64,000 nt of DNA from a virus. Positions within the stretch are counted from its first letter, which is position 1, and every line of letters starts with the position of its first letter. The position numbers and the translations under genes were made by a program. Below the pieces are notes generated by a model. It had not been told where the DNA came from and did no database searches. It saw only the letters and a list, made by a program, of their open reading frames with translations. Positions 1 to 64,000 of the stretch are shown here, piece by piece. The stretch spans positions 10,157 through 74,156 of the IMG/VR virus record IMGVR_UViG_3300045284_000330, one strand, 5' to 3'.

Positions 1-308
1 GGGCACGGGGCGGCATCCTCCATCGCTTCGGCCGGATCGCTGTCCCAGTTCTCGGGAAGCAGCTCAGTCGCGCCGAGCGCCTTCGCCCGCTTCTTGATCC
101 AGGCCTTGGTCGCCGGCTTGTCCTCGGCGCGGCCGAACGCCTGAATGGCCCGTTTCAAATCGGCGCGATTCTCGATCGGGTATGCCCCCGAACCGGGCAT
201 CGCCTTGCCCTGCTTCGCGAGCGTCTCGCGCCGGGCCGCGGTGAATTCCTTGTCTCGGATTGGTCCCGGAGACTTCATCCGGGATGCTGGCGGCGAGCGC
301 TTGCTCAT
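1..308 (-). CDS. Head/prohead-associated protein, N-terminal part (DUF6582-like motif), runs off the left edge
   Basis: Hand translation from ATG at 308 (absent from the ORF track): MSKRSPP...EFTAARRETLAKQGKAMPGSGAYPIENRADLKRAIQAFGRAEDKPATKAWIKKRAKALGATELLPENW; motif typical of phage head-region proteins. Confidence 0.55.
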   Translation of the reverse strand, partial: MSKRSPPASRMKSPGPIRDKEFTAARRETLAKQGKAMPGSGAYPIENRADLKRAIQAFGRAEDKPATKAWIKKRAKALGATELLPENWDSDPAEAMEDAAPC

Positions 309-588
309 ATCCGGCTTTCCGCAGGCCCATTCCTGGGCACCGCGCGGAGCAAAACTGCCGGCATCGCGGACAGAAGTGACGCAAAACGAAAATTATGTCA
401 AATCGCGCAATCGGCGCTTAACAAGCACGGCTGGGGGAAAGAGGCGCGATGCGCCGACGCAGCACCGCCGCGCCGGCAAGTCACAGGGAGAAAAACCACA
501 AGAAGAGCAAGCATGCTAAGCCGCGCTTTCAAGATGTGTCAAGCGCGGGTAAAGTGCCGGCCAAGCAAGAGGCGATGCCGAAAGAGCC

Positions 589-1170
589 ATGAGCCTTCCG
601 CAGATCAAGGTCGAGGAGGCGCAAGACCTCCGCAAGCTTCGCCCCGACTGCATGATGTCGGCCCGGGAGCGCGCGATTCTCGTGACGCTTCTTCGGGAGA
701 TCAGCGCCAAAACGGTGATCGAGATCGGCGTCCATGAGGGCCGGTGCGCCGAAATCATACTGCTCAACGTCCCCACCATCGTCAGCTACGTCGGCATCGA
801 CGTCGAGCGCGGCTACGTGCCCAGCAAGCCGAGCCAGCGGATGGAAATTCCGGCAAAGCCGGGCGAATTCGCGGTCGATGATGTGCGCTTCACGCTGATA
901 ACGAGGCCCCGCGGGTCATTGGACCTGTCGCACTGCGACCTGCCGATGTGCGACGCGATGATTATCGATGGCGATCATGGGCGCGAGGCTGTCGTGCACG
1001 ACACCAAACTCGCGGCGCAGCTGGTTTACCCGTGCGGAACCACAATATGGCACGACTACCATCCCGATGGTGACCCGGTGCTGGACGTGAGCGCGATGCT
1101 GGAGCAATTCGCCATGGATATGCGGATCGAGCATATCCAGGACACCTGGCTCGCAATCATGAGGGCATGA
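589..1170 (+). CDS. Class I SAM-dependent methyltransferase (Methyltransf_24-like)
   Basis: VIEIGVHEG motif I, YVGID, IIDGDH, IWHDY. Confidence 0.8.
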   Translation: MSLPQIKVEEAQDLRKLRPDCMMSARERAILVTLLREISAKTVIEIGVHEGRCAEIILLNVPTIVSYVGIDVERGYVPSKPSQRMEIPAKPGEFAVDDVRFTLITRPRGSLDLSHCDLPMCDAMIIDGDHGREAVVHDTKLAAQLVYPCGTTIWHDYHPDGDPVLDVSAMLEQFAMDMRIEHIQDTWLAIMRA

Positions 1171-1180
1171 CGCCGCTGCG

Positions 1181-2290
1181 ATGGCTTCCATCCAAGTCCT
1201 GCACGGCGATTGCCTCGCGCTGCTGCCGACGCTCGCGGAAACCTCGATCGACGCTATCATCACCGATCCGCCATACGGAATTGGATTTATGGGCCGGAAC
1301 TGGGATCACGGCGTTCCCGGCGTTCCCTTTTGGGCGGCGATGCTGCGTGTCCTCAAGCCCGGCGGCCACCTCGTCGCCTTCGGCGGCGCGCGCACCTATC
1401 ACCGCTTGGCATGCGCGATCGAGGACGCCGGCTTCGAGATACGCGACCAGATCATGTGGCTGTACGGTAGCGGCTTTCCCAAAAGTCTCGACGTGGGAAA
1501 GGCGACGACGTTTCACGGCCCGACCTTATCCGGCACGCCTCTTGATGACGGCAAATGGCAAGGCTTTGGCACAGCGCTAAAGCCCGCCCACGAGCCGATC
1601 GTCCTCGCACGAAAGCCGCTCATCGGCACGGTGGCGGCCAATGTGCTGGCGCATGGCGTCGGGGCACTTAATGTAGATGCTTGTCGCGTCGAAAGTGACG
1701 GAACGCACGGAAGCGCTGATAGTGTCGGGAAAGGTGCAGGGCGCAGCACCGCAAATGTTAATGGTAATGCTTATGGGAATGGTTTGGGTGGCATTGTGGC
1801 TGCCCCACACCCTGCAGGCCGCTGGCCCGCCAACGTCATCCACGACGGCAGCGACGAGGTGATGGGGGCGTTTCCTGACTCGGCCCCATCGTCTGGACGG
1901 CCTCGCAACAACAAAGCAAGCATCGGCTATGGCGGCTCCGATGTTGATTTCCTAACGGTGGGATATGAAGATGCTGGAGGCTCTGCCGCCCGGTTCTTTT
2001 ATTCGAGCAAGGCCGACAAGGACGATCGCCTTTCCTCCAGGCATCCCACGGTGAAGCCAGTCGACCTGATGGCGTACCTCTGCCGCTTGGTGTGTCCTCC
2101 CGGCGGCCTAATTTTGGACCCCTTTGCCGGCAGCGGCTCGACCGGCATGGCCTGCATGCGGGAAGGCTTCGACGCCATCCTGATCGAGCGTGAGGCGGAA
2201 TATGTCGCGGACATCAGGCGCAAGATCGCGCATGTGTCGGGAGAGGATACGCCGCTGTTCACGAGGACCGCCGCATGCCCGCCGCGCTGA
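1181..2290 (+). CDS. DNA N6-adenine/N4-cytosine methyltransferase (beta class)
   Basis: TDPPY near the N-terminus; HPTVKP and LDPFAGSGSTG near the C-terminus. Confidence 0.92.
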   Translation: MASIQVLHGDCLALLPTLAETSIDAIITDPPYGIGFMGRNWDHGVPGVPFWAAMLRVLKPGGHLVAFGGARTYHRLACAIEDAGFEIRDQIMWLYGSGFPKSLDVGKATTFHGPTLSGTPLDDGKWQGFGTALKPAHEPIVLARKPLIGTVAANVLAHGVGALNVDACRVESDGTHGSADSVGKGAGRSTANVNGNAYGNGLGGIVAAPHPAGRWPANVIHDGSDEVMGAFPDSAPSSGRPRNNKASIGYGGSDVDFLTVGYEDAGGSAARFFYSSKADKDDRLSSRHPTVKPVDLMAYLCRLVCPPGGLILDPFAGSGSTGMACMREGFDAILIEREAEYVADIRRKIAHVSGEDTPLFTRTAACPPR

Positions 2291-2533
2291 TCACCTGGAA
2301 CGACGACCTGGTGGCCGATCTGCGCAGCAGATTCGCCGCCGAAGATGCCGCGCGGCAGCAGGCCCTGCTGCCTCATCAACATCACCAACGAGACCTGCCG
2401 GTGGCCGCTGTGGGACGAAGCCCCCGATGCGCCGCGGCTGTTCTGCGGAGCGGCCGACGCCAAGCTTCATGAGGGCATGCCGTATTGCGCCGAGCATGCG
2501 AGGCTCGCGTTCGGGCATGCACCACACCGATAA
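2275..2533 (+). pseudogene. GcrA-like regulator, split or internally deleted
   Basis: TWNDDLVADLRSRF (GcrA N-terminus-like) in the frame from 2275; CRWPLW..FCGA..PYCAEHARLAF (GcrA C-terminus) in the +1 frame 2345-2533. Confidence 0.6.
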
Positions 2534-2619
2534 TGCCAATGCATGCAATTCATTTCGACGCGATCCATTGCTAATCCAGGCCAAAAAATTGCTTTTCCGC
2601 GCCAGTCCACACACTCGGC

Positions 2620-2636
2620 GTTAAGCTCGGCTTGAC
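2620..2636. promoter_or_regulatory. Palindromic operator copy overlapping a TTGACG -35 box
   Basis: GTTAAG-CTCGG-CTTGAC; TTGACG-N17-TAACAC. Confidence 0.65.
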
Positions 2637-2694
2637 GACGGGGCTGCGCCCGCCTAACACCGCGGCATGGGGGGCTCAGCCAGGAAAGAGCCTC

Positions 2695-3003
2695 GTGAAA
2701 ACTATCATTCTACTTTTGCTAGCCACCATCCCAGCATCCGCGGCCGGCGGCATCATTTATCCGCCGCCAAACCCAAAGGATCAGTCCTGCTTCGCCAAGT
2801 CCGTTCGCCAATTCCCATGGGCCTCCCAGAACGCGCAGCAGCGCAGGGCACAAGCTGATTGCGAAGCCGCGAGCGACGACATCAACACGCTGGATCACCT
2901 AATTCGCGATCTGCCTGCCGGGACATGCGCCAGCATCGGGCGCGCTGGTCAGGGATGGGCCCCCGGCGGCAACGGATACATCTCCGTCTGCAAGAAAGGA
3001 TGA
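2695..3003 (+). CDS. Small secreted Cys-containing protein
   Basis: GTG start after AGGAAAGAG; signal peptide KTIILLLLATIPASA; 4 Cys. Confidence 0.55.
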   Translation: MKTIILLLLATIPASAAGGIIYPPPNPKDQSCFAKSVRQFPWASQNAQQRRAQADCEAASDDINTLDHLIRDLPAGTCASIGRAGQGWAPGGNGYISVCKKG

Positions 3004-3007
3004 GCGT

Positions 3008-3244
3008 ATGAAAACCATCGCGATAGCGCTTGCACTCGCAAGTGCCGCAACACCAGCAACCGCCGCCTGCACATTCTGGCCAGGACAGGACAACAGAGCC
3101 TGGGAAAACTGCATGCAACTGGAACGCCAGAAAATAGAACTGCAGCGGTTGCAAAGCCAGCAATGGCTCCAGGAACAGCAGCTCAGACAGATCCAACAGC
3201 AAAGCGCCAGACCGCAAAATTGCGGCTCAAGGCGGTGCAGCTAA
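3008..3244 (+). CDS. Small secreted Gln-rich protein
   Basis: Signal peptide MKTIAIALALASAATPATAA; Q-rich helix. Confidence 0.55.
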   Translation: MKTIAIALALASAATPATAACTFWPGQDNRAWENCMQLERQKIELQRLQSQQWLQEQQLRQIQQQSARPQNCGSRRCS

Positions 3245-3270
3245 ATATCCCGGGAGCCCGGAACCCGTCC

Positions 3271-3534
3271 ATGGAAATCCTGCTATTCCTCATCCTGCTC
3301 TGCCTCCTCCCCCGCGCGGTGTGGAGCGGACTCGGATGGATCATCATCTGCGTGCTGATCGCGTTTGTGGTCGCCGACCATGACACCAATAGCCAGAAGG
3401 GTGCGAAAAAAGAGGCCGAATTAAAGATCGCGCCGACGCAATGCTTCGAGCGGTTGCAAAACCCAACGCAAAAGCCGGAGAGATGCCCGCCAGCATGGCG
3501 CTACGACCCACAATCCGGCGCGTGGACACCGTGA
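3271..3534 (+). CDS. Small membrane protein
   Basis: MEILLFLILLCLLP..., two hydrophobic segments. Confidence 0.5.
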   Translation: MEILLFLILLCLLPRAVWSGLGWIIICVLIAFVVADHDTNSQKGAKKEAELKIAPTQCFERLQNPTQKPERCPPAWRYDPQSGAWTP

Positions 3535-3803
3535 CACTCATCATCATCCTGCTTTTTCTCATCCTGCTGTGCCTGCTGCCGGGCGCAGCATGGAGAGTCA
3601 TCTACGAAGTCTTGGGTGGACTCTTCTTCATCGGCTTGGTGACCTGGATATGGCCAGACTACACCGCCAATCCAGAGTTCATCGTCGGCACTCTGATCAT
3701 AATAGGCTTCAATGCGGTGCGAGCGATCAAGACCCCCAAAACAGCAAAAGTCGCCGTCACCATCGTTGAGGATCGCGGTCGCATATCCGGGCAAAACAAA
3801 TGA
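3531..3803 (+). CDS. Small membrane protein, N-terminus paralogous to the 3271 gene
   Basis: ILLFLILLCLLPGAAW; about three TM segments; GTGA overlap with the upstream stop. Confidence 0.5.
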   Translation: MTLIIILLFLILLCLLPGAAWRVIYEVLGGLFFIGLVTWIWPDYTANPEFIVGTLIIIGFNAVRAIKTPKTAKVAVTIVEDRGRISGQNK

Positions 3804-4174
3804 CCGATGCCATCCGAGTTGAAAACTCCACAGATGTCGACGTGACCGAATGGAATATGGCCGACGAGCTGAACCTCGACGAGTGGCTCAGCAAAACCAT
3901 CGGCAAGATGCTCGATGACAACCCCCCGATCCTGCAAATCCCCGTCGTCTCAGACAACGAGATTGCCGACCCGCTGACCATCCACATCTGCATCCCGCTG
4001 ACCAACGACGTTTGGGATGGGCCGACATGGTCGATATCCCTGGCCGACGTCCTGAAGCCATACCTTGACGACGCCCGCGAGGACGGAAGCTACAGCAAAG
4101 GCCTGTCGCGCCTCGCCGACGCGCTCGATGGCCTGAGCAAAACCATCCGGGAAACCCTGGCGGCCCCGCCATGA
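3800..4174 (+). CDS. Hypothetical acidic protein
   Basis: ATGA coupling, coding-like composition. Confidence 0.55.
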   Translation: MTDAIRVENSTDVDVTEWNMADELNLDEWLSKTIGKMLDDNPPILQIPVVSDNEIADPLTIHICIPLTNDVWDGPTWSISLADVLKPYLDDAREDGSYSKGLSRLADALDGLSKTIRETLAAPP

Positions 4175-4344
4175 CAACCGACCCCCGACGACCGCGCCAA
4201 GGCCGCAATGCGCCATTGCGTTAGGCGGCAGGTAGTGCGAAGGCATGATCAATTCGCCGCGGCAGCACAGCCGGCAGCCGTTGCATGGCACACGGCGCAG
4301 TTCGATCAAAGAGCCATCCAATCTCGTCATTCCGTCCAACGCGC

Positions 4345-4788
4345 TCACAGCGCAGGCGCCGACCCATGGCCATCCCCGCGACATCCGCGCCCGCGCCGCC
4401 GCGGCCGCGCCGGCAAGCTCTCCGCCGCAACCGGTATCACCCGCCGCAAAAACAACACCGCCGGCCCGGCAATGTGCGGCAGCCCATCAGGATCATCGTC
4501 GGGATGAAGCAGCAGATGCGCCGCCCGATAAAACCGCGTCGCCTCCTCGTTCACCGGCAAACGCCGCAGAACCGCCGTCTCGCCGTAGAACAGGTCAACC
4601 GTGTCGCGTTCTCGCGCACGCTCCCATTCCCCCGCGGGCGCGAGCACCTGGACGTGGTGCATCGCCATGCCGGATAAATGCGGCTCGACAACCAGCCGCA
4701 ACTCGGCCCTCGTCGGGAACTCCGGCAGATCAACTACATTGACGCTGGTTTCGCCCTCGACCGTCAGCACATTTAAAATCGTCTCCAT
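4345..4788 (-). CDS. Hypothetical phage protein
   Basis: METILNVLTVEG...LPVNEEAT...PHIAGPAVLF; GGAGG RBS upstream. Confidence 0.5.
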   Translation of the reverse strand: METILNVLTVEGETSVNVVDLPEFPTRAELRLVVEPHLSGMAMHHVQVLAPAGEWERARERDTVDLFYGETAVLRRLPVNEEATRFYRAAHLLLHPDDDPDGLPHIAGPAVLFLRRVIPVAAESLPARPRRRGRGCRGDGHGSAPAL

Positions 4789-5128
4789 CCGCGTGCCCCC
4801 TCCGCGGGCGCGCGCCCCCGCACGCCGCATAGCGTCCCGTGGCCGGCAGGAGGTCGGCATCCACGCACGTCGTGGAGGCTTCTGCGAGCAAGGTCCACGG
4901 AAAAGTTACTTCACAACGTCAACCGTTGGCCGTGCAAGACCGTTCGATGACGCCTCGATCAATTTTTAACGCAGATTTAATAGCTTTGGTCGTATTCGTG
5001 TGTGCACAACGTCCGTCAACCCCCCCGCCTGAGGGGTTGACGGCCGTTGCCGACTTCCTCGCCGCGCTCGACCCGGACTACACAAAAACGTTATGGAAAA
5101 CGAGGCATTGCCTTGAGACACTTGGCAA

Positions 5129-5446
5129 ATGCCCCGCCGCCCAAATACAATCCAGCAGCACAAGGTCGCCAAGCGCATTACCGCGCTGCGGCAAGCGCGC
5201 GGAATGACCAAAGCCGCCTTCGCCCGCAGCTGCGGGATCACACCGCAAGAGATCGGCAACTACGAGACCGGCGGCCGACTGCCATCAATACCCGCAGCAC
5301 ACAAAATCTGCCTCGCCCACGGCGTGAGCTTCGATTACATCTATCGCGGAATCCTCAAAGATTTGCCGGACGACCTGCGCGAGCGCATCCCAGCCCTGCT
5401 GGCACGGCCAAAAGAACCGCCGCGGCCACGGCGGGAAAAGCGGTAG
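5129..5446 (+). CDS. XRE-family HTH regulator
   Basis: RITALRQARGMTKAAFARSCGITPQEIGNYETGGRLP. Confidence 0.85.
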   Translation: MPRRPNTIQQHKVAKRITALRQARGMTKAAFARSCGITPQEIGNYETGGRLPSIPAAHKICLAHGVSFDYIYRGILKDLPDDLRERIPALLARPKEPPRPRREKR

Positions 5447-5509
5447 CCCCCGTCCTCAACCATCAAGCCATCCTTGACGCCACCGCACCCGCGGCGCAGG
5501 CTCTCCACC

Positions 5510-5758
5510 ATGACCCAAGTCCTGTTCGACAAACTCGCCTACATGGACCGCCTCACCCGGGCCGGCATCAACGAAACCCAGGCCCGCGCCCACGCGGAAG
5601 CCATGGAAGAGGCGCTGCGAGAAAGCGTGGCGACCAAGTCTGACGTCCGCGATCTCGAAAACAAGATCGAAATCGCCGTCCGCGATATGACAATCCGAAC
5701 CGGAGCAATGCTCATCGTCCTGTTCGGAGCACTCGCATCAATCAAATTCTTCGGATGA
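5510..5758 (+). CDS. DUF1640/CCDC90-like coiled-coil protein with C-terminal TM
   Basis: FDKLAYMDRLTRAGINETQARAHAEA...VATKSDV...MTIRTGAML; preceded by operator 5462-5478. Confidence 0.75.
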   Translation: MTQVLFDKLAYMDRLTRAGINETQARAHAEAMEEALRESVATKSDVRDLENKIEIAVRDMTIRTGAMLIVLFGALASIKFFG

Positions 5759-5959
5759 ACGCTGAAACCGATCCGGGTCACGCTCGATCAACTCCCGCAT
5801 TTGACGATCCGCTTCAATGAAGAATTCCGTGATATCCAGAATCCCTCGGAGTAGCGCCACGCCCTTGACTTGGGCTAGTCGCACCTCGATCTCGCGGCGC
5901 AGCTCGACGCGCTCGATCACCTTGTCAGCCTGAATATCTGCACCCATCGCGCATGGCCC

Positions 5960-6229
5960 TCAGCGCCACCGGTCTCGCTCGGCAGCGTCTTCGTCTTCCT
6001 TCAAGCAAGCGTCGCACACGGCATTATCCGGCACCGGCTCCTCAAAGTGCGGCCACTCCCAAACGACATGACAGCAGAAAGCGCAGATCGGGAACGTCAC
6101 CGAATGTGGTGGCGACAACCTTTTGTAGCTTCCATCTTTCCACCCAATCGGGGAGTCAAAATCATCAAACAGCGGACCACGCCAGCATTTGGCTTTCGTT
6201 TCATCATCGCGTTTTGGTGGCGTGTACTT
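5960..6229 (-). CDS. Hypothetical Cys-cluster protein
   Basis: MKYTPPK...CAFCC...CDAC. Confidence 0.35.
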   Translation of the reverse strand, partial: KYTPPKRDDETKAKCWRGPLFDDFDSPIGWKDGSYKRLSPPHSVTFPICAFCCHVVWEWPHFEEPVPDNAVCDACLKEDEDAAERDRWR

Positions 6230-6236
6230 CATCGCT

Positions 6237-6443
6237 TCATCTTCGGATGAGCGCATAACGCAGACGCTTCGAACATCCGCACGTCCGCACCAAACCACGC
6301 CGCAGCCCACACGTCGACGCGTACGTCTCCCCACCACACTCGCAACGGCAGCGCCAAATGATGTGCTTGTGCGCGTCAGCGCCATCCCGCCCAACCACAG
6401 TCAAACAGCCAAACCGCTGGCCGCGTAAATCAGCACGAGGCAT
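6237..6443 (-). CDS. Stand-alone N-terminal domain of the AP2/HNH-associated family
   Basis: DLRGQRFGCLTVV...WRCRCECG...LRRG..TCGC. Confidence 0.65.
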   Translation of the reverse strand: MPRADLRGQRFGCLTVVGRDGADAHKHIIWRCRCECGGETYASTCGLRRGLVRTCGCSKRLRYALIRR

Positions 6444-6716
6444 CCAAATCACACACCCGAAATAGCCCAGCCCGCAGCCGCCCCTACGGCAGTGCCAGCT
6501 GCGGGCCGACTGAACCATCCCGCGCTGCCGGGCGAAAACGAGATGGCCAAAACACCCCTACACGATTTGTGATGCCCAGGCTATTGCCTCCCACACGCAC
6601 GACAAGCGGCAGCGGTCATGCTTGCCGTGCAGGCATGCCGTCGAAAGATAGTCGTGGGGATCGGCTCTCGTCAGACGCTCGATCTCGTCGGCGCCAATCA
6701 TAATGCTCCTCCGGGC

Positions 6717-6947
6717 CTACAGGTTGAACACCTTGACGAAGATGGCGCCGACCGCCGCACCCGCCGCAAAGACGGTGGCGGCCGCTGTGGCGCCAGCAAA
6801 CACCGCCAGCCATGGCGCAATCCTGATCTCTTGCCTCAACCGGCCGGCTTGAGCCTGATTTTTATGAATGTCGGCCAACATCTGATCGATGCGCGTAACT
6901 TGTTCCCGCACATCGAGTGACGGCATTTCGTCAGAAAACGTTGTCAT
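6717..6947 (-). CDS. Small coiled-coil protein with TM
   Basis: RIDQMLADI...APWLAVFAG..VFAAGAAVGAIFVKVF. Confidence 0.6.
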   Translation of the reverse strand: MTTFSDEMPSLDVREQVTRIDQMLADIHKNQAQAGRLRQEIRIAPWLAVFAGATAAATVFAAGAAVGAIFVKVFNL

Positions 6948-7011
6948 CCCACATCACTAGCCAATAAAGCCAAGCTTGACAACCGCGGCAGGCGCGGCGT
7001 TATTGGCGCCC

Positions 7012-7239
7012 ATGGCCGACGTGACCCTCGAATTTCTCGCACGCCAATCCGAACGCATCCTGGATGAGCTTGCCGCCGCCCGCGCGGATCGCGCGCAAAT
7101 CCTGAACGAAATGGCGACCATCCGCGAGGATATCGAAATCATGTCCGCCATGCTGCGGCGCATGGAAAGTTGGATGCGTCGCACAGACGACAGGGTGCGA
7201 CGGCTCGAGGACAGAGTACCACCACGGCCACCACTATGA
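7012..7239 (+). CDS. Small coiled-coil protein, probably leaderless
   Basis: MADVTLEFLARQSERILDEL...RVRRLED; TTGACA-N17-GTTATT-N7-ATG. Confidence 0.65.
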   Translation: MADVTLEFLARQSERILDELAAARADRAQILNEMATIREDIEIMSAMLRRMESWMRRTDDRVRRLEDRVPPRPPL

Positions 7240-7507
7240 GGACCAGCCTCGACCAGCCACCGCAACGCAACTTTATTGCGCATAGCCGAAATCGCACGTA
7301 GGAAGCCCGCCCATGCGTTTTGCCTCGGGGGGGCTGTTCAGGTACCGGCCACGGCGTTTAGGCCATCAGGCGAGGCTCCAGGCGCGGGCCGACACTATCC
7401 TGGGGATTGGGGACTGCTACGGCGGCGTTGGGCGGGCTGACACGCCGCACATCGGCGGCGCCACGGCGCCGGAATCGTCGCCATGACCGCGTTCACGTCT
7501 TCGGCCA

Positions 7508-7708
7508 TCACCTGAATCCTTCGATCCACCGGCGCACGCCAGCGCTGTCACCGCGGGCAGCCGTCATCATGCCGACCACCATCAGAGCCGAGTCATTGGG
7601 CGCATTCTCGACCTTGTTCAGATCGGAACCCATCGACGCGACTGCATTTACCAGATCGCCGCGATCGAGGTATTCGAGCGCCCGCTGCTTGCATTGCTCC
7701 AGCGTCAT
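7508..7708 (-). CDS. Phage hypothetical protein
   Basis: CKQRALEYLDRGDL.NAVASM.SDL.K...VRRWIEGF. Confidence 0.55.
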   Translation of the reverse strand: MTLEQCKQRALEYLDRGDLVNAVASMGSDLNKVENAPNDSALMVVGMMTAARGDSAGVRRWIEGFR

Positions 7709-7739
7709 TGCTTGGTCTCCACTTCCGCCATTTGCTCGG

Positions 7740-8366
7740 CTAGAATCTCGCACCAATTCGCGCACGGTCTTTCTGCAGGTCGGCGGCGCTCACCCGACCC
7801 CGCGGACGCGTCAGCCCGCCCAACACCCGCCAGATCGTGGCCTCGCCGCACTCGTAATCACGCGCCAGCATCGCCAGCGTCTCACCCGCCGCATAACGCT
7901 CGGCAATCCGCCGACGCTGACCGGCATCGAGGAGCGACTTGCGCCCGAACTGCTTGCCCTGCGCCTTCGCCCGCTTGATGCCCTCGTCGCAGCGCGCCCG
8001 AATGAGCTTGCGCTCGAACTCGGCCATGCCCCCCATGATCGTCAAAATCAGCTCGCCATGCGGCGTCGTGGTGTCCAGCCACGGATCCTCGAGCGCCTTG
8101 ATGTGCGCACCAGCCGCCTTGATGGCGTCAAGCAGCGAAAGCAGGTCGCGGATCGAGCGCGCCAGCCGATCAAGCCGCACCGTCACCAGCGTGTCGCCCG
8201 GCTCCAGCGCCCGGATCGCCTTGTCGAGAGCATGCCGACCGTCTGTCGACTTGCCCGAGGCCTTCTCGCTGAAAACCTTGGTGCAGCCGGCGGCCGTGAG
8301 CCGCTCGACCTGGCCGTCATAGTCCTGGCCCGTGGATGAAACGCGAGCGTAGCCGATCGTGGTCAT
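7740..8366 (-). CDS. Small serine recombinase (resolvase/invertase, C-terminal HTH)
   Basis: IGYARVSS catalytic motif, LDRLARS, AEFERKLIRAR, GKQFGRK followed by an HTH. Confidence 0.95.
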   Translation of the reverse strand: MTTIGYARVSSTGQDYDGQVERLTAAGCTKVFSEKASGKSTDGRHALDKAIRALEPGDTLVTVRLDRLARSIRDLLSLLDAIKAAGAHIKALEDPWLDTTTPHGELILTIMGGMAEFERKLIRARCDEGIKRAKAQGKQFGRKSLLDAGQRRRIAERYAAGETLAMLARDYECGEATIWRVLGGLTRPRGRVSAADLQKDRARIGARF

Positions 8367-8389
8367 GGTGTTTCTTCCCGCCTTTTACC

Positions 8390-8728
8390 ATCTCCGGGGG
8401 CCGGGAAGGGATCGGGTGGGCGGTCCGTGGCTCCTGTTCCAACCGAGTGTTTGGCGTACTGTGCGGCTTGCGCCCGGTTCTGCCTCAGCGGCGTGTTGAC
8501 AGTTTGCGATGGCCGCCCGCCCGATCCCTTCGTCTTGCCCTACAGGGCCTTCCCAACTCTGTTCTGAAACTCCGGGGACGGTTCGGTGAACGGGTGATCT
8601 GAGGGCTTTCGCCTAGGACATCCGTTGCAGCGTATCGCGTCTGCAACAATGGACCTCACACCCGCTCACCGAACCTTCTTACCGCTCGCCCGCCGCTACC
8701 GGGCATTCCCAGCTCTGTTCTGAAACTC
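8390..8728 (-). repeat. Two tandem units, each a 28-bp conserved repeat plus a long hairpin, upstream of the recombinase
   Basis: Repeats 8545-8572 and 8701-8728 (26/28 identical); inverted arms 8405-8425/8511-8531 and 8580-8596/8659-8675. Confidence 0.7.
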
Positions 8729-8868
8729 TATAATATGAAATATAAAACACAAGGCAAATCAAGGTCAAGCACTATTTTTCAGAAATTGTACATTTTGGGT
8801 GATTGCGCGAAGTCCAATAAAGCCGTGCTTGACAACCGCAGCAGGCCGCTCGCAGGGTACGACACCAG

Positions 8869-9084
8869 ATGGAGCCCGCGATGACAGAACGAGAAACCGT
8901 TGAAATCCTGCGACTAATCGAGGAAACGCGGAAGTTCACGGCCGAACAGCACAAGCTCATCGCCGAGGCCAGTAAGTTCCGCATGGAGCGATGGCTCAAT
9001 CCGGTGATCGTCATATTCGGCGGCCTCGGCGCGTTCACCGCGAGCTGGGCTGCCGTCAGCGCACTCCTGCACATCGCGAAGTAG
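8869..9084 (+). CDS. Small coiled-coil protein with TM
   Basis: RLIEETRKFTAEQHKLIAEASKFRMERWLNP plus hydrophobic tail; operator at 8817-8833. Confidence 0.6.
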   Translation: MEPAMTERETVEILRLIEETRKFTAEQHKLIAEASKFRMERWLNPVIVIFGGLGAFTASWAAVSALLHIAK

Positions 9085-9102
9085 GCCTCGGGGAATGATG
9101 CA

Positions 9103-9249
9103 ATGGCCACGATGGCCGCGTATGAAACTCGTTTCGCCTCACTGGAGGTGAAGATGGAGCGCATCGACGGCAGGATCACGCTGATCCAGTGGATGCTGGC
9201 GCTATTAATCGGCGGTGTCGCCAGCCTTGTCGTCAAGGCGTTCGCCTAA
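9103..9249 (+). CDS. Very small coiled-coil protein with TM (DUF1640-like fragment)
   Basis: Hand translation YETRFASLEVKMERIDGRITLIQWMLALLIGGVASLVVKAFA. Confidence 0.5.
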   Translation: MATMAAYETRFASLEVKMERIDGRITLIQWMLALLIGGVASLVVKAFA

Positions 9250-9801
9250 CCGCGAGGGTTGCAGCGCCGCTGGCCCCACATCAGGCTCTGCCGCGGGCTC
9301 TGAGCGAGGGGCACCGCCGCGCGAATTAGCCGCGCTCCCGGCTAATTCTTTTCCCAGCCCAACATCGGGCTCGGGCTCTGCCTCGGCAACAAGCTGCGCC
9401 TGCTGCGCCTCAAGCTCCAGCACCGGCTTGTCGGCGCCAAACACGACCGCCGGCAGCCCGCGCTCCTCAAGCCTCTTGCCCAGCTCGTCGGCGTCGATCG
9501 TGACGTTCAGCTCGATCGCGCCGCGTGGCCCCTGCCCCGCCACCTGCACCGGCAGCAGCCGCATGTACATCGATGTCCAGAACGCATATTCGTTTTCCGG
9601 CCGTTCCTTGACCCACGCTAGCAGCCGCTTCACGCCGCCGAGCTTGGATGCGGTTGTTTCCAGCATTTCCTGGACTTCCCGCGTCACCCGGTTGCGCTGG
9701 CCTTTTTTGCGGCCGCCTCGCCTATCGCCGGTTTGGAACTTGGCGGGTGCCGCCTGGGCTCGCGGGTCTCCTGGTTTGAACCTGCTGGGATTTAGGCTCA
9801 T
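9205..9801 (-). CDS. Putative terminase small subunit
   Basis: FKPG..GGRKKGQRNRVT...GGVKRLLAW...FW...RLLP pattern of phage TerS-like proteins. Confidence 0.6.
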   Translation of the reverse strand: MSLNPSRFKPGDPRAQAAPAKFQTGDRRGGRKKGQRNRVTREVQEMLETTASKLGGVKRLLAWVKERPENEYAFWTSMYMRLLPVQVAGQGPRGAIELNVTIDADELGKRLEERGLPAVVFGADKPVLELEAQQAQLVAEAEPEPDVGLGKELAGSAANSRGGAPRSEPAAEPDVGPAALQPSRLGERLDDKAGDTAD

Positions 9802-9901
9802 GGGTGGTCAATCTCCGTCGCAATTTTACTAACTGGTGACTTCCGCGCAAAACCCCTCCGGGGTAGTTTGCGGGATCGCCCCCCCTTTCCCCGCGGGGGG
9901 T

Positions 9902-10002
9902 GCGAACTCCCGCGAACTATGTGGGGGTAGTAGGGGGAGTGTCACCCACGGGAGTTCGCAGTAGTTCGCGGGCCGTTCGCGGGCAGTTCGCAGTGAGTTC
10001 GC
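9902..10002. repeat. Helically phased AGTTCGC iterons (candidate origin or pac site)
   Basis: Five direct copies at 9953, 9963, 9974, 9985, 9996 and two inverted copies at 9902, 9912. Confidence 0.6.
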
Positions 10003-10010
10003 CGGTTGCA

Positions 10011-11390
10011 TCATTTCTCCACCTCAACCAAAAACGATCTTTTGTGTGATTTTGAGCCTTCGGTGTGGACTTTGAGGTGGCCGCTGTTGAAGAGGCGCGT
10101 CATGGCGTCGTTGAGCGCCCGCTTTTTGATCCCGGCGTTTTTGGCTGCGTCCTCTTTTGCGAACAGGCTCGGCGCGTGTTTGTTGCTGCCGTTGTGACTG
10201 ACGGTTCGCCCCTCGATCGTGAATCGGCGCAACAACGTCATGAAGACATCATCGGCCTTGGCTGCGGCGGCGACGGCGTCGATCGATCCGGCGACGGGCT
10301 CGGGCGCGAAGATTCCGTCGCTCCATCGCAGCACGACGGCGTTGCCCGCCGGGCCATAGTTATTTTTCACGAACTGGAGCTTGCGCAGTTCGGCGCCGGC
10401 CACCTCGTCGTCATCGTCTTCGTCTTTGCTGGTCACGGCTGCGAGATACATTCGGGCGCGTACGCTGTTGTGCCAGGCGGTCGAGCCGCTCAGTCCGCTT
10501 GCGCTCTTGAGCCCGGATAGCGATGGGTGTGACAGCAGGATCAGCGCGGCGCTGGTGGCCATTGCGAGTCCGCGCAGCAGCGTTATGAATTGCCGTGTTT
10601 GCGAGCGGTCGATTTCGTTTCCGGCGAAGACGTCGGCTGCGGTGTCGATGACGATCAACTTGGGGCGCAGGTTGAGCGCGTCGGTGCGCAGTTGCTCGAA
10701 CATCGCTGTTGGCTTGACGATTCCGCTACGATCTGGTGCGGCGAGGATGGCGTCGGCGCCGGCGCGCGAGATCACCCACAGGCCGGCGTCGCGCAGCTCG
10801 GCGCGGGTCGTGTCGTAGTGCTCCGCGATCTTTTCCAGGCGTCGGCAGATTTCGGCGTCGTCCTCCTCGGCTGAGAAGTAGAGCGCCGGGCCGCACTCTG
10901 GCAGCATGGTGACCCAGTCTTTTCCGAGCACTGTTGCGGCGCATAGCTGCAGGATCAGCAGCGATTTGCCGATCGCGCCATGTCCTGAGAACAGCGTCAC
11001 GGCGGCGGCTGGGATGCGATCGAGCACCTCCCACGCCCGCACCGGGATGGGATCGATGGCGATGTTGACATATGTGAAGGGGGGCGGCGTCGGTGCCTTG
11101 GCCTCATGCGCCTGGCCGTTTCCATTACCTTTCGTCTCGCTTGCGCGGATGCCGTCGGCTATTGCCGCTTGCACTGCATCGGCGCTGATTTCATGAACAT
11201 CGATTGCCAGATCGGAGAGATGATCGATGGCGGCGCTATCGCCGAAAGGCGCGATCTTTGCGACGCCGTTGCGCAGGGCCATCAGCTTGTTGAGTTCACC
11301 GTCCGCCTGGCTCATTGCGAGGTAGGCGGCGGTCATGGCCTTTGTCACGGCCAGCGGTCGGGTAACGTCCTCTCTGTCATCGTCCCGCAC
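10011..11390 (-). CDS. RepA-like AAA helicase (AAA_25)
   Basis: Walker A GHGAIGKS, FSAEED, Walker B IVIDT, HPS..GSTAWHNSVR, KNNYG. Confidence 0.9.
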   Translation of the reverse strand: MRDDDREDVTRPLAVTKAMTAAYLAMSQADGELNKLMALRNGVAKIAPFGDSAAIDHLSDLAIDVHEISADAVQAAIADGIRASETKGNGNGQAHEAKAPTPPPFTYVNIAIDPIPVRAWEVLDRIPAAAVTLFSGHGAIGKSLLILQLCAATVLGKDWVTMLPECGPALYFSAEEDDAEICRRLEKIAEHYDTTRAELRDAGLWVISRAGADAILAAPDRSGIVKPTAMFEQLRTDALNLRPKLIVIDTAADVFAGNEIDRSQTRQFITLLRGLAMATSAALILLSHPSLSGLKSASGLSGSTAWHNSVRARMYLAAVTSKDEDDDDEVAGAELRKLQFVKNNYGPAGNAVVLRWSDGIFAPEPVAGSIDAVAAAAKADDVFMTLLRRFTIEGRTVSHNGSNKHAPSLFAKEDAAKNAGIKKRALNDAMTRLFNSGHLKVHTEGSKSHKRSFLVEVEK

Positions 11391-11415
11391 CGTCTGCGCC
11401 TTTCGGTCTTCGTCT

Positions 11416-11775
11416 TCAATTGCGCGCCCTGCGCTCGCCCGGTTCGCCGAGCACGGCGTCGAAAAGCTTGTCCTTTGCGACGGTCGCGAGGATGCGTCTG
11501 ATCAATGGGCCGACGCCTCTATGGCCGCGCCGCTTGGCCTCTTGGATCAGCGCTTGCCGCGTCTGCAGGCTCACGCTGGCGCCGACGTGGCGCGTCATCC
11601 CGAGCTTGATCTGATACCGGTTGCACATGACCGAGACGCTGCTCGGCTTGGCGCCGATCGCCTTGGCGATCTCGCTGGCTGTCCTGCCGGCGGCCGCCAT
11701 GCGGCGCATGATCGCCATGGCCTCGTGTGTGAACACGGTCGGGCCGCGCTGCCAGCCATCGATGCGTGGCGTCAT
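11416..11775 (-). CDS. HTH DNA-binding protein
   Basis: RRMAAAGRTASEIAKAIGAKPSSVSVMCNR. Confidence 0.6.
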   Translation of the reverse strand: MTPRIDGWQRGPTVFTHEAMAIMRRMAAAGRTASEIAKAIGAKPSSVSVMCNRYQIKLGMTRHVGASVSLQTRQALIQEAKRRGHRGVGPLIRRILATVAKDKLFDAVLGEPGERRARN

Positions 11776-12440
11776 GGTGCGCACCTCGCGAGTAGCGGCG
11801 CTCCGCCGAACTTCCCGATCTCGTCGCCCCACACCGTCTGGATATCGGCCTGCGTCATGCCATGGTTCATCCTGTCCATCCACGCCGCTACTATTCGCAA
11901 GTCTTCAGCCGAGTAATTTCGCTTGATATTGTTGCACCGCCAACAAATCAGTGCGACATTCGCCAACTCATACCCGGCGCCTGGAATACGTTGATCAAAA
12001 CTCGGAGATGCGTCTTTCTTGACACCATTTTTAGGCCCGAGATCGAATCCGATTCCGCAACATTCGCAGTTCGGCTGACGTTGGAGCCATGCGATTATAT
12101 ATGTCTTGGTTCCCAGTTCCGGCGCGATCGGGAGCCCGCGAGAACGCGCTCTTTCCCAAATTCCCTTCCGTAGATGTTCAGCGGTCACACGAAACGGAAA
12201 CAATTCAGCGCGACGGCGTTCTCGTTGTTTGTGCGCTGCCCCGTTCTCGACGGCATAGATTGCACGTCTCTCGACGTTAATTCGCGTGCGATGCCTGTCT
12301 TTTGATGCCTTGCTAATTATGCGTCGGCATGGACGGCAGTAAGACCCAATCTGGTCGCGACATTGTTTGTGCGGCGCGAACTCTTGAAGCGTCGCCGGTT
12401 TTTCAACTTTGCATTTCATACATTTTTTAAGCCACTGCAT
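11772..12440 (-). CDS. Free-standing HNH endonuclease
   Basis: CxxC...CRPC, CECCG, SFDQRIPGAGYELANVALICWRCNNIK; AT-richer than its flanks. Confidence 0.8.
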   Translation of the reverse strand: MQWLKKCMKCKVEKPATLQEFAPHKQCRDQIGSYCRPCRRIISKASKDRHRTRINVERRAIYAVENGAAHKQRERRRAELFPFRVTAEHLRKGIWERARSRGLPIAPELGTKTYIIAWLQRQPNCECCGIGFDLGPKNGVKKDASPSFDQRIPGAGYELANVALICWRCNNIKRNYSAEDLRIVAAWMDRMNHGMTQADIQTVWGDEIGKFGGAPLLARCAP

Positions 12441-13086
12441 GGAATTTTCCTGTTTCCAATCCCCATGAAGTCCAGCCGGCGCGCATTGACCGCGCGAACA
12501 GCTCGACGTAGGGACCGGCGCAATACTCCATGACACGGCGGTAGGCTTCGTCCGGTTTCCGGGAATGCTCGCGCACCGGGGACAGGATGACCTCGCGCAC
12601 CCTCTTTGATGCGCGCTTGCAATTTCCACGGCGGCCGAGGAGGCAGAATTCAGCGTTCTTCCTGGTGGTCAGTCCGAGCCCGAGATGAAGGTCGCCTTCC
12701 GCAGTCGGCAGTATGCGCAACTGATTGGGATTATGGCTGCGCTTGAGCTTGATCCAGGTGAATGCGACGGATGAATATTTGAATCCCCACGATTTCATCA
12801 CATCGAATGCAAACGGAAGACACGGTCCCGTGACCCACAGGAACAGATGGCAGCCGGCCGGGTCGGCCAGCCCCCTGACCGGGAGCGCGGCGATATCGTC
12901 GACGCCCATCACAGCGTAATGTTTCTCGGCGTCGCGGCGGGACGTCCAGTTGCTCATCTGCAGCGCGGTTCGCGCTCTGAAGTGCCAAGGCGGATCGACC
13001 ATGATTGCGCGATACTTGCCGGCCGGCCACGGCTGATCTGCTATTAGAATCTCGCGGCAGTCGCCGGTGATGACGCGCATGCTCAT
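12427..13086 (-). CDS. MT-A70 family N6-adenine methyltransferase
   Basis: DPPW, HY..M, LFLWVT, WGFKY, EHSRKP, ELFAR..GWTSWG. Confidence 0.92.
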   Translation of the reverse strand: MSMRVITGDCREILIADQPWPAGKYRAIMVDPPWHFRARTALQMSNWTSRRDAEKHYAVMGVDDIAALPVRGLADPAGCHLFLWVTGPCLPFAFDVMKSWGFKYSSVAFTWIKLKRSHNPNQLRILPTAEGDLHLGLGLTTRKNAEFCLLGRRGNCKRASKRVREVILSPVREHSRKPDEAYRRVMEYCAGPYVELFARSMRAGWTSWGLETGKFHAVA

Positions 13087-13496
13087 TGCGGCCTGACTTC
13101 CGTTTTCACCGCGCCCCAGCCTTTGAGAATGTCGACCGCGGCATCAAACCGATCGGTCCATTGGAACGGCACGTTGTGTTCCCGGCACCATTCGCCGAAA
13201 TCGTTCTGGACGTCGGACAGGGTCTCGCCCTTGCGCTTGAGCTCGAGGAAATGCGCCATGCCGGCCGGGCTCATCAGGATGAAATCTGACCATCCCCTCT
13301 GCACGCCCATCCGCTTCAGGCGTGCCGCAGTCGCCGGCGGCCGGTATTCGCCGAACGGCAGATGGGTCCAGCGCCAGCCGGGCACGCCCCACTTGGTCAG
13401 AATGTCGGCGACCATGCAGTGCAGGGCGATCTCTCGCGCCGGCGGCGCCTTGCGCACGCGCTTGGTGAACAGGTCGCGCTGCCCGAGGCGGATCAT
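13083..13496 (-). CDS. VRR-NUC domain nuclease
   Basis: LKRMGVQRGWSDF...FLELKRKGETLSDVQ. Confidence 0.8.
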   Translation of the reverse strand: MIRLGQRDLFTKRVRKAPPAREIALHCMVADILTKWGVPGWRWTHLPFGEYRPPATAARLKRMGVQRGWSDFILMSPAGMAHFLELKRKGETLSDVQNDFGEWCREHNVPFQWTDRFDAAVDILKGWGAVKTEVRPQ

Positions 13497-13840
13497 CCGG
13501 ATCCCCCGATTGCCGGCAGCGTGCGATATTCGATCGGGATGCCGGCGGCCTTGGCCGCATCGATCGCGATCTGCATGCCTTCGCTGATACCGCGGTCGGT
13601 GTAGACGGCGATGGCGTCGGCGACCTCGATCCAGGCATGGCCGGCTTCGATGCCAACCTGGCGCTCGGCGGTGACCGCATCGCGCAGAATGTCGGGCTGT
13701 GTGAACAGCAGGTGCGACGCGATCGGCGCTTCGCCGCGCATGACGCAATCGCGCACCGCCCGCCGCGCGTACGTGACGTTGGCGCGCTCGGCGAAATAGG
13801 TCGGGGCGCGGTACGGACTCTCGACGATGACGCGGCGCAT
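13493..13840 (-). CDS. Conserved phage protein (nucleoside deoxyribosyltransferase-like fold suspected)
   Basis: RVIVESPY...GEAPIASHLL.TQ...VYTDRGISEGM. Confidence 0.65.
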   Translation of the reverse strand: MRRVIVESPYRAPTYFAERANVTYARRAVRDCVMRGEAPIASHLLFTQPDILRDAVTAERQVGIEAGHAWIEVADAIAVYTDRGISEGMQIAIDAAKAAGIPIEYRTLPAIGGSG

Positions 13841-14189
13841 CACCAGAATCCTCCAAGCATTTCGTCGTCGTGATCGGCCTGGCATTCGCGCTGCAGCTCG
13901 TCGGGCGGCTCTCGCTTTTGATGGGCGACGTGGGGACTCGAACCCTCGCGTCTACTTTGGCCAGTAGAATGGGGGCGCCCTTCCCCATCTCCGTCGCCCG
14001 GCTCCCGCATCGGGCATTCGCAGAGCCAGGCCATGCCGACCGACCATTCGCGGTGCGAGCCTCCGATATCGAACGCCGCCATCCAGCCGCAGCGCAGGAA
14101 GGCGTCGACACGCTCATGGCGCACATAGCGGACCCAGCGGACGGGGGCGCGGCGCGGACTCTCGACGATGACGCGGCGCATGATCGCCT

Positions 14190-14753
14190 TCATCTCATCA
14201 CAAACAAATCCGGATGGCGGACAGCGACAGGCGGCAAGTGGTGGCGGCGGGTATCGAGAAACCGAGTCGGATGGTCTGGATCTCGGTCAAACCGCAGGAG
14301 TTCCACCAGAGTTTTTTCGCTTACTTCATATTTCCCGTCCCATAACATGCGCTCCGAATTATCAGGACGGTTGTTCGACATCTGCAACACATGCACGCCA
14401 AGCCACCGCACTGATCGCCGGCATCCTGGTCTTCGGCTGTCCTCAACCGATATTGGCCGGCGCCGTCCGTTTCTCATCGAGGCCTTCCGAATTATCTTGT
14501 CTATGACATCGAAAGTATCGCGCTGTGCGAAGGGCATCTCGGCGCTGAACGTCTTCACCTCGACGAGCTGCAGATGCTCGTATACCGACGCAATGGTGAC
14601 TCGTTTGCTCTCTTTGCGCTCCGAAAACCGGTGCATCCAAAGATCATTGTCTTGCACGCTGAAACAGATTTCATTCGAGTCCAGATCGGGATGGTTCCTG
14701 ATCCAGGCGCAAAATGGCGACGCGTGCTCGCCATCGCGGCGCGGCGAGGTCAT
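14190..14753 (-). CDS. Hypothetical protein, possibly PD-(D/E)xK nuclease-like
   Basis: D.D...LVEVKT...QRDT pattern. Confidence 0.4.
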   Translation of the reverse strand: MTSPRRDGEHASPFCAWIRNHPDLDSNEICFSVQDNDLWMHRFSERKESKRVTIASVYEHLQLVEVKTFSAEMPFAQRDTFDVIDKIIRKASMRNGRRRPISVEDSRRPGCRRSVRWLGVHVLQMSNNRPDNSERMLWDGKYEVSEKTLVELLRFDRDPDHPTRFLDTRRHHLPPVAVRHPDLFVMR

Positions 14754-14758
14754 TCCGC

Positions 14759-16042
14759 TCACTCCACTCGCCACACGATGATTTCTCGCGACAGCACGAG
14801 GCATTCCCTGTTGGCTTTCGCCCATTCGACCATTTGCGGGTTGCACTGCTGGCTTTCGTAAGGGACCGAATAGCGCATTGCGACCGGCAGCTTGATCCTG
14901 CGAAGCATGTCGCCGACGTGATCGGTGAACTGCCGCTCTGGCGCATTCCACTGCGTGGGCTGGATGATCAGCGCGATGTGCGCGCCATCCGAGAGTTTTT
15001 TGCCAAACCCGGAAATGATTCCTGCGAGCGTTTCATTGAACTGCTCGAGCGGCATGTTGGCGAGGTCGGTAGAGTCCTCGCTGTACTTGCCTTTTGCCTG
15101 CCACCAATACGGCGGGTCGAGGTAGACGAGCTTGACGTCTTTCCATTGCGGCGGCTTCGGCAGGCCATCGGTGAGATCGTGCTGGCGGATTTCCTTCTCG
15201 CGCTCGACGATCGGCTTGCGATCGGAAACCCAATAGCGACGAAAGCGCTTTCGGCACAGATCGATAGTCGACCCGCCTCCGGCGAACGGGTCCACCACCA
15301 CATCAAGCGGGTTGGTGTAGAGGTAAAGCAGGTTGTCGAGCCAGCGCACCTCGCTGTTGCCGAAATGCGTCGATCCCTTGGTTTTCTCCTGCTGTTTCCA
15401 AACGTTGTAGATGGGCGGCTCGAAGTCGGTGGCGTGCTCAGCATTCGCAAGATTAGATTTGTTCAGATTTGGCAAATCTGCCATTTCCGAACAAAGTCCA
15501 CTAACGACAGCCTTTGCAACGTTCTCATTCTCGGCGATCTCTTCCACTGTCCGGCACGCCAGCCACGCTTCGAAGATGCGCTTGTTTCGCGCCTCCTTGG
15601 CGTCCTTATCCATGCGTGACAGCCAATCGCGCACGGTGCGCTCGGAAACCGACAAGATGTGTGCGAGGTGCGCCTTCTTGCCTTCGCGCTCCTTCTCCGG
15701 CGTCATGCCGTAAATCTTGCGCGCCATGTTGCGCTTGTCGTCCTGCGATAACTGCAAGCCGTGCGCCGCATTGCGGTCGATCGCCAACTCCAGAAGCTCG
15801 GCGTCGCTCTCGGTTGGCGTGATCTTTGCCTTGATGGTCGCCGCTTCCATCTTTCGATGTGCGGTCCAGCGATGCCAACCGTCGATCAGCTCATTACGCT
15901 GATTGACCTCGATCGGCGGCAGCACGTCGAGGTCCTCGGCATATTTCTGAACGGTGACGGCGCTGGTTTCAATGCGCGGATAGAGGTCCTCGCGGAAAAC
16001 AATGTCGGCCACCGCAATTTCAACGACCGCAAGCATGTCCAT
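14759..16042 (-). CDS. ParB-N domain fused to a DNA amino-methyltransferase
   Basis: PPIEV..LIDGWHR (ParB-N), HTH, VVDPFAGGGST followed by LDPPYW. Confidence 0.85.
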   Translation of the reverse strand: MDMLAVVEIAVADIVFREDLYPRIETSAVTVQKYAEDLDVLPPIEVNQRNELIDGWHRWTAHRKMEAATIKAKITPTESDAELLELAIDRNAAHGLQLSQDDKRNMARKIYGMTPEKEREGKKAHLAHILSVSERTVRDWLSRMDKDAKEARNKRIFEAWLACRTVEEIAENENVAKAVVSGLCSEMADLPNLNKSNLANAEHATDFEPPIYNVWKQQEKTKGSTHFGNSEVRWLDNLLYLYTNPLDVVVDPFAGGGSTIDLCRKRFRRYWVSDRKPIVEREKEIRQHDLTDGLPKPPQWKDVKLVYLDPPYWWQAKGKYSEDSTDLANMPLEQFNETLAGIISGFGKKLSDGAHIALIIQPTQWNAPERQFTDHVGDMLRRIKLPVAMRYSVPYESQQCNPQMVEWAKANRECLVLSREIIVWRVE

Positions 16043-16229
16043 AATGGCGCACCCCCTTACCCGAGCCCCTGCAGTGGGCCACTCTGGACGCCCCCGCCGT
16101 CCGCGCGCCGGGTCCGCCCCATGGCGCGGTCCCCTTCCGGAAGTTTTTCGGGCAATTCAAAAGCGGTCGGTGATAGAAATTCCCGAAACGGCAACGTCAA
16201 TGCATTCGCGTTGTTTGAGGTGGTTTTTT

Positions 16230-16457
16230 TCAGCATGGATCACTCCTGCGAGGGTAGACGCCATAATTTATTTGAACCCAGAGAGACCAGATGCGATTGA
16301 CTTTCCGCTTTGTTGTCGCGTCCATCTTGGGGCGCTCGCCTTCATGACAATTGTGGCAATCAGCCCTGGAATAGCTTTGCATGCCGCCGCATGCAGAGCA
16401 TTCCCAATGCCCAACCTCATCAAGAAGCTGTTGCATGGTCTTTCTTTGTGCGGGCAT
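16230..16457 (-). CDS. Small zinc-finger protein
   Basis: WECSACG....CHNC. Confidence 0.4.
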   Translation of the reverse strand: MPAQRKTMQQLLDEVGHWECSACGGMQSYSRADCHNCHEGERPKMDATTKRKVNRIWSLWVQINYGVYPRRSDPC

Positions 16458-16469
16458 GGTTCGCCCCCA

Positions 16470-16910
16470 TCACCCGAGCCCTTGCAGTGGCCCGCCCTGG
16501 ACGCCCCCGCCGTCCGCGCGCCGGGTCCGCCCCATGGCGCGGTCGCGCTCGAGCGCCACGATGCCGAGCGGTAGGTCGTCCAGCCCGGGGATGGCGTCGT
16601 CGAGCAGCTCGTAGTTGGCGCGATCGTCGTCTTCGAGCTCGCTTTCGAGCTGGGCCGCCTTGCGCAGGTGCTGGCGCGTCTTGACCTTGACCTTGAGCGC
16701 CTTTTTCCTGATCCCAGCCTCCGTGGCCTCGTCGAGCACCTGCCGGATCGCCTCGTGGATCGGCTTGCATCGCAGCATGTAGTCAGATTTTTCCTTGTCG
16801 AGATCGGCATTTAGGCTCTCGATCCGGTCCACGAAGCTGGTCGCGGCGTCGTGGTCGAGGCCGTTGGTCAGATTGACGTCGTGGTCCGGGCCGTTCGTGT
16901 GCTCTTGCAT
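16470..16910 (-). CDS. GapR/DUF2312-like DNA-binding protein
   Basis: FVDRIESL..D...IRQVLDEA..AGI.KKALK. Confidence 0.6.
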   Translation of the reverse strand: MQEHTNGPDHDVNLTNGLDHDAATSFVDRIESLNADLDKEKSDYMLRCKPIHEAIRQVLDEATEAGIRKKALKVKVKTRQHLRKAAQLESELEDDDRANYELLDDAIPGLDDLPLGIVALERDRAMGRTRRADGGGVQGGPLQGLG

Positions 16911-17025
16911 GGCGTACTCCCGTGGCGCGACGCCGGGGCGGCTGCCGCGCGATTTTGCCGCTGTTGCTTGCGCATTTCCTCCGCCCCGGGATTAAGCCCG
17001 GCTTGACAAATCAGGCGGCGCGATA

Positions 17026-17274
17026 TTAGGAACTCGACGGAACCGGCCGGCGCTTCGGTGTCGGCGGCGGGTAGAAATCCGGTCGGATGACGTAAGGCTT
17101 GATGCCCATGACTTTCGCAACGGCAAGCACACGGTCGCGCGGCACTTGGCGCCATTGCCAAATCGCTTGTCGCGTGACGCCGCACACCGCCATGATCTCG
17201 TTGACGATGGCCGGCGTCGCGCGGATCAGGCGCACCGTCTCGTCGATGCCCGCTGCTTTGGTCTGGGCGTCCAC
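17026..17274 (-). CDS. Cro/YdaS-like repressor
   Basis: CGVTRQAIWQWRQVP..RV..V...G....IRPDFY; divergent from cI. Confidence 0.8.
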   Translation of the reverse strand: MDAQTKAAGIDETVRLIRATPAIVNEIMAVCGVTRQAIWQWRQVPRDRVLAVAKVMGIKPYVIRPDFYPPPTPKRRPVPSSS

Positions 17275-17431
17275 GACTTACCCCTCCGATCGGGAAATTG
17301 GGAACTTGACAGTTAAGCGCCGCTTGCCGGCGTCCGTCAAGCGTCAAGCGTCTTGTTAACCGTGGAGTGAAGCCGTGCTTTACACGCAAGACGACATTCG
17401 CTTTAGAAATCAGGACGGGAGCCAATTGGGC

Positions 17432-18163
17432 ATGCTTGAACCGACGACGGCTGAGATGACGACGACGATCGGGCATCGTTTGCGCCTAGTGCGCGAGGCT
17501 CGCGGCCTGACCCCGGGGGATGTCGCGGCCGCCTGCGAGGTCTCGCGGCAGGCCGTATCCCAATGGGAAGCCGACAAATATTCGCCAAACATCGCCAACC
17601 TGGAGAAAGCCGCGGCGCGGCTCAGCGTTTCCCTCGAATGGCTGCGCACCGGGCGCGGGCCGCCGCCCAATCTGCGCCCCATCGTGCCAGTAGCCGGCCG
17701 GGCGACCGAAGAGCCCGCCGCGGCCACAGCGCCAAAGCCGATGCCGCCGCCAGTGCCCCCGTTCCCTGACATGGTCCCCGAGCAAGCTATGGGCATCGGC
17801 TCGGGGCCGTTATTGTTGGATGGCAGAGTCCATGATTGGTGGAAACTTCCGGCCGGCTTCGTCCATGAGACGTTGCGCACATCGCCCCCGTATCTCGTCG
17901 TGCTGCGCGTGCTCAGCGACAGCATGGAGCCGGTAATAAAATTGCACGACCACGTCATCATCGACCGCGGCGACGTGATGCCGGTCGACGGCAAAATTTA
18001 TGCCATCGACAATGGAACGAGCGTGATCCTGCGCCGCATCTTCCTCGCCGGCGACAAGGTGATCTTGCGTTCCGACCGCGATCCCGACAAGGACGTGATC
18101 GAGATCCCGCGCGACGACGTGCGCATCATTGGGCGTTGCGTGGTGGCGATCGTGGTGACCTGA
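17432..18163 (+). CDS. CI-like repressor (XRE HTH plus S24-like domain)
   Basis: RLRLVREARGLTPGDVA...VSRQAVSQWE; RVLSDSMEP. Confidence 0.88.
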   Translation: MLEPTTAEMTTTIGHRLRLVREARGLTPGDVAAACEVSRQAVSQWEADKYSPNIANLEKAAARLSVSLEWLRTGRGPPPNLRPIVPVAGRATEEPAAATAPKPMPPPVPPFPDMVPEQAMGIGSGPLLLDGRVHDWWKLPAGFVHETLRTSPPYLVVLRVLSDSMEPVIKLHDHVIIDRGDVMPVDGKIYAIDNGTSVILRRIFLAGDKVILRSDRDPDKDVIEIPRDDVRIIGRCVVAIVVT

Positions 18164-18209
18164 AAAAAAATCTGACGCATTCTAACTCTCTGTCGGCAAA
18201 GGCGACATT

Positions 18210-18238
18210 CGGCGGCCACGTGCCGCCGTCTTGCTTTC
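18210..18238 (+). terminator. Putative intrinsic terminator after cI
   Basis: CGGCGGC-CACGT-GCCGCCG followed by TCTTGCTTT. Confidence 0.4.
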
Positions 18239-18514
18239 CCCCGCGTGCGCGTAGCTTGACAGCCATCGTTAAGGTGTCCTTAACTGCTTGCGTCAAGCTC
18301 AAGCAGGGAGGACGAGAAGCATGGGTGACGCCGAGCGCGACCGGGTGCGGCATGACGCAGTGCAATTAGCCACCGCCGCGCTGCACGACGCCCGACGGGC
18401 CGGCGCTTTCGACCTTGTAGCTTCATCCCTGCTGATCGCGATCTGCGCGTTGGTCCGTCGCGAGAGCGGCGACGACGCGCTCGCCGATCTGCTCACCCTC
18501 GCAATGCTGGGGGA

Positions 18515-19366
18515 TTGCGCGTGACGCCACTCGCCTTCGAGTTGATGCGCGATCTCACGACGCCGTGCGCCCTTCACGTGCGAGATTATCGGGATTGGTC
18601 TGGCCGTGAACCGCTGAACGATAAGGCCTGCCGAGCCGAACTATGGAAGGCGGCGAACGAAAGTCAATTTTTTGAGCTATCCGCAATCGCGTCGCTTTGC
18701 GAAGAAAGCGGCGAAAAGATGCGTGCGTATTACGAGAATTCTCACAGGTGGAATAGTCGGCTCGCATTCCTGCCTGCAGTCAAAACGTGGATCGAATTTG
18801 ATTTTGGCGTAGATCGGCAAGCTTATTGCCTCGATAGCGGTGATGATCCACTCGGAACTGCACATTTTGCGATAATCGCACGCAGACCACATCAGCCATG
18901 GACTTTCTGGCGACTCGGGGACATCGGAATGGTGAAATCCGAAGAAAAACCACATACTCTCACCTGCAACGCTGACAACGGAAAACGCAAGGGCGAAGCG
19001 TCCGAGCTGCAGTTCTTGGTCTACGCCGCGCTCGCCTTCATCAATTCGCCTCGCATCATTGGTCGACGGCAGCACATGCCGCATGAGAGAGCCGAACGCG
19101 AACGGTTAAAATCGCGAGGGCTCGCAGGCAAGTTTCCATTGCGCGCGTGGACCGAGATCATCCTCAAGGTGATGCCGCCCGACGACAAGACTGGCGAACC
19201 CTCGCAAGAGGCGCACCTGACCGGCGAGCGCTGCCTACATTTCGTCCGCACGTTTTTGCGCGTGCGCCTCGGCCAGCTCGAGTATGTGAATTGCCATTGG
19301 CGCGGCGACCCAGCGCTCGGCATGAAGCGGTCGCGGTACATCCTGCGGCCAGAGGAGCGCGCATGA
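18515..19366 (+). CDS. Phage hypothetical protein
   Basis: Long ORF ending LHFVRTFLR..G..EYV..HWRGDP.LG. Confidence 0.6.
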   Translation: MRVTPLAFELMRDLTTPCALHVRDYRDWSGREPLNDKACRAELWKAANESQFFELSAIASLCEESGEKMRAYYENSHRWNSRLAFLPAVKTWIEFDFGVDRQAYCLDSGDDPLGTAHFAIIARRPHQPWTFWRLGDIGMVKSEEKPHTLTCNADNGKRKGEASELQFLVYAALAFINSPRIIGRRQHMPHERAERERLKSRGLAGKFPLRAWTEIILKVMPPDDKTGEPSQEAHLTGERCLHFVRTFLRVRLGQLEYVNCHWRGDPALGMKRSRYILRPEERA

Positions 19367-20322
19367 TCGAAACGTTTGACATCACCGGGCGCCACGATCT
19401 GTGGTCCGAATTGCGCAAGGGCCAGGTGACGGCCAGCGCGGTCGCCGCGCTGCTCGACGCACACCCGTTTATGTCGCGTCTCGGCCTCCATCTTTTGAAG
19501 TCTGATTTGATCGCCGAGGACCCGGAGGAGACCGCGCCGATGAAACGCGGGCGGTTACTCGAACCAGTTGCCGCGCAACTGCTAAGCGAGCTTCGGCCGA
19601 ATTGGAAAATACAGTATCCGGTTGGGCTTTATTTCCGCGATACGGAGGCGAGGCTCGGGGCGACGCCGGATTGTTTTGCAACAGACGAAAACGGCAAGTT
19701 GGGTGTTGTCCAATTCAAATCGGTCGAGGAGACCTTTTTCAGGCGCCTCTGGCGCGACGAAGACCGCGCGATCTCGCCGCCGCTCTATCCGGTGATTCAG
19801 GCAATCACCGAGGCATATCTGACCAGCGCGAGCTGGGCCGCGGTCGCCGCGCTTGTGATTGGTTTCGGCGTCGAACTTCACATCGTCGAAATTCCCATTC
19901 ACGCAGGCGTCATCGATCGGATCAAGGCCGAGGTGCGCGAATTTTGGGACCGCATCGAGCGGAAGGACCCACCGCCGGCGGACTACGCTCGGGACAGCAA
20001 ACTGATTGCAAAACTATTCCCAGAAAGCGACGGGCACATTATCGACCTGTCTTCCGATAATATGCTGCCGGAACTCGCCGTCCAGGATCGCGCTTTGGCT
20101 GACGAGATCAAGGAACGAAAAGAACGCCGCGAGGCCATCAAGAGCGAAATCCTGATGAAGCTCGGAACGGCCTCGGGCGCGACCTTTCAGGGCGGCCGCA
20201 TCACGGCGAACACCGTTCACCGCAAAGCTTATACCGTCGCTGCAACCGCATATCGAGATCTGCGAATAAAGCTCGAAGATCATGGAGGACCGCATCATGG
20301 AAGTGAAATGCATCGAGGTTAG
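19363..20322 (+). CDS. YqaJ-like viral recombinase exonuclease
   Basis: W..LR...VTAS, RGRLLEP, LGATPD, QFKS. Confidence 0.85.
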   Translation: MIETFDITGRHDLWSELRKGQVTASAVAALLDAHPFMSRLGLHLLKSDLIAEDPEETAPMKRGRLLEPVAAQLLSELRPNWKIQYPVGLYFRDTEARLGATPDCFATDENGKLGVVQFKSVEETFFRRLWRDEDRAISPPLYPVIQAITEAYLTSASWAAVAALVIGFGVELHIVEIPIHAGVIDRIKAEVREFWDRIERKDPPPADYARDSKLIAKLFPESDGHIIDLSSDNMLPELAVQDRALADEIKERKERREAIKSEILMKLGTASGATFQGGRITANTVHRKAYTVAATAYRDLRIKLEDHGGPHHGSEMHRG

Positions 20323-20635
20323 GGATCATAATACGTTTCTCCCCGTGATCTGCATCCGCCCGGTTCCGACGAATGCGGAGCAGCGCTATCTCCTGCGGCG
20401 CGATGGGTATCGCGGGGACGCGACGGAGCGCTGCATCATCATGATCGACGCGCAGTGCCGCGGCGTTTCTTACGATCCCTATGACTGGCAAGGTGACAAC
20501 AGAACCAAGCCGGTGGCGCATAATTTCATCGCAGAGCATTGGGATGATTTGCGGGATGGCGATGTCGTGGATGTCGCGTTTATTCTCGGCGAAGCCGAAG
20601 AACGAAAGATCAGCGAGCGCGAGGAAGCAGTTTGA
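20297..20635 (+). CDS. Phage hypothetical protein
   Basis: IEVRD..TF.P...YLLRR.GY...DPYDW...RT...AH..I..HWD.L.DGDVVDV.FILGE. Confidence 0.65.
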   Translation: MEVKCIEVRDHNTFLPVICIRPVPTNAEQRYLLRRDGYRGDATERCIIMIDAQCRGVSYDPYDWQGDNRTKPVAHNFIAEHWDDLRDGDVVDVAFILGEAEERKISEREEAV

Positions 20636-20793
20636 GACCTGGCAAGGCAGGACTTGGCGCGGCGAGGCGAGGCATGGCAAGGCGGGGCCGGGCAAGGCTT
20701 GGCGAGGCATGGGGCCGTATGGCCGGTTCAGTTTCAGTTGGGCGGGGCAAGGCACGGCGTGGCAGGGCAAGGTAGGGCACGGTTTTTACCGTG
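20636..20793 (+). ncRNA. GGY-NN pentamer repeat array with terminal hairpins (candidate guide-like RNA)
   Basis: 14 pentamers at 20641-20710 (13 GGC, 1 GAC), hairpin GGCC-GTAT-GGCC at 20713-20724, 9 GGY pentamers at 20741-20785, hairpin CACGGT-TTTT-ACCGTG at 20778-20793. Confidence 0.65.
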
Positions 20794-20811
20794 AAAACGG
20801 AGCAAACAGCT

Positions 20812-21804
20812 ATGAACGAGATGCCAAATCAGGTCGCCGTCTTTCGACACGAATTGCAAAACATGGAACCGCAGTTCGCCGCGGCACTGCCGCCGCATAT
20901 CACCGTTGCGCGTTTTGCGCGCGTTTTACAAACCGCCGTCCAGAACAATCCAGACCTGCTCTACAAATGTGACCGTCGGTCGCTCTGGAACTCCGCGATG
21001 AAGTGCGCCCAGGATGGGTTGGTCGCCGACAATCGTGAGGCCGCCATCGTTGTTTATGGTGACCAAGCTCAATATCTCCCGATGATTGCTGGACTCCGCA
21101 AGAAGGCGCGCAACTCTGGCGAGATCGCGACGTGGGATGCGCAGGTCGTTCACGCCAAGGACGCATTCGAATTCGAGCTTGGCGACGAACCGTTTATCCG
21201 GCACCGGCCTTGCCTCGACGAAGACCCGGGGCCGGTGAGGGCGGCATATTCGGTCGCGGTGCTCAAGTCCGGCGAAAAATCTCGTGAGGTCATGTCGGTG
21301 ACCGCCATCGAAAAGGTGCGCGCGCGCTCACGCGCTAAGAAGGGCGGGCCGTGGTTTACCGACTATGAAGAGATGTGTCGGAAGACCGTGGCTCGCCGGC
21401 ATTCCAAAGTCCTACCAACTTCGGTAGATATCGACACTCTCCTGCAGCGCGATGACGACCTCTATGATCTTAAGACCGGTGCCGGCGATGGCGGCATCGC
21501 GCCAGGCGAAAAGCCGCGGACGCTCGCCGGCCGCCTCGACGCCTTGGCGGGGCCAGTCCGAGAAACCGTCCTGGCATCTCGGGAACACCGCCAGGACGGC
21601 GACGAAGGGGCGGGCGCGGGGGACGCAGACGGGGCGCCCGCCCCCGCACAGAATTCCGCTGTGGACCTTCAGCCGCCTGCATCGGCGCAGGCCGCAGGCT
21701 CGGCGAGCCCGGCGAAGACGCCCGCGGCCGACACCACCGAGGCGCGCGCATACCGGCCGGGAACCGGTGGCGCGCGCCTGTCTGATCTCGATGTGGGGGA
21801 ATGA
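20812..21804 (+). CDS. recT: RecT family ssDNA-annealing protein
   Basis: ALPPHI...RF.R...CAQDGL...M..GL...ARNSGEI...PW..DYEEM.RKTV.RR.SK.LP. Confidence 0.9.
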   Translation: MNEMPNQVAVFRHELQNMEPQFAAALPPHITVARFARVLQTAVQNNPDLLYKCDRRSLWNSAMKCAQDGLVADNREAAIVVYGDQAQYLPMIAGLRKKARNSGEIATWDAQVVHAKDAFEFELGDEPFIRHRPCLDEDPGPVRAAYSVAVLKSGEKSREVMSVTAIEKVRARSRAKKGGPWFTDYEEMCRKTVARRHSKVLPTSVDIDTLLQRDDDLYDLKTGAGDGGIAPGEKPRTLAGRLDALAGPVRETVLASREHRQDGDEGAGAGDADGAPAPAQNSAVDLQPPASAQAAGSASPAKTPAADTTEARAYRPGTGGARLSDLDVGE

Positions 21805-21807
21805 CAC

Positions 21808-22803
21808 TTGGCCCGTCGCATTATCACTCGTGAGAAAGCTCGTCGCATTATCACTCGTGAGGAAGCCATCCAGGCGGGGGCTAAATACTACTTCACTGGC
21901 AAGCCATGCAAGCGCGGGCACTTAAAACGCTATGCCAGCACTACAAGATGCGTAGAATGCACTCTTGCTGGCTGCCGGCTGTATGAGAAGATGAACGCAG
22001 ATAAGGTTAGAACATGGGGTAGATTATACCGGCAAAAGAACCTGGCCAAATTGGCAGCGTACCACCGGCGCTGGTACCAAAAAAATCGCGAGACACTTAG
22101 TGTTCGAGGTAAATTATATCGGCAAAAAAACGCGGATAAGATTAAAACACGCGACCGGCTGTATCGAGAACAGAATCGCGATAGTTTGAAAGCCTACCGG
22201 AAGAAGAATGCTGATAGGCGAAAAGCGCGCTACCGTGAATGGTGGCTAAAGAATTTGGATAAGAATAAGGCGCGCCGCAGATTGTACGTCCAAAAGAATG
22301 CGGAAAAGATTAGAGAACGCCGGCGGCTCCAGAGGCAAAAGAGTGCGGACCAGCGCAGGGCATACAGGCAATTGTATTATGAAAAGAACCGCGTAAAGAT
22401 TATTGCTGCCAATCGTCTGTATTTTAAAGAAAATGCGGAAAAGATTAGAGAACGCCGGCGAGTGCACAGACAAAAGAACGCGGATAAAATCAAGGCGGCT
22501 CGGTCGGCGTACCGCAGAAAGAATCATGACATCCTCGTCGCATACAATCGGCGATATCATCTGGTGAATAATATTGCCGTTACCGCGCTGAGACAATTAG
22601 GAATTGAAATGTCGGCAGTGGGGCGCGGCCATCGCGGCAGCTTTGCCGCGGCCGCGCTGAAGCAGTTGGGAATTAAACTCAGGGAGGACGACAATGTTAG
22701 GCGAACGAAGCCCGCTGCAGCTATTGACCAATTTGATCGAAGAGGAGCCCACCGCGGATCAGGATACGATTTACCACAAGTGGCGAGCAAAGATCGCCGA
22801 TGA
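21808..22803 (+). CDS. HNH-family N-terminal Zn domain plus long basic helical repeats, no nuclease domain seen
   Basis: YFTGKPCKRGH...CVEC followed by many YRQKNADKIK-like repeats; AT-rich. Confidence 0.6.
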   Translation: MARRIITREKARRIITREEAIQAGAKYYFTGKPCKRGHLKRYASTTRCVECTLAGCRLYEKMNADKVRTWGRLYRQKNLAKLAAYHRRWYQKNRETLSVRGKLYRQKNADKIKTRDRLYREQNRDSLKAYRKKNADRRKARYREWWLKNLDKNKARRRLYVQKNAEKIRERRRLQRQKSADQRRAYRQLYYEKNRVKIIAANRLYFKENAEKIRERRRVHRQKNADKIKAARSAYRRKNHDILVAYNRRYHLVNNIAVTALRQLGIEMSAVGRGHRGSFAAAALKQLGIKLREDDNVRRTKPAAAIDQFDRRGAHRGSGYDLPQVASKDRR

Positions 22804-22892
22804 TCCTAAACTCGAAGAAGCCGCATTAATACACCTGTTTGATTCGTGTTGGTCGGCTGAGCCACAGCCACTCTAAAGGGAGGAAAGACACA

Positions 22893-23378
22893 ATGTTACA
22901 CACGTCATCACGCAAGGGCGCATCAGCCACTCGCCGGTTCGGCAAGCGAAGCCTGCTGCAACTGTTGATCAACCTGATCGAAGGCGATCCGACCGCCGAC
23001 AAGGAAAGAATGTTCCACAAGTGGCGGGCGGAGATCATCGACGACCCTGAAGATGTGGATGCTGCACTGCTCCACTGTTTCACGAATTTATGGGAAACAC
23101 TTCAAAAAGACAGGCAAGCGCCGCAGCGGCGAAAACCAATCGTGAGAAGCCGCGAGGAGCGGCAGGCTCAAGTGAATGCGCTTAAGGAAAGGATCGTGCA
23201 GAAGGTTCTAACGCTCAATTTCGTCATGCCTAACGGCAAGCGGCTCGCCGACTGCACTGGCACAGAGGTCAGCAGATACGGAATTATCTTCGCCGCGATC
23301 GCCAGGAAGGCTGGCAAGCAATTGGTCGGGGCGGTGTTTAAGACAGACAGACAATTGCTGACGGCTGGAGAGCCATGA
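22893..23378 (+). CDS. Phage hypothetical protein (N-terminus duplicated at 22694-22876)
   Basis: MPNGKRLADCTG.E; GGAGG RBS. Confidence 0.6.
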   Translation: MLHTSSRKGASATRRFGKRSLLQLLINLIEGDPTADKERMFHKWRAEIIDDPEDVDAALLHCFTNLWETLQKDRQAPQRRKPIVRSREERQAQVNALKERIVQKVLTLNFVMPNGKRLADCTGTEVSRYGIIFAAIARKAGKQLVGAVFKTDRQLLTAGEP

Positions 23379-23577
23379 CCGACATCGCGCGCGCCAGGAT
23401 CGAGCTGATGAGAATTGCGCGGTCATTGACCTTCGTCGATCCCTGCACGGCGCGGCGGATCGAACTCGTCGTCGAAAACTATTTGGGTGGCGAACATGAA
23501 AGCAATGACGCCGTGCAACGTCAGAAGGTCTTGGATGACCCATTGCGCGGGTTTTCTGGGGTGGAAACGGGGGCAGA

Positions 23578-23811
23578 TTGATGGGCAAGCCGCACGTGGC
23601 AATCCCGTTCGGTGCTCGCTTCGGGCGGCTGCACGCGCAGGCGCGGACCTTCGGCGATAAAAGGGGCGCGCGATACACGTTTCGATGCGAGTGCGGGAAC
23701 ACGATCGTCGCCCACGCAGTCGACGTGCGCCGCGGCCAGCGAAAGACGTGCGGCTGTTTCTTGCGCTATCGGACCAAGCCGCCGGTGCCGCTACCGGACA
23801 AGACACCATGA
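23578..23811 (+). CDS. Stand-alone AP2/HNH-associated N-terminal domain
   Basis: GARFGRL...FRCECGN...VRRG..KTCGC. Confidence 0.6.
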   Translation: MMGKPHVAIPFGARFGRLHAQARTFGDKRGARYTFRCECGNTIVAHAVDVRRGQRKTCGCFLRYRTKPPVPLPDKTP

Positions 23812-24121
23812 GCAGCGACACCGCCACCATTCCTGTGCCGTGCAACGGCTGCCGCGCGATGAAGCGATCAGGCATCGTCGGCCAAGTCACCCGATCACGG
23901 CGCAGACAGCCAAATGGCTCAAGCCGAAGGAGGCCACGTCATGAGCATTTCGACCACGGCGCTCGGCTTCAAATACCAGGCCGAGGGCATCAAATTGACG
24001 ACGGTCAAAACGTTCTTCGAGTTCATCGGGTTGCTGGTCACCGGGGTCGCCATGGTCGCCACGCTTGCGGTTCTGCAGATTGCGACGCTCAAGAGAATGC
24101 ATCGCCGCCGAGGAAAGGGCC

Positions 24122-24322
24122 ATGAAAACCGCCGTCATTGATTACACGAACTGGCGCGGCGAGCGCCGCAATCGGCGCATCCGGCCGACGGGGCTGGCGT
24201 TCACGTCGAACGAATATCACGCACAGCCGTGCTGGATGCTGCTCGCGCGTGATCTCGACAGCAACGAGGACCGGACATTCCCGCTTCAGAGTATTCACCG
24301 ATGGGAGGACCGTGATGGATGA
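24122..24322 (+). CDS. Small WYL-like domain protein
   Basis: IDYTNWRGE...R.I.P...YH..P.W.L.A.DLD..EDRTF.L..I. Confidence 0.7.
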   Translation: MKTAVIDYTNWRGERRNRRIRPTGLAFTSNEYHAQPCWMLLARDLDSNEDRTFPLQSIHRWEDRDG

Positions 24323-24507
24323 AACCATGCAGGTGCCGCCAGAAATTCCGCACGCTCACAGCATCAGGATCGCCCGGTGCACCGACCCGGGTTGCGCTGC
24401 CGCGCATGTCCTCTTGCTCGATGAGGCCGGCGAGATATTTGCCCAGATCGTCATTGATGCCGAGCGATTGATTGAGCGCTTGCATGAGCTGGATGAGGGG
24501 GCGCCCC

Positions 24508-24789
24508 ATGCACACTAAATTATTCCTGGCCCAAGAGCTTCGCGCCGCCGGCCTTCACGAGATGGCCGAGCTAGCCGCCAACGGGTTTTATCATGATTTC
24601 GAAAGTCCCCTCGCGCTGCCCGAGGTGCAGCTCGACCGTGACCTGTTCGCCGCCGGCACTCCCGAGGCGATGGCGTTGCGCAAGCGGCACCATAACGGCG
24701 AATTCGATGCCTCGGTCGAGGAGAGCGAGGCGTGGGCGGCCAGCGCCGACGGGCGCGAGGCCATCAACAAGTTGATCCGCGGAGAGTAA
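24508..24789 (+). CDS. Phage hypothetical protein
   Basis: LA.EL..AGL..MA..A..G.YHDFESPL...NGEFDA..EES..W. Confidence 0.6.
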   Translation: MHTKLFLAQELRAAGLHEMAELAANGFYHDFESPLALPEVQLDRDLFAAGTPEAMALRKRHHNGEFDASVEESEAWAASADGREAINKLIRGE

Positions 24790-24795
24790 ATCCCC

Positions 24796-25494
24796 ATGAA
24801 CACCCACGCATTGCGTCAGAGCCTGCCGCCGCTGCCGGAGCGGATGAAACATCTGCCGCTCAACCATCAAGGATTCCCAGTTCCTTGGTTTGTGGCGTGG
24901 TTAAAAGACGGCAAACCTTGCGATCCTGGCCGGGGCGAGCCGGATTTCCGTGTGATCGATACGCCCAAGCTCGGCATCGCCGTGCGACAGAAACGCTGCT
25001 GGGTTTGCGGCGGCTTTCTCGGCCGCCATCTCGCATTCGTGATCGGTCCGATGTGTGCGATCAACCGGGTGATTTCCGAACCGCCGTCGCACCTCGAATG
25101 CGCGATCTTTTCCGCGACGGCGTGTCCATTTATGTCGCAGCCGCGGATGCGGAGGGACGAGAAGGATTTGCCGGACGGCAAAGCGGCCGCCGGCTTCGGC
25201 ATCAAGCGCAATCCGGGTGTCGCCTGTGTGTGGGTGACGCGGAGCTTCACCACGTTCCAGCCGCATGCTGGTGCGCCCGGCGTGCTGTTCGATCTGGGCG
25301 AACCGGAAGAGGTTCTTTGGTTCGCACACGGCCGGGCGGCAACCCGCGAGGAGGTGGTGGCGTCGATTGACAGCGGCTATCCGGCACTGCTCGAGATTGC
25401 GGCGCAGGAGGGGTCCGAGGCTGTTCGCGCACTCGATCAGGATCGCAAGCGCGCCATGCCGCTGCTGCCGAAGGAGGGGGCGCATGACGGCTGA
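24796..25494 (+). CDS. Phage Cys-cluster protein
   Basis: PVPWFV..PDFRV..CWVCG..GPMC..EPPSH.EC..ACPF. Confidence 0.65.
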   Translation: MNTHALRQSLPPLPERMKHLPLNHQGFPVPWFVAWLKDGKPCDPGRGEPDFRVIDTPKLGIAVRQKRCWVCGGFLGRHLAFVIGPMCAINRVISEPPSHLECAIFSATACPFMSQPRMRRDEKDLPDGKAAAGFGIKRNPGVACVWVTRSFTTFQPHAGAPGVLFDLGEPEEVLWFAHGRAATREEVVASIDSGYPALLEIAAQEGSEAVRALDQDRKRAMPLLPKEGAHDG

Positions 25495-25834
25495 TGTAGA
25501 CGACGAGCGCATCCGACTGTTTTTCTCCAGGACATTGCGGGGAGTCATCCGGCAGATCGCCAAGGTGTTTGAAGTTTCGGAACGCGAGCTGCTGGGGGAA
25601 TCGCGACGCATGGCCATCGCCAAGAAGCGCCAGGCCGCCATGGCAATTTGCTGCAGGATCAGCGGCAAAGGCTTGCTGCACATTGGCCGGGCTTTCGGCC
25701 GTGATCATTCCACCATCCACCATGGCAGGGAGATGATGGCCGCCCACATTGCGGCTGTGGCTGCCGAGCTTCCACCCGATGCAACGGCGGCCGATTGGGC
25801 GATGGCGATGAAGCGGAGGATCAAGCCGCTATGA
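25484..25834 (+). CDS. DnaA C-terminal-like HTH protein
   Basis: ELLGESR...RQAAM.....L.HIGRAFGRDHSTIHHG. Confidence 0.8.
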   Translation: MTADVDDERIRLFFSRTLRGVIRQIAKVFEVSERELLGESRRMAIAKKRQAAMAICCRISGKGLLHIGRAFGRDHSTIHHGREMMAAHIAAVAAELPPDATAADWAMAMKRRIKPL

Positions 25835-26013
25835 CGCGAATTGCCGGCCAATGATACGAGGGCCAGGGTCGGAGGTCCGGGACAGGAAGGCGGGATGCGG
25901 GGCCGGCGAAGGGTGTGGTTTGACCGTCACAATGCCGCCGATCCACCCAAACCGTGAGACGGAATGACTCGTAAAGCTGGGCTTTATGATCCGCCTGCGA
26001 GAGGCTAAACTAA

Positions 26014-26358
26014 ATGATTGAGCGCAAGCGGGAACGCGGCACCATCAGCGACGCCATGGGCATTCTCGGGATCGACAAGGCCCGGACCATCGAGGCCATG
26101 GCGGCCCGCGGGATCATTCCCAGCGCGGCCAAGATCGGCCGGCGGTGGACGTTCAATCTCGCCGCGCTTCGAACATTTGTGAAGGATCAGGAGCGCGAGG
26201 CATGGCAAAGAAGCGAAAGGCACCCAAGGGCTGTTATTGGGTCGGGGATGTCCTCTACGGGCGCACGCGGATCAAGGGCAAGCTGGAACGGATCGCACTC
26301 GGAACAGATAATCCGGCGGTGGCGGTCGGGCGCCGGAAAGCATGGCACGAAAGTCTGA
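26014..26358 (+). CDS. Excisionase-like HTH protein
   Basis: AMGILG...TI..MAARG.IP.AAKIGRRWTF; operator at 25971-25987. Confidence 0.7.
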   Translation: MIERKRERGTISDAMGILGIDKARTIEAMAARGIIPSAAKIGRRWTFNLAALRTFVKDQEREAWQRSERHPRAVIGSGMSSTGARGSRASWNGSHSEQIIRRWRSGAGKHGTKV

Positions 26359-27269
26359 TCGCCGGCCGGGTATGGGGCGACGATGAAAAGACGTTCCCCC
26401 AGGTCGTCGAAGTGTGGGAAGCGTCCTACATCGCCGGCGACCGCTCGGCCGGCCCAAACACCGTCAAGCGCTACAAAGTGAGCCTCGGGCAGATCATGCC
26501 CATCATCGGCGACCGGCCGGTCAAGGCGGTCGACGCCAAGCTGATCCGCGAGGTCGTCGACGCCCGCCGCGCCGGCGGGGCGACCAACGCGACGCTGAAG
26601 CGCGACCTCGTCGCTCTGTCGAGCGTCATGAACTGCGCCGTCGCCCGCGAGTGGATCGACGCCAATCCGGTGCTGCCCCGGATGAAGGCGATCGTCGAGA
26701 AGCGCGAGCCGATCAATCTGCCGCGGCCAGCCGATGTCGAGCGGGTGATCGAGCGGGTGCCCGGTATGCTCAAGCAGCTCGTGCGGGCCGCAATCGTCAC
26801 CGGCTGCCGTCTCAATGAGCTGGTGACGGCCAAGCGCGCCGACATCGATCACGAGCGGGCGACCCTGACCGTGCTGGGCAAGCGCAACAAGCGGCGCACG
26901 ATCGAGCTGGCGCCGATGGGCGGGTATGAGTTGATCCGGTCGCTGCCGGTCTTCGCCGGGTCGCCCTATGTTTTCTGGCACCACGACGGCAAACCTTATC
27001 GAAACCTGTCGGCCCGGTTTGCTTGGCTCGTGAAGGAAACCGGCGAGCTGGCGGCTGCCGAGGGGGTCGACTTTGCCCCGTTCTGTTTCCACGATCTGCG
27101 GCACCTGCACGCGACCCACTACCTGCATCAGGGGATCGACAATCTGTGGGTGCTCTCGAAGCGCCTCGGGCATACCTCGACCAAGGTGACCGAGCGCTAT
27201 TTGCACGAGCTGAGCGAGGTCGAGGCAGCCGCGCAAATCCGCAAGGTCCAGCGGAGGAAGGCCGGATGA
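26202..27269 (+). CDS. int: Tyrosine integrase
   Basis: TGCRLNEL (R), GKRNK (K), FHDLRH, LGHTS..VTERY. Confidence 0.95.
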   Translation: MAKKRKAPKGCYWVGDVLYGRTRIKGKLERIALGTDNPAVAVGRRKAWHESLIAGRVWGDDEKTFPQVVEVWEASYIAGDRSAGPNTVKRYKVSLGQIMPIIGDRPVKAVDAKLIREVVDARRAGGATNATLKRDLVALSSVMNCAVAREWIDANPVLPRMKAIVEKREPINLPRPADVERVIERVPGMLKQLVRAAIVTGCRLNELVTAKRADIDHERATLTVLGKRNKRRTIELAPMGGYELIRSLPVFAGSPYVFWHHDGKPYRNLSARFAWLVKETGELAAAEGVDFAPFCFHDLRHLHATHYLHQGIDNLWVLSKRLGHTSTKVTERYLHELSEVEAAAQIRKVQRRKAG

Positions 27270-27571
27270 CTTCGGATCTCATGACGCCGCGCGAGGCCGC
27301 GGCGCAGCTTCGCGTCTCGATCAAGACGTTGAGGCTTCTGGTTGCTGATGGCGACTTGGCCTATGTCAACGTGGGGCGAGGACGGATCAAGGGGCGCATG
27401 ATGTTCACCGCGGCGGCTCTCGCCGAGTTCGTCGCCCGCCGCACGCAGCGGAGCCCCCCCGTTTTTGTGACGCCGCCGCGTTCCAAGCACCCAGACATAT
27501 CCCCGGAGGTCAGCGATTTTCTGAGACGACGGGAGGCGCGCAACAAAAAAAAGGCGCCGCCGGTATCATAA
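27266..27571 (+). CDS. Second excisionase-like HTH protein
   Basis: LMTPREAAAQLRVSIKTLRLLV.DG.L.YV.VG. Confidence 0.8.
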   Translation: MTSDLMTPREAAAQLRVSIKTLRLLVADGDLAYVNVGRGRIKGRMMFTAAALAEFVARRTQRSPPVFVTPPRSKHPDISPEVSDFLRRREARNKKKAPPVS

Positions 27572-27829
27572 ATAGTATCATAGGCCCTTCCCGGTATCAC
27601 AGGGCGACCGGCAAGAAGTCCGCGATTTGTAGGGGTTTTCGGAGGATCGGCCGCCTTGGCGGTTTCGGTTTAGCAAACCGCCGCCTTCAGCCACTCGGCC
27701 ACGTCTCCACGCGGTGAAAAGTCTTATAAAATCATGGCTTAGTGGTCAAGTCCGTTGTTCTCCCCCGGGCGCAAAAAACGCATGAAACGCGAACAAAACG
27801 GTCTGCCGGTATCATAAAAAGTATCATAG
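27559..27829. mobile_element. attP: arm-type repeats flanking a tRNA-Ser 5'-half core
   Basis: GCCGGTATCATAAAWAGTATCATAG at 27559-27583 and 27805-27829, extra GGTATCACA at 27593-27601; core 27666-27708. Confidence 0.85.
27666..27708 (-). tRNA. Partial tRNA-Ser(GCT), 5' half only (att core)
   Basis: GGAGACGTGGCCGAGTGGCTGAAGGCGGCGGTTTGCTAAACCG: acceptor 5' strand, D arm and anticodon arm; no T arm follows. Confidence 0.8.
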
Positions 27830-27948
27830 CGGACCGGCGCGCTGGCACAGGCCGTTCGCGAGACGTTCCACTCGCCCCCTCGGGCGCCTCGATCAGGCTC
27901 ACCATGCCCAGACTGGTAAAGCTCGTCTTGATCCGCCATATTCGGCTC

Positions 27949-28182
27949 ATGGCCGAGCCTGACCTGACCTTCATCGCCAAGCAGCTCGAACGCGTGCTCG
28001 CCGAACTGGCCGGCATGCGCGACGAGATGCTCGTCCTGGGTGCGAGGATGGGATACGTCGAGCGATCGTTTGAACGCGTCGAAGCAGCCATGACGGTGCT
28101 GACGCTGGAAGTGCGAGCCAATCGCAATCAGCTTGCTCGCATGGACGATCGGCTTCGCAATCTCGAAGACGCCGCACCATGA
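27949..28182 (+). CDS. Small coiled-coil protein, paralog of 7012-7239
   Basis: MAEPDLTFIAKQLERVLAEL...DRLRNLED; operator at 27916-27932. Confidence 0.65.
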   Translation: MAEPDLTFIAKQLERVLAELAGMRDEMLVLGARMGYVERSFERVEAAMTVLTLEVRANRNQLARMDDRLRNLEDAAP

Positions 28183-28301
28183 CCGACAAGGAAAATCGTT
28201 TGGCGGCGATTGAATCCCGACTGACCTTGCTCACCTGGATGACCGGCACGAACACCGCCGGCATTCTGCTTCTGCTTGGCCTCGCCTTGCGCCATGGCTG
28301 A
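28179..28301 (+). CDS. 40-aa coiled-coil/TM peptide
   Basis: ENRLAAIESRLTLLTWMTGTNTAGILLLLGL; ATGA coupling. Confidence 0.5.
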   Translation: MTDKENRLAAIESRLTLLTWMTGTNTAGILLLLGLALRHG

Positions 28302-28392
28302 CCCGCCGCCATGGGTGCCGATCTTGATCGGCATGGTGATCGGCGCGGCGCTGTTCGCGGCGGGCGCGGCGTTCGTCAAGATTTTCGGATGA
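28294..28392 (+). CDS. 32-aa TM peptide
   Basis: PWVPILIGMVIGAALFAAGAAFVKIFG, resembles the tail of 6717-6947. Confidence 0.45.
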   Translation: MADPPPWVPILIGMVIGAALFAAGAAFVKIFG

Positions 28393-28561
28393 GGCGGCCA
28401 CGGCCATGACCGACGAAAGTTTCCACGCCGTCCTGAGGCTTGAAACCGACGCCAACGTGCTCGGCGCCATCAAGGCGATCCGCGAACGTGGAACACGCGA
28501 TGTCAATCTATTGGCGCTCTGCGACACTGCGGAACGCCAGATCATGGAAGGCGCAAGCCAG

Positions 28562-28804
28562 ATGACCGAGCACACCGACGACGGCCCCGATAATCTCATC
28601 CTGCGCCGTTTGCGCGAGATCGATCGCAAGCAGGATGTGCTGCTCGATCGGCTGGATAATCTCACCACCAGGGTGTCCGCCCTGGAGGGCGTCATAGGAC
28701 TGTTGGTCACGCAGATGGCGACGTTGAATGCCCGGGTCGACAATTTCGATCGCCGATTGGAGCGGATTGAACGACGGTTGAACTTGGTGGAGGCGCCAGC
28801 ATGA
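28562..28804 (+). CDS. Small coiled-coil protein
   Basis: PDNLILRRLREIDRKQD...RLERIERRLNLVEA. Confidence 0.65.
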   Translation: MTEHTDDGPDNLILRRLREIDRKQDVLLDRLDNLTTRVSALEGVIGLLVTQMATLNARVDNFDRRLERIERRLNLVEAPA

Positions 28805-29739
28805 GCCAGGGCGCGGTCAGTCCTTCGTCGCCCGGAAGAGCAATTGAACCGCACTCAGCAACAGCACGATGATCGGAATTCCGCAGCGGGCCTCGACCCC
28901 CAACACCTGCAGGATCACCGCCATCGCCAGCGCAAAGCTGGCATAGGCCACGCCAAGCCGCGTCAGCCGTCCCATCTTTTGCGCTCGCGCCATCGCAGCA
29001 CCCATTCGAGCAGCAGCACCGCGGGATCGTAGCGCGGCGGGATCGCCAGCATGGCCGCGGCGAGGATCATGAGCACCCAGGCGAGGGTCATCAAAACCTC
29101 CGTGGGGCGTCTTCGCTCTTTAGAAAAACCTCGACGTGAAGATTGGCGAAGTTCCGACTATCGACCCGGACGCTCTCGATTTCCCGCCCGGACTCTTCTT
29201 CGAAGTCCAGCAGCAGGGTGCGAATAGCGTGTTCCAGTTCGTCGACGGTCACTGCTTGGTCTCCCCCTCGGCCTCCCGGCGCACCCGCGCGAGGATCATC
29301 GCCTCGTTGACGGGGATCAGCGCCCGCACGCAGCGCAGCCACCGGGCGATCACCTGATCGCGCACCTCGTCGACCTGGGGGTGCGGTCCTTGGTGGCCGG
29401 CGAGGAACATCGCGAACAGATCGGCGAGCACCGCGGACTGAACGTCGGGGCCGTGGCCGTGCAGCATCGGCGCGATCTCGTTGACGAGCTGCTGCACGAG
29501 CTTGACGGCTTTGTTGGAGGCGCTCATAGCTTTGCCTCGATCGCTGCCATGATCATGGCTTCCAGCTCGACCCGCGCAGCTTTTGCTTCGGCCCACGCGA
29601 TTTCGCATGCCCTCAACTTGGCCGGCGCCCACTCCTCGGCCATTTCCGCCATGGTGTCTTTACGGACAGCTTTGCGCAGCGCGTCGTCAAACTTGTTCAA
29701 TGCCAGCATAATCTCTGCGGCGCTCATGGCCGGCCCTCG

Positions 29740-29997
29740 TCAATCCTTCAGCCGCGGATCGATGTTCACATCGGTTTCCGGCCCGATAAACTTCGCGACT
29801 TCGCGCCCCATTTCGCGCTCATCGGTGCCAGCGAAGATGACGAATTCGATGTCCCCGCCTAGGTGCATGGTCTCGCCGTTGAACTTGATCAGCGCGCCGG
29901 CCTTCAGCCGCTTTAGGTTTGCGTGCGACAACCCGAAGAAGACCAGCGTGACAGGGCGGCCGTCGTCCCGGCGCCCTTTGGCCATCATTTTCAACAT
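29740..29997 (-). CDS. Phage hypothetical protein (part of a small minus-strand operon, 28.8-30.1 kb)
   Basis: FGLSHANL.RLKAG..I; coupled small ORFs downstream; operator at 30116-30132. Confidence 0.5.
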   Translation of the reverse strand: MLKMMAKGRRDDGRPVTLVFFGLSHANLKRLKAGALIKFNGETMHLGGDIEFVIFAGTDEREMGREVAKFIGPETDVNIDPRLKD

Positions 29998-31236
29998 CGT
30001 TGCGCTCTCCCATCAAAAGTCCAGGTCGTAACCCCGGCTCAACAGGTGCGTTTACGTCGGCCGGGACGATGTAGAGCGTGCCTTTCATGGCGAGAACTTT
30101 ACAACACGCGCGCCTGTTAAGCTACGCTTGATTTCGCCACCGGATCGGTTTAGAGCGGGAAAAGCCCCAAACCCACCGGGGCGGCGAGCAAGTTGTCCTC
30201 AAGTTGTGTTGACGATAGTGCCCCTTGCGCGTCCGCCGGCCTTTCAGGGAGCAACATGACACGCATTCAGCCGCGGCTTGGCTTTGATTGGGGTCGCGTG
30301 ACCTGGGGGAGGCCTGACTCCCCACGGTCCGCGCTCTGTTCCTATTGCCATGCGGCGATCGGCATCGACGATGTGCCGTTAATTATGTGGACGCCGGACG
30401 GCAGCGCCGCGCAATTCTGCGATCGATGTCAAGTCGATTGGTGGGGCGGGATCTCCAAGGACGAGGATGACATCGAATGAAGCGCGGTGACCCTGTGCGG
30501 GTATTCGTCGACGACTGTCCCTTCGACGGCACAATCGAGTTGGCGTCGAGCAACCGGCGCTCGATCGCCGTTGAGCTTTCCGGCTGGCCGTTCGGTCCTG
30601 GCATGGCGCTCTACGCCGAGACCGAAGCCGAGGTCGCAGCCGGGCTCTACCATGATGTTTTGACTGGGCGCGCTTGCAGGATCGAACATGACGCGGACGG
30701 AAGTGCTCGCAAAAATCTCAACTGATCTCGCATGGCGCGGTCCGAACGGATCGTCGGCCCGCTATGTCGTGCTGGAACGCGACGCCGCCGAGGCATTGCT
30801 CGACCCGATCGACGAGCGCGCGCTGCTGTCTGAAATCTTTCGGCTCGTGGGGTTGCTCAACGACGCCATGCCCGAGTGCGAGCGGGCGCCGCCGCCTCAA
30901 TCCACCGGAGAGGAAAATGCCAGTAGTTCTGCGCCTATGGGCGCCGCCGGGCGAGGATAGCGCCAGCGCCGAATTCGGCCACATGGAAAAGACGGTCGCC
31001 GGCATTGCCGCCGGCCGCAAGCCCGTGCTGCTCGAATATGTCCAGAGCTGCGATGTCGATGCCTACCGCGGCCATGGGGACGCGAAGTTCACCAGCGACG
31101 TGGCAAAGGCCAAGCGCTTCCCAGATGTCGAGGCGGCGGCATACTGGAAACGGCAGAGCCGCGACCGCCCCTTCCGCCCCGACGGCCAGCCGAACCGGCC
31201 GCTGACCGCATACAACGTGACATTTGAGGATGTGCC

Positions 31237-31653
31237 ATGAGCAAGCCGGTGCACAATCGTAGTGATTTGACCGGACAGATTTTCGGCAAGCTCAAAGTGC
31301 TGCGCTTTGCTGGCCCCGCGCGGCAGCGGTACGCGGCATGGGAATGTGAATGTCGATGCGGCACGATCGTCACGCGAAGTTCACAGGTGCTACGAACCGG
31401 GATTACGAGATCATGCGGCTGCCTCGGCGACGAGAACCGCTACACCGGCAAAACCGCCGATCTTACCGGGCAAGTTTTTGGCCCTCTGCGCGTCGTGCGT
31501 TTCGCTTATCCCAAGCGACCGTCGTGGGAGTGCGAATGCTCTTGCGGGACCACCGGCGTCATTGTCGCTGCTGAAAATCTGCGGGCCGGCCATACACGTT
31601 CATGCGGGTGCCTGCGGCAAGGCGGCATTCCGTCACGGCGGGTGCTCAGATGA
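31237..31653 (+). CDS. Protein with two tandem AP2/HNH-associated N-terminal domains
   Basis: Two copies of DLTGQ.FG.L.V...WECEC.CG...LR.G.TRSCGCL. Confidence 0.7.
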   Translation: MSKPVHNRSDLTGQIFGKLKVLRFAGPARQRYAAWECECRCGTIVTRSSQVLRTGITRSCGCLGDENRYTGKTADLTGQVFGPLRVVRFAYPKRPSWECECSCGTTGVIVAAENLRAGHTRSCGCLRQGGIPSRRVLR

Positions 31654-32186
31654 GAGAATGTGGCGACTGTACCCTATGCTGCAAGCTTTTGCCGATGAAG
31701 GAATTCGACAAGCCGGCGGGCGTGCGTTGCCAGCATCAACGCCATGGCATCGGCTGCAACATTTATCCGCGGCGGCCGAGGGCGTGCAAACTCTGGACCT
31801 GCCGCTGGCTCAATGGCGATAACACCGGTCTGAGGCCGGATCGCGCGCATTATGTGGTCGATATTGTTCCCGACTATGTCACCCTGGTGCCGCACGACGG
31901 CAGCGAGCCGACCAAGGTGCCGGTGCTGCAGGTCTGGGTCGATCCGAAATTCCCCGATGCGCACCGCGACAAGAAGCTGCGCGCCTATATCGAAGGCATG
32001 GCGATGCCGGCGCTGATCCGGCTCAACGCGCGCGAAGGTTTCGTGATCGCGCCGCCAAACGTGAACACCGACGGTGTCTGGTACGAAGGCGTTGGCGTTG
32101 GGGTTTCGCTGGGACGGGAGCATACGCTCGAGGAGAGGCTCGCCGCGATAGGCCCGATGAATATCACCTTGGAGCTGGGCAAATGA
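31650..32186 (+). CDS. YkgJ-like Cys-cluster protein
   Basis: CGDCTLCC...C.H...GC.IY..RP..CK.W.C.W. Confidence 0.75.
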   Translation: MRECGDCTLCCKLLPMKEFDKPAGVRCQHQRHGIGCNIYPRRPRACKLWTCRWLNGDNTGLRPDRAHYVVDIVPDYVTLVPHDGSEPTKVPVLQVWVDPKFPDAHRDKKLRAYIEGMAMPALIRLNAREGFVIAPPNVNTDGVWYEGVGVGVSLGREHTLEERLAAIGPMNITLELGK

Positions 32187-32626
32187 GGGCGCTTTTGATG
32201 ACGAACGCGGTGCGCGCCGAGATCGCGCGGGCGATCGCGGAAGCGCGCAAGACGCCGCTGCCTGCCGACCTCTTGATGGAGATCGCCAAGGGCACGCCGC
32301 AGGAAAAGGCGACGCTCGTGCTCGCCGACCGCAAGCCCGACTTTGTTCGCCCGGAATCGCAGCACGTCTTGATCGGTGTTGGCTATCGCGCGTCGATCAG
32401 TTTTGAGGAACAGCCGGCGGGGCTCGTTCGCCATCTCTCGATCTCGGTCGATGGGAAACCTGGCGCCCTCCCGAATGTGCCTGCCATCATGGCGCTCGCA
32501 GCCGAGTTCGGGCTGCCGGGCGGTCTCGAAGATTGGAAAGTCTGGATCGAGGAGTACGAGCCGGGGCAGTTTGCCGTCAACATCGTGGCGCTCGATCCCG
32601 GTCAGCCGGCGAGGACGATGCAATGA
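32183..32626 (+). CDS. Phage hypothetical protein
   Basis: SFEEQPAGL.RHLSISV; ATGA coupling. Confidence 0.55.
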   Translation: MRALLMTNAVRAEIARAIAEARKTPLPADLLMEIAKGTPQEKATLVLADRKPDFVRPESQHVLIGVGYRASISFEEQPAGLVRHLSISVDGKPGALPNVPAIMALAAEFGLPGGLEDWKVWIEEYEPGQFAVNIVALDPGQPARTMQ

Positions 32627-32931
32627 GCGGTTATTACATACTGGGCGCCGACAATCAGATTATCGCGGTCGATGCGATGACATACATGCTCAATCGAACC
32701 GTCGGCTATACGCAGATCACCAGCGAGATCCTGGTCTCGACCGTGTTCCTCGGCCTAGATCATCATTTTTCCGGCCGAGGGCCAGCGATTCTATTCGAGA
32801 CGGTGGTGTTCGGCGGCCCGCGCGACGGCGACATGTGGCGGTATTCATCACGGGACGACGCGAAAGCGGGGCACGCCGCAGCGGTGCGGAATGTGCGCGC
32901 GGCGATCGGGCAGAAAGTCGGTGAAACATGA
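32623..32931 (+). CDS. Phage hypothetical protein
   Basis: VSTVFLGLDH.F....P..FET.VFGG..DG...RYS....A..GH. Confidence 0.6.
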   Translation: MSGYYILGADNQIIAVDAMTYMLNRTVGYTQITSEILVSTVFLGLDHHFSGRGPAILFETVVFGGPRDGDMWRYSSRDDAKAGHAAAVRNVRAAIGQKVGET

Positions 32932-32952
32932 GCGACGATCATCCCGGCTATT

Positions 32953-33609
32953 TCACGTAGCCGACGAGGAGCCCGCGCGCATAAGAAGCGCGAGCTGGCG
33001 GCCGAATGGTTCCCTTCGATCAATTATCTCGAACCGCTTCGCGATCTCCGCCTCGAATTCCTCACGCGGATAGCCGGGATGGCCGAGGAAAGGCTCGTAA
33101 AAATCCGTTGCGATAGCGAAGCGCGCTCCCGGACTCCCGTAGGCCAGCATGTTGTTCAACACGTCGCGCCAACCAACCAAATGATCCAACGCATTCCAGC
33201 AAATCACGGTATCGGCACGCAGGTTTGGAATGAACTCCTCCGCCGGCTGCGCATAGGCTGTGACGCCCGACCACCACTCCGGCGGAACGAGCCGCTGGTA
33301 TTCGTCCGCGAGCGGGTCGATGACGGCGCAAGGCGCGAACGGGGGGCGCGGGCCGCAGCCGATGTCGAGCACGGCTCCCTGCGGATCAATGAACTCCTTG
33401 ACTTCGTTCCATTGTGATGTGAACCCGGGGTCATCGAGATGCCCAAGGGGCAAGTGCTCGCGCCACCAGTTGAGTTCGAAGGGCTGATGAAGGTCGCGCC
33501 AAGCGTGCCAGGTCCGGAGGTTTTCGCCGTTCTTTCGCTCTTCTGCCAGCCTGGCGATAGCGCCGATGTCCATCTCATACTCCACGGCAGGCGAAAGCGT
33601 CCTTCGCAT
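32953..33609 (-). CDS. Class I SAM-dependent methyltransferase
   Basis: VLDIGCGP, IDPL, ICWNALDH. Confidence 0.75.
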   Translation of the reverse strand: MRRTLSPAVEYEMDIGAIARLAEERKNGENLRTWHAWRDLHQPFELNWWREHLPLGHLDDPGFTSQWNEVKEFIDPQGAVLDIGCGPRPPFAPCAVIDPLADEYQRLVPPEWWSGVTAYAQPAEEFIPNLRADTVICWNALDHLVGWRDVLNNMLAYGSPGARFAIATDFYEPFLGHPGYPREEFEAEIAKRFEIIDRREPFGRQLALLMRAGSSSAT

Positions 33610-35038
33610 ACTTTCCGGCAGGCGAGAACGAACAGCGGCAGTTCGAGTGCGCGGGGATCAGGCCCTCGGCCTCGTCGAGGGTGTACGGCCCGTCAGCCGC
33701 GATGTCCAAGCATTCATCACAAACGTCATCGTCCTCCTGCGTGACGACCTCGATCAGGTTGCCGCCCAGCGTGCTTTCGAGCCGCTTCTCTGCCGCCTCG
33801 ACCCGCGCGATTGTCTCCTGGGACGGCGTCTCCTTCCGGCTGACTTGCGCTGTGGGGCCTGGCTGCATCCGCTCCGCCGGCCGCGTCATCGCTGCATACT
33901 GGCGGTAGAGATCCTCGCGCTTGTACTGCTGCGCGGCCCGCAGCGCCTCGCCCTCGGCCTGCCGTCGCGCCACATATTCAGCGGTGCCACGCTTTAGCCC
34001 CTGGGCAAACTCAGACTCGGCCCGGACCAATCGTTCGCTCTCTTGCTGCAGTTCGTGCTCGATCTGGCGATACGCCTTCTCGCGGCCCTGCCGCTTGGAC
34101 AGCGTGGCGAACCGCTCCCGCCAGCCCTTCTGTGCCTGGGAGATCAGCGCTTGCAACGGCACCCGGACAGCCGATGCGCCCGCAACTTCCTCGGCCTCAC
34201 CTTCCATCGCGCCGACTATTCCCAGACTGCGCCACGACGCCAGTTCCTCGGGTGTCGCCTGCCTGGTGCCGCTGCGCCATTGCCTGATCCGCCGCGCCTC
34301 TGGATAGCCAACCAGGGATTCGATCTCGTTCTGGGTCATATCGCCGATCGGTATCGCATCGGCCAGCCGACGCCGCCGCACGCGCTCCGGAATGGTCCCA
34401 ACTTGCGTCACGCCGGCGCTGCGGAATGCGCTCAGCGTCGACGTCGCGTGCGTCCTGGCGATCACATACTCGGCCATCGCCCGGGTGCGATGACGCATCG
34501 CCCGGATCACGCCGGCCAGGGCGTTCGCCATTTTGGTCGGCGAGTGGCTCGCCATCATCGCCTGCGTGGCCAGCCGAACGAGTTGCTGCTGTGCCGCGGC
34601 CACGATGCCGCGCAATTCGCTTGTCGCGAGGCTCTCCATGGCGGCGATCCGCGCCGGGTCGACCCGGCCGCCGGGGACGAGCCCATCGGCGCGTTGCTGG
34701 GCTCGCTGGGCGGCCTTTCGAACGTGGGGTCTCAGCCATACCCCACCGGCGAAAACCTTCTGGGCGAGCTCGCCTTCCAGCCATGCGGCAAACCCCTCCC
34801 CTTTGTCGGCATGCGGGAGCCGCCCGATGCCACGCAGGCCAACGAGGTCGTGCTCGATCAGTGCTTGTCGGAGAGTGCGGCCGAATGTCTGCCAGCGTCG
34901 ATCGCCCTCGGCCTTCATCCGTATACGGAGGCCGGACGTGCCCGTGGGATCACGGCGCCCGGCCTGTGCATCCGCGACCGCCGACCGGGGACTGGGGGGG
35001 GGTGGTCGGTGACCGCAAAGGGAATGTTCCGCATACAT
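33575..35038 (-). CDS. Head morphogenesis (Mu gpF / SPP1 gp7-like) protein
   Basis: DPTGT..LR; C-terminal DDDVCDEC...GPYTL.EA.GLIPAHSNCRC; follows the portal gene. Confidence 0.75.
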   Translation of the reverse strand: MYAEHSLCGHRPPPPSPRSAVADAQAGRRDPTGTSGLRIRMKAEGDRRWQTFGRTLRQALIEHDLVGLRGIGRLPHADKGEGFAAWLEGELAQKVFAGGVWLRPHVRKAAQRAQQRADGLVPGGRVDPARIAAMESLATSELRGIVAAAQQQLVRLATQAMMASHSPTKMANALAGVIRAMRHRTRAMAEYVIARTHATSTLSAFRSAGVTQVGTIPERVRRRRLADAIPIGDMTQNEIESLVGYPEARRIRQWRSGTRQATPEELASWRSLGIVGAMEGEAEEVAGASAVRVPLQALISQAQKGWRERFATLSKRQGREKAYRQIEHELQQESERLVRAESEFAQGLKRGTAEYVARRQAEGEALRAAQQYKREDLYRQYAAMTRPAERMQPGPTAQVSRKETPSQETIARVEAAEKRLESTLGGNLIEVVTQEDDDVCDECLDIAADGPYTLDEAEGLIPAHSNCRCSFSPAGKYAKDAFACRGV

Positions 35039-35081
35039 TGGGGTGCCTCGGGCCAGCCGTCAACCGCGGTCGCGCTCGGCG

Positions 35082-35303
35082 TCAGGTCCGCGGGGTGCCA
35101 TCAGGAAGCCTGGTGAGGGCGACATTGACCCACATGGCGTTGGCACGGTGCGCCCGCAGGATGAATGTTTTGTCCGGGCCTTCCGGCAGGAGCCGGTCGA
35201 GCGCGTCTGCGTATACCTTAGCCGCCGTCCGCAGTTCGGCCATCGTGGCGATTTGTGCATCCGTAGGTTTCAGATATTCAAACGTCGATTCGTGCAGGCT
35301 CAT
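35082..35303 (-). CDS. Acb2/Tad1-like helical-hairpin protein (candidate nucleotide sponge)
   Basis: FEYLKPT..Q...M..LR..AK.....L...P.GPDKT...R.....MW.N.A.TR. Confidence 0.55.
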   Translation of the reverse strand: MSLHESTFEYLKPTDAQIATMAELRTAAKVYADALDRLLPEGPDKTFILRAHRANAMWVNVALTRLPDGTPRT

Positions 35304-35315
35304 GCTGGCCTCCTG

Positions 35316-35612
35316 TCAACCGCGGTCGCGCTCGGCGATCGCCCACGCATTCAAAATCGCTGCCATCTCGTGGGCGGTCTGCGGCGGCTTGTAGCCCTCA
35401 TGGCTGACAATCTCGGTCGCCAGCTTCATCGCGTCGTGGAACGTCAATGCCGTCATGGCTCTGGCGACGCCCTGCAGCGGCGCATCAGCCCGCCGCGACG
35501 TGTAGCCTGGATAACCGACGGCACCCACCTGGCCCAGGCCGCGCGGTGGCCCATTGATGGGCGTGCTGGCGGGAACTGGAATGTCGAAATCAGAATCAGA
35601 ATCATAGCTCAT
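35316..35612 (-). CDS. Hypothetical protein
   Basis: ORF between the portal and the Acb2-like gene. Confidence 0.4.
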   Translation of the reverse strand: MSYDSDSDFDIPVPASTPINGPPRGLGQVGAVGYPGYTSRRADAPLQGVARAMTALTFHDAMKLATEIVSHEGYKPPQTAHEMAAILNAWAIAERDRG

Positions 35613-35628
35613 CACGGGCTCCATTCGG

Positions 35629-37182
35629 TTAACCGGTGGCCCCCATTTCCTCGGGATTAGGACTGGGCGGCTCTTGCTTGTCATCCGGCGCCGGCGCCCC
35701 GCCGAATCCAATTGGCGCCGCTGGCATCTCCGGCTCCTCGGGCTCGGCGCCGTATTCGGCGATTGCAGTATCCAGACCAGGATAGGTGGCGTCTTCGACC
35801 AGCTGATTGACGACGCCCTCACGGAACGCGTCCTCGTTGATGAGGCCGATCGTCGAATAAATCTGCGTGGCCTGCGCCTTCTGGTACGCGATCGCCGCCT
35901 TCTCCGCCTCGCCCATCTGCCAAAGCGCATTCCATTCATAATGGATGTCGGGGTCTGGCCGCCCGAACGCAGACCGCATCATCACCTGATCGAGCATCCC
36001 GAGTTTGGGCGCGACCTCGTTCTTCTGCATGTCGACGCAGGCGTCGTAGTAATTCCGCAGATCGTCCGGACCGCCCGCGGTGCTCCCGCCCTGCATCCCT
36101 CGCCCTTGGGCCTGGCCGAACAGGCGGCTCACCGGCATGTCCGCCGCGGCGGCGACGATGGTTGTGAATTCGTGCAGGATCATCGGCAGGCCACTGTAGT
36201 TCGTCTGTACCCGTTGCCATTCCTCCTCCTTGTCGAGGAGCAGCGCGCTGATGACGCTCTTGGTCTGCGCCGACAAGGTGAACCGCTCCAGCAGCTTGTT
36301 TTTGTAGCCGGGCGAGGTCAGGTTAAGCGCCATCTCCGGGATTTTAACGACGTCCAACTTGCCGTCATTCACGATTGCCGCAATCGACTGCAGGCTGCTC
36401 GTGAATCCCATCATCGTATCGACGACGGTCTGCAGAACGCTGTCGCCCCAGCCGCCTCCCATTGGGGCCAGCCGCCAATCTGGCAGTTCATTGCCTGCGT
36501 ATTCGAGCACGCGGCTCGGATGAATCTGCGTCATGCCGATGCCGATGGTCGGGATCGTCTGCAGCTGCTGCCCCTGCTGTCGTCCAAACGGGATAACGTT
36601 GCGGAACCCTCCCGCCTTCGGTGCCGCCGGCGGCGCAGGCGCAGGCGCCGTGGCGCCTGCCTCGCCCTCGAAGCCGAACATCGGCGTCGCCACCGTGTAA
36701 TAGGCAGGCCGCGTGTAATAAGGGTCCATCACGTTGTAGATCCGCGGGCCCGCGTTCAGCTCATAGCGATTGAGCACCACAACGTATTTGAGGCAGCCCC
36801 GCCCGCACTTCTCCAGATTGAGCGGCTGACTCGGGTCATTGCCGTCATCCACGCCGACGATCAGCGCGGCTCCGCCATAAAGCCGCGCCCGGGTGATCCA
36901 CTGCTTCACCTTGCGCTGCAGGTCCATCGTCTTTTCGATGGTCTCCAGCGCCTCGATCTGACTTTGCGACGCTTGCCACGCACGCCACTCGCGCGTCACA
37001 TCCTCGGCCGGAGCATCGCAAATTTTTCGCGCCAGCCAGTCTCCGCGATACATATTCTCAAGCTGATTGCGATCGAGCAGAGTGAAGTCGTATTGAACGC
37101 TCCGGCTCGGATCGAGCCCAGGCGTGCCGAGGCCCGTCACGAAATTTTTCAGCGTGTCGCGGACAGTTGTGTAGTAGCTCAT
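35629..37182 (-). CDS. Portal protein (DUF1073 family)
   Basis: MYRGDWLARKICD.PAED.TR.W, ARLYGGA, GWGDSVLQ, DMPVSRLFGQ, DLRNYYD. Confidence 0.9.
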   Translation of the reverse strand: MSYYTTVRDTLKNFVTGLGTPGLDPSRSVQYDFTLLDRNQLENMYRGDWLARKICDAPAEDVTREWRAWQASQSQIEALETIEKTMDLQRKVKQWITRARLYGGAALIVGVDDGNDPSQPLNLEKCGRGCLKYVVVLNRYELNAGPRIYNVMDPYYTRPAYYTVATPMFGFEGEAGATAPAPAPPAAPKAGGFRNVIPFGRQQGQQLQTIPTIGIGMTQIHPSRVLEYAGNELPDWRLAPMGGGWGDSVLQTVVDTMMGFTSSLQSIAAIVNDGKLDVVKIPEMALNLTSPGYKNKLLERFTLSAQTKSVISALLLDKEEEWQRVQTNYSGLPMILHEFTTIVAAAADMPVSRLFGQAQGRGMQGGSTAGGPDDLRNYYDACVDMQKNEVAPKLGMLDQVMMRSAFGRPDPDIHYEWNALWQMGEAEKAAIAYQKAQATQIYSTIGLINEDAFREGVVNQLVEDATYPGLDTAIAEYGAEPEEPEMPAAPIGFGGAPAPDDKQEPPSPNPEEMGATG

Positions 37183-37460
37183 TGCTTCGTTCCCGCCGGC
37201 GCCATGGCGAGCCGGGCGCTCTCGATCTCCCGGGAATCCCGCTCCTCATCCAAAACGTCACGGCCCTGATGCAACGCGCACGCGTCGTCGCTTACCCCGA
37301 CGATCGGCCGCACGAATTGGAAAGTGACCTTTCCCCCCGACATTGACACCTGCGTCGGTGTCGGCGGAGCGCCCCCGCACACTCGTCTGGTCAAATCCTG
37401 CGGCACGATCCGCGCGAAGCGGCACGTTCCGCAGCGCTTGATGTTCATGACCCCGACCAT
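37179..37460 (-). CDS. Small Cys-rich protein
   Basis: CGTCRF...C...PP...P.V...D.C..H. Confidence 0.5.
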   Translation of the reverse strand: MVGVMNIKRCGTCRFARIVPQDLTRRVCGGAPPTPTQVSMSGGKVTFQFVRPIVGVSDDACALHQGRDVLDEERDSREIESARLAMAPAGTKQ

Positions 37461-39043
37461 CACGCCACCAAGCCCGTGTCCAGATACTTCTGGACCGCCG
37501 CGAACATCTCGTCGGCTTCCATTTTCAATTCCACTTCCTTCCGGATTACGGGGCCATAATGGTTCGCGAGATTGCGAAGCGTCAGGCCGTGCGTCTCCAC
37601 CGCAAAAGCCGGGCATTCCTTGCACAGCTTCTGAAACGCATAGCCCTGGCCGCTGCCGTAGCAGCCCCATTCGTCATCCGTGCAGGAAACCCCATCGTCG
37701 AAGACGCTGAGATAGCAGGTCGCCACGTTCCGCGGGTTTGAATACTCCGCCATGAGATTGCTAAACGCTGGCTCGCTTGCGCTGTGGGCGTTCCATGACG
37801 TTTGAAACAGGCCCGCCTCCGCGGTGTCGCTCGACACATTGTCGGCCGACAGGTCCCGGCCCTCGCAGTGCCTTCCGCTCGACTCCCGCATCCCGCTGCC
37901 GAGCATCAAAGCATATAGGTGGCGCAAGGTAAGGGCCCCCGCGGCCTCGTTGCTCATTCCCAGCGCATCAAACTGGCTGCGGTAGATATTGAGCGCGTCC
38001 TTGTCCGATCCGGTCCGCGCCTTCGCCATTTCGACCGCCGCCTGGTGCCCAAGCTGAAGCTTGCGATAGGTCTGGGCAAACGCCAGCGCCATGCCTTGGG
38101 TGAACCCAGGCGGGGCAACCCCGCGGTCCTTCCAGGGATACTCCGCGATTTCGCTCTCATCGGCGATTACGCAAATCGCTTCGATGTCCCGTTCGTCCAG
38201 CGCGTGCGGCGGAGGCGGCAACGGCGGCTTGCCGTCGTACAAAGCCGCCCACGTCTGCTCGCCGCAAATGCCGTCGGCCGCAAGCCCGCGCGTTGCCTGG
38301 TACTGCGTAACGGCATCCTCGGTCCCGTTGCCGAAATCACCGTCTTCGTCGAGGTCCGGGTGCAGTTCGGTAAGGTTGAGCAGATGCTGCATATCATCCA
38401 CGTCGTGGCCCTTGTCGCCGAGGGCGAGCACAGGGCGCTGGTCCAACGGCACCTCCAGCGGGTCCTCGACCCATGGCCGTTCGGGCGGCTTCTCGCCCGG
38501 CGCGTCCGGCACCGTCACGCCGCTGAGGGACTCCGCGATCGCTTTACAGATAGCGTCGAAGTGGGCGTTGTACTTGTTGCTGTCGTCTGTGCTGTCGCAG
38601 AAGCAGACCTCCAGGAGCACCGCTGGTTTGGCCGTATTGTTCAGGAAAAACAGGTTGTCGGTGTGCTTCTTGCCGCGGTCCTTGAAGCCGCCGGCCTTGG
38701 CTATCGCCGCCGAGATCGTCGCGGCATAGTCGGCCATACCGCTGCTCGTGTACCAGACTTCCGTGCCGTAGGCCCCCTCGGTGGCGTTGAAGTGAACCGA
38801 GACGTCCCGATCCCTGGTCTGCTCGTTGTGCCAGTTCACGATGGTGTTGAGGTTGGTGTTCTGGTCGTGGGAGGTGTTGTCGTGAAACGTCGCCGTCTTG
38901 ATGCCGGCGCTTTTCAAGTGTTCCGCGACGCGGTCGACGACCCGTCGTGCTTCGTCGACCTCGTCCAGCTCCGGCGGCACTGGATTGCCGCACGCGCCCC
39001 GAATGTACTTTCCATGGCCAGAACTGATCGCGAAGCTTGGCAT
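37460..39043 (-). CDS. Endolysin: N-acetylmuramoyl-L-alanine amidase, peptidoglycan-binding domain and an extra C-terminal domain
   Basis: SSGHG...E, VSVHFNA, LLEVCFCD; DGDFG..TE.AV..YQ...GL.ADG.CG..TW; MRESSG..C.GRD..AEAGLFQTS. Confidence 0.9.
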   Translation of the reverse strand: MPSFAISSGHGKYIRGACGNPVPPELDEVDEARRVVDRVAEHLKSAGIKTATFHDNTSHDQNTNLNTIVNWHNEQTRDRDVSVHFNATEGAYGTEVWYTSSGMADYAATISAAIAKAGGFKDRGKKHTDNLFFLNNTAKPAVLLEVCFCDSTDDSNKYNAHFDAICKAIAESLSGVTVPDAPGEKPPERPWVEDPLEVPLDQRPVLALGDKGHDVDDMQHLLNLTELHPDLDEDGDFGNGTEDAVTQYQATRGLAADGICGEQTWAALYDGKPPLPPPPHALDERDIEAICVIADESEIAEYPWKDRGVAPPGFTQGMALAFAQTYRKLQLGHQAAVEMAKARTGSDKDALNIYRSQFDALGMSNEAAGALTLRHLYALMLGSGMRESSGRHCEGRDLSADNVSSDTAEAGLFQTSWNAHSASEPAFSNLMAEYSNPRNVATCYLSVFDDGVSCTDDEWGCYGSGQGYAFQKLCKECPAFAVETHGLTLRNLANHYGPVIRKEVELKMEADEMFAAVQKYLDTGLVA

Positions 39044-39148
39044 AGCTTTGTCATCCGATTATCTGTGAATGCGGGCATCGCGACCTCCTTTCCAGGTTGC
39101 CTTGTCAAGCGGCGGTCAGGCGTTGCTGCGTCTGGCCGCCACGCATTT

Positions 39149-39397
39149 TTAGCCGAAGCGCAGAGCGCCAAACTCCGCGCGGCCGAAGAAATGGACCATC
39201 GGCGCGCCGACCAAGAGCGAGACCACGCAGATAATGAACACCACCAGCACAATCAGCAGATAGATGCGCTGGATGTTCCATGGAATCGGCCACTCGAAAA
39301 TATTGGCCACCCAGACGATGATTGCGCCAATCAGAACCAGAACCGCGGCAACAAGCACGCAATTGAGCACCCCGATCAGGATTCCGGTGACGGACAT
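39149..39397 (-). CDS. Small membrane protein (holin candidate)
   Basis: Two long hydrophobic segments directly upstream of the endolysin. Confidence 0.5.
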   Translation of the reverse strand: MSVTGILIGVLNCVLVAAVLVLIGAIIVWVANIFEWPIPWNIQRIYLLIVLVVFIICVVSLLVGAPMVHFFGRAEFGALRFG

Positions 39398-39557
39398 GGT
39401 GCACCTCCTTTAATTGCGCTGCTCGGGCGGCACCACGACCGTGGGCGGCACGCTCGGATGCTCGGGCACCACCTGCGGCTGAGGTTGCGGCGGCGGTGGT
39501 TTTGGCACCTGCGGCGGTGGAGGTTTCGGCTTATCCGCATTCATGGCTTTGTTCCTG

Positions 39558-39755
39558 TTAAGCGGTTGCGGCTTTAACTGCCCACATGGCGGCGTCTTCG
39601 TAGTGTGTTTGTGCGAGCGAGGCTAAACGGGCGTCTTTCGATTTCAGTGTCTCGCATAAATCGATGAGTTCCGCCGACTTCTGCTTGATCTGGTCGACGA
39701 CGCTATCGGCGCTCGGATTGAATTTCGTTCGCACGCGATCCTCACCAACACTCAT
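39558..39755 (-). CDS. Acb2/Tad1-like helical-hairpin protein
   Basis: RVR..FNPS....V..IK...A.LID...RLASLAQT.YE.AAMWAVKAAT. Confidence 0.6.
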   Translation of the reverse strand: MSVGEDRVRTKFNPSADSVVDQIKQKSAELIDLCETLKSKDARLASLAQTHYEDAAMWAVKAATA

Positions 39756-40011
39756 GTTGCTCTCCTTGGCGTCCTATGCCGCCCCTATGGCACGACGCAT
39801 TTCGACAGCAGCCTCGGTGACGTGCTTCTGGTGTTTCGGCTTGCCAGTCATTGCTTTTTCTCCTCTGCTGCCACCAGCGCCGCGCGAAGCAGCAATTCCA
39901 CGCTCTCCGTCAGCCAACGCTGCGTCGCGGTGAATTGATCGTGCTTCATTTCCTCGATCTCATGCTTGCGCCTCAACAGCGCAATGATCTGCCGTTCGAG
40001 CACAGCTGGCC

Positions 40012-40386
40012 TCACGGTTCGGCATCAAGTAGCAACGGCCGCAGCGGCGGCAGCGGCACCAACTCAGACGCCGCATCCTGAAGCTTCATGCTGTCATTGC
40101 TGTTCTCAGATCGAGAATTGCCTGGAGGCCGCGAAAACGGACGAGGCGTCGCCGGCGGCCCCTGAATTCCAGTGCATGCGCCGAGCATTTCCCGCAAATG
40201 CGTTTGTCCAGCGTGCAGCATAACGACCTCTTCTTTCCGCTGCGCGGCGACAACTGATAATATCCAGTAAAAAAAGAACAGCAGCGCGATATTCATCAGA
40301 ATAACACTGAGCGCGAGCGGACTCTCGCGCATGACGCTGAAGTAACCAGCAACCGCCTTTCCGGCCTCTTCTGTAACGCCATTCAT
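40012..40386 (-). CDS. Membrane protein of the lysis region
   Basis: One N-terminal TM followed by a helical region. Confidence 0.5.
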   Translation of the reverse strand: MNGVTEEAGKAVAGYFSVMRESPLALSVILMNIALLFFFYWILSVVAAQRKEEVVMLHAGQTHLREMLGACTGIQGPPATPRPFSRPPGNSRSENSNDSMKLQDAASELVPLPPLRPLLLDAEP

Positions 40387-40562
40387 GGCTGCGGCGTCAA
40401 TCTCTGTTCCAGAAGCTTTATGAGCGCTTCCGTATCCTTGCAGTCTTGCGCCGCCTGCGCAATATCAGCCTGCGCATTTGCATTGGCTTGCCACCCGATA
40501 TAGCCAAGCGCGAGAGTGTTGGTCACAAGCAGCGCCAACATGATCCAGTTCGATCTGGTCAT
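40383..40562 (-). CDS. Small membrane-anchored protein
   Basis: Hand translation MTRSNWIMLALLVTNTLALGYIGWQ...; ATGA coupling. Confidence 0.45.
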   Translation of the reverse strand: MTRSNWIMLALLVTNTLALGYIGWQANANAQADIAQAAQDCKDTEALIKLLEQRLTPQP

Positions 40563-40683
40563 CTATTCACCAAGCGTGATCCCTTCGATCACGTGCCACA
40601 TCCACTGCGGTGATCACGACCCAAATGATCACCGCGACAAGCCGCTGCGCGGCAGGGGTGGCACAATTGCCTCTCCAGCTTTA

Positions 40684-41220
40684 TTACGTCGCCGGTGGCG
40701 TCGTTCCAGGCGCTCCAGGCAACGGCTTGCCGCCCGCCGGGAAGTAACCCCAACCATATGCCGGGTGATAGCCCCAGCCACCATCAGGCGGCGGCGGCTT
40801 GCCTCCATCTGGCGTCGTGCCTTCGGTCGGCGGCGGCGGCAGGACAATGGGATGCGACGGGATTGGTGCCTGCCCTTCGGGCGGATTCGGCCAAATCTGA
40901 ACCGGAGGACCGCCAGGAGTTACCGGCGGCAGGACAATCGGATGCTCAGGATGCGGCTGCGGTTTCACGCCCGGTCCCATCCCGCCACCCCAGTAACCGG
41001 GCGGCGAGGAGCCGGGAGGCCCGCCCGGATTGTAGATCGGGTGCGATGGGTAGGGCGGGTAGTAAATCGGGTGCTCTGGATGCGCACCAGCCGGCGGCTG
41101 TGGCATCGGAAATCCGATGTCGACATAAGGCGGACGAGGACCGCCCGGCATCGGACCGCCGCCGACGCCTACGTCACTAAAAAACAAAATTCCTTGAAAC
41201 GTAACCGGTATTGCTGCCAT
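40684..41220 (-). CDS. Proline-rich protein with PxHPI repeats
   Basis: PEHPIY, PSHPIY, PEHPIV, PSHPIV; GWGYHPAYGWGYFP. Confidence 0.65.
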   Translation of the reverse strand: MAAIPVTFQGILFFSDVGVGGGPMPGGPRPPYVDIGFPMPQPPAGAHPEHPIYYPPYPSHPIYNPGGPPGSSPPGYWGGGMGPGVKPQPHPEHPIVLPPVTPGGPPVQIWPNPPEGQAPIPSHPIVLPPPPTEGTTPDGGKPPPPDGGWGYHPAYGWGYFPAGGKPLPGAPGTTPPAT

Positions 41221-41224
41221 GTAT

Positions 41225-41653
41225 TTATCCTCCTGATGCTTTCAGCATTTCACGACCCTTGTCGAAAAGGGCCTTCGGTAGTTTTCCACTCTTTACTGCC
41301 TCGCGGCGCCCCGCGCGGTCCGACTTGCGAAACAATTCACGGCAATCGAACCGCTGGCATACATGTGGGGCGCGCCCGTGAATACTGCATCCGTTGGCTG
41401 TAAGATAGATACAATCGCCGTTGGGCCGCCGTTTTAGCGCGCGGCCAAGGCGCGTACCGTCGCGCTTCGTAATCCACGCCCAGTCATATTGCTCGTACTC
41501 CTCCTGCGCCAAGGGAACAATCAGAGTTCGGCAGCACAGCGTGCACAAGCCGCACGGCACGTCGGATCGCCTGTCGTCCTTATCGACGAGATGTGTCGGC
41601 CGTAAATCAGGCAGACGCGCGACGCTCGGAATGTCCTGCTTCATTTCTGCCAT
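41225..41653 (-). CDS. YkgJ-like Cys-cluster protein
   Basis: VPCGLCTLCC...GDCIYL...GCSIH...P.VC..FDCR. Confidence 0.75.
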   Translation of the reverse strand: MAEMKQDIPSVARLPDLRPTHLVDKDDRRSDVPCGLCTLCCRTLIVPLAQEEYEQYDWAWITKRDGTRLGRALKRRPNGDCIYLTANGCSIHGRAPHVCQRFDCRELFRKSDRAGRREAVKSGKLPKALFDKGREMLKASGG

Positions 41654-43866
41654 TATCTAACTCGTCGAGCACTGATATAGCCGGTCGCGGTGCACGTGCT
41701 GTTGAATGTGCCCTGCGCTGCGAGGTAGACGGTCGCCGGCGCACTCACATTGACGCGCGTCGGACCAGTTTGCATCGTTTGCGTGACGCCATTGCCAAAG
41801 GTCAAACGATACTGAGTCATATTTCCATTGCCAGCACAAATCTGCGCAGCAGTCGGCAACGCCGCGGAAGTATTCGAAACTGCCGCCGCAAGCGCGGTTG
41901 GTCCCTGCGCCGGGCTGAAGATAACAACACCAGCCACCACCCAATCGCCCGGAGTCAACGCCAGCGTCGCGACGTTCGCCGTGACGTTCGTGGTGAGATT
42001 GACGGGCGTCGTCTGGCTGGTGGCGAGCTGCTCACCCAGATTACCCGCCACAGCATTGTCGGCCGCAACCGTGCCCTTGATCGCCTGCCGCGAAGTGTCG
42101 CTCGGATGGACGTGATCGCCTCGGGCCCAGGCTGTGGCGGTGCCGGCGGCGGCCGTCCCGTCCATGGCGGGGGCAGCACTGGACGCAGGAGGAAGCACCG
42201 CATTGACTTGCGCCGCCGTCTGGTAGCCGGCCGGGTTGCTAGCCGCGTAACGTGAGGTATCGGTCGGGTGAACGTGGTCGGACCTTGCCCATGTTGCCGC
42301 CACGCCACCCGCACCGACGCCGTCCATTTGCGGCACGGCGTTCGATCCTGCCGGCGTGCTCGGCACGTAAATCTTGTTGTCGCTGCCCAGGGTGGCGGTG
42401 TTCCCTGCGTCAGCCGAGACCGCTGTCGGACCTGGAGTACCTTGAGGGCCTTGCGGGCCCTGTGACCCTGGTGGTCCCTGCAGACCGGTCGCCCCGTTCG
42501 CTCCGGTGTTGCCTGCCGGACCCTGGATTCCTGGGGTACCCTGGGGCCCCTGCAAGCCTTGTGGACCCACATCACCTTGAAGGCCTTGTGGCCCTTGGAT
42601 TCCTGGGGTGCCGGCTGGGCCTTGGGGACCGTCGTTGCCTTGATGGCCTTGGGGACCTGGAGGTCCTACGGGACCGGCTGGGCCTTGCTGCCCCTGGGAC
42701 ACTATCCCCAGGATGATGTTCATCCCGTTGGTGAGGGTACCGGCACCCGCCTTCCAGGCGATCGGGACCTGGACGTACTCTGGTGAAGCGGGTGGCGCAA
42801 ATGCCGAATTCGTGACGGTGTAGGAGTAGTAGACGGCCGCGCTGTCAGCGTTCTGCAGGAGGATTTCGTTGCCTGACTGGATCAGCCCCAGGATGACGCT
42901 GATGTCGGTGCCCGCACCGTCCAGGTTGCTGATGTAGAGGTTGGCTGCGCTCGCGGGGGTCGCATTATCTAGTTCAACCGTGCCAGCCGCAACTGGCGGG
43001 ACCGTGGTGCTGGTCGAGAAAGCGTAGTTGAAGATGCTGCTGGTATTGCCTTGAGGACCTTGTTGACCTTGCGGTCCGGCAGCTCCTTGGGGGCCGGGTG
43101 CGCCGTCCGCACCGGCCGGACCTTGGGGCCCCACATCACCTTGGAGACCTTGTGGCCCCTGAATACCCTGTGGTCCGGCTGGGCCTTGCTGGCCGTCGTT
43201 GCCGGCTGGTCCTTGGGGACCGGCCGGTCCGGCCAAGCCGGGTGATCCGGCCTGACCGCCTGGACCGGGATCGCCTTGCGGACCTTGGGAACCTTCGGCT
43301 CCCGCTGGCCCCTGCGGGCCCTGTGTGCCCTGCGGACCTAAGTCCCCTTGCGGGCCAACCGCGCCTTGCGGGCCAGGATCGCCTTTTTGGCCTGCAGGTC
43401 CGGCCGCTCCCGGAACACCTGATGCACCGTCAACTCCGGCATTTCCTTGGGGACCGGCAGGCCCGGGAACGCCTTGCGGACCTGCAGGGCCGGCCGGACC
43501 TTGAGGACCCGGTGGGCCTTGGATTCCTCCGCCACCACTATCGGCAATTGGCTGCCAGCTTGCATTCTTTCGTCCATACATCGCTCCATCTTGCGGGGCC
43601 TCGGTAACCACTTCGTCCACCGGCACGATAGGCGTCCACGCCCCATCAAGACGCGCGTGCGTGTCGCCATCTGATGGAGCGTCGGGAATGCCAGGAGTGC
43701 CTGGCGGACCTTGGGGACCAGCTGGCCCGGGCGGGCCCGGCGGACCTTGTATGCCTGCACTGCCGCTGCCGATTCGCGCCCACACCTTGTCGAATTCGGA
43801 GTCGATCTGCTTCAGGGCCAGGCCGGGATCGAGGACGGTTGCAGGTTGGAATATGGTGGTGGTCAT
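41653..43866 (-). CDS. Collagen-like fibre protein
   Basis: Long G-x-y runs, DAP.DG..Y.R motifs, AR.DHVHP.DTSR repeats. Confidence 0.85.
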
Positions 43867-43868
43867 AA

Positions 43869-45398
43869 TCAGGACACCCAGCTCATGTCAGACGGGTATC
43901 GATATCTGCTCGCGATCTTGTTGAACGCGCCGGAACTCGCATCAATCTGGTCCTTGTATTTTCCGACCGGGAAATGTTCGGCCTCTTCGAGATAATTTTT
44001 CACCCATACACCCACGACCAGCCGCACATTGCCGCCCTGCCACTGCGCAGCGAACGGCTCGGCGCGCATCTCCTTTGCGCCGCGCACCCGATCGGCCTCG
44101 ACGCGGAAGCCGGCGAGATTTCTGACCGTGGATTCCGCGCTCTCTTTGCCCCCGCTACCCGGCTCCTGCTCAACCCAGACCTTGGTCAGGAAATACTTTC
44201 TGCGATCCATCTCGGCGGTCTGCTTGATGATCCGCTCGCGGTCTAGCGCCGACCATTGCCCGCGCCTCACGTCAGCCACGACAAACGTGTCGTCGCGCAT
44301 CCGCAGCATCAGGACGCCGGCGGTGTAAGCTCCGCCGCCGGCGGTGCCGCTCTTGTCCCAGTAGCGCACCGCGGCGACGACGCTCGCAGATGGCGGCGCC
44401 TCCGATATGATCGAGGCCATGTGGATCGGGAACATGTCGCCGCCGACGACAATGGGCGCCTGCTGGTAGACGCTCTGCCAGCCGGCCAATGTCATCATGG
44501 CGCGCTGCTGCTCGAGAAATTCCGCCGACTTGAGTTCCGGGAAAAGCGGTTCGCCCACCTTGCGCACAAACGGCCCGATCGGGCGCCCCACCTCATCAAT
44601 GGCCGTATGTGTCTCCTCCTCTTCGGCCAGCGCCGCATAGCGGCATACGCGCACATCCTTATGGCGCTCGATCAGCCGGCCCGCAGGATCGTCTAGATGC
44701 CATCGAGTCATCACGAGCAGCAGCGCGGCGCCGTCGGAGAAACGCGTCATGAAATCGTCGGTCATCCAATTCCATGTCTTGTCGCGGGTGAGCTTCGAGC
44801 TCGCCTCGGCACGGCCTTTGATGGGATCATCAATGACGCCCAAGTCCAGTCCCTCGCCTGTCACCGCACCTGCGATCGTGGTGTTGCGAAAAGACCCGCG
44901 CTCCAGGCCCGTTCCGTGAAACTCGATCATTTCGCTATTGGAGCGACGAACAGACGGGTTGACCGCCTGGTGCCCGAATATCTTGGCGTGCTTGGGATCG
45001 GCGAGAATGCGCTGCAGTCGAAGGTTCGCGCGAATGCCGAGCCGCTCGCTGAAAGACGCGAAGATGATTTTCAGTTGTGGGTCCGGCCCGCTCAAGCCGA
45101 TGATCCACGAGAGGAAGTCTACGACTTGGGTGCTTTTCCCCAATTGTGGAGGCGACTGCAGCAGGAGTTTTGGCCGGCGCCCGGCGCTATAGTCCAGCCA
45201 AAAGCGGTGCAATTCGAGCGCAACCTCGCGCTGCCACCATCCCATGATCATGCGCGGATTGAGATAGCGGCGATACGCCCAGAAGGATTCGCGCGACTCG
45301 CGCTGGGCCTGCTGCTCCATGAGCCACAGGTCCTCCTCGGTGTAGGGGCGCGACGCTGGGACGTTGATGTTCACGAACATCACCACATCGGCGCGCAT
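43869..45398 (-). CDS. terL: Terminase large subunit
   Basis: [44 protein letters not shown]. Confidence 0.95.
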
Positions 45399-45435
45399 TT
45401 CGCGCGCGACGCCCGGCGATGGCGACTATACGCAA

Positions 45436-48400
45436 TCACGCGCTGCGTAGGAAGGCTTCATCCGGCTTACCGAAAATCTCCGCCGTCCAGCCCGACATGC
45501 TGCGAAAATGCGGGGCAATCTCGTTCTTGTATCTGATCCAACTCGGGCGGAATGCAATCGCCGATTGCCACTTTTGCCCGCGGATATAGTGCGCGCCGTC
45601 CACGGTCATCGGCACCCCGACACCGATCACCTTCTGATGCCCCTCCCGCCGCGCCACCTGAACGGCAAACAGCCCCGAGCTGCCGCCCCAGTCCAGCCCG
45701 GTATCGTGGGTGATCTCTGGGGCTTTGCGGTGCGCCCAGACCTGTTCCGGCTCCGGCAGCCCAGCCTTGCGCCGGCCGTTCAGCCAGGCGATGGGCCCCA
45801 CAAGCTTGTCGGGATGCAGCGTGACCGCGACGCATTCATCAGGGAAAGTCTTGATCTGGTCGTTTATGGCAAACACGCGGAAGGGCAGATCGCCGATCAA
45901 CTTCCTGGCCGCCTCCCAATCCTGCCTCCAGCACATGGCGCCGCCGAGCACGACCGCCACCGTCGCCGTGGGTGCATGGGGTGGTGGCGCACTCGGCAAA
46001 CTCGGCAAACTGGACAAATCACCGGCTTTGCGCGCCTCGAACGTGCATGACTCGATCTGGTTGAAGTGATCCCCAATGACCCGGCCGTGCCCCTCGACGC
46101 CACGGAGCGCCGGGTCCTCCGATAGCCCAGACTCGCATGCCAGTACATCGTCGAAGCCCGCGAAGTAGAGCGTGTCGCGCAGGAGCTGCGCGTTCCATGC
46201 GCATTCATGGCCATGAGCGTAGATGATCGCACTCATGGCGCCACGCTTGTTGGGCCCGAGCTTCTGCCACTTGGTCGTAAAGCGGTGGTAGTCAGCGTCA
46301 TCACATGCGGCGATCTGCTCCAGACTCGGCACAGTCACCCGAAGAACCCCGCCCGGCGCCAGGACCCTGTGGGCCTCCTGGAAGAAGCCGATCGCCGCTT
46401 TGTAAGGAACGTGCTCCACGCAATGCTCGATATTGACGTGACTCACGCTGCCGTCCGGCCACGGCAACTTTTTGGTGATATCCACGTCAGCGTCGCGGTT
46501 CTCCCAACCAGCGAGCTTGTTGGTACCGCAGCCAAGATTTAGTTTGATGAGTATCGAGGCGCGCTCTTGCACCAGCTCATTGGGCTTCATGCGTTCCACG
46601 GCAAGCGCGGCCTCGACGAATTTTCTATACACACCTTGCTGCGCACTGTCATGTTGGTGCGTCACCCAGTCTAGATCGAGATCGAGAATGTTGTCCTTGG
46701 TAATCTGGTTTTTGTCGGCCCGCTGCGCCTTCCACTGCATGATCTTCAGCCGGCATCCGTCCTTGGCCAGGATCTGCTGCCGAATGTAGCGCTCCGGTGT
46801 CGGCGCGACCTTCCGGTTCGGCCAATCATAGCGTTGAACGAAATCGCTGCGCCGAAGGTAATCCGTCGAAAAGAACATGAGCCCGGTCTCAACCCAGAGC
46901 TTTTCATGCTCCTTGTGTTTCATCCCCTTCACATCGGTGGTTGCGCAATCGGCCTTCTCCTGCTGCATCCACCTGATGATGTCCCCCACGCAGAGCCGGA
47001 ACAAGCTGTCGCCCTCTATATGCGCGACGTGCTCGTAACCCAGCTCGCAGGCGATCTCTAATCCCTTGCAAAAGGCCCGGCCCCAGCCGTCACGCCCCTC
47101 CGTCACGCCCTTGCGGCTGAGGTGGCCGATGTTGTCCGGAAAATTGAAGACCATCCGGCGGTGTCGCTTGCCGTCATAAGGCGTCCAGTCCTCGAACTTC
47201 TTGATTGGCGACTGGCTGTCGACGGCGAGGAAATCGCAATCTCGTTCATTTAACGAGAAATGCAGCCGCTTCCACAGGTCCGTGAGATTGTCACGATCCG
47301 GGCTGTCCACATAGAACGTTCCGAACAACAGGGTGCTGCGCCTGGCCGCGAACGCCGTCACCGCTGCCAGCGCCTTCGGCACATCGATCGCCTTGTCGCA
47401 GCGGTGCTTGTTGCTGTGACAGTCGCATGGATTGAGAACGTCGATCGGGAGCGTGGGGGCGAGGTGCGCGCCGACCCGCTGGGTCGTCCGATAGCTCTCG
47501 CGGCCGCCGTACACCACGATCAGCGGCGTCCCCACGGCCTGCGCCAGGACCGGCGCAAAGCCAGCGTTGCAGTAGACGAGGTCAGCTTCGGAAAACAGCG
47601 CCGCCATTTCCTCGAATGCCAGCTCCCCGTTGTGTAGCTTCAGGTCGGCCTCCTGCTCGGGCCCCTCGATCCACTCCTCGCCACGGCGCAGATCGGCGAT
47701 GCTCACGACGTAGAACGAGTCCCGGATCGACCGAAAGATGGCGTCATAGGCCGCGGGGTCTGGATTGCGTGACCGGCCATCCCATTCCCGGCGCACCACG
47801 ATCGGCCGGTGCACCATGAGCCGCTTGCCGCCCATATCGATCCGGCTCAGTCGATCGCGGGTCGATTGTCGCCATTCCGGCTTGATCGGCAGGCTGAAGT
47901 CAGGCCGCTCCGGCATTTGCAGACCGACGCATCCGAACATCGCCTCGAGGATCGAGCCGTGCTGATCGACAAGCGTCTTTGGATAGCCGATGCGTGCGAC
48001 CCTCGCCGACGGCGGCGCCGCCGTAAACTTGGCCTGTTCGAATAGCCCCCGCTCCCGCTCAATGGTCTTTGCCTGCGCATGCAGCGAGGTGGGCCGCATC
48101 ACCAGCTTGAGACCTTTGGCGACGAGGTCGTGATAAATCTGAAAGTGGCAGGTATGGAGCCAGACATCATAATCGCGCATCAGCACCCGCATCACCGCCC
48201 GCTGATGCAGATTGTCGCCGATACCGAAATGCCCGGTCACCGAGATGCATGGCCTTGCCTGCTCTGGCGTCACTTTTGGAGGGAGCGGCTGCGGATGGGC
48301 GTGACGCTCGAACGTCGCTTCCTTCACCACGAGGTCGTTGCGCGCCAACAGCCGATCGACCGTGCCCTGATCGAGGTCGGCATATTTCATCGCGCCGGGA

Positions 48401-48477
48401 GCGAGATTGATCTCCCGATTGCGCGAGTCATAAAAAATGCGCGCCGCGCCAGCCGTGTTTTGCACAGCATAGATCAT
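45436..48477 (-). CDS. Multidomain glycosyltransferase/methyltransferase
   Basis: GIGDNLHQ...(GT9-like), IEGDSLF (second GT-like domain), KLNLGCG..EHCVEH...LAPGGVLR (MTase), GSSGLFA..G.GVPM (C-terminal domain). Confidence 0.75.
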   Translation of the reverse strand: MIYAVQNTAGAARIFYDSRNREINLAPGAMKYADLDQGTVDRLLARNDLVVKEATFERHAHPQPLPPKVTPEQARPCISVTGHFGIGDNLHQRAVMRVLMRDYDVWLHTCHFQIYHDLVAKGLKLVMRPTSLHAQAKTIERERGLFEQAKFTAAPPSARVARIGYPKTLVDQHGSILEAMFGCVGLQMPERPDFSLPIKPEWRQSTRDRLSRIDMGGKRLMVHRPIVVRREWDGRSRNPDPAAYDAIFRSIRDSFYVVSIADLRRGEEWIEGPEQEADLKLHNGELAFEEMAALFSEADLVYCNAGFAPVLAQAVGTPLIVVYGGRESYRTTQRVGAHLAPTLPIDVLNPCDCHSNKHRCDKAIDVPKALAAVTAFAARRSTLLFGTFYVDSPDRDNLTDLWKRLHFSLNERDCDFLAVDSQSPIKKFEDWTPYDGKRHRRMVFNFPDNIGHLSRKGVTEGRDGWGRAFCKGLEIACELGYEHVAHIEGDSLFRLCVGDIIRWMQQEKADCATTDVKGMKHKEHEKLWVETGLMFFSTDYLRRSDFVQRYDWPNRKVAPTPERYIRQQILAKDGCRLKIMQWKAQRADKNQITKDNILDLDLDWVTHQHDSAQQGVYRKFVEAALAVERMKPNELVQERASILIKLNLGCGTNKLAGWENRDADVDITKKLPWPDGSVSHVNIEHCVEHVPYKAAIGFFQEAHRVLAPGGVLRVTVPSLEQIAACDDADYHRFTTKWQKLGPNKRGAMSAIIYAHGHECAWNAQLLRDTLYFAGFDDVLACESGLSEDPALRGVEGHGRVIGDHFNQIESCTFEARKAGDLSSLPSLPSAPPPHAPTATVAVVLGGAMCWRQDWEAARKLIGDLPFRVFAINDQIKTFPDECVAVTLHPDKLVGPIAWLNGRRKAGLPEPEQVWAHRKAPEITHDTGLDWGGSSGLFAVQVARREGHQKVIGVGVPMTVDGAHYIRGQKWQSAIAFRPSWIRYKNEIAPHFRSMSGWTAEIFGKPDEAFLRSA

Positions 48478-48722
48478 CGCCGCCGCAACTTCTGCATCGC
48501 CTCAGCAAACTCCGACGCCGTCAGCGGCTCACGCCCAAGCGCAGCGCCGACAGCCTGCGCGCACCTCGCCAGAGCGTCATCGAGGGCGGAATCGGGCCCG
48601 CCCACTTCCGCGTAAATAGCCATGATCCGGTCCATGTCCACATTGGTGTGGCCGACATAAGACTTGCACTCGGCGATCTTCTCCTCCCTGGTCATGCACC
48701 TGATGTTCTCTTCGATGCGCAT
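48474..48722 (-). CDS. Hypothetical protein
   Basis: Coupled ORF in the late operon. Confidence 0.4.
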   Translation of the reverse strand: MRIEENIRCMTREEKIAECKSYVGHTNVDMDRIMAIYAEVGGPDSALDDALARCAQAVGAALGREPLTASEFAEAMQKLRRR

Positions 48723-48725
48723 AAT

Positions 48726-50570
48726 TCATTTCCCTATTTTCGGGTCCGGCAGGAATTTCTCGATCTTGGCCACAGGTATGAATTGGCCCTTCGGATTGAT
48801 CACCTGCTCGCCAGACACGATCTTGTAGCCAGACGTTCCAGTGTTCTTGCCCTTTTTCCAATTACTGGTCCCGTGCAACAGAATATCCGGCTTGCCTAAT
48901 ATCTTTGCGGCAACCGATGGCGACACCGGCTGCAACGGCTTGGTCTTATCAGGATTGCCTTTGTCATCCTTGGGATAATCGATAAACAAGCGGCGCATCT
49001 TCACGTCATTGGTGTCCAGCGTCTTGTTGGCCCATATCTGTAATTCGGCCATCTCGACGCCGGTATTGTGCTTGGTGAGTATATTCCCTGTCGGGATGCC
49101 GATCCGCTTCTCTTTGACCGGGATGACAAACCCAGTGCAACTGTATTTCGGCACGTCGAGGTCTTTGGCTGGATCGGGATTGGTGGGACGCGGCGGGTCG
49201 ATCGACCCCTTGCCGTCTGCAGGTTGCCCCGCTATGACAGCCCATTCGACGCCAGTGTATACGAGCCAGTTGAAATCACCTTCCGTGATGTACCGGTTTC
49301 CTGGCGCCAGCCCGGCAGCGGAGTTGAAGCGGGGCAACCCGTCCCTCGGGTTGCCCCAGAAGCCACGAATCCAAACGTTTTGCGGAACAATTTCGTTTGG
49401 CTCCAGCCCAAGTTGTTTGCGGCTGTAGGTGGCGTCGGGACCGAAAGGAAAAAGACCATTCATCCCCATTCCATCCAACTGAGGAGATATGATCCCATTG
49501 GGAACCACAGGGGCGTGCTGAAGCGAACTATCCGTGTAGTTCTTGTCGTCAAATGCCAGCCACGCCTTGCAGGCGGTCTTTGTGTCTGGTGGGACGAGGT
49601 CGCCTCCTCCTGGCGGCAGCGGCGTCTCTGGAAGCACCGAGGTCACCCCGCCGCTGATGTCGAAGGAAAACAGCAGATGGTGCCAGGTCGCGTCGTCGAT
49701 CCGCGGCGGAAGCGGGAATTCGTTGCCTGCCCGCTCTCCCCCGATGACGAAAAACTCCGGCCCTGCCGCCATCACCTCGTTAGAAATGTCCTTGTAGTAG
49801 AACAGGAAGCCGTCCCAGTATCCTGGGATCTTTTCCACCGAAAGACCTGGGGTGTGGAAGATGGTCTGCGTCGCCGTGATGGGGGTGAGGTTGTCTAGCT
49901 GGTAAGCGTATCCCTTGTAGTCTGCCCTGGTCTTGGTCTGTAGACAAATCGTCAGGTAGCCGTCCTGGGCGATCCCGATGAACGACTGGGGGACCATCTT
50001 AGGTTTGTTCTGTGCTGCCCCCAGCTTCATGTTGGCCACCTTGAGTTTCCCGTCGATACCCACTGGTTTACCCCCCAGCACCTTCCAGTATGGTTTATAG
50101 GGTGGGGGCCAATCGGTAACCCGGTAGATGACGTTGAGCCCTGAGATAAATAGGACTGCCTCGATCACGTCGGGTCGTTGCAGTTCCCACGGGCAGTAGT
50201 CGTAGCTCTGGTCGTCGTCTCCGAAGGTCAAGATCATGCGCATCTGGCTGACCGCTAATGGCGGTGGCAGTGGCATAATCACTGGCGCGGGTCCATAGAA
50301 GGGGCTACCGCCTAAGAAGAGACCGCCTCCCAAGACGGAGCCTACCGGGATGCCGTAGGCGCTCCAGTAGAAGATCGACGGTGGGTCAAGTGTCTTGACC
50401 AGCTCCGTCGTGTCTGGCGGCAGCATTGAGGTCCCGCCGGCCTCCCATGGTCCCGACGGCCACTTGTCGCCATCCGGCGCCTTTCCCTTTGATAGGTCTC
50501 TGAACCAGACCGATATTATGCCCGAACTCATATCAGGCATGGGAGCGGCTTCCATTTCAAGATAGCTCAT
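48726..50570 (-). CDS. Tail-associated protein (LamG-like WHHLLFSFD motif)
   Basis: ISVWFR...WHHLLFSFD...MAELQIW; position in the tail cluster. Confidence 0.55.
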   Translation of the reverse strand: MSYLEMEAAPMPDMSSGIISVWFRDLSKGKAPDGDKWPSGPWEAGGTSMLPPDTTELVKTLDPPSIFYWSAYGIPVGSVLGGGLFLGGSPFYGPAPVIMPLPPPLAVSQMRMILTFGDDDQSYDYCPWELQRPDVIEAVLFISGLNVIYRVTDWPPPYKPYWKVLGGKPVGIDGKLKVANMKLGAAQNKPKMVPQSFIGIAQDGYLTICLQTKTRADYKGYAYQLDNLTPITATQTIFHTPGLSVEKIPGYWDGFLFYYKDISNEVMAAGPEFFVIGGERAGNEFPLPPRIDDATWHHLLFSFDISGGVTSVLPETPLPPGGGDLVPPDTKTACKAWLAFDDKNYTDSSLQHAPVVPNGIISPQLDGMGMNGLFPFGPDATYSRKQLGLEPNEIVPQNVWIRGFWGNPRDGLPRFNSAAGLAPGNRYITEGDFNWLVYTGVEWAVIAGQPADGKGSIDPPRPTNPDPAKDLDVPKYSCTGFVIPVKEKRIGIPTGNILTKHNTGVEMAELQIWANKTLDTNDVKMRRLFIDYPKDDKGNPDKTKPLQPVSPSVAAKILGKPDILLHGTSNWKKGKNTGTSGYKIVSGEQVINPKGQFIPVAKIEKFLPDPKIGK

Positions 50571-51781
50571 GCGTCCTCGCGCTTCTGCTCCATGATCCTG
50601 AGCACCATCTTCTTAGGTGGCTTGAACGGCGGCGAGTCTTGGTTCTGCGGCGCAAAGATCACGGCCAGACCGCCCCAGCTGAGGTTGACAATCGATTGCA
50701 ACGGATCGGTCCTGACCACCGATGACACGCCATCGACATCAACCGCCTGCGGATCGCCATCGTCGAAATACTGCTCGTATATGTTTTGGTTTTCAGCCAG
50801 CGACATTGCAACTTTCTGGCCCTGAACACCGCCTCTCTGCTCCTCCGTCTGAAAGCGATGGAAATATCTAATCGTAAGCTCGTAATCAATGTATTGAGAG
50901 GTATCCTTCTCGCCTTGCTGCAATTGTTGAAGGTAATCCTCGTAAGGAACGATCATCGGATGCGTGCCGTCGTCGTCCGACATCTTAAATCCAGCGAGAT
51001 CGTTATTGTAGACCTTGACCACCCGAACCTTTCGGTCCGCTGGGTTCTGATCGTCGTCGCCTTCGCCGCCAGGCTGATCATTGTGGAACGTGAAGATGAC
51101 CTCCTGACCCTGCCTGCCGGAGTAAAGATCGGACTGCGAAATCTGTGTCCCCGTCCTATCGATCACCCAGAGCTGGTTATCATCCCCGTCCTCGACATCG
51201 CTTATGGAGATGTCTGGATTCTTTACCTCAAGCTGATGCGTCGTCCTCGCCGCGTTCGCGTTCTCGTACTGAATGTCGGCATTGCTGTCATCTATGTTAT
51301 CGTCTGGGTTGGCAGGATCGTCATTCCAATGAACGACAAAATCGATCTGCTGCGCGTTGGAACCATAGCTGTCGCCCCAGAAAGTCACCGGCAGATCCTC
51401 CACCCGAAGCATGTCGAACCAGGTGTCGGTAAGTATGGTATTCTGGTCTCCCGCGCCTTTCTTCCGAGCGTCACCGCCGCCCTCCAAAGCAAAGACTCGC
51501 TTGACATGGGCACTCCGGCCTGAAGCAGGAAAGCCGTCGCCATTCCCACCGCCATTGGCGGCAACGTTCTCGTTCTTGGCCTGCGTGCAATAGCTCGTGA
51601 CGGTCTCGTCGAAATGGGCTTGGCCGGTTATGATCGGCGGCAGCTGTCCAGCCCCCGATGAGCCAAATCCCGGTGTGATCGAGATCGGAAGATTGCTCGT
51701 CAGCGGCTGATTGGCCCGCTCCCCAGGCGCAGTGTCGGGAAGTTGATACGCGCGGACGAGGTCTGATGGTCCCTGCGCCAT
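50567..51781 (-). CDS. Tail-associated protein; first ~60 aa duplicated in 56589-56813
   Basis: ATG at 51781; C-terminal RTDPLQSIVNLSWGG. Confidence 0.55.
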   Translation of the reverse strand: MAQGPSDLVRAYQLPDTAPGERANQPLTSNLPISITPGFGSSGAGQLPPIITGQAHFDETVTSYCTQAKNENVAANGGGNGDGFPASGRSAHVKRVFALEGGGDARKKGAGDQNTILTDTWFDMLRVEDLPVTFWGDSYGSNAQQIDFVVHWNDDPANPDDNIDDSNADIQYENANAARTTHQLEVKNPDISISDVEDGDDNQLWVIDRTGTQISQSDLYSGRQGQEVIFTFHNDQPGGEGDDDQNPADRKVRVVKVYNNDLAGFKMSDDDGTHPMIVPYEDYLQQLQQGEKDTSQYIDYELTIRYFHRFQTEEQRGGVQGQKVAMSLAENQNIYEQYFDDGDPQAVDVDGVSSVVRTDPLQSIVNLSWGGLAVIFAPQNQDSPPFKPPKKMVLRIMEQKREDA

Positions 51782-51782
51782 A

Positions 51783-52493
51783 TCAGATTCCCGCCGCCAG
51801 AATGATGCCATGAGGCGGCAGATGCGTGCCTGACTGGACCGCAAGCATTGCCCCCGCGCCGTCCATCTGGGCTGCCCCGGCGAGGAGCGCGGAGCCTACG
51901 CCATGGAAAGCCACGGCCGCCTGACCATCCATCGCCGCAGAACCGACGTAGAAGCCGCCCGTCACGCTGCCAGCGAACGCGGCCGCGGCCGCGCCGTCCA
52001 TGCGCGCCTTGCTGCCGCCCACGGCGCCATGAAAGTCGGGCGAGGTGAGGCCGTCCATCTCGGCCGAGCCGACGGAGGCGAGATCGCCCGTGAACGCCGC
52101 ATCGCCCACGCCGTCCATCTGGGCATGACCCGAGATGACAACCCTGGCGCCGAACGCCGCCGACGCCACGCCATCCATCTGCGCCGCGCCAAACTCGGCC
52201 TCGATCGCGGTGAATTGGACCGATGCAGCGCCATCCATCTGGGCGGGTGCGGCTGTCCGAAGCGTCGCGCCCGCGAATGCGCCACTGGCGACGCCGTCCA
52301 TCTGGGCCGCGCCAAGCCGTCCGGCGCGGGCGGCGAAGCTGGCGCTGGCGGCGCCGTCCATCTGGGCCGCGCCCGCATTTATGGTCACCACACCGATCTC
52401 AACGATCGGGACGCCGGGGGCGAGGGTGGTCTTGCCGGCACCGGCATCGGTGATGAATGCGACGCTCGGCAGCCCAGTCAGATAGACGGTCAC
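51783..52493 (-). CDS. Tail protein with AQMDG repeats
   Basis: About nine GxAxMDGxAxAxF repeats. Confidence 0.6.
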   Translation of the reverse strand: MTVYLTGLPSVAFITDAGAGKTTLAPGVPIVEIGVVTINAGAAQMDGAASASFAARAGRLGAAQMDGVASGAFAGATLRTAAPAQMDGAASVQFTAIEAEFGAAQMDGVASAAFGARVVISGHAQMDGVGDAAFTGDLASVGSAEMDGLTSPDFHGAVGGSKARMDGAAAAAFAGSVTGGFYVGSAAMDGQAAVAFHGVGSALLAGAAQMDGAGAMLAVQSGTHLPPHGIILAAGI

Positions 52494-54286
52494 GTAAGCA
52501 CCACCGTCGGATCGATGTAGTAGGTGGCCGACGGCTTGCCGACGCGCACCCGCGCCTCAAGGATGCCCGGCAAGCCTGGCTGCGGAGAGGAGAGCGTCGC
52601 AACCAGCTTGAACGGTGACCAGCCCGCGCCAGAGCCGCCGCCGTTCCACGTCGAGCTGTCCGACGCCACCGCAGCATTCGCTGCAAGCGTGCTGCTCTTG
52701 GTCGTGCTGACGATCGTGCCAACGGGGAACGACGCGTTGCCGAGGTATTCGACCTCCAGCCAAATGTCGTCATTATTGGGCAGCGCACCGGCATTGACGG
52801 TCCCGCAAACCGTCACTGTGACGTTGGCGCCTATCGTTGAATTCCAGATCGCATAAGGTTCTGCCTGAAACGGCCGCAGCCATTGCGCGTTGCCGGTGCT
52901 GACGATCTTGCGGGATTGCGCCTGCCCGCTCGGATCGCTAGCGCCGCCAACGCGCGTGATCGATGTCTCGGTCGTCTCGGTGCCCTCGTACTGATAGCGC
53001 GCCGACTTGTACGCCGTGCCGCTGCTGTCGGAGCGAACGTATTGAACTGTCATGCCAGAAAGGGTGGGAATAGCGAACGTGGCCGATGCGTTGAGCTTGC
53101 AGTCCTTAACAAGAAAACTACCCAGTGCAGTGCTAGCACTAAAGATATTGCCGGTCAGCTGACTCAGATCAACCGCCTCCAACACGACAGACGTAAAAGA
53201 GTTGCTGCCTGGAACTATGAAGTTATTAGGAACTGACGAACCTGACGCCAGCACTTGGCCGGTGTTTTGCCAAGTTAATTGGCCCAATTGCACGCTTATG
53301 ATTTGCCCAGTGTTTGCGAACTTGACCGTCGTGTTGTTGAACGTTACGGCGCCAGCGCCAGCACCACTGGATAGAACTATCTGTGCGCTCGCGCTGGTGG
53401 CCATCACAAGAGAACAGTTGTCCAAGTAGACCGTGCATAACTGCGCAGAAAAATTGAGACCTGCGGCTGCAGATTGCCCGACCCCTGCCACAAACGACAC
53501 GCCATAGAAATAAAAACCGCCTGACACTGTTGGCGTAAAATTAAGGTTGACAGCACCCGTGGTCGAGATCGACGCCCCGGTCGTCAGATCACTGGCTGCT
53601 GGCGGGTAGCTGCCGCTGTGATTGTGGCAAAGCATCCTACTGACGGTCGAAGGCGAGCCGGTCGGCTGGATATTGATGGTCGTCGCCTGTGACTCGGCGT
53701 GGTTGTCGCCGACATAGATCGTATTGCCAGGCGCGAACCAGTTCGTCGCGCAGGCATTCGCCAGCCGCGCGTGGGGCGCGCCGCCGCCGCTGAAATTGCC
53801 CACCACGCCGAGGCAGGTCCACGTCACCGTACTGTCGGTCTGTGTCGTTCCCGCGGTGTCGTTCGCCCAGGCCGGCTCAGAGGCGCCTGTGTTTCCGGCC
53901 GTGCTGCATATCCAGTAGCTGGCGCCGTTGGCCCGCTTGATGATCGCACCCAGCGTGACAGCTGAGGAAATGGCCTTGGCTGCGGCCCAGGTCGGGGTGT
54001 TGGTAGCATCCCCGTTGACAGCACTCGCGCCCGTGCACTCCTGAAAGACCGGCGTCGTCGAGGTGTTCTTCGCTCCGCGGGTGACCGTCCAGCTCGGCTC
54101 CGTCCCGCTGGTCCCGCCGACGATACAGACGAAGACCCGCTCCGAACCAACAGCAGGGGTCGCTAATTGACGAATGAGCTGCCCAGGCGAATAGGCATGC
54201 GACGCCTGAAACTGCGGCACAGCGTAGTAACCAGTCGAACTCTGGTTGCCTGCGTTACAGTAAAAAACTTGATCGAAAAAAGCGAT
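52490..54286 (-). CDS. Tail fibre/spike-like protein, probable non-canonical ATC start
   Basis: Frame is open 22 codons upstream of GTG 54220 to ATC-GCT-TTT-TTC-GAT, 9 nt after GGAGG; EP.W...T.D.TV.W repeats. Confidence 0.7.
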   Translation of the reverse strand: MAFFDQVFYCNAGNQSSTGYYAVPQFQASHAYSPGQLIRQLATPAVGSERVFVCIVGGTSGTEPSWTVTRGAKNTSTTPVFQECTGASAVNGDATNTPTWAAAKAISSAVTLGAIIKRANGASYWICSTAGNTGASEPAWANDTAGTTQTDSTVTWTCLGVVGNFSGGGAPHARLANACATNWFAPGNTIYVGDNHAESQATTINIQPTGSPSTVSRMLCHNHSGSYPPAASDLTTGASISTTGAVNLNFTPTVSGGFYFYGVSFVAGVGQSAAAGLNFSAQLCTVYLDNCSLVMATSASAQIVLSSGAGAGAVTFNNTTVKFANTGQIISVQLGQLTWQNTGQVLASGSSVPNNFIVPGSNSFTSVVLEAVDLSQLTGNIFSASTALGSFLVKDCKLNASATFAIPTLSGMTVQYVRSDSSGTAYKSARYQYEGTETTETSITRVGGASDPSGQAQSRKIVSTGNAQWLRPFQAEPYAIWNSTIGANVTVTVCGTVNAGALPNNDDIWLEVEYLGNASFPVGTIVSTTKSSTLAANAAVASDSSTWNGGGSGAGWSPFKLVATLSSPQPGLPGILEARVRVGKPSATYYIDPTVVLT

Positions 54287-54383
54287 TGGATTACCCCTCC
54301 CTTCTTCATGCTATAATGCGCAGTGAGGTCAGCGCTTGAACACTAACCTCACCACTTGACCCTCGAACCGTGGAGACGGTCCG

Positions 54384-54944
54384 ATGCCCAGATACAGCAA
54401 TATCGCGAACCAGCGTTTCGGTCGACTGACCGCAGTTTACCCAACTTCTAGCAGAGACAATGCAGGCAATGTCTTGTGGCATTGCCGATGCGATTGTGGA
54501 AATAAAAAACATGCCTCTGCTACCTGCCTCATAGAGAGCAAAGTTCGATCCTGTGGCTGCATGATCGGAAACCTGACTCACGGTCACACCAGGAATGGAA
54601 AAGTCCATCATCTTTATTGGGCTTGGAAGACCATGCGCAGTCGATGCACCAATCCAAACACAATCTCTTATAAATACTACGGTGCTCTCGGCGTTTCTGT
54701 CTGCGCTCGTTGGGATAACTTTGAAATTTTCCTTGCCGACATCCTCGCCACCATTGGTGAACGCCCACCCGGTCATAGTCTGGATCGCTATCCAGATATA
54801 AACGGCAACTACGAACTTGGTAATGTTCGATGGGCGACTGTGAAAGAGCAGAACAGCAACAAACGTCCATACAAGAAATACAGCCACCAACGCCCGTTCG
54901 AGAACAGACTGCGTGACCCGAAGGGGCGCTTTGTTCGATCGTAA
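54384..54944 (+). CDS. HNH homing endonuclease, antisense to the tail operon
   Basis: QRFGRLT..WHCRCDCG..SCGC; RC.NP...YYG..G..VC.RW; SLDR..D.NGNYE.GNVRWAT..EQ..NKR; extended -10 TGCTATAAT at 54309-54317. Confidence 0.88.
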   Translation: MPRYSNIANQRFGRLTAVYPTSSRDNAGNVLWHCRCDCGNKKHASATCLIESKVRSCGCMIGNLTHGHTRNGKVHHLYWAWKTMRSRCTNPNTISYKYYGALGVSVCARWDNFEIFLADILATIGERPPGHSLDRYPDINGNYELGNVRWATVKEQNSNKRPYKKYSHQRPFENRLRDPKGRFVRS

Positions 54945-54955
54945 GCCCATCTCGC

Positions 54956-55390
54956 TCAGCTTTCGGTCAAAGCCGTCCCGGTAGTAAGCTGCGGCGACAC
55001 GCCCGTCGAAACCGTCAGACTTGGCGTGATCGGACCACGATAGAGGATTTTCCCCGGGCCGGTGGATGCCGTCCCAACCGCGGCCCATGTTTCGGTCTCG
55101 CTGCCACCTGTTGCGGCCGGGAATATCACCGCAGAGGTGAGAGTCGCCGTGGCCCCCGAGACGGTGAACCCGGAGCTAGTGCGCGACACCGCCTGCCTAG
55201 CGTAGCTCGTATAGGCCGCCTCGCTGGTGTTCTGGTTGCCGCCAGCGCCAGGATCGGCGGTGTGCAGCGAAACATAGAGATTTGTCAGCGGCGAGGACGC
55301 CGCGTTGTCCGCGATGTTTGCGATCGCCGTTCCGTTGAGGATCAATTTGAGAAGGTCATTATCGAACGTTGAGGATTTTCCGCCTGCCAC
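54956..55390 (-). CDS. Small tail structural protein
   Basis: LY.SLHTADPG...EA.Y.SYARQ.V...FP.AT.G. Confidence 0.7.
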   Translation of the reverse strand: MAGGKSSTFDNDLLKLILNGTAIANIADNAASSPLTNLYVSLHTADPGAGGNQNTSEAAYTSYARQAVSRTSSGFTVSGATATLTSAVIFPAATGGSETETWAAVGTASTGPGKILYRGPITPSLTVSTGVSPQLTTGTALTES

Positions 55391-55425
55391 GTTGGCCTCC
55401 TATGTCTCGATGTGATTGGCACTCG

Positions 55426-56532
55426 CTATGCAAAGGCTTGTCCTACGCAGTTTCCATAAACCGTCGCGCCGCCATCGAAGGAAACAAGGATAAACACATC
55501 CTTCCCACTTGGTGTGACCGCCGGGATAGTGCCACCGGGCCAGAGGACGCCGGCCGGCCACGCGAAGCCGTAGCTTCCCGTGTTCTGGATTTCGAGCACC
55601 AGCCGTGCGAATTGGCCGCCCGGCGGCCACCCAGTGATTGCTGTGCTGGTGACGGTGCCGGCGAGCCTCAACCTCTGCACCTCTCCCAGCGCGCGATTGA
55701 TGCTGAGCGCACCAGATACAGAATTCAGCCCCCCGCACGGCATATCGACCGTGACCGCGTCTATCCATTTCGTGCCGTTGTAAACCAGCGGTTGACCAGC
55801 CTGCGGCGCGGTGACCGACACGTCCATGAGCTGCGCCAGCGCCATGCTGATCGCTTTGTTGATCCAGTTGCCGCTGCCAGCGTTGTAAGTGAGCACCTGT
55901 GCGTCAGCCGGCCCTGCGATGGTGACATCGGTCAGGTCTTCCAGCGCTGGTATCGGCAAATCCAGGTTTTGCCAGTGCCCGCTCTCGTAGATGAGAACTT
56001 GGCCGTTCGTCGGCGCTAGAATCGCCACATCCGTCAGCTCAGCAATCGCGGCAGTCGACCAATGGACGGCGTAATCCGCCGATGTCGCCTTGCGCAGGAA
56101 CCAGCCCGCCGGCCCGCCAGACGGGAGGGTCGCCGCCGCGCTTTTGAGCAACACGCCATAGTAGTCATTGCCCATCCCGTCATTGGCGCCGGCATCGAAC
56201 GTTGCGTGACTGACGTGGTTGATCTCGACCATGTAGGTCACGCCGACATAGGTGATGATGTCGCCAGCGTAATACTGGGTATTTGGCGTCCATTCTCCTT
56301 TGAACTGGATAGTCATCATCGGCATGTCGTAGGGGCCCAGCAACGTATGGTCGGTTAGAACCACCGTGAATTGATTGCCGTGCACCACGATGTTGGCGAT
56401 GCCAACGCCCTGCACCGCCTTCGCCTGATTATCCTGAATGGCCTGCCAGAAATTATTGTCGACCTGCTCAGGCGTCAGGTCCTGGTTATTGCCGATGCCC
56501 CATGGCCCCGATGTTCTAAACGTGTATCCCAT
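55426..56532 (-). CDS. Tail fibre-like protein
   Basis: GEW...T.Y..GD carbohydrate-binding-like module, three L.DV.I..P..GQVL.Y repeats, C-terminal WP..V.WPGG.P. Confidence 0.7.
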   Translation of the reverse strand: MGYTFRTSGPWGIGNNQDLTPEQVDNNFWQAIQDNQAKAVQGVGIANIVVHGNQFTVVLTDHTLLGPYDMPMMTIQFKGEWTPNTQYYAGDIITYVGVTYMVEINHVSHATFDAGANDGMGNDYYGVLLKSAAATLPSGGPAGWFLRKATSADYAVHWSTAAIAELTDVAILAPTNGQVLIYESGHWQNLDLPIPALEDLTDVTIAGPADAQVLTYNAGSGNWINKAISMALAQLMDVSVTAPQAGQPLVYNGTKWIDAVTVDMPCGGLNSVSGALSINRALGEVQRLRLAGTVTSTAITGWPPGGQFARLVLEIQNTGSYGFAWPAGVLWPGGTIPAVTPSGKDVFILVSFDGGATVYGNCVGQAFA

Positions 56533-56588
56533 GGCCCTCTCCTTAGCCCTCTAACGGTCGCCGCCTGTTGGCGCCAGGATCGCCCTAG

Positions 56589-56813
56589 CTACTTTTTGGG
56601 CCCCTCGACCGAGGCTTGGGTGCAATAGCTCGTGACGGTCTCGTCGAAATGGGCTTGGCCAGTGATGATCGGCGGCAATTGACCCGCGCCGGAGCTGCCG
56701 AATCCGGGCGTGATCGAGATCGGAAGATTGCTCGTCAGCGGCTGATTGGCCCGCTCCCCAGGCGCAGTGTCGGGAAGTTGATACGGCCTTACGACATCAT
56801 CAATCCCTGGCAT
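56589..56813 (-). CDS. 74-aa tail-region protein
   Basis: Near-identical to the N-terminus of 50567-51781. Confidence 0.55.
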   Translation of the reverse strand: MPGIDDVVRPYQLPDTAPGERANQPLTSNLPISITPGFGSSGAGQLPPIITGQAHFDETVTSYCTQASVEGPKK

Positions 56814-59800
56814 AGCGCAACAATCCTTCCGGGGCTGGAGAGGCGGCGGACAAGTCGATCGTCATCGGTATCTGCAACTTTGTCGTCTGCACGACGTATG
56901 AATTGGCGAATGGGCCGTTGGTGACCGGCTTCAACGTCAACTCGTACCACAAACCCTCGCCCTGCATGATACTCTTGAAGATCATTGTCTGGATTTGGGT
57001 CTGAAGCTGTATCAACGGATTGGGAGGATTGGTGATGGTCCAGTTGCCGGCGTAAGTCCTTTGCGCCTGCGCGACGGCCTCCGTGACGACTTCATTGATC
57101 TGCAAATTGTAGATTGCAAGGTTGTTTTTATTCAGCGTCGAAGGAATCCCATGCCATTGATTGGCGAGGATCACCTCGCTGGGGCCCAGCGGAAATCCGA
57201 GGCCATCATCGTTGGCGTGGCCGAATGGCGGCGTGTAGCCGATTTCATTGCCAGCAACATCTTCGATCGTCGGCGTCCAGTACGAGTCGAGCGCTGGGCA
57301 GGTTTCTGGCGGAAGCGTTGGCGGGACAGACGGGACATCGAACGGCGGCACTTCGAACGATGCCCCCTGAACCGGAAGTGTGTCAGGAGGCGCTCCGCTC
57401 ACGCTGCTGTAATACTTCTGGTAGCCGCGCTGCACGTAACCTTCGTTCGCATAGGATGGCGTACCGGAGTCAGTCGCTACCCCCCTGGTCACCTTCCTGC
57501 TCCCAGAGCTTGGCACAATGCCAAGGCACGGATTGAACGCCATGAAAGACGTGAGCCAGCCCTTGCCGCTTTGCCCACCATGCGCTGCGTTGGTAAACGT
57601 CGATCCGCTCCCGCCAGCGGTTGGATTCTGCCGCCATTCGGTAGTCCACGCGCCTGTCTCGCCTTCGTTGATCAAACCAGGCTTGAAGTTGGTGCCGTTG
57701 GTCGTTCCACCGAGGGTGCTCAGGCCTCCGGATTCGTTCACGGCAACCGTGACTCCCCAGATCAAAGCTCCATCGGCGGGGACATCCGCGCTACCAGAAT
57801 TGATGGCGTCGTTTGCGCTTCCAGGGCTCCTCTGGGCAAGGCTGTGCGCGGCAATCCAACCGTTGAGGTCTTTTCCACTCAAAGCCAACCCGGTGCTGGC
57901 GTCGAACTCCTCGATGATCAGCACCATGTTGGTATGGGCATGGGGGAAATTCAGGGTGAACTGCAGCGGGCCGCTCTCGATATTTGTCCCATAAAAGGTC
58001 CATAGAACGTATTTGCTCCCCGCGGAGTCATAAACTAGATCAGCAGGATTGTAGTGGCCGCCGCCGTTGTCGGTGACAGTGGGGGTCTCCTTGGTCGGAT
58101 CGGCTCCCTGCGCCCCCACGGCCATGCAAATGAGACTCTCCTTCGACACTGGGTTTTGCAGCGTGACGTGGACGCTGCTCACCGAAACCGGACCGGAGAG
58201 AAAAGCTCCACCCTGGACCAGACGAAACGGCAAAGGCTGCGGCGTCGGCGAGGGCTGCCCGGCCCTCTCGTTGCCGATGCTGCATCCCAGGGTGACGTTG
58301 CCTTTCACCTCGCCCGTATCGCCATGGACCTCCAACTTGTAGCCAATCACTTTGCCCTGCACGGTACCGCCCGGTAACCGGGCGTCGTTGACGTTTCCGC
58401 TCATTCGACAGGAGAGCTGGGCCGCCACCTCGAAGCGAGTATCGAACGAGACCTCAACGGCACGCGCCCGCTTCCGCAGCTTGGCCCGGGCCCGGCATAT
58501 CATATTCTCGATGGACTGTTTGCCGCGATCGGATGGAAAGTAGGTCGCATGTGGGGTATACCCAGGCCAGCCACCGACCGGCACCTTTGCCAAGCCGATG
58601 CATTGCCAGATCACCGAGCCGTCGCCCGTCTGTGCGCCCTTGGCCTCTGCAAACGTCGGGTGAAATTCACCCGTCTGCCCTGCCCTGATGCAGATGTACT
58701 GGTAGGACCCAACCGGATTTTGGAACGTACGGAATTGCGCTGCTGGTGCCTCGCTGAGGCCTCCGACCATGCCCGCCACTATGCATTCTTTGATCGTGTC
58801 ACCAGGCCCGCCCCAGTTCATGCAGTACATGGAATGCTTTGCCACAGCGACGCCAGATGGCGGAAAGCTGAGGCTTCCTGGCGCCAACAAAGCCTCCCAA
58901 TTCGGGATACCGGAAACAGGCTTCGGGCAGATAATCGTGCCGAGGCCCACGTTCGCCATCCGCACCTGATCCTGCGCTTGCTCCGTCGGAGGCGTATCCC
59001 CCAGGCTGGCCCAGACCACGGTGCCGTCCGTCGTGGTATGGCCAGCAATATTCGAAAACACCGGCTCCACCATTCCGGTGTTGCCAGCCGTGAGGCACAC
59101 CTGCGAGGAGGTCTGCCCAGGCACCAGAGGATTGTCAGGATAGATGAATGTGCCGACGTCGACGAACCGGCCCATTCCCACAGTATCCCAGTTTTCCAAG
59201 GCAATGAGCGGAAGCGACAAATCTCCGCTCTTGAGCGTGATCGTCTCGGTGTCCTCGGTCACCAGCGGATCGATCAAGATCGGCTGAATCTCAGCCTGGA
59301 CGGTCATCTCCGCCCGCTCGGACCGTTTGCGATCCGCGTTGTAGACGAGGCTGATTACCGCAAGCGACTGCTTGCCAGCAAAGTCGAGCGCGAAAGCCTC
59401 ATAGCAAAAATACTGCACCGAGGACACCGCGGGGATGTTGACGGGCGCCGGGTCGCCGTGGAAGTCCACCGCAAACTCATCAATGAAGCCGTTTTGATGA
59501 AATTCTTTCAGAACAACAGAGTTGCCGAATGGTGGCGTGTAGCTGATCTCGATCGACATCGTGTCGCCGGTAATGTGCTGCTTTTCGCCGTTCTGCCAAT
59601 GAAACTGATAGCTCGGCTGCGCTGGCTTCATGGGGAATATCAGAGGGTCTCTCTCGCCAGCCCACGAAACCCCGGCATACCAGCCACCACCGATCGAGCT
59701 GCCGCTCTTGGGCCAGTCACCAACGAAGGCGTCAGATCCCAACGTTGGGAACGCCCATTTCCCCAGCTCTCCACCCGGCGGGAGCGCTCCCTTGAACTGC

Positions 59801-60462
59801 TGATTCCAATTCACCTCAGCCTTGACGTTCACCGCGACCAATGGCGACTGGAGCAATTTGCATTGAACGCTGTCGTAGAATACCTCGCTGTCGGCGAACC
59901 AGAGAATCCCATCCTCGCCGGTCAGAATGTCGCTTGCGGTGACCTGGCCGCTGACACGATCGACATGATAGAGAAGCGACCAGCCCTCCAGGATCGCGTC
60001 CGGGTCATCGCGCTTCAAAACCTCTACGAATATCGGATCGTAATTCGGCGGCTTCTTCAGCGTCTCCGCCACCTGTTGTTTCTGATAGATATAATCGGTA
60101 TCCCGCGCTATCAGCTTCATCTTCACGGTGTTGGATTCAATCCGCTCAGGCACGCCAACCAGGCGGCCGAAGAACAACGGCTGCGGTTGGCAAGCATCGT
60201 ACCCAAACGAGATCCACGCCCAATAGAGCCGCCCTGGCGAAATGAAGCCGATCCTCGGATTCTTGATCTCAATCGTGGCTGTCGGGATTTGACCTTCATC
60301 ATGCTCTATGGTCAGATCGAAGATGTTCTCGTCGAAGCGGGCGAGCGACAGATCCCACGGTGTGCCCTGCGCAACCCACGCGAAATAGAATGTATATTCA
60401 CGGCCCTCGATCAAAACTAGATTTCCTCTAACGCGACTTGCCAGTCGTTGATCGCAGCCCAC
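56800..60462 (-). CDS. Large tail tip/baseplate hub protein (true start probably TTG near 60414)
   Basis: FYFAWV...I.H.EGQ...PLFFGRLVG.P; T.DG.V.W repeats; follows the distal-tail-like gene. Confidence 0.7.
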   Translation of the reverse strand: MGCDQRLASRVRGNLVLIEGREYTFYFAWVAQGTPWDLSLARFDENIFDLTIEHDEGQIPTATIEIKNPRIGFISPGRLYWAWISFGYDACQPQPLFFGRLVGVPERIESNTVKMKLIARDTDYIYQKQQVAETLKKPPNYDPIFVEVLKRDDPDAILEGWSLLYHVDRVSGQVTASDILTGEDGILWFADSEVFYDSVQCKLLQSPLVAVNVKAEVNWNQQFKGALPPGGELGKWAFPTLGSDAFVGDWPKSGSSIGGGWYAGVSWAGERDPLIFPMKPAQPSYQFHWQNGEKQHITGDTMSIEISYTPPFGNSVVLKEFHQNGFIDEFAVDFHGDPAPVNIPAVSSVQYFCYEAFALDFAGKQSLAVISLVYNADRKRSERAEMTVQAEIQPILIDPLVTEDTETITLKSGDLSLPLIALENWDTVGMGRFVDVGTFIYPDNPLVPGQTSSQVCLTAGNTGMVEPVFSNIAGHTTTDGTVVWASLGDTPPTEQAQDQVRMANVGLGTIICPKPVSGIPNWEALLAPGSLSFPPSGVAVAKHSMYCMNWGGPGDTIKECIVAGMVGGLSEAPAAQFRTFQNPVGSYQYICIRAGQTGEFHPTFAEAKGAQTGDGSVIWQCIGLAKVPVGGWPGYTPHATYFPSDRGKQSIENMICRARAKLRKRARAVEVSFDTRFEVAAQLSCRMSGNVNDARLPGGTVQGKVIGYKLEVHGDTGEVKGNVTLGCSIGNERAGQPSPTPQPLPFRLVQGGAFLSGPVSVSSVHVTLQNPVSKESLICMAVGAQGADPTKETPTVTDNGGGHYNPADLVYDSAGSKYVLWTFYGTNIESGPLQFTLNFPHAHTNMVLIIEEFDASTGLALSGKDLNGWIAAHSLAQRSPGSANDAINSGSADVPADGALIWGVTVAVNESGGLSTLGGTTNGTNFKPGLINEGETGAWTTEWRQNPTAGGSGSTFTNAAHGGQSGKGWLTSFMAFNPCLGIVPSSGSRKVTRGVATDSGTPSYANEGYVQRGYQKYYSSVSGAPPDTLPVQGASFEVPPFDVPSVPPTLPPETCPALDSYWTPTIEDVAGNEIGYTPPFGHANDDGLGFPLGPSEVILANQWHGIPSTLNKNNLAIYNLQINEVVTEAVAQAQRTYAGNWTITNPPNPLIQLQTQIQTMIFKSIMQGEGLWYELTLKPVTNGPFANSYVVQTTKLQIPMTIDLSAASPAPEGLLRYARD

Positions 60463-60890
60463 TCTGCAAAACTATTCTTGATCTCGGTGACCATCATCAG
60501 GAGGATTGGTCTATAAAAAGTCACATCCCCTTCCGTCCGCACCGATCCTGGCACCACCGGCCGAGCTGGCACCGCGCCAAGAAGATAACTGAACTCAAAC
60601 GCGCAACTGACCTCGGCGACATGGCCAATCCACGCGTCGTCGAGGCAAGGGGCCGCGCCATCCCGACAGGTGATGGTGGATTTGTATTTACGAAAGCGTG
60701 TGTCGGCGAGGCTGCGCAGGGTGCCATTCACGTCTCGTCTTAACCAGTTTCCGCCACCTCCGCCCGTTCCCGTAATCGGCTCGTATGTCTGCGTGAGCCC
60801 GCGCGCCGAGTACGGCGAGAGCTGCAAGCCGGTATCGCCCGACAATGGCGTTAAAACCAGCAGCGTGCCTTCAGGGAGCCACAACATCAC
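60417..60890 (-). CDS. Distal tail-like protein
   Basis: PYSARGLTQT..PI...RRDVNG.L..L....FRKY.S.I.C.D...W...LEEI; directly after the TMP-like gene. Confidence 0.65.
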   Translation of the reverse strand: MMLWLPEGTLLVLTPLSGDTGLQLSPYSARGLTQTYEPITGTGGGGGNWLRRDVNGTLRSLADTRFRKYKSTITCRDGAAPCLDDAWIGHVAEVSCAFEFSYLLGAVPARPVVPGSVRTEGDVTFYRPILLMMVTEIKNSFAEWAAINDWQVALEEI

Positions 60891-63800
60891 GAGAACCAGC
60901 TCGGTCTCTCGCCGGTGCGCGAGAGCTTACCAGCAAGAGCGGAAGATCGAAGCGCCTCCATCGTGTCCTGGGCCACAGATACCCGGAAATTCCCCTTGTC
61001 CGTTCGGAGATCGAGCTGGTGGTAGCTGGAATTGTCTTTGCCTCCGGCGCCGGAGGCGGATACTCGCCCGCCATCGGAATACCCGCGAATGCTGTCGGCA
61101 AAGGCACCCACTATGCCACCGGTCGCAAAGTTTTTTGTGAAATGGTCGATCGCCTCGTGCAGATTGCTGCCGTCTGCGCGAACGATGTACTCGCCCTTCG
61201 AGACCCAGGCGAGATTGCTGTCGCTGGTGCCGCTGCCGTGGCCGCCGATGATGCCGCCGCCCTCCGCGAACCCGGATATTTGGCCGCGCACCTTTGCCGC
61301 AGCGGCTTGAAAGATTTCTTCGGTTACTGGAATGCACGGCCTCGGCGCAATCGGCTTCCAATCGCCGGTAGATAAATTTCGCTCATACGTTACACCTTGC
61401 TGTCCCGTCCCCGGCATGCAGGGACCGCCGCGGTCCTCTCCAAAGTGCTGCGCTTTGGCCCGAGCAGCCAATCCCGGGTCGCTCGTGATGAGGCCGGGGC
61501 TGCGGGAGAGGTCTTTGAATGGTTCCCCTGTCGGTCCGCTGGGCGGCGGGTATTTGAGAGGTGTGCTCAAATCCTTCTTCGTCGGATCAGGAGACGGAGG
61601 CTGCGTCGTCGGCGGCTTAACAACCATGGGACCACCGGGGCCACCATGCTGGCCCGCAGGCGGCCCGCCGGCCCCGGGCGGCGTGATTATATTCGCCGCC
61701 AAAGAAATCTGCTTCTCTTGCAGTTCTTGCTGTCGCCGCCGTTCCTGCTGCTCACGCTGCCGCTTTAGCTCGCCATCATCGTCGCCAACGAGGCCGCCGA
61801 CGGCATACTGCGGAGCTTCATTCTCCTTAACGATCTGTTTCCATTCCTTCACATCCATCGTCTCCCAGGGCGGTGTTTTTTTCCGCTCTTCTGGAGACAT
61901 CAGCGACCGCTTAGCTACGTTGCGTGACTCGACCTCACCGGCGAGCTTCCTGTACATCTCAATCGCTTTGTCAGGATCACCGCCGGCTTCCTTCAAAAAC
62001 TGACCGGGCCCGCCACCACTGGCGAACAACTCTTTGTCTTGAATGGTGTGCTGCAATTCGTGGAGCATAACCTGCCGAGGGGATTCGGGCTGCTCCTCAG
62101 CCGGGAGAGGCTTACCGTCAGGCCCAAGCATTTTCCTCTCAACGGGGTTCACCTCTAATCGCTTGGTGTCGGGGTCATACGACCCCAACTTACCCGACCC
62201 CGTATCGGTGAGCCTGATAGCCGAGGTTTCCTTGAAAATACCAGGATAAGCTTTTTGAAATTCAGGGTGTTTAACGGCCGCTCCCAATGGAACCGGTAAT
62301 GCTGGACTTAGAGCCTTGGGGTCAAGCTTCATTTTCTCGTCTGGAATTTCGTATCTCCAGGCACCGTCAACGCCCTTAAACCAGCCGGTCTTATTCCAGA
62401 TTTGATCGTCCGCCACACCGCTCTTGGACATGGACTTGGCTTGAGCCAAAGCCTTCTTGTCGGCGGTCGCAGAGTGCTCCCCGCCGAACAACACCTGCTT
62501 TGGCTTGGTGCTGTCGTCGTCGTCGTCGCCGAATTTGACGAGGCCGCCGGCGGCAAACTGCGGAATGTCGTCTTCTTTATAGATCGGCAAATCCTCGGCA
62601 GGGAGATAGGGGTCCCCTGTCTGAACTCCCTTTTTATCGATCGTGAATTCTTTGCCGTCCGGCGTCTGATATTTCATCGAGCCGTCAGGCTGCCTGGTCA
62701 CCTTCGTGTCTTTTGGCAAAAATCCGCCACCACCATGAGGGAAAGGAAAGAAACCCTCTCCCTTTCTCACCCTGCTGGTGTCGATCACCAAGTCACGTCG
62801 GAGAAGCTTCCCGCCGGCACCGTAGATCCCGACCCAGGTCTTCCCTTCTGGCGCGGGATAGGGTTCAGCCCCCTTCTCAAGTGGCGTCCCGCCGTATGGT
62901 TCGCGCGGAAGCCGCCCCCACACTTCGTTCGCAATGTCCTGCTGCTCTTGCAGGCGCTTCCTCTCGGCATCGTCGATCCCATCCACCGGCGCCAGCGCCT
63001 TCGTCTGATTGTCGGTCGGCGCCCGCTCCTTCGAAGGTGGCGTCGTAAACGCGGGTGGGGGGTTTTTCGTCGTGTCGATGTCGAGCGGCGTCCCCTGTGG
63101 AGGCCGAGGACGTGGCATTGGCACCACCGGAGGCGGCGCCGATGGCGGCTCACCGTGCGGCATTTCAAGTTGCTTCAGCCACCAGGGCAGATCGCGCTTT
63201 GGACCACCGCCGGGCACTGGCTGGCCGGGCCCGCCGGGCCCCCCTGAGCCTGGCTCTCCGGTTTTGGGCGGTTCGGGCTTGGGCGGTTCGGTCTTCTCGG
63301 GCGGCGTAGTGCCGCCACCGCCGCCGCCGCCGGGAGTGCCACCTGCGCCGCCACCGCCGGGAGCGCCACCACCGCCACCGCCACCGCCGCCGGGGGCTTG
63401 CTGCTCCTTCTGCCGCTCCTGCTCGATCTCCTTCTCGCGACGTTGCCGTTCCTGCTCCCTCTTCGAATTTAGTCCACCGCCTTTCTGCTCCTCCTCACGC
63501 TCCTTCTTCATCCGCTCTTCGTTCTCTTTGCGCCGTTGCTCCGGCGTCTTCTCCGACTCTGGAACACGTTGCGGCTTCACCGGCTCAAGTGTCGGGGGCA
63601 GCGGCACCTCCGGCCCTTCCGGCTTAGGCGGCTCTCCGCGCATCTTTCTCAGATCGTCGGCGCTCGGCAAGCCTGTGCCACCCTGAGCACGCCATTTCTC
63701 CATTTCCTCGTCGCTCGGTGGCGACATGCCGGGCCATCGCTTATTCATTTCATCCGGCGACATCCGGCCAGTCTCGGCGCCCCCGCCCCATTGTGGCTCG

Positions 63801-64000
63801 CCTCCCTGCATTGGCCCTTGGCCTGGCCCCGTCCCTGGCGGCGGCGGAGGCGTCCCTTCTGGCGGCTTGGGCGGCTCCGGCGGCGGCGGCGGTGGCGGCG
63901 GCGGCGGCGGTGGCGGCGGCGGTGGCGGCGGCGGTGGCGGCGGCGGCGGCGGTGGCGGCGGCGGCGGCGGTGGCGGCGGCGGCGGCGGTGGCGGCGGCGG
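60887..64000 (-). CDS. Tape-measure-like protein, C-terminal part, with LPD23 and zincin-like domains; 5' end lies outside the window
   Basis: Frame is open to the edge (poly-Pro); GWFKGVDGAWRYEIPD; HELQHTIQ...YRKLAGEVESRNV; five (F/Y)xxGG motifs; G.GSGTSDS..A.VS.GEY. Confidence 0.7.
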   Translation of the reverse strand, partial: PPPPPPPPPPPPPPPPPPPPPPPPPPPPPPPPPPPPPPPPPEPPKPPEGTPPPPPGTGPGQGPMQGGEPQWGGGAETGRMSPDEMNKRWPGMSPPSDEEMEKWRAQGGTGLPSADDLRKMRGEPPKPEGPEVPLPPTLEPVKPQRVPESEKTPEQRRKENEERMKKEREEEQKGGGLNSKREQERQRREKEIEQERQKEQQAPGGGGGGGGGAPGGGGAGGTPGGGGGGGTTPPEKTEPPKPEPPKTGEPGSGGPGGPGQPVPGGGPKRDLPWWLKQLEMPHGEPPSAPPPVVPMPRPRPPQGTPLDIDTTKNPPPAFTTPPSKERAPTDNQTKALAPVDGIDDAERKRLQEQQDIANEVWGRLPREPYGGTPLEKGAEPYPAPEGKTWVGIYGAGGKLLRRDLVIDTSRVRKGEGFFPFPHGGGGFLPKDTKVTRQPDGSMKYQTPDGKEFTIDKKGVQTGDPYLPAEDLPIYKEDDIPQFAAGGLVKFGDDDDDSTKPKQVLFGGEHSATADKKALAQAKSMSKSGVADDQIWNKTGWFKGVDGAWRYEIPDEKMKLDPKALSPALPVPLGAAVKHPEFQKAYPGIFKETSAIRLTDTGSGKLGSYDPDTKRLEVNPVERKMLGPDGKPLPAEEQPESPRQVMLHELQHTIQDKELFASGGGPGQFLKEAGGDPDKAIEMYRKLAGEVESRNVAKRSLMSPEERKKTPPWETMDVKEWKQIVKENEAPQYAVGGLVGDDDGELKRQREQQERRRQQELQEKQISLAANIITPPGAGGPPAGQHGGPGGPMVVKPPTTQPPSPDPTKKDLSTPLKYPPPSGPTGEPFKDLSRSPGLITSDPGLAARAKAQHFGEDRGGPCMPGTGQQGVTYERNLSTGDWKPIAPRPCIPVTEEIFQAAAAKVRGQISGFAEGGGIIGGHGSGTSDSNLAWVSKGEYIVRADGSNLHEAIDHFTKNFATGGIVGAFADSIRGYSDGGRVSASGAGGKDNSSYHQLDLRTDKGNFRVSVAQDTMEALRSSALAGKLSRTGERPSWFS
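63879..64000. repeat. (GGC/GGT)n low-complexity run, read as poly-proline on the minus strand
   Basis: About 40 consecutive CCG/CCA codons. Confidence 0.85.

Follow-up and report, generated by a model that had tools for sequence, protein, structure and literature searches.

VIPR systems combine a RAMP protein, Vipr, with vrRNAs that consist of 9–16 GGY/NN repeats and a conserved 3′ tail (bioRxiv 10.64898/2026.04.26.720920). Each Vipr protomer holds one GGY and presents its NN, and the NN dinucleotides pair with a DNA target according to a 1-nt-skip rule, supported by cryo-EM, under which every third base of the target is passed over (bioRxiv 10.64898/2026.04.26.720920). The skipped bases lie mostly at wobble positions, either strand can be targeted, also inside coding regions, and transcription is silenced on binding. 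In the published structures the tail-proximal protomers are always resolved on ordinary double-stranded DNA, and the R-loop then extends in the 3′ to 5′ direction. Natural targets have been called at an NN identity of at least 80%, a threshold that no self matches passed. The vrRNAs are expressed as RNAs of about 100 nt and co-purify with Vipr. Solo vrRNAs, which use a rival's Vipr, have been described from satellites and from 346 Enterobacteriaceae phages that lack vipr (Lopez et al., bioRxiv 10.64898/2026.10.15.759431). The published solo vrRNAs are functional in trans, and orphan vrRNAs score lower in matches to self than in matches to rivals.

Here, a repeat array in the recombination operon of an environmental phage is compared with these systems. 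The window, i.e. the whole stretch of DNA analysed, comprises 64 kb of the 74,156-bp IMG/VR phage record IMGVR_UViG_3300045284_000330 (G000). A sequence-only reading of the window had proposed that the variable dinucleotides of the array form a gapped, wobble-blind recognition code. That idea is correct, and the code is the one already published as the 1-nt-skip code of VIPR.

Results

The genome of G000 has direct terminal repeats and a CheckV value of 100%, and is thus complete. It belongs to a temperate, GC-rich (61%) phage from an environmental metagenome, and no relatives at the DNA level were found among GenBank phages. The recombination operon lies on the plus strand in the order yqaJ, orf117, a gap of 178 nt and recT (Table 1). 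The yqaJ reading frame is open from nt 19147, and its start codon was set by comparison with homologues, of which 264 were found. Searches of Pfam and PHROG with orf117 returned no family match. The small hairpin just upstream of recT has a folding energy of −10.7 kcal/mol (z = −1.6), and the GTTTTTAC motif of this region is also present in the tail linkers of another phage, G001 (see below).

Table 1. Features of the yqaJ–orf117–recT region, numbered from the first nucleotide of the window.
Feature	Position	Strand	Notes
yqaJ, RecE-like recombination exonuclease gene	19357..20322	+	Pfam YqaJ, E = 8.9e-10; phrog_434 RecE-like exonuclease, E = 1.1e-50
Near-cognate site, codons LADEIKERK	20095..20120	+	17/18 against guide units 3–11, NNx register
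orf117, small Cys/His-rich protein, 112–117 aa	20297..20635	+	
Probable vrRNA 1: leader ACCT and 14 GGC-NN units (tract 1, 20641–20710)	20637..20710	+	
Tail of vrRNA 1: hairpin GGGGCCGTATGGCC (20711–20724) and linker GGTTCAGTTTCAGTTG; 30-nt spacer between the tracts	20711..20740	+	
Tract 2: 8 GGY-NN units (GG AA AC GT AG AA AG AC)	20741..20780	+	
Small hairpin CACGG-TTTTTA-CCGTG (20778–20793), then GGAG ribosome-binding site of recT (20799–20802)	20778..20811	+	
recT, single-strand annealing protein gene, ATG at 20812	20812..21804	+	Pfam RecT, E = 2.6e-38

Between orf117 and recT the sequence forms a strict lattice of 5 nt, which is not expected by chance since it contains 15 overlapping matches to GGY-NN runs compared with 0.05 in shuffled sequences. 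Tract 1 retains GGC in 13 of its 14 units, the exception being unit 3 (nt 20651–20655), which is defective and reads GAC. The dinucleotides of this tract are AA AG TT GC GA GA AT AA GG CG AA TT GA AT, and the tail that follows was scored as terminator-like. Tract 2 is in phase with tract 1 (+100 nt) and has an intact GGY in all eight units, so that GGY is kept in 21 of the 22 units of the two tracts. It is without the canonical tail hairpin, all that is left of the linker being a GTTTTTAC-like stretch, and is possibly a truncated vrRNA. The array has no strong promoter of its own, the predicted fold of the whole region is unremarkable (z = −0.9), and a search of the region against Rfam gave no family matches.

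At least 120 IMG/VR stretches contain GGC-NN arrays of 10 units or more. One protein family of about 205 aa, which corresponds to phrog_4652, adjoins the arrays in 72 of the 120 listed loci, and its member in phage G001 matches the PDB entry 36pp ('SUSP1 Vipr protein', E = 1.6e-10) as well as Felixounavirus proteins (29% identity). The tail GGGGCCGTATGGCC is found letter-identical beside vipr in seven viral loci (L061, L318, L319, L320, L321/L351 (from G001), L323 and L324), and in these Vipr-encoding loci a similar TTCAGTTT linker comes after the hairpin. A metagenome-assembled genome of the Vicinamibacterales carries the same tail on a 12-unit vrRNA, with Vipr encoded on the same contig. Because its units, leader and tail equal those of vrRNAs located beside vipr genes, the array is very probably a solo VIPR guide RNA, with one canonical vrRNA and a second tract that lacks the usual tail. 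When 58 clusters of array-associated proteins were compared with G000, only generic phage genes recurred (methylases, an integrase, a helix-turn-helix protein, a 509-aa protein and yqaJ). A scan for mutual targeting between G000 and the Vipr phages of the same tail class returned nothing above background; the best result was a guide of L061 with 16/20 at nt 43035 of the window (minus strand), while vrRNA 1 matched the Vipr loci of its tail class at 17/28 or less. Across loci, the matches of 328 guides to their own locus were enriched only about 2-fold.

No vipr gene was found in the phage itself. Searches of the complete G000 genome with phrog_4652 (E ≤ 10) and with an HMM of 72 Vipr sequences returned nothing, and an iterated profile of 99 Vipr sequences, run against all six-frame ORFs of at least 50 aa, gave a best E-value of only 0.78. 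The vap-like family phrog_15946 is likewise absent from G000. As the genome is complete and no vipr was found, the guides are solo and are not part of a full VIPR system, and vrRNA 1 would need a Vipr supplied in trans.

The surroundings of orf117 were compared across 45 loci carrying homologues of this gene. There was no array within 4 kb in 41 of them, and the other four have VIPR parts nearby, directly after orf117 in three cases. VIPR parts occupy this slot in G000, G001, L352 and L380. In relatives L001/L341 and L004 no array is present and the stop codon of orf117 overlaps with the start of the gene behind it, which in the closest relative is recT. G001 (IMGVR_UViG_3300047160_003651) is a complete phage of 44 kb that has almost nothing else in common with G000. 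Its orf117 homologue is 68% identical to that of G000 and is followed by the leader ACCTGGCAAGGC, two vrRNAs, a gene for a protein of 157 aa, seven vrRNAs, vipr (L351, nt 5855–6547) and a Sak4-like gene. The first of these vrRNAs has the same leader, letter for letter, as vrRNA 1 of G000. Judged by sequence comparison, the gap in G000 is an insertion in a recurrent slot, both ends of vrRNA 1 being homologous to those of a real VIPR locus. The nine guides of G001 showed no unusual self-match.

Units 3–11 of tract 1 (TT GC GA GA AT AA GG CG AA) align with a stretch of yqaJ (TTg GCt GAc GAg ATc AAg GAa CGa AA) in 17 of 18 letters, and every base skipped is a wobble position in the reading frame of yqaJ. 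The single mismatch is a guide G against A of the sense strand, and would be an rG:dT wobble. The flanks of the site are unmatched, scoring 0/4 for the two units on the 5′ side and 0/6 for the three on the 3′ side. The site lies 546 nt upstream of the guide on the same strand and is the sole match of at least 16/18 in the window, both strands considered. This alignment, wobble skipping and mismatched flanks included, had been reported by the sequence-only reading and was confirmed, and the comparison with shuffled and codon-aware guides that it called for was run. All nulls were scored over the whole 74-kb genome, on both strands and with any sub-window allowed. The observed match was reached by 2 of 3000 order-shuffled guides at a length of nine units, by 4 of 6000 when scored locally, by 11 of 6000 codon-aware random guides and, in the most hostile null, by 37 of 6000 natural 14-codon strings taken from the ORFs of other GC-rich phages. 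None of 280 real foreign vrRNA guides reached 17/18, and the observed local score was attained in 6 of about 39,000 non-self pairs of guide and locus. These figures correspond to p values of about 0.0007–0.006 before the same-strand proximity is counted, and the frequency of the core pattern in genomes at large (88 matches in 596 Gb) gives a value of the same order (p about 2e-3). The match is real and rare, and unlikely to be due to chance; it covers only part of the guide and is not decisive.

Over the whole guide, the identity to yqaJ is 17/28 (61%) for 14 units or 17/24 (71%) for 12 units. In this tail class the final two units are semi-constant, with entropies of 1.7 and 2.3 bits as against 3.1–3.4 bits in the remaining units. 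GA and AT, with which tract 1 ends, are both among the values usual in the class, and the constancy of terminal units is also visible within loci. For this reason the variable part after the defective unit can be scored on its own; if the guide is taken as 10 variable units, bounded by the defective 5′ unit and the two semi-constant 3′ units, the identity is 17/20 (85%), with boundaries chosen post hoc and a published target cut-off of 80%. The best match of tract 2 in the genome is only 12/16.

A fuller target was sought among yqaJ alleles and in sequence databases. An identical YqaJ is encoded on 11 contigs, and P0002 and P0004–P0006 are among its closest relatives. In the array-less relative L341/L125, the one relative read as DNA, the site matches the guide at 17/18, exactly as in G000. 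The site peptide is LADEIKERK in proteins P0001–P0005 and LADEIKDRK in P0006, where the change from Glu to Asp keeps the GA dinucleotide, and in each case [ED][RQ]R follows. The 3′ units of the guide, read as [FL][DE][IM] after ERK, are spelled by none of the eight proteins (among 5.8 billion) that share the C-terminal region, and no allele matching these units was present among 121 listed homologues, 80 metagenome loci and 45 related phage loci. Nor did relatives, IMG/VR or GTDB genomes yield a fuller yqaJ match, in collection scans that may have lacked near-identical records. The exact 12-unit pattern has no matches in IMG/VR; units 6–14 have none in IMG/VR and 24 in GTDB, all of them unrelated; and the exact core pattern has 7 in IMG/VR and 88 in GTDB, among which only the yqaJ of the known relative is related. 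With up to three mismatches, no match was found in 401 genomes of the order to which a Bradyrhizobium genome belongs, and 4 of 401 Acidobacteriota genomes gave matches of 21/24 each in unrelated contexts. Other unrelated matches were 26/28 in tsaD of a Companilactobacillus (Lactobacillaceae) and 23/28 in an unrelated phage ORF. All unrelated matches are at the level of chance for the amount of sequence scanned.

Discussion

The sequence comparisons suggest the following history for the array. vrRNA 1, made up of the leader, about 12–14 GGC-NN units and the GGGGCCGUAUGGCC hairpin tail, would be produced from the transcript of the yqaJ–orf117–recT operon and would act only if a co-resident phage with this class of tail supplied Vipr. 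The match to nine codons of yqaJ would then not be fortuitous, the guide having been built against the conserved LADEIKERK site of the clade, and the guide would have reached G000, or stayed in it, by way of a VIPR locus resembling that of G001 and situated at the orf117 junction. The route may have been recombination at the shared junction that brought in the first vrRNAs, or loss of vipr. Descent from such a locus, a donor scenario drawn from one shared junction, would jointly explain the slot, the leader, the tail, the missing vipr, the truncated tract 2 and the proximity of guide and site. The link between guide and yqaJ is suggestive, with the chances about evenly divided, and the proposal as a whole, a solo vrRNA built against the yqaJ clade that arrived through a G001-like locus, we rate as falling just short of even.

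The most serious rival reading accepts the solo vrRNA and takes its match to yqaJ as a coincidence, the true target (a gene of a rival phage, a vipr gene or a host decoy) lying outside the sequences sampled. We regard this as a real, if lesser, possibility. Codon strings of charged helices similar to LA[DE]EIK[EG]RK are frequent, the 88 GTDB matches of the core pattern lie in unrelated genes, and the tsaD match of 26/28 must be due to chance. The match was spotted by eye, after the fact, and was equalled by 37 of 6000 strings in the most hostile null; tract 2 is matchless, and the guide-wide identity is below the 80% rule. Against coincidence, p is still no greater than 0.006 genome-wide, and chance does not predict a site on the same strand within 0.6 kb. 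Moreover, exact 9-unit sub-patterns yielded no alternative target in IMG/VR or GTDB, and neither did searches allowing three mismatches (0/401 for the Bradyrhizobium order, and 4/401 for the Acidobacteriota, in unrelated contexts).

It is improbable that the array is a degenerating relic of a former VIPR locus, with no function at present. The absence of vipr, the one defective GAC unit and the missing tail hairpin of tract 2 are what decay would leave; however, GGY is kept in nearly all units, the 14-nt tail hairpin is letter-perfect, and published solo vrRNAs work in trans.

The sequence-only reading had taken the guide as aimed at the yqaJ of rivals, with partial self-escape. In that form the guide would be a weapon against competing relatives, parked beside a resistant allele, its own copy escaping through mismatched flanks. 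The partial match and the mismatched flanks on which this idea was based do stand, the tail-proximal units are wholly mismatched at the very place where published target engagement starts, and published orphan vrRNAs score lower on self than on rivals. The self-escape part found no support in the sequences compared: the site of the array-less relative matches as well as that of G000, so that self is not distinguished from rivals, and no allele that matches more fully came to light. The flanks of the G000 site are not derived either, since the array-less relative and all members of the clade carry the same residues, and the search of the eight C-terminal homologues leaves no sensitive allele known. 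Such a weapon is improbable.

Autoregulation, in which the vrRNA would bind yqaJ and thereby repress its own recombination operon, was the other use suggested for the match and is very improbable. Guide and site do share an operon, and VIPR silences from either strand in coding regions, but the phage lacks vipr, this operon is regulated in relatives that have no array, and published systems are without self-targets at 80% or above. With the tail-proximal units at 0/6 and the published 3′ to 5′ course of engagement, the guide would engage the yqaJ of its own phage poorly, which argues against autoregulation; efficient self-silencing of yqaJ is not expected. The mismatched tail-proximal units are compatible with a near-cognate relic and with a chance match. 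Further candidates were rejected: a TRAP-like leader, in which a ring protein binds triplet repeats spaced by 2–3 nt and thereby controls the gene downstream, has a similar periodicity, but the same arrays elsewhere adjoin Vipr, relatives express recT without an array and there is no Rfam match, while another kind of protein-binding leader, a G-quadruplex or a coding Gly/Ala/Arg peptide was dropped in view of the Vipr family adjoining 72 of the 120 listed loci and the published VIPR work.

Returning to a guide built against the yqaJ clade, a more general pattern can be envisaged, in which solo vrRNAs are systematically parked beside their carrier's copy of the gene family they read, so that guide and near-target form one recombination unit. 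As a general rule this is unlikely. In G000, the unit inside the yqaJ–recT module may have been captured from the VIPR locus of a rival at the shared junction gene. If true, linkage of guide and near-target would offer guides a general means of spreading, and self and non-self would be set by tail-proximal mismatches. While the code itself was already known, the G000 element extends solo VIPR guides beyond the phages of Enterobacteriaceae, and it does so with a simple-hairpin tail class that differs from that of known solo guides and in a recurrent slot after orf117, upstream of an annealing-protein gene. It provides a test case for VIPR, namely for the number of matched units that is sufficient and for the protection of self by tail-proximal mismatches, and, for its tail class, for whether the last two units serve as handle or guide. 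It is also a warning that matches of 80–93% arise by chance when hundreds of gigabases are scanned.

Comparison with known systems

The VIPR locus of G001 resembles the array region of G000 in the leader ACCTGGCAAGGC, the tail hairpin, the TTCAGTTT linker and the slot upstream of an annealing-protein gene. It differs in lacking yqaJ and in having nine vrRNAs, vipr and a gene of the Sak4-like (AAA_24) type, whereas G000 has one or two tracts with yqaJ and recT and no vipr. The Type II VIPR systems of Escherichia phage SUSP1 and of a P. fulva prophage (bioRxiv 10.64898/2026.04.26.720920 and 10.64898/2026.04.26.720927) share with G000 the repeat units, the 1-nt-skip register, the alignment with wobble positions and a guide of around 12 units; unlike them, G000 encodes neither Vipr nor Vap.

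The solo vrRNAs of vipr-null SUSP1-like phages and F5 satellites (bioRxiv 10.64898/2026.10.15.759431) likewise consist of GGY-NN units with the tail of a VIPR element, in carriers that have no vipr or vap and presumably use a rival's Vipr in trans. The G000 element, in contrast, belongs to a GC-rich (61%) temperate environmental phage and not to a phage of Enterobacteriaceae, and its tail is of the simple 14-nt hairpin class whereas that of SUSP1 is a pseudoknot. Known targets of solo vrRNAs are vipr, another vrRNA, a satellite or host REP elements, while the G000 guide lies inside the yqaJ–recT operon and has its best match, a near-cognate one, in its own neighbouring gene. Finally, published solo vrRNAs match self less well than rivals; for the G000 guide, the allele of L341 equals self (17/18) and no rival allele scores higher.

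Results

The gene orf117 encodes a small conserved protein in which Cys19, Cys46, Cys54, His75 and His81 are invariant across its homologues (loci L341–L385), and to which no family was assigned by Pfam and PHROG searches. Parts of the CRISPR-like VIPR system lie at the junction immediately 3′ of this gene in four of the 46 phages compared, the present phage included. The other three, found among the 45 homologue loci, are G001 (a complete 44-kb phage), L352 and L380, and the junction is empty of VIPR parts in the remaining phages. G001 carries nine vrRNAs of a single tail class in a 2 + 7 arrangement with a 157-aa gene between, followed by vipr and then by an AAA_24 (Sak4-like) gene, a weak match.

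Genes of the RecT-like, AAA_24 and DUF669 types recur near the arrays. A metagenome contig (L170), in which a yqaJ homologue is found directly 3′ of four GGY-NN arrays of 12–26 units each, further connects vrRNA arrays with recombination modules. Downstream of recT in the window, a 27-nt tandem repeat (two copies, 96% identical) is located at the start of a 331-aa ORF.

Coordinates of the features described
Feature	Sequence	Position	Strand
orf117	window	20297–20635	
27-nt tandem repeat	window	21814–21866	
Match to second L061 guide	window	43035	minus
tsaD match to 14-unit guide	L216	4349–4390	
yqaJ homologue and four arrays	L170	1–1077	
VIPR locus of G001	L351	4340–6547	

The second guide of L061, a Vipr-encoding phage, matches the window at 16/20 (80%), which falls on the published threshold and, for a guide rich in GC, does not exceed background. 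All 14 units of the present phage's own guide, taken together, match the tsaD gene of Companilactobacillus nantensis at 26/28, a hit drawn from approximately 600 Gb scanned and pre-selected on the core pattern (units 3–11); matches above 90% occur by chance in such a scan.

Discussion

The GGGGCCGTATGGCC tail hairpin is also present in bacterial genomes. An acidobacterial Vicinamibacterales MAG (L330), which encodes Vipr, has it after a 12-unit vrRNA, and in the cultured alphaproteobacterium Reyranella massiliensis 521 (L334) it follows a 6-unit tract. As the R. massiliensis 521 genome contains no match to phrog_4652, the Vipr family, this tract may be another solo guide.

In the tail-class vrRNAs of L061, L318–L324, L330 and L351, the two final NN units 5′ of the GGGGCCGTATGGCC hairpin are semi-constant, mostly GA or AA and then AA, GA or AT. 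The SUSP1 work as published (bioRxiv 10.64898/2026.04.26.720920 and.720927) reports no PAM-like constraint of such a kind; in the present tail class, these units may be part of the handle or may impose a constraint of that type.

Follow-up and report, generated by a model that had tools for sequence, protein, structure and literature searches.

Two putative solo VIPR guide RNAs inserted in tandem before recT in a temperate phage genome with no detected vipr

The window analysed here is a 64,000-nucleotide stretch of viral DNA, bases 10157–74156 of a single-contig virus record of 74,156 bp; features are numbered from the first base of the window. The locus is the early region and recombination operon of a temperate phage. 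Gene order is a cI-like repressor (17375–18163), a 283-aa ORF (18515–19366, + strand), a gene for a YqaJ/RecE-like exonuclease (yqaJ, 19366–20322, +), a 117-aa hypothetical gene (20282–20635, +), the array described below, recT (20812–21804, +), genes of unknown function and an integrase (26145–27269). To judge from its homologues, which point to Alphaproteobacteria and there to relatives of Bradyrhizobium and Rhizobium, the carrier is probably a GC-rich temperate phage of that group. The ORF that follows recT (331 aa, 21808–22803, +) contains many degenerate 'YRxKN'-type repeats and starts with a perfect 27-bp tandem duplication (tandem repeat 21814–21866). It matches only PHROG families of unknown function, and the closest relative of the phage differs in this region.

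The array occupies the gap between the stop codon of the 117-aa ORF (20633–20635) and the recT ATG (20812). It was read directly and by cutting the sequence into pentamers in all five phases. Tract A (20641–20710, +) has 14 pentamers, 13 of which start with GGC and have the form GGY-NN, while unit 3 is GAC-TT. Its 3′ tail (20711–20740, +) is composed of GG, a GGCC/GUAU/GGCC hairpin (20713–20724) and a U-rich stretch of the TTCA type. In tract B (20741–20785, +) all nine pentamers are GGY-NN, seven with GGC and two with GGT, and their phase is that of tract A. By direct reading, the tract-B closing hairpin, CACGGU/UUUU/ACCGUG, lies at 20778–20793 (+), and its 5′ arm is formed by the last two repeat units. 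It is followed by an A-rich spacer, GGAG (20799–20802) and the start codon of recT. The original prediction described a strict GGY-NN lattice over the entire gap. Our reading agrees for the two tracts, where GGY is kept in 22 of 23 units, and departs from it at unit 3 and in the spacer 20711–20740, which is not itself on the lattice. The spacer is 30 nt long (6 × 5 nt), so the register does continue across the first hairpin, as had been proposed. Both hairpins are where they had been predicted, and the predicted NN lists of the two tracts were reproduced exactly.

GGY runs of this length are exceptional in the record. The longest runs here are 13 and 9 units, compared with at most 5 for any other run on either strand of the whole 74,156 bp; the best run had a mean of 4.2 and a maximum of 6 in 100 first-order Markov simulations of the record. 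No second GGY-NN array was found when both strands of the record were scanned. The 23 units hold 10 distinct NN dinucleotides, and NN entropy is 2.84 bits in tract A and 2.50 bits in tract B. A slippage microsatellite or a short translated repeat could be suspected, since Tandem Repeats Finder (TRF) gives periods 5, 10 and 15 at the array and short ORFs cross the region. We consider this explanation extremely improbable. True microsatellites, such as the (GGCAA)n-type repeats in our own reference data, have an NN entropy below 1 bit as compared to 2.5–2.8 bits here. As for translation, repeats of 5 nt shift the reading frame from unit to unit, the longest ORFs that stay within the gap have 46–56 aa, and the whole segment is missing from relatives. 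Two longer ORFs across the gap (163 and 189 aa) also run into the flanking genes, either in another frame or on the opposite strand. A search of the array interval against Rfam gave no match.

Comparison with related phages indicates how the array came to lie here. In the closest relative (L001/L142), whose flanking proteins are 89% and 80% identical to those of the window, the stop codon of the 117-aa gene overlaps the recT ATG; the array is therefore an insertion. The segment without BLAST alignment to this relative spans 20626–20833 (+) and contains the insertion, which is about 165–200 bp long. No arrays were present in any of the 14 loci fetched by homology to the 117-aa protein (L001–L005) or to RecT (L142–L150). 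The exact flanking proteins are found on 8–11 contigs according to cluster look-ups, and the same C-terminus, a product of the insertion junction, recurs in P0007, a variant with 95% identity to the 117-aa protein. Like the array, the 283-aa ORF immediately 5′ of yqaJ has no counterpart in L142 and is an insertion relative to it. A search for attP in the genome of L005, a MAG, gave no match. A short imperfect inverted repeat brackets the insertion (20626–20640 and 20800–20811, AGCAGTTTG ... CAAACAGCT) and pairs in the minimum free energy (MFE) fold. It could be due to chance or be a trace of cassette insertion.

The position of the array raises the question of a cis-acting recT leader, that is, a G-rich, mostly unstructured element, possibly with two-tetrad G-quadruplexes, that would tune translation or stability of the recT mRNA and have nothing to do with Vipr. 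The array indeed abuts the recT ribosome binding site (RBS), and the second hairpin lies 6 nt before GGAG. However, close RecT relatives do without such a leader and have the upstream stop overlapping the recT ATG. The array folds no better than shuffled sequences (z = −1.2), and an identical tail is found beside vipr in unrelated phages (see below). A recT leader is thus very unlikely, if slightly less so than the microsatellite.

The link to VIPR suggested in the original prediction is real: three bioRxiv preprints of 2026 cover Vipr, the GGY/NN vrRNAs and solo vrRNAs. The protein of a VIPR system, Vipr, is a small RAMP protein encoded beside its vrRNAs, usually together with an accessory gene, vap; the vrRNAs consist of 9–16 YNNGG (GGY/NN) repeats and a structured 3′ tail, and their NN dinucleotides pair with DNA, one base being skipped per unit (10.64898/2026.04.26.720920). 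By the definition in the preprints a vrRNA has no fewer than 4 YNNGG / GGY-NN pentamers in tandem, typically 9–16, in which GGY is fixed and NN hypervariable. It is approximately 100 nt long and co-purifies with Vipr, and internal degeneracy of repeat units is normal in working vrRNAs. One Vipr protomer binds each repeat, and the filament and R-loop grow from the tail end in the 3′ to 5′ direction (structural companion preprint). Pseudoknot and hammerhead are the tail types named in the preprint. Solo vrRNAs occur on satellites and in hundreds of vipr-less phages. They are recognised by GGYNN units, by a tail of the kind found on a VIPR+ element, in these cases one matching the tails of a VIPR+ phage, and by a carrier without vipr or accessory genes (10.64898/2026.10.15.759431). 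Experiments in E. coli satellites have demonstrated that they act in trans; satellite solo vrRNAs redirect Vipr, and multi-copy decoy sites are actively targeted (10.64898/2026.10.15.759431).

For a reference set we scanned IMG/VR for a pattern of nine GGC-NN units in a row and obtained 120 loci with 385 arrays. In SUSP1 (KT454805) the arrays flank two genes, coding for Vipr (195 aa, ALH47069) and Vap1 (146 aa, ALH47068). One ORF cluster of about 211 aa occurs in 80 of the 120 array loci, or in 86 by its HMM, and represents Vipr because this HMM matches SUSP1 Vipr with an E value of 2e-48; another cluster matches Vap1. The tracts of the window resemble the reference arrays in every feature compared. 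Unit number in the reference set has a median of 12 (quartiles 10–14) as compared to 14 in tract A and 9 in tract B, and the median NN entropy of the 385 arrays is 2.73 bits, between the values of the two tracts. In the Y position C outnumbers T about 12:1, and the window tracts are likewise mostly C. The NN composition of the window is 8.7 bits likelier under the population NN frequencies than under uniform ones. Seven reference arrays with an NN entropy below 1 bit are plain microsatellites of the (GGCAA)n type.

The surroundings of the reference arrays are varied. In 34 of the 120 array loci the fetched DNA contains no Vipr, with several of the arrays many kb from either end. VIPR+ loci commonly have arrays that stop just 5′ of the following gene's RBS. 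One VIPR+ phage, L090, has arrays immediately 5′ of a recT whose product is 38% identical to that of the window, so placement 5′ of recombination genes is not unique to our phage; the order there (L090:10300–12143, − strand) is vipr, staggered arrays, a 176-aa gene, more arrays and recT. Some vrRNA tails contain a stem-flanked motif similar to a tRNA T-arm, GGTTCGAnnCC (L017:3781–3840, L028 on the − strand after the arrays, L033:5467–5520 and L098:1480–1540). ARAGORN finds no full tRNA in L017, L028 and L033 and an odd 93-nt tRNA-Pro in L098. The T-arm-like motif may be a processing signal distinct from the pseudoknot and hammerhead types.

The strongest tie between the window and genuine VIPR loci is the tail of tract A. 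In a short-word BLAST search of the interval against the 120 loci, the array and its tail aligned to L084. The 14 nt 3′ of tract A (20711–20724) are identical (14/14) to vrRNA tails of L084 and its sibling L042, and among some 190 loci compared the tail GGGGCCGTATGGCC stands directly after an array only in L042, L084 and the window. Four vrRNAs of L042 and L084 terminate in GG plus a hairpin with a 4-bp stem and a GUAK loop. The tails identical to the 14 nt of the window belong to two of them; in the remaining two the stem has changed in a compensatory manner (GGCU/AGCC and GUUC/GAAC). A TTCA-rich stretch trails all four as well as the tail of the window. An exact-pattern search with the tail and two bases past the hairpin gave no matches, L042 and L084 being different at those bases. 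Tract B closes with a small hairpin that is different from the tails of this clade.

L042 and L084 are VIPR phages in their own right. The gene after their leader arrays codes for a 222-aa protein with 26% identity to SUSP1 Vipr (E 3e-18), and in L042, where vipr lies at L042:1749–2417, the GDWRP G-loop aligns with that of SUSP1 Vipr. The flanks of the L042 and L084 arrays are 96% identical while the NN are different. Their layout is vrRNA–tail–vrRNA–RBS–vipr as compared to vrRNA–tail–vrRNA–RBS–recT in the window. G+C content is similar (0.60–0.63 in L042 and L084, 0.61 in the record). Outside the array no protein or DNA similarity between these two loci and the 74-kb record was detectable.

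No effector was found on the carrier itself. The Vipr-cluster HMM, based on 80 proteins, gave a best E value of 1.3 against the six-frame ORFs of the 74-kb record. With hhalign, the best probability for the Vipr alignment against its 329 ORFs of 100–450 aa was 1.2%, compared with 99.9% for the SUSP1 Vipr control. Phmmer with SUSP1 Vipr found no match in the record, and tblastn with Vipr and Vap of L042 gave nothing. The original prediction saw no RAMP-like ORF in the window, and for Vipr these searches extend that to the whole record. Because no Vipr was found there, the array is a solo array at the scale of the record and not a complete VIPR system. Two of the options put forward earlier, an orphan guide or an effector encoded outside the window, are supported by this result and by the identity of the tract-A tail with L042/L084 vrRNA tails.

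A third option, an unrecognised partner such as the product of 20297–20635, finds no support. The gene concerned is the 117-aa gene, which has a homologue in all five loci fetched with it (L001–L005), none of which has an array, and we reject it as a dedicated partner. The protein has no Pfam or PHROG match and a weak OmpA-like sequence match in the PDB (E 0.013); the best fold match of its model (pLDDT 69) has a Z score of 3.5 and none is RAMP-like. We also rejected the 283-aa ORF. Its family numbers over 650 hypothetical proteins, with records from Bradyrhizobium, Rhizobium and Rhodobiaceae among them, and at 41 IMG/VR loci of the family no array and no Vipr lies within 5 kb. The best match of its AF2 model (pLDDT 77) is the anti-CRISPR AcrVA2 (7ci1_A; Z 7.4 over 169 residues, next 4.5), not a RAMP. 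Neither Foldseek nor a profile search against PDB sequences returned a match for this ORF, and sequence profiles do not confirm the likeness to AcrVA2. The structure predictions of these two nearest unknown proteins, a check suggested with the original prediction, hence returned no RAMP fold.

From these comparisons we consider it probable that the interval encodes two tandem solo VIPR guide RNAs on a cassette of about 200 bp, carried by a phage without vipr. GGY-NN units, a tail of VIPR+ type and a record with neither vipr nor vap are all found here. The first RNA, vrRNA-A, would consist of 14 units and the short hairpin tail; the second, vrRNA-B, would have 9 units and run into the RBS of recT. 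The RNAs would be transcribed with the + strand early operon and then processed. Co-transcription and processing is the likeliest route since no promoter of its own was seen for the array, a promoter scan having found no sigma-70-like site 5′ of it, and since the first array of L042 similarly begins a few bases after the stop codon of the upstream gene. The tract-A tail scores as a weak terminator-like site, and the tract-B hairpin is not terminator-like because it has no U-tract. In many Vipr-less arrays of IMG/VR a −10-like TAnnnT box lies 6–10 nt 5′ of the array start, and a GC hairpin closes the array (L021, L037, L041, L056, L082, L101, L113, L115, L133 and L134). By their sequence they resemble self-contained genes for solo guides, in contrast to the promoter-less cassette of the window.

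Vipr would come in trans from a phage of the L042/L084 type that co-infects the cell or resides in the same host. Each Vipr protomer would hold one GGY and present the NN, and the resulting filament would bind double-stranded DNA, skipping one base for each NN, and silence it. Alternatively, the RNAs might only divert the Vipr of a rival away from this phage.

We searched for targets with the published conversion, in which each GGY is replaced by one wildcard base, and a threshold of at least 80% NN identity. At this threshold the scans gave no target in the record, in the 1.55 Mb from related and VIPR+ loci, in IMG/VR with the exact patterns, in metagenome contigs with a relaxed exact pattern or in 401 genomes from the phylum of the L005 MAG. 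The best whole-guide scores in the record, 17–18/28 for tract A and 14/18 for tract B, are equal to those of shuffled guides, and scores in the 1.55 Mb are at chance level only. The exact tract-A pattern has no match in IMG/VR; the exact tract-B pattern matches one family of phages with 40% GC, about what chance gives for 18 fixed bases. In metagenome contigs the relaxed tract-A pattern matched only an rsmG-like gene of bacteria with 46–48% GC. The 401 genomes gave no target match with up to 3 mismatches.

A nine-unit match to the phage's own yqaJ is the only candidate target signal above chance in our comparisons. The near-target (20095–20120, +, codons LADEIKERK) agrees with the NN of tract-A units 3–11 at 17 of 18 informative positions. 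Read in the coding frame, the NN fall on codon positions 1–2 and the skipped bases on wobble positions. Unit-shuffled guides reach the same ungapped local score in 1.5% of trials when the whole record is searched (P 0.015) and in 0.07–0.1% of trials when the search is limited to 2 kb on each side of the array (P ~0.001). The whole tract-A guide scores 17/28 at this site. Self-silencing is not expected because the match is broken in the three tail-proximal units of tract A. The own copy of yqaJ plausibly escapes, as the mismatched units sit where, by analogy with the published complex, growth would start.

One possible meaning of the match, doubtful in our opinion, is that the cassette is a weapon-plus-immunity pair directed against the yqaJ alleles of rival phages with a Vipr borrowed from an unrelated phage lineage. 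A bolder variant would have the guides somehow templated from neighbouring coding DNA. The reading based on rival alleles was not supported when homologues were compared. Among the 120 YqaJ homologues listed, none fits the 14 codon classes of the guide better than the phage's own clade (8/14), and L001, which has no array, has the same yqaJ site with the same 17/28.

The main rival of the solo-guide explanation is a non-functional relic. A fragment of an L042/L084-type leader, a vrRNA together with the array after it, would have landed in front of recT by illegitimate recombination and be carried passively, never meeting a Vipr. Several of the results above are in line with this: the record is without vipr, the cassette is missing from all fetched relatives, the scans found no target, and the array has no promoter of its own. 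Signs of wear could be seen in the degenerate unit 3 and in a tract-B hairpin unlike the tails of the clade. On the other hand, GGY is intact in 22 of 23 units and the 14-nt tail has not decayed at any position (14/14). Degeneracy inside the repeats is usual for working vrRNAs according to the preprints, and activity of solo vrRNAs in trans is established for E. coli satellites (10.64898/2026.10.15.759431). Moreover, several contigs, with at least two variants of the protein, have retained the insertion junction. We therefore regard a relic as unlikely.

The absence of a convincing target in the scans would also fit an anti-VIPR decoy or sponge. Such RNAs would have no meaningful DNA target and would soak up or misdirect the Vipr of a rival, as do the solo vrRNAs of satellites. 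Redirection by solo vrRNAs has a published precedent (10.64898/2026.10.15.759431), and the tail retained here is of the cognate type. But the published case needed active targeting of multi-copy decoys, and competition alone was insufficient by the authors' design (10.64898/2026.10.15.759431). A decoy would also be a sub-case of the main explanation and not a separate kind of element. It seems to us distinctly improbable, more so than a relic.

Taking the array as a pair of solo guides, the closest known systems are the solo vrRNAs of F5 satellites and of VIPR-null members of the SUSP1 family (10.64898/2026.10.15.759431). They likewise combine GGY-NN units and a VIPR+-type tail with a carrier that has no vipr or vap, and they likewise reside on a mobile element that would meet Vipr only in trans. 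The differences are several. The published solo vrRNAs come from Enterobacteriaceae whereas the window phage is GC-rich and temperate with Alphaproteobacteria-like homologues. The tail of the window is a 4-bp GUAU hairpin whereas that of SUSP1 is a pseudoknot. Here two guides stand in tandem inside a recombination operon, and our scans gave no target. The array is also not the remnant of a vipr–vap deletion in an otherwise VIPR+ lineage, as the carrier shares no genes with the tail-owning VIPR+ phages. Canonical VIPR loci (SUSP1, KT454805, and L042/L084) have the same repeat unit, the same range of unit number and the same C-rich Y as the window, and L042/L084 share also the tail and the vrRNA–tail–vrRNA–RBS–gene layout. 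In canonical loci, however, vipr follows the leader array; in the window recT follows, and no vipr or vap is present within 74 kb.

Virus-borne mini-CRISPR arrays use the Cas proteins of the host or of a rival, the guide being carried without an effector on the virus. The window array resembles them in that its guides are presumed to use machinery encoded elsewhere in a conflict between viruses. It differs in its 5-nt lattice, its noncontiguous code and the protein family involved, and no acquisition machinery is known for it.

VIPR and solo vrRNAs are known already, and on the sequence data the window array is best read as a further solo example, with the L042/L084 type of tail. It is best read as newly inserted into the recombination operon of this phage. 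The finding would extend solo VIPR guides from phages and satellites of Enterobacteriaceae to a GC-rich temperate phage, probably of Alphaproteobacteria. Because the tail belongs to VIPR phages that share no genes with the carrier, our results suggest that guide cassettes may move independently between phages and be used against or with the effector of another phage. Tail identity makes L042-type Vipr the candidate partner of this RNA, and the near-match in yqaJ points to a candidate class of targets.
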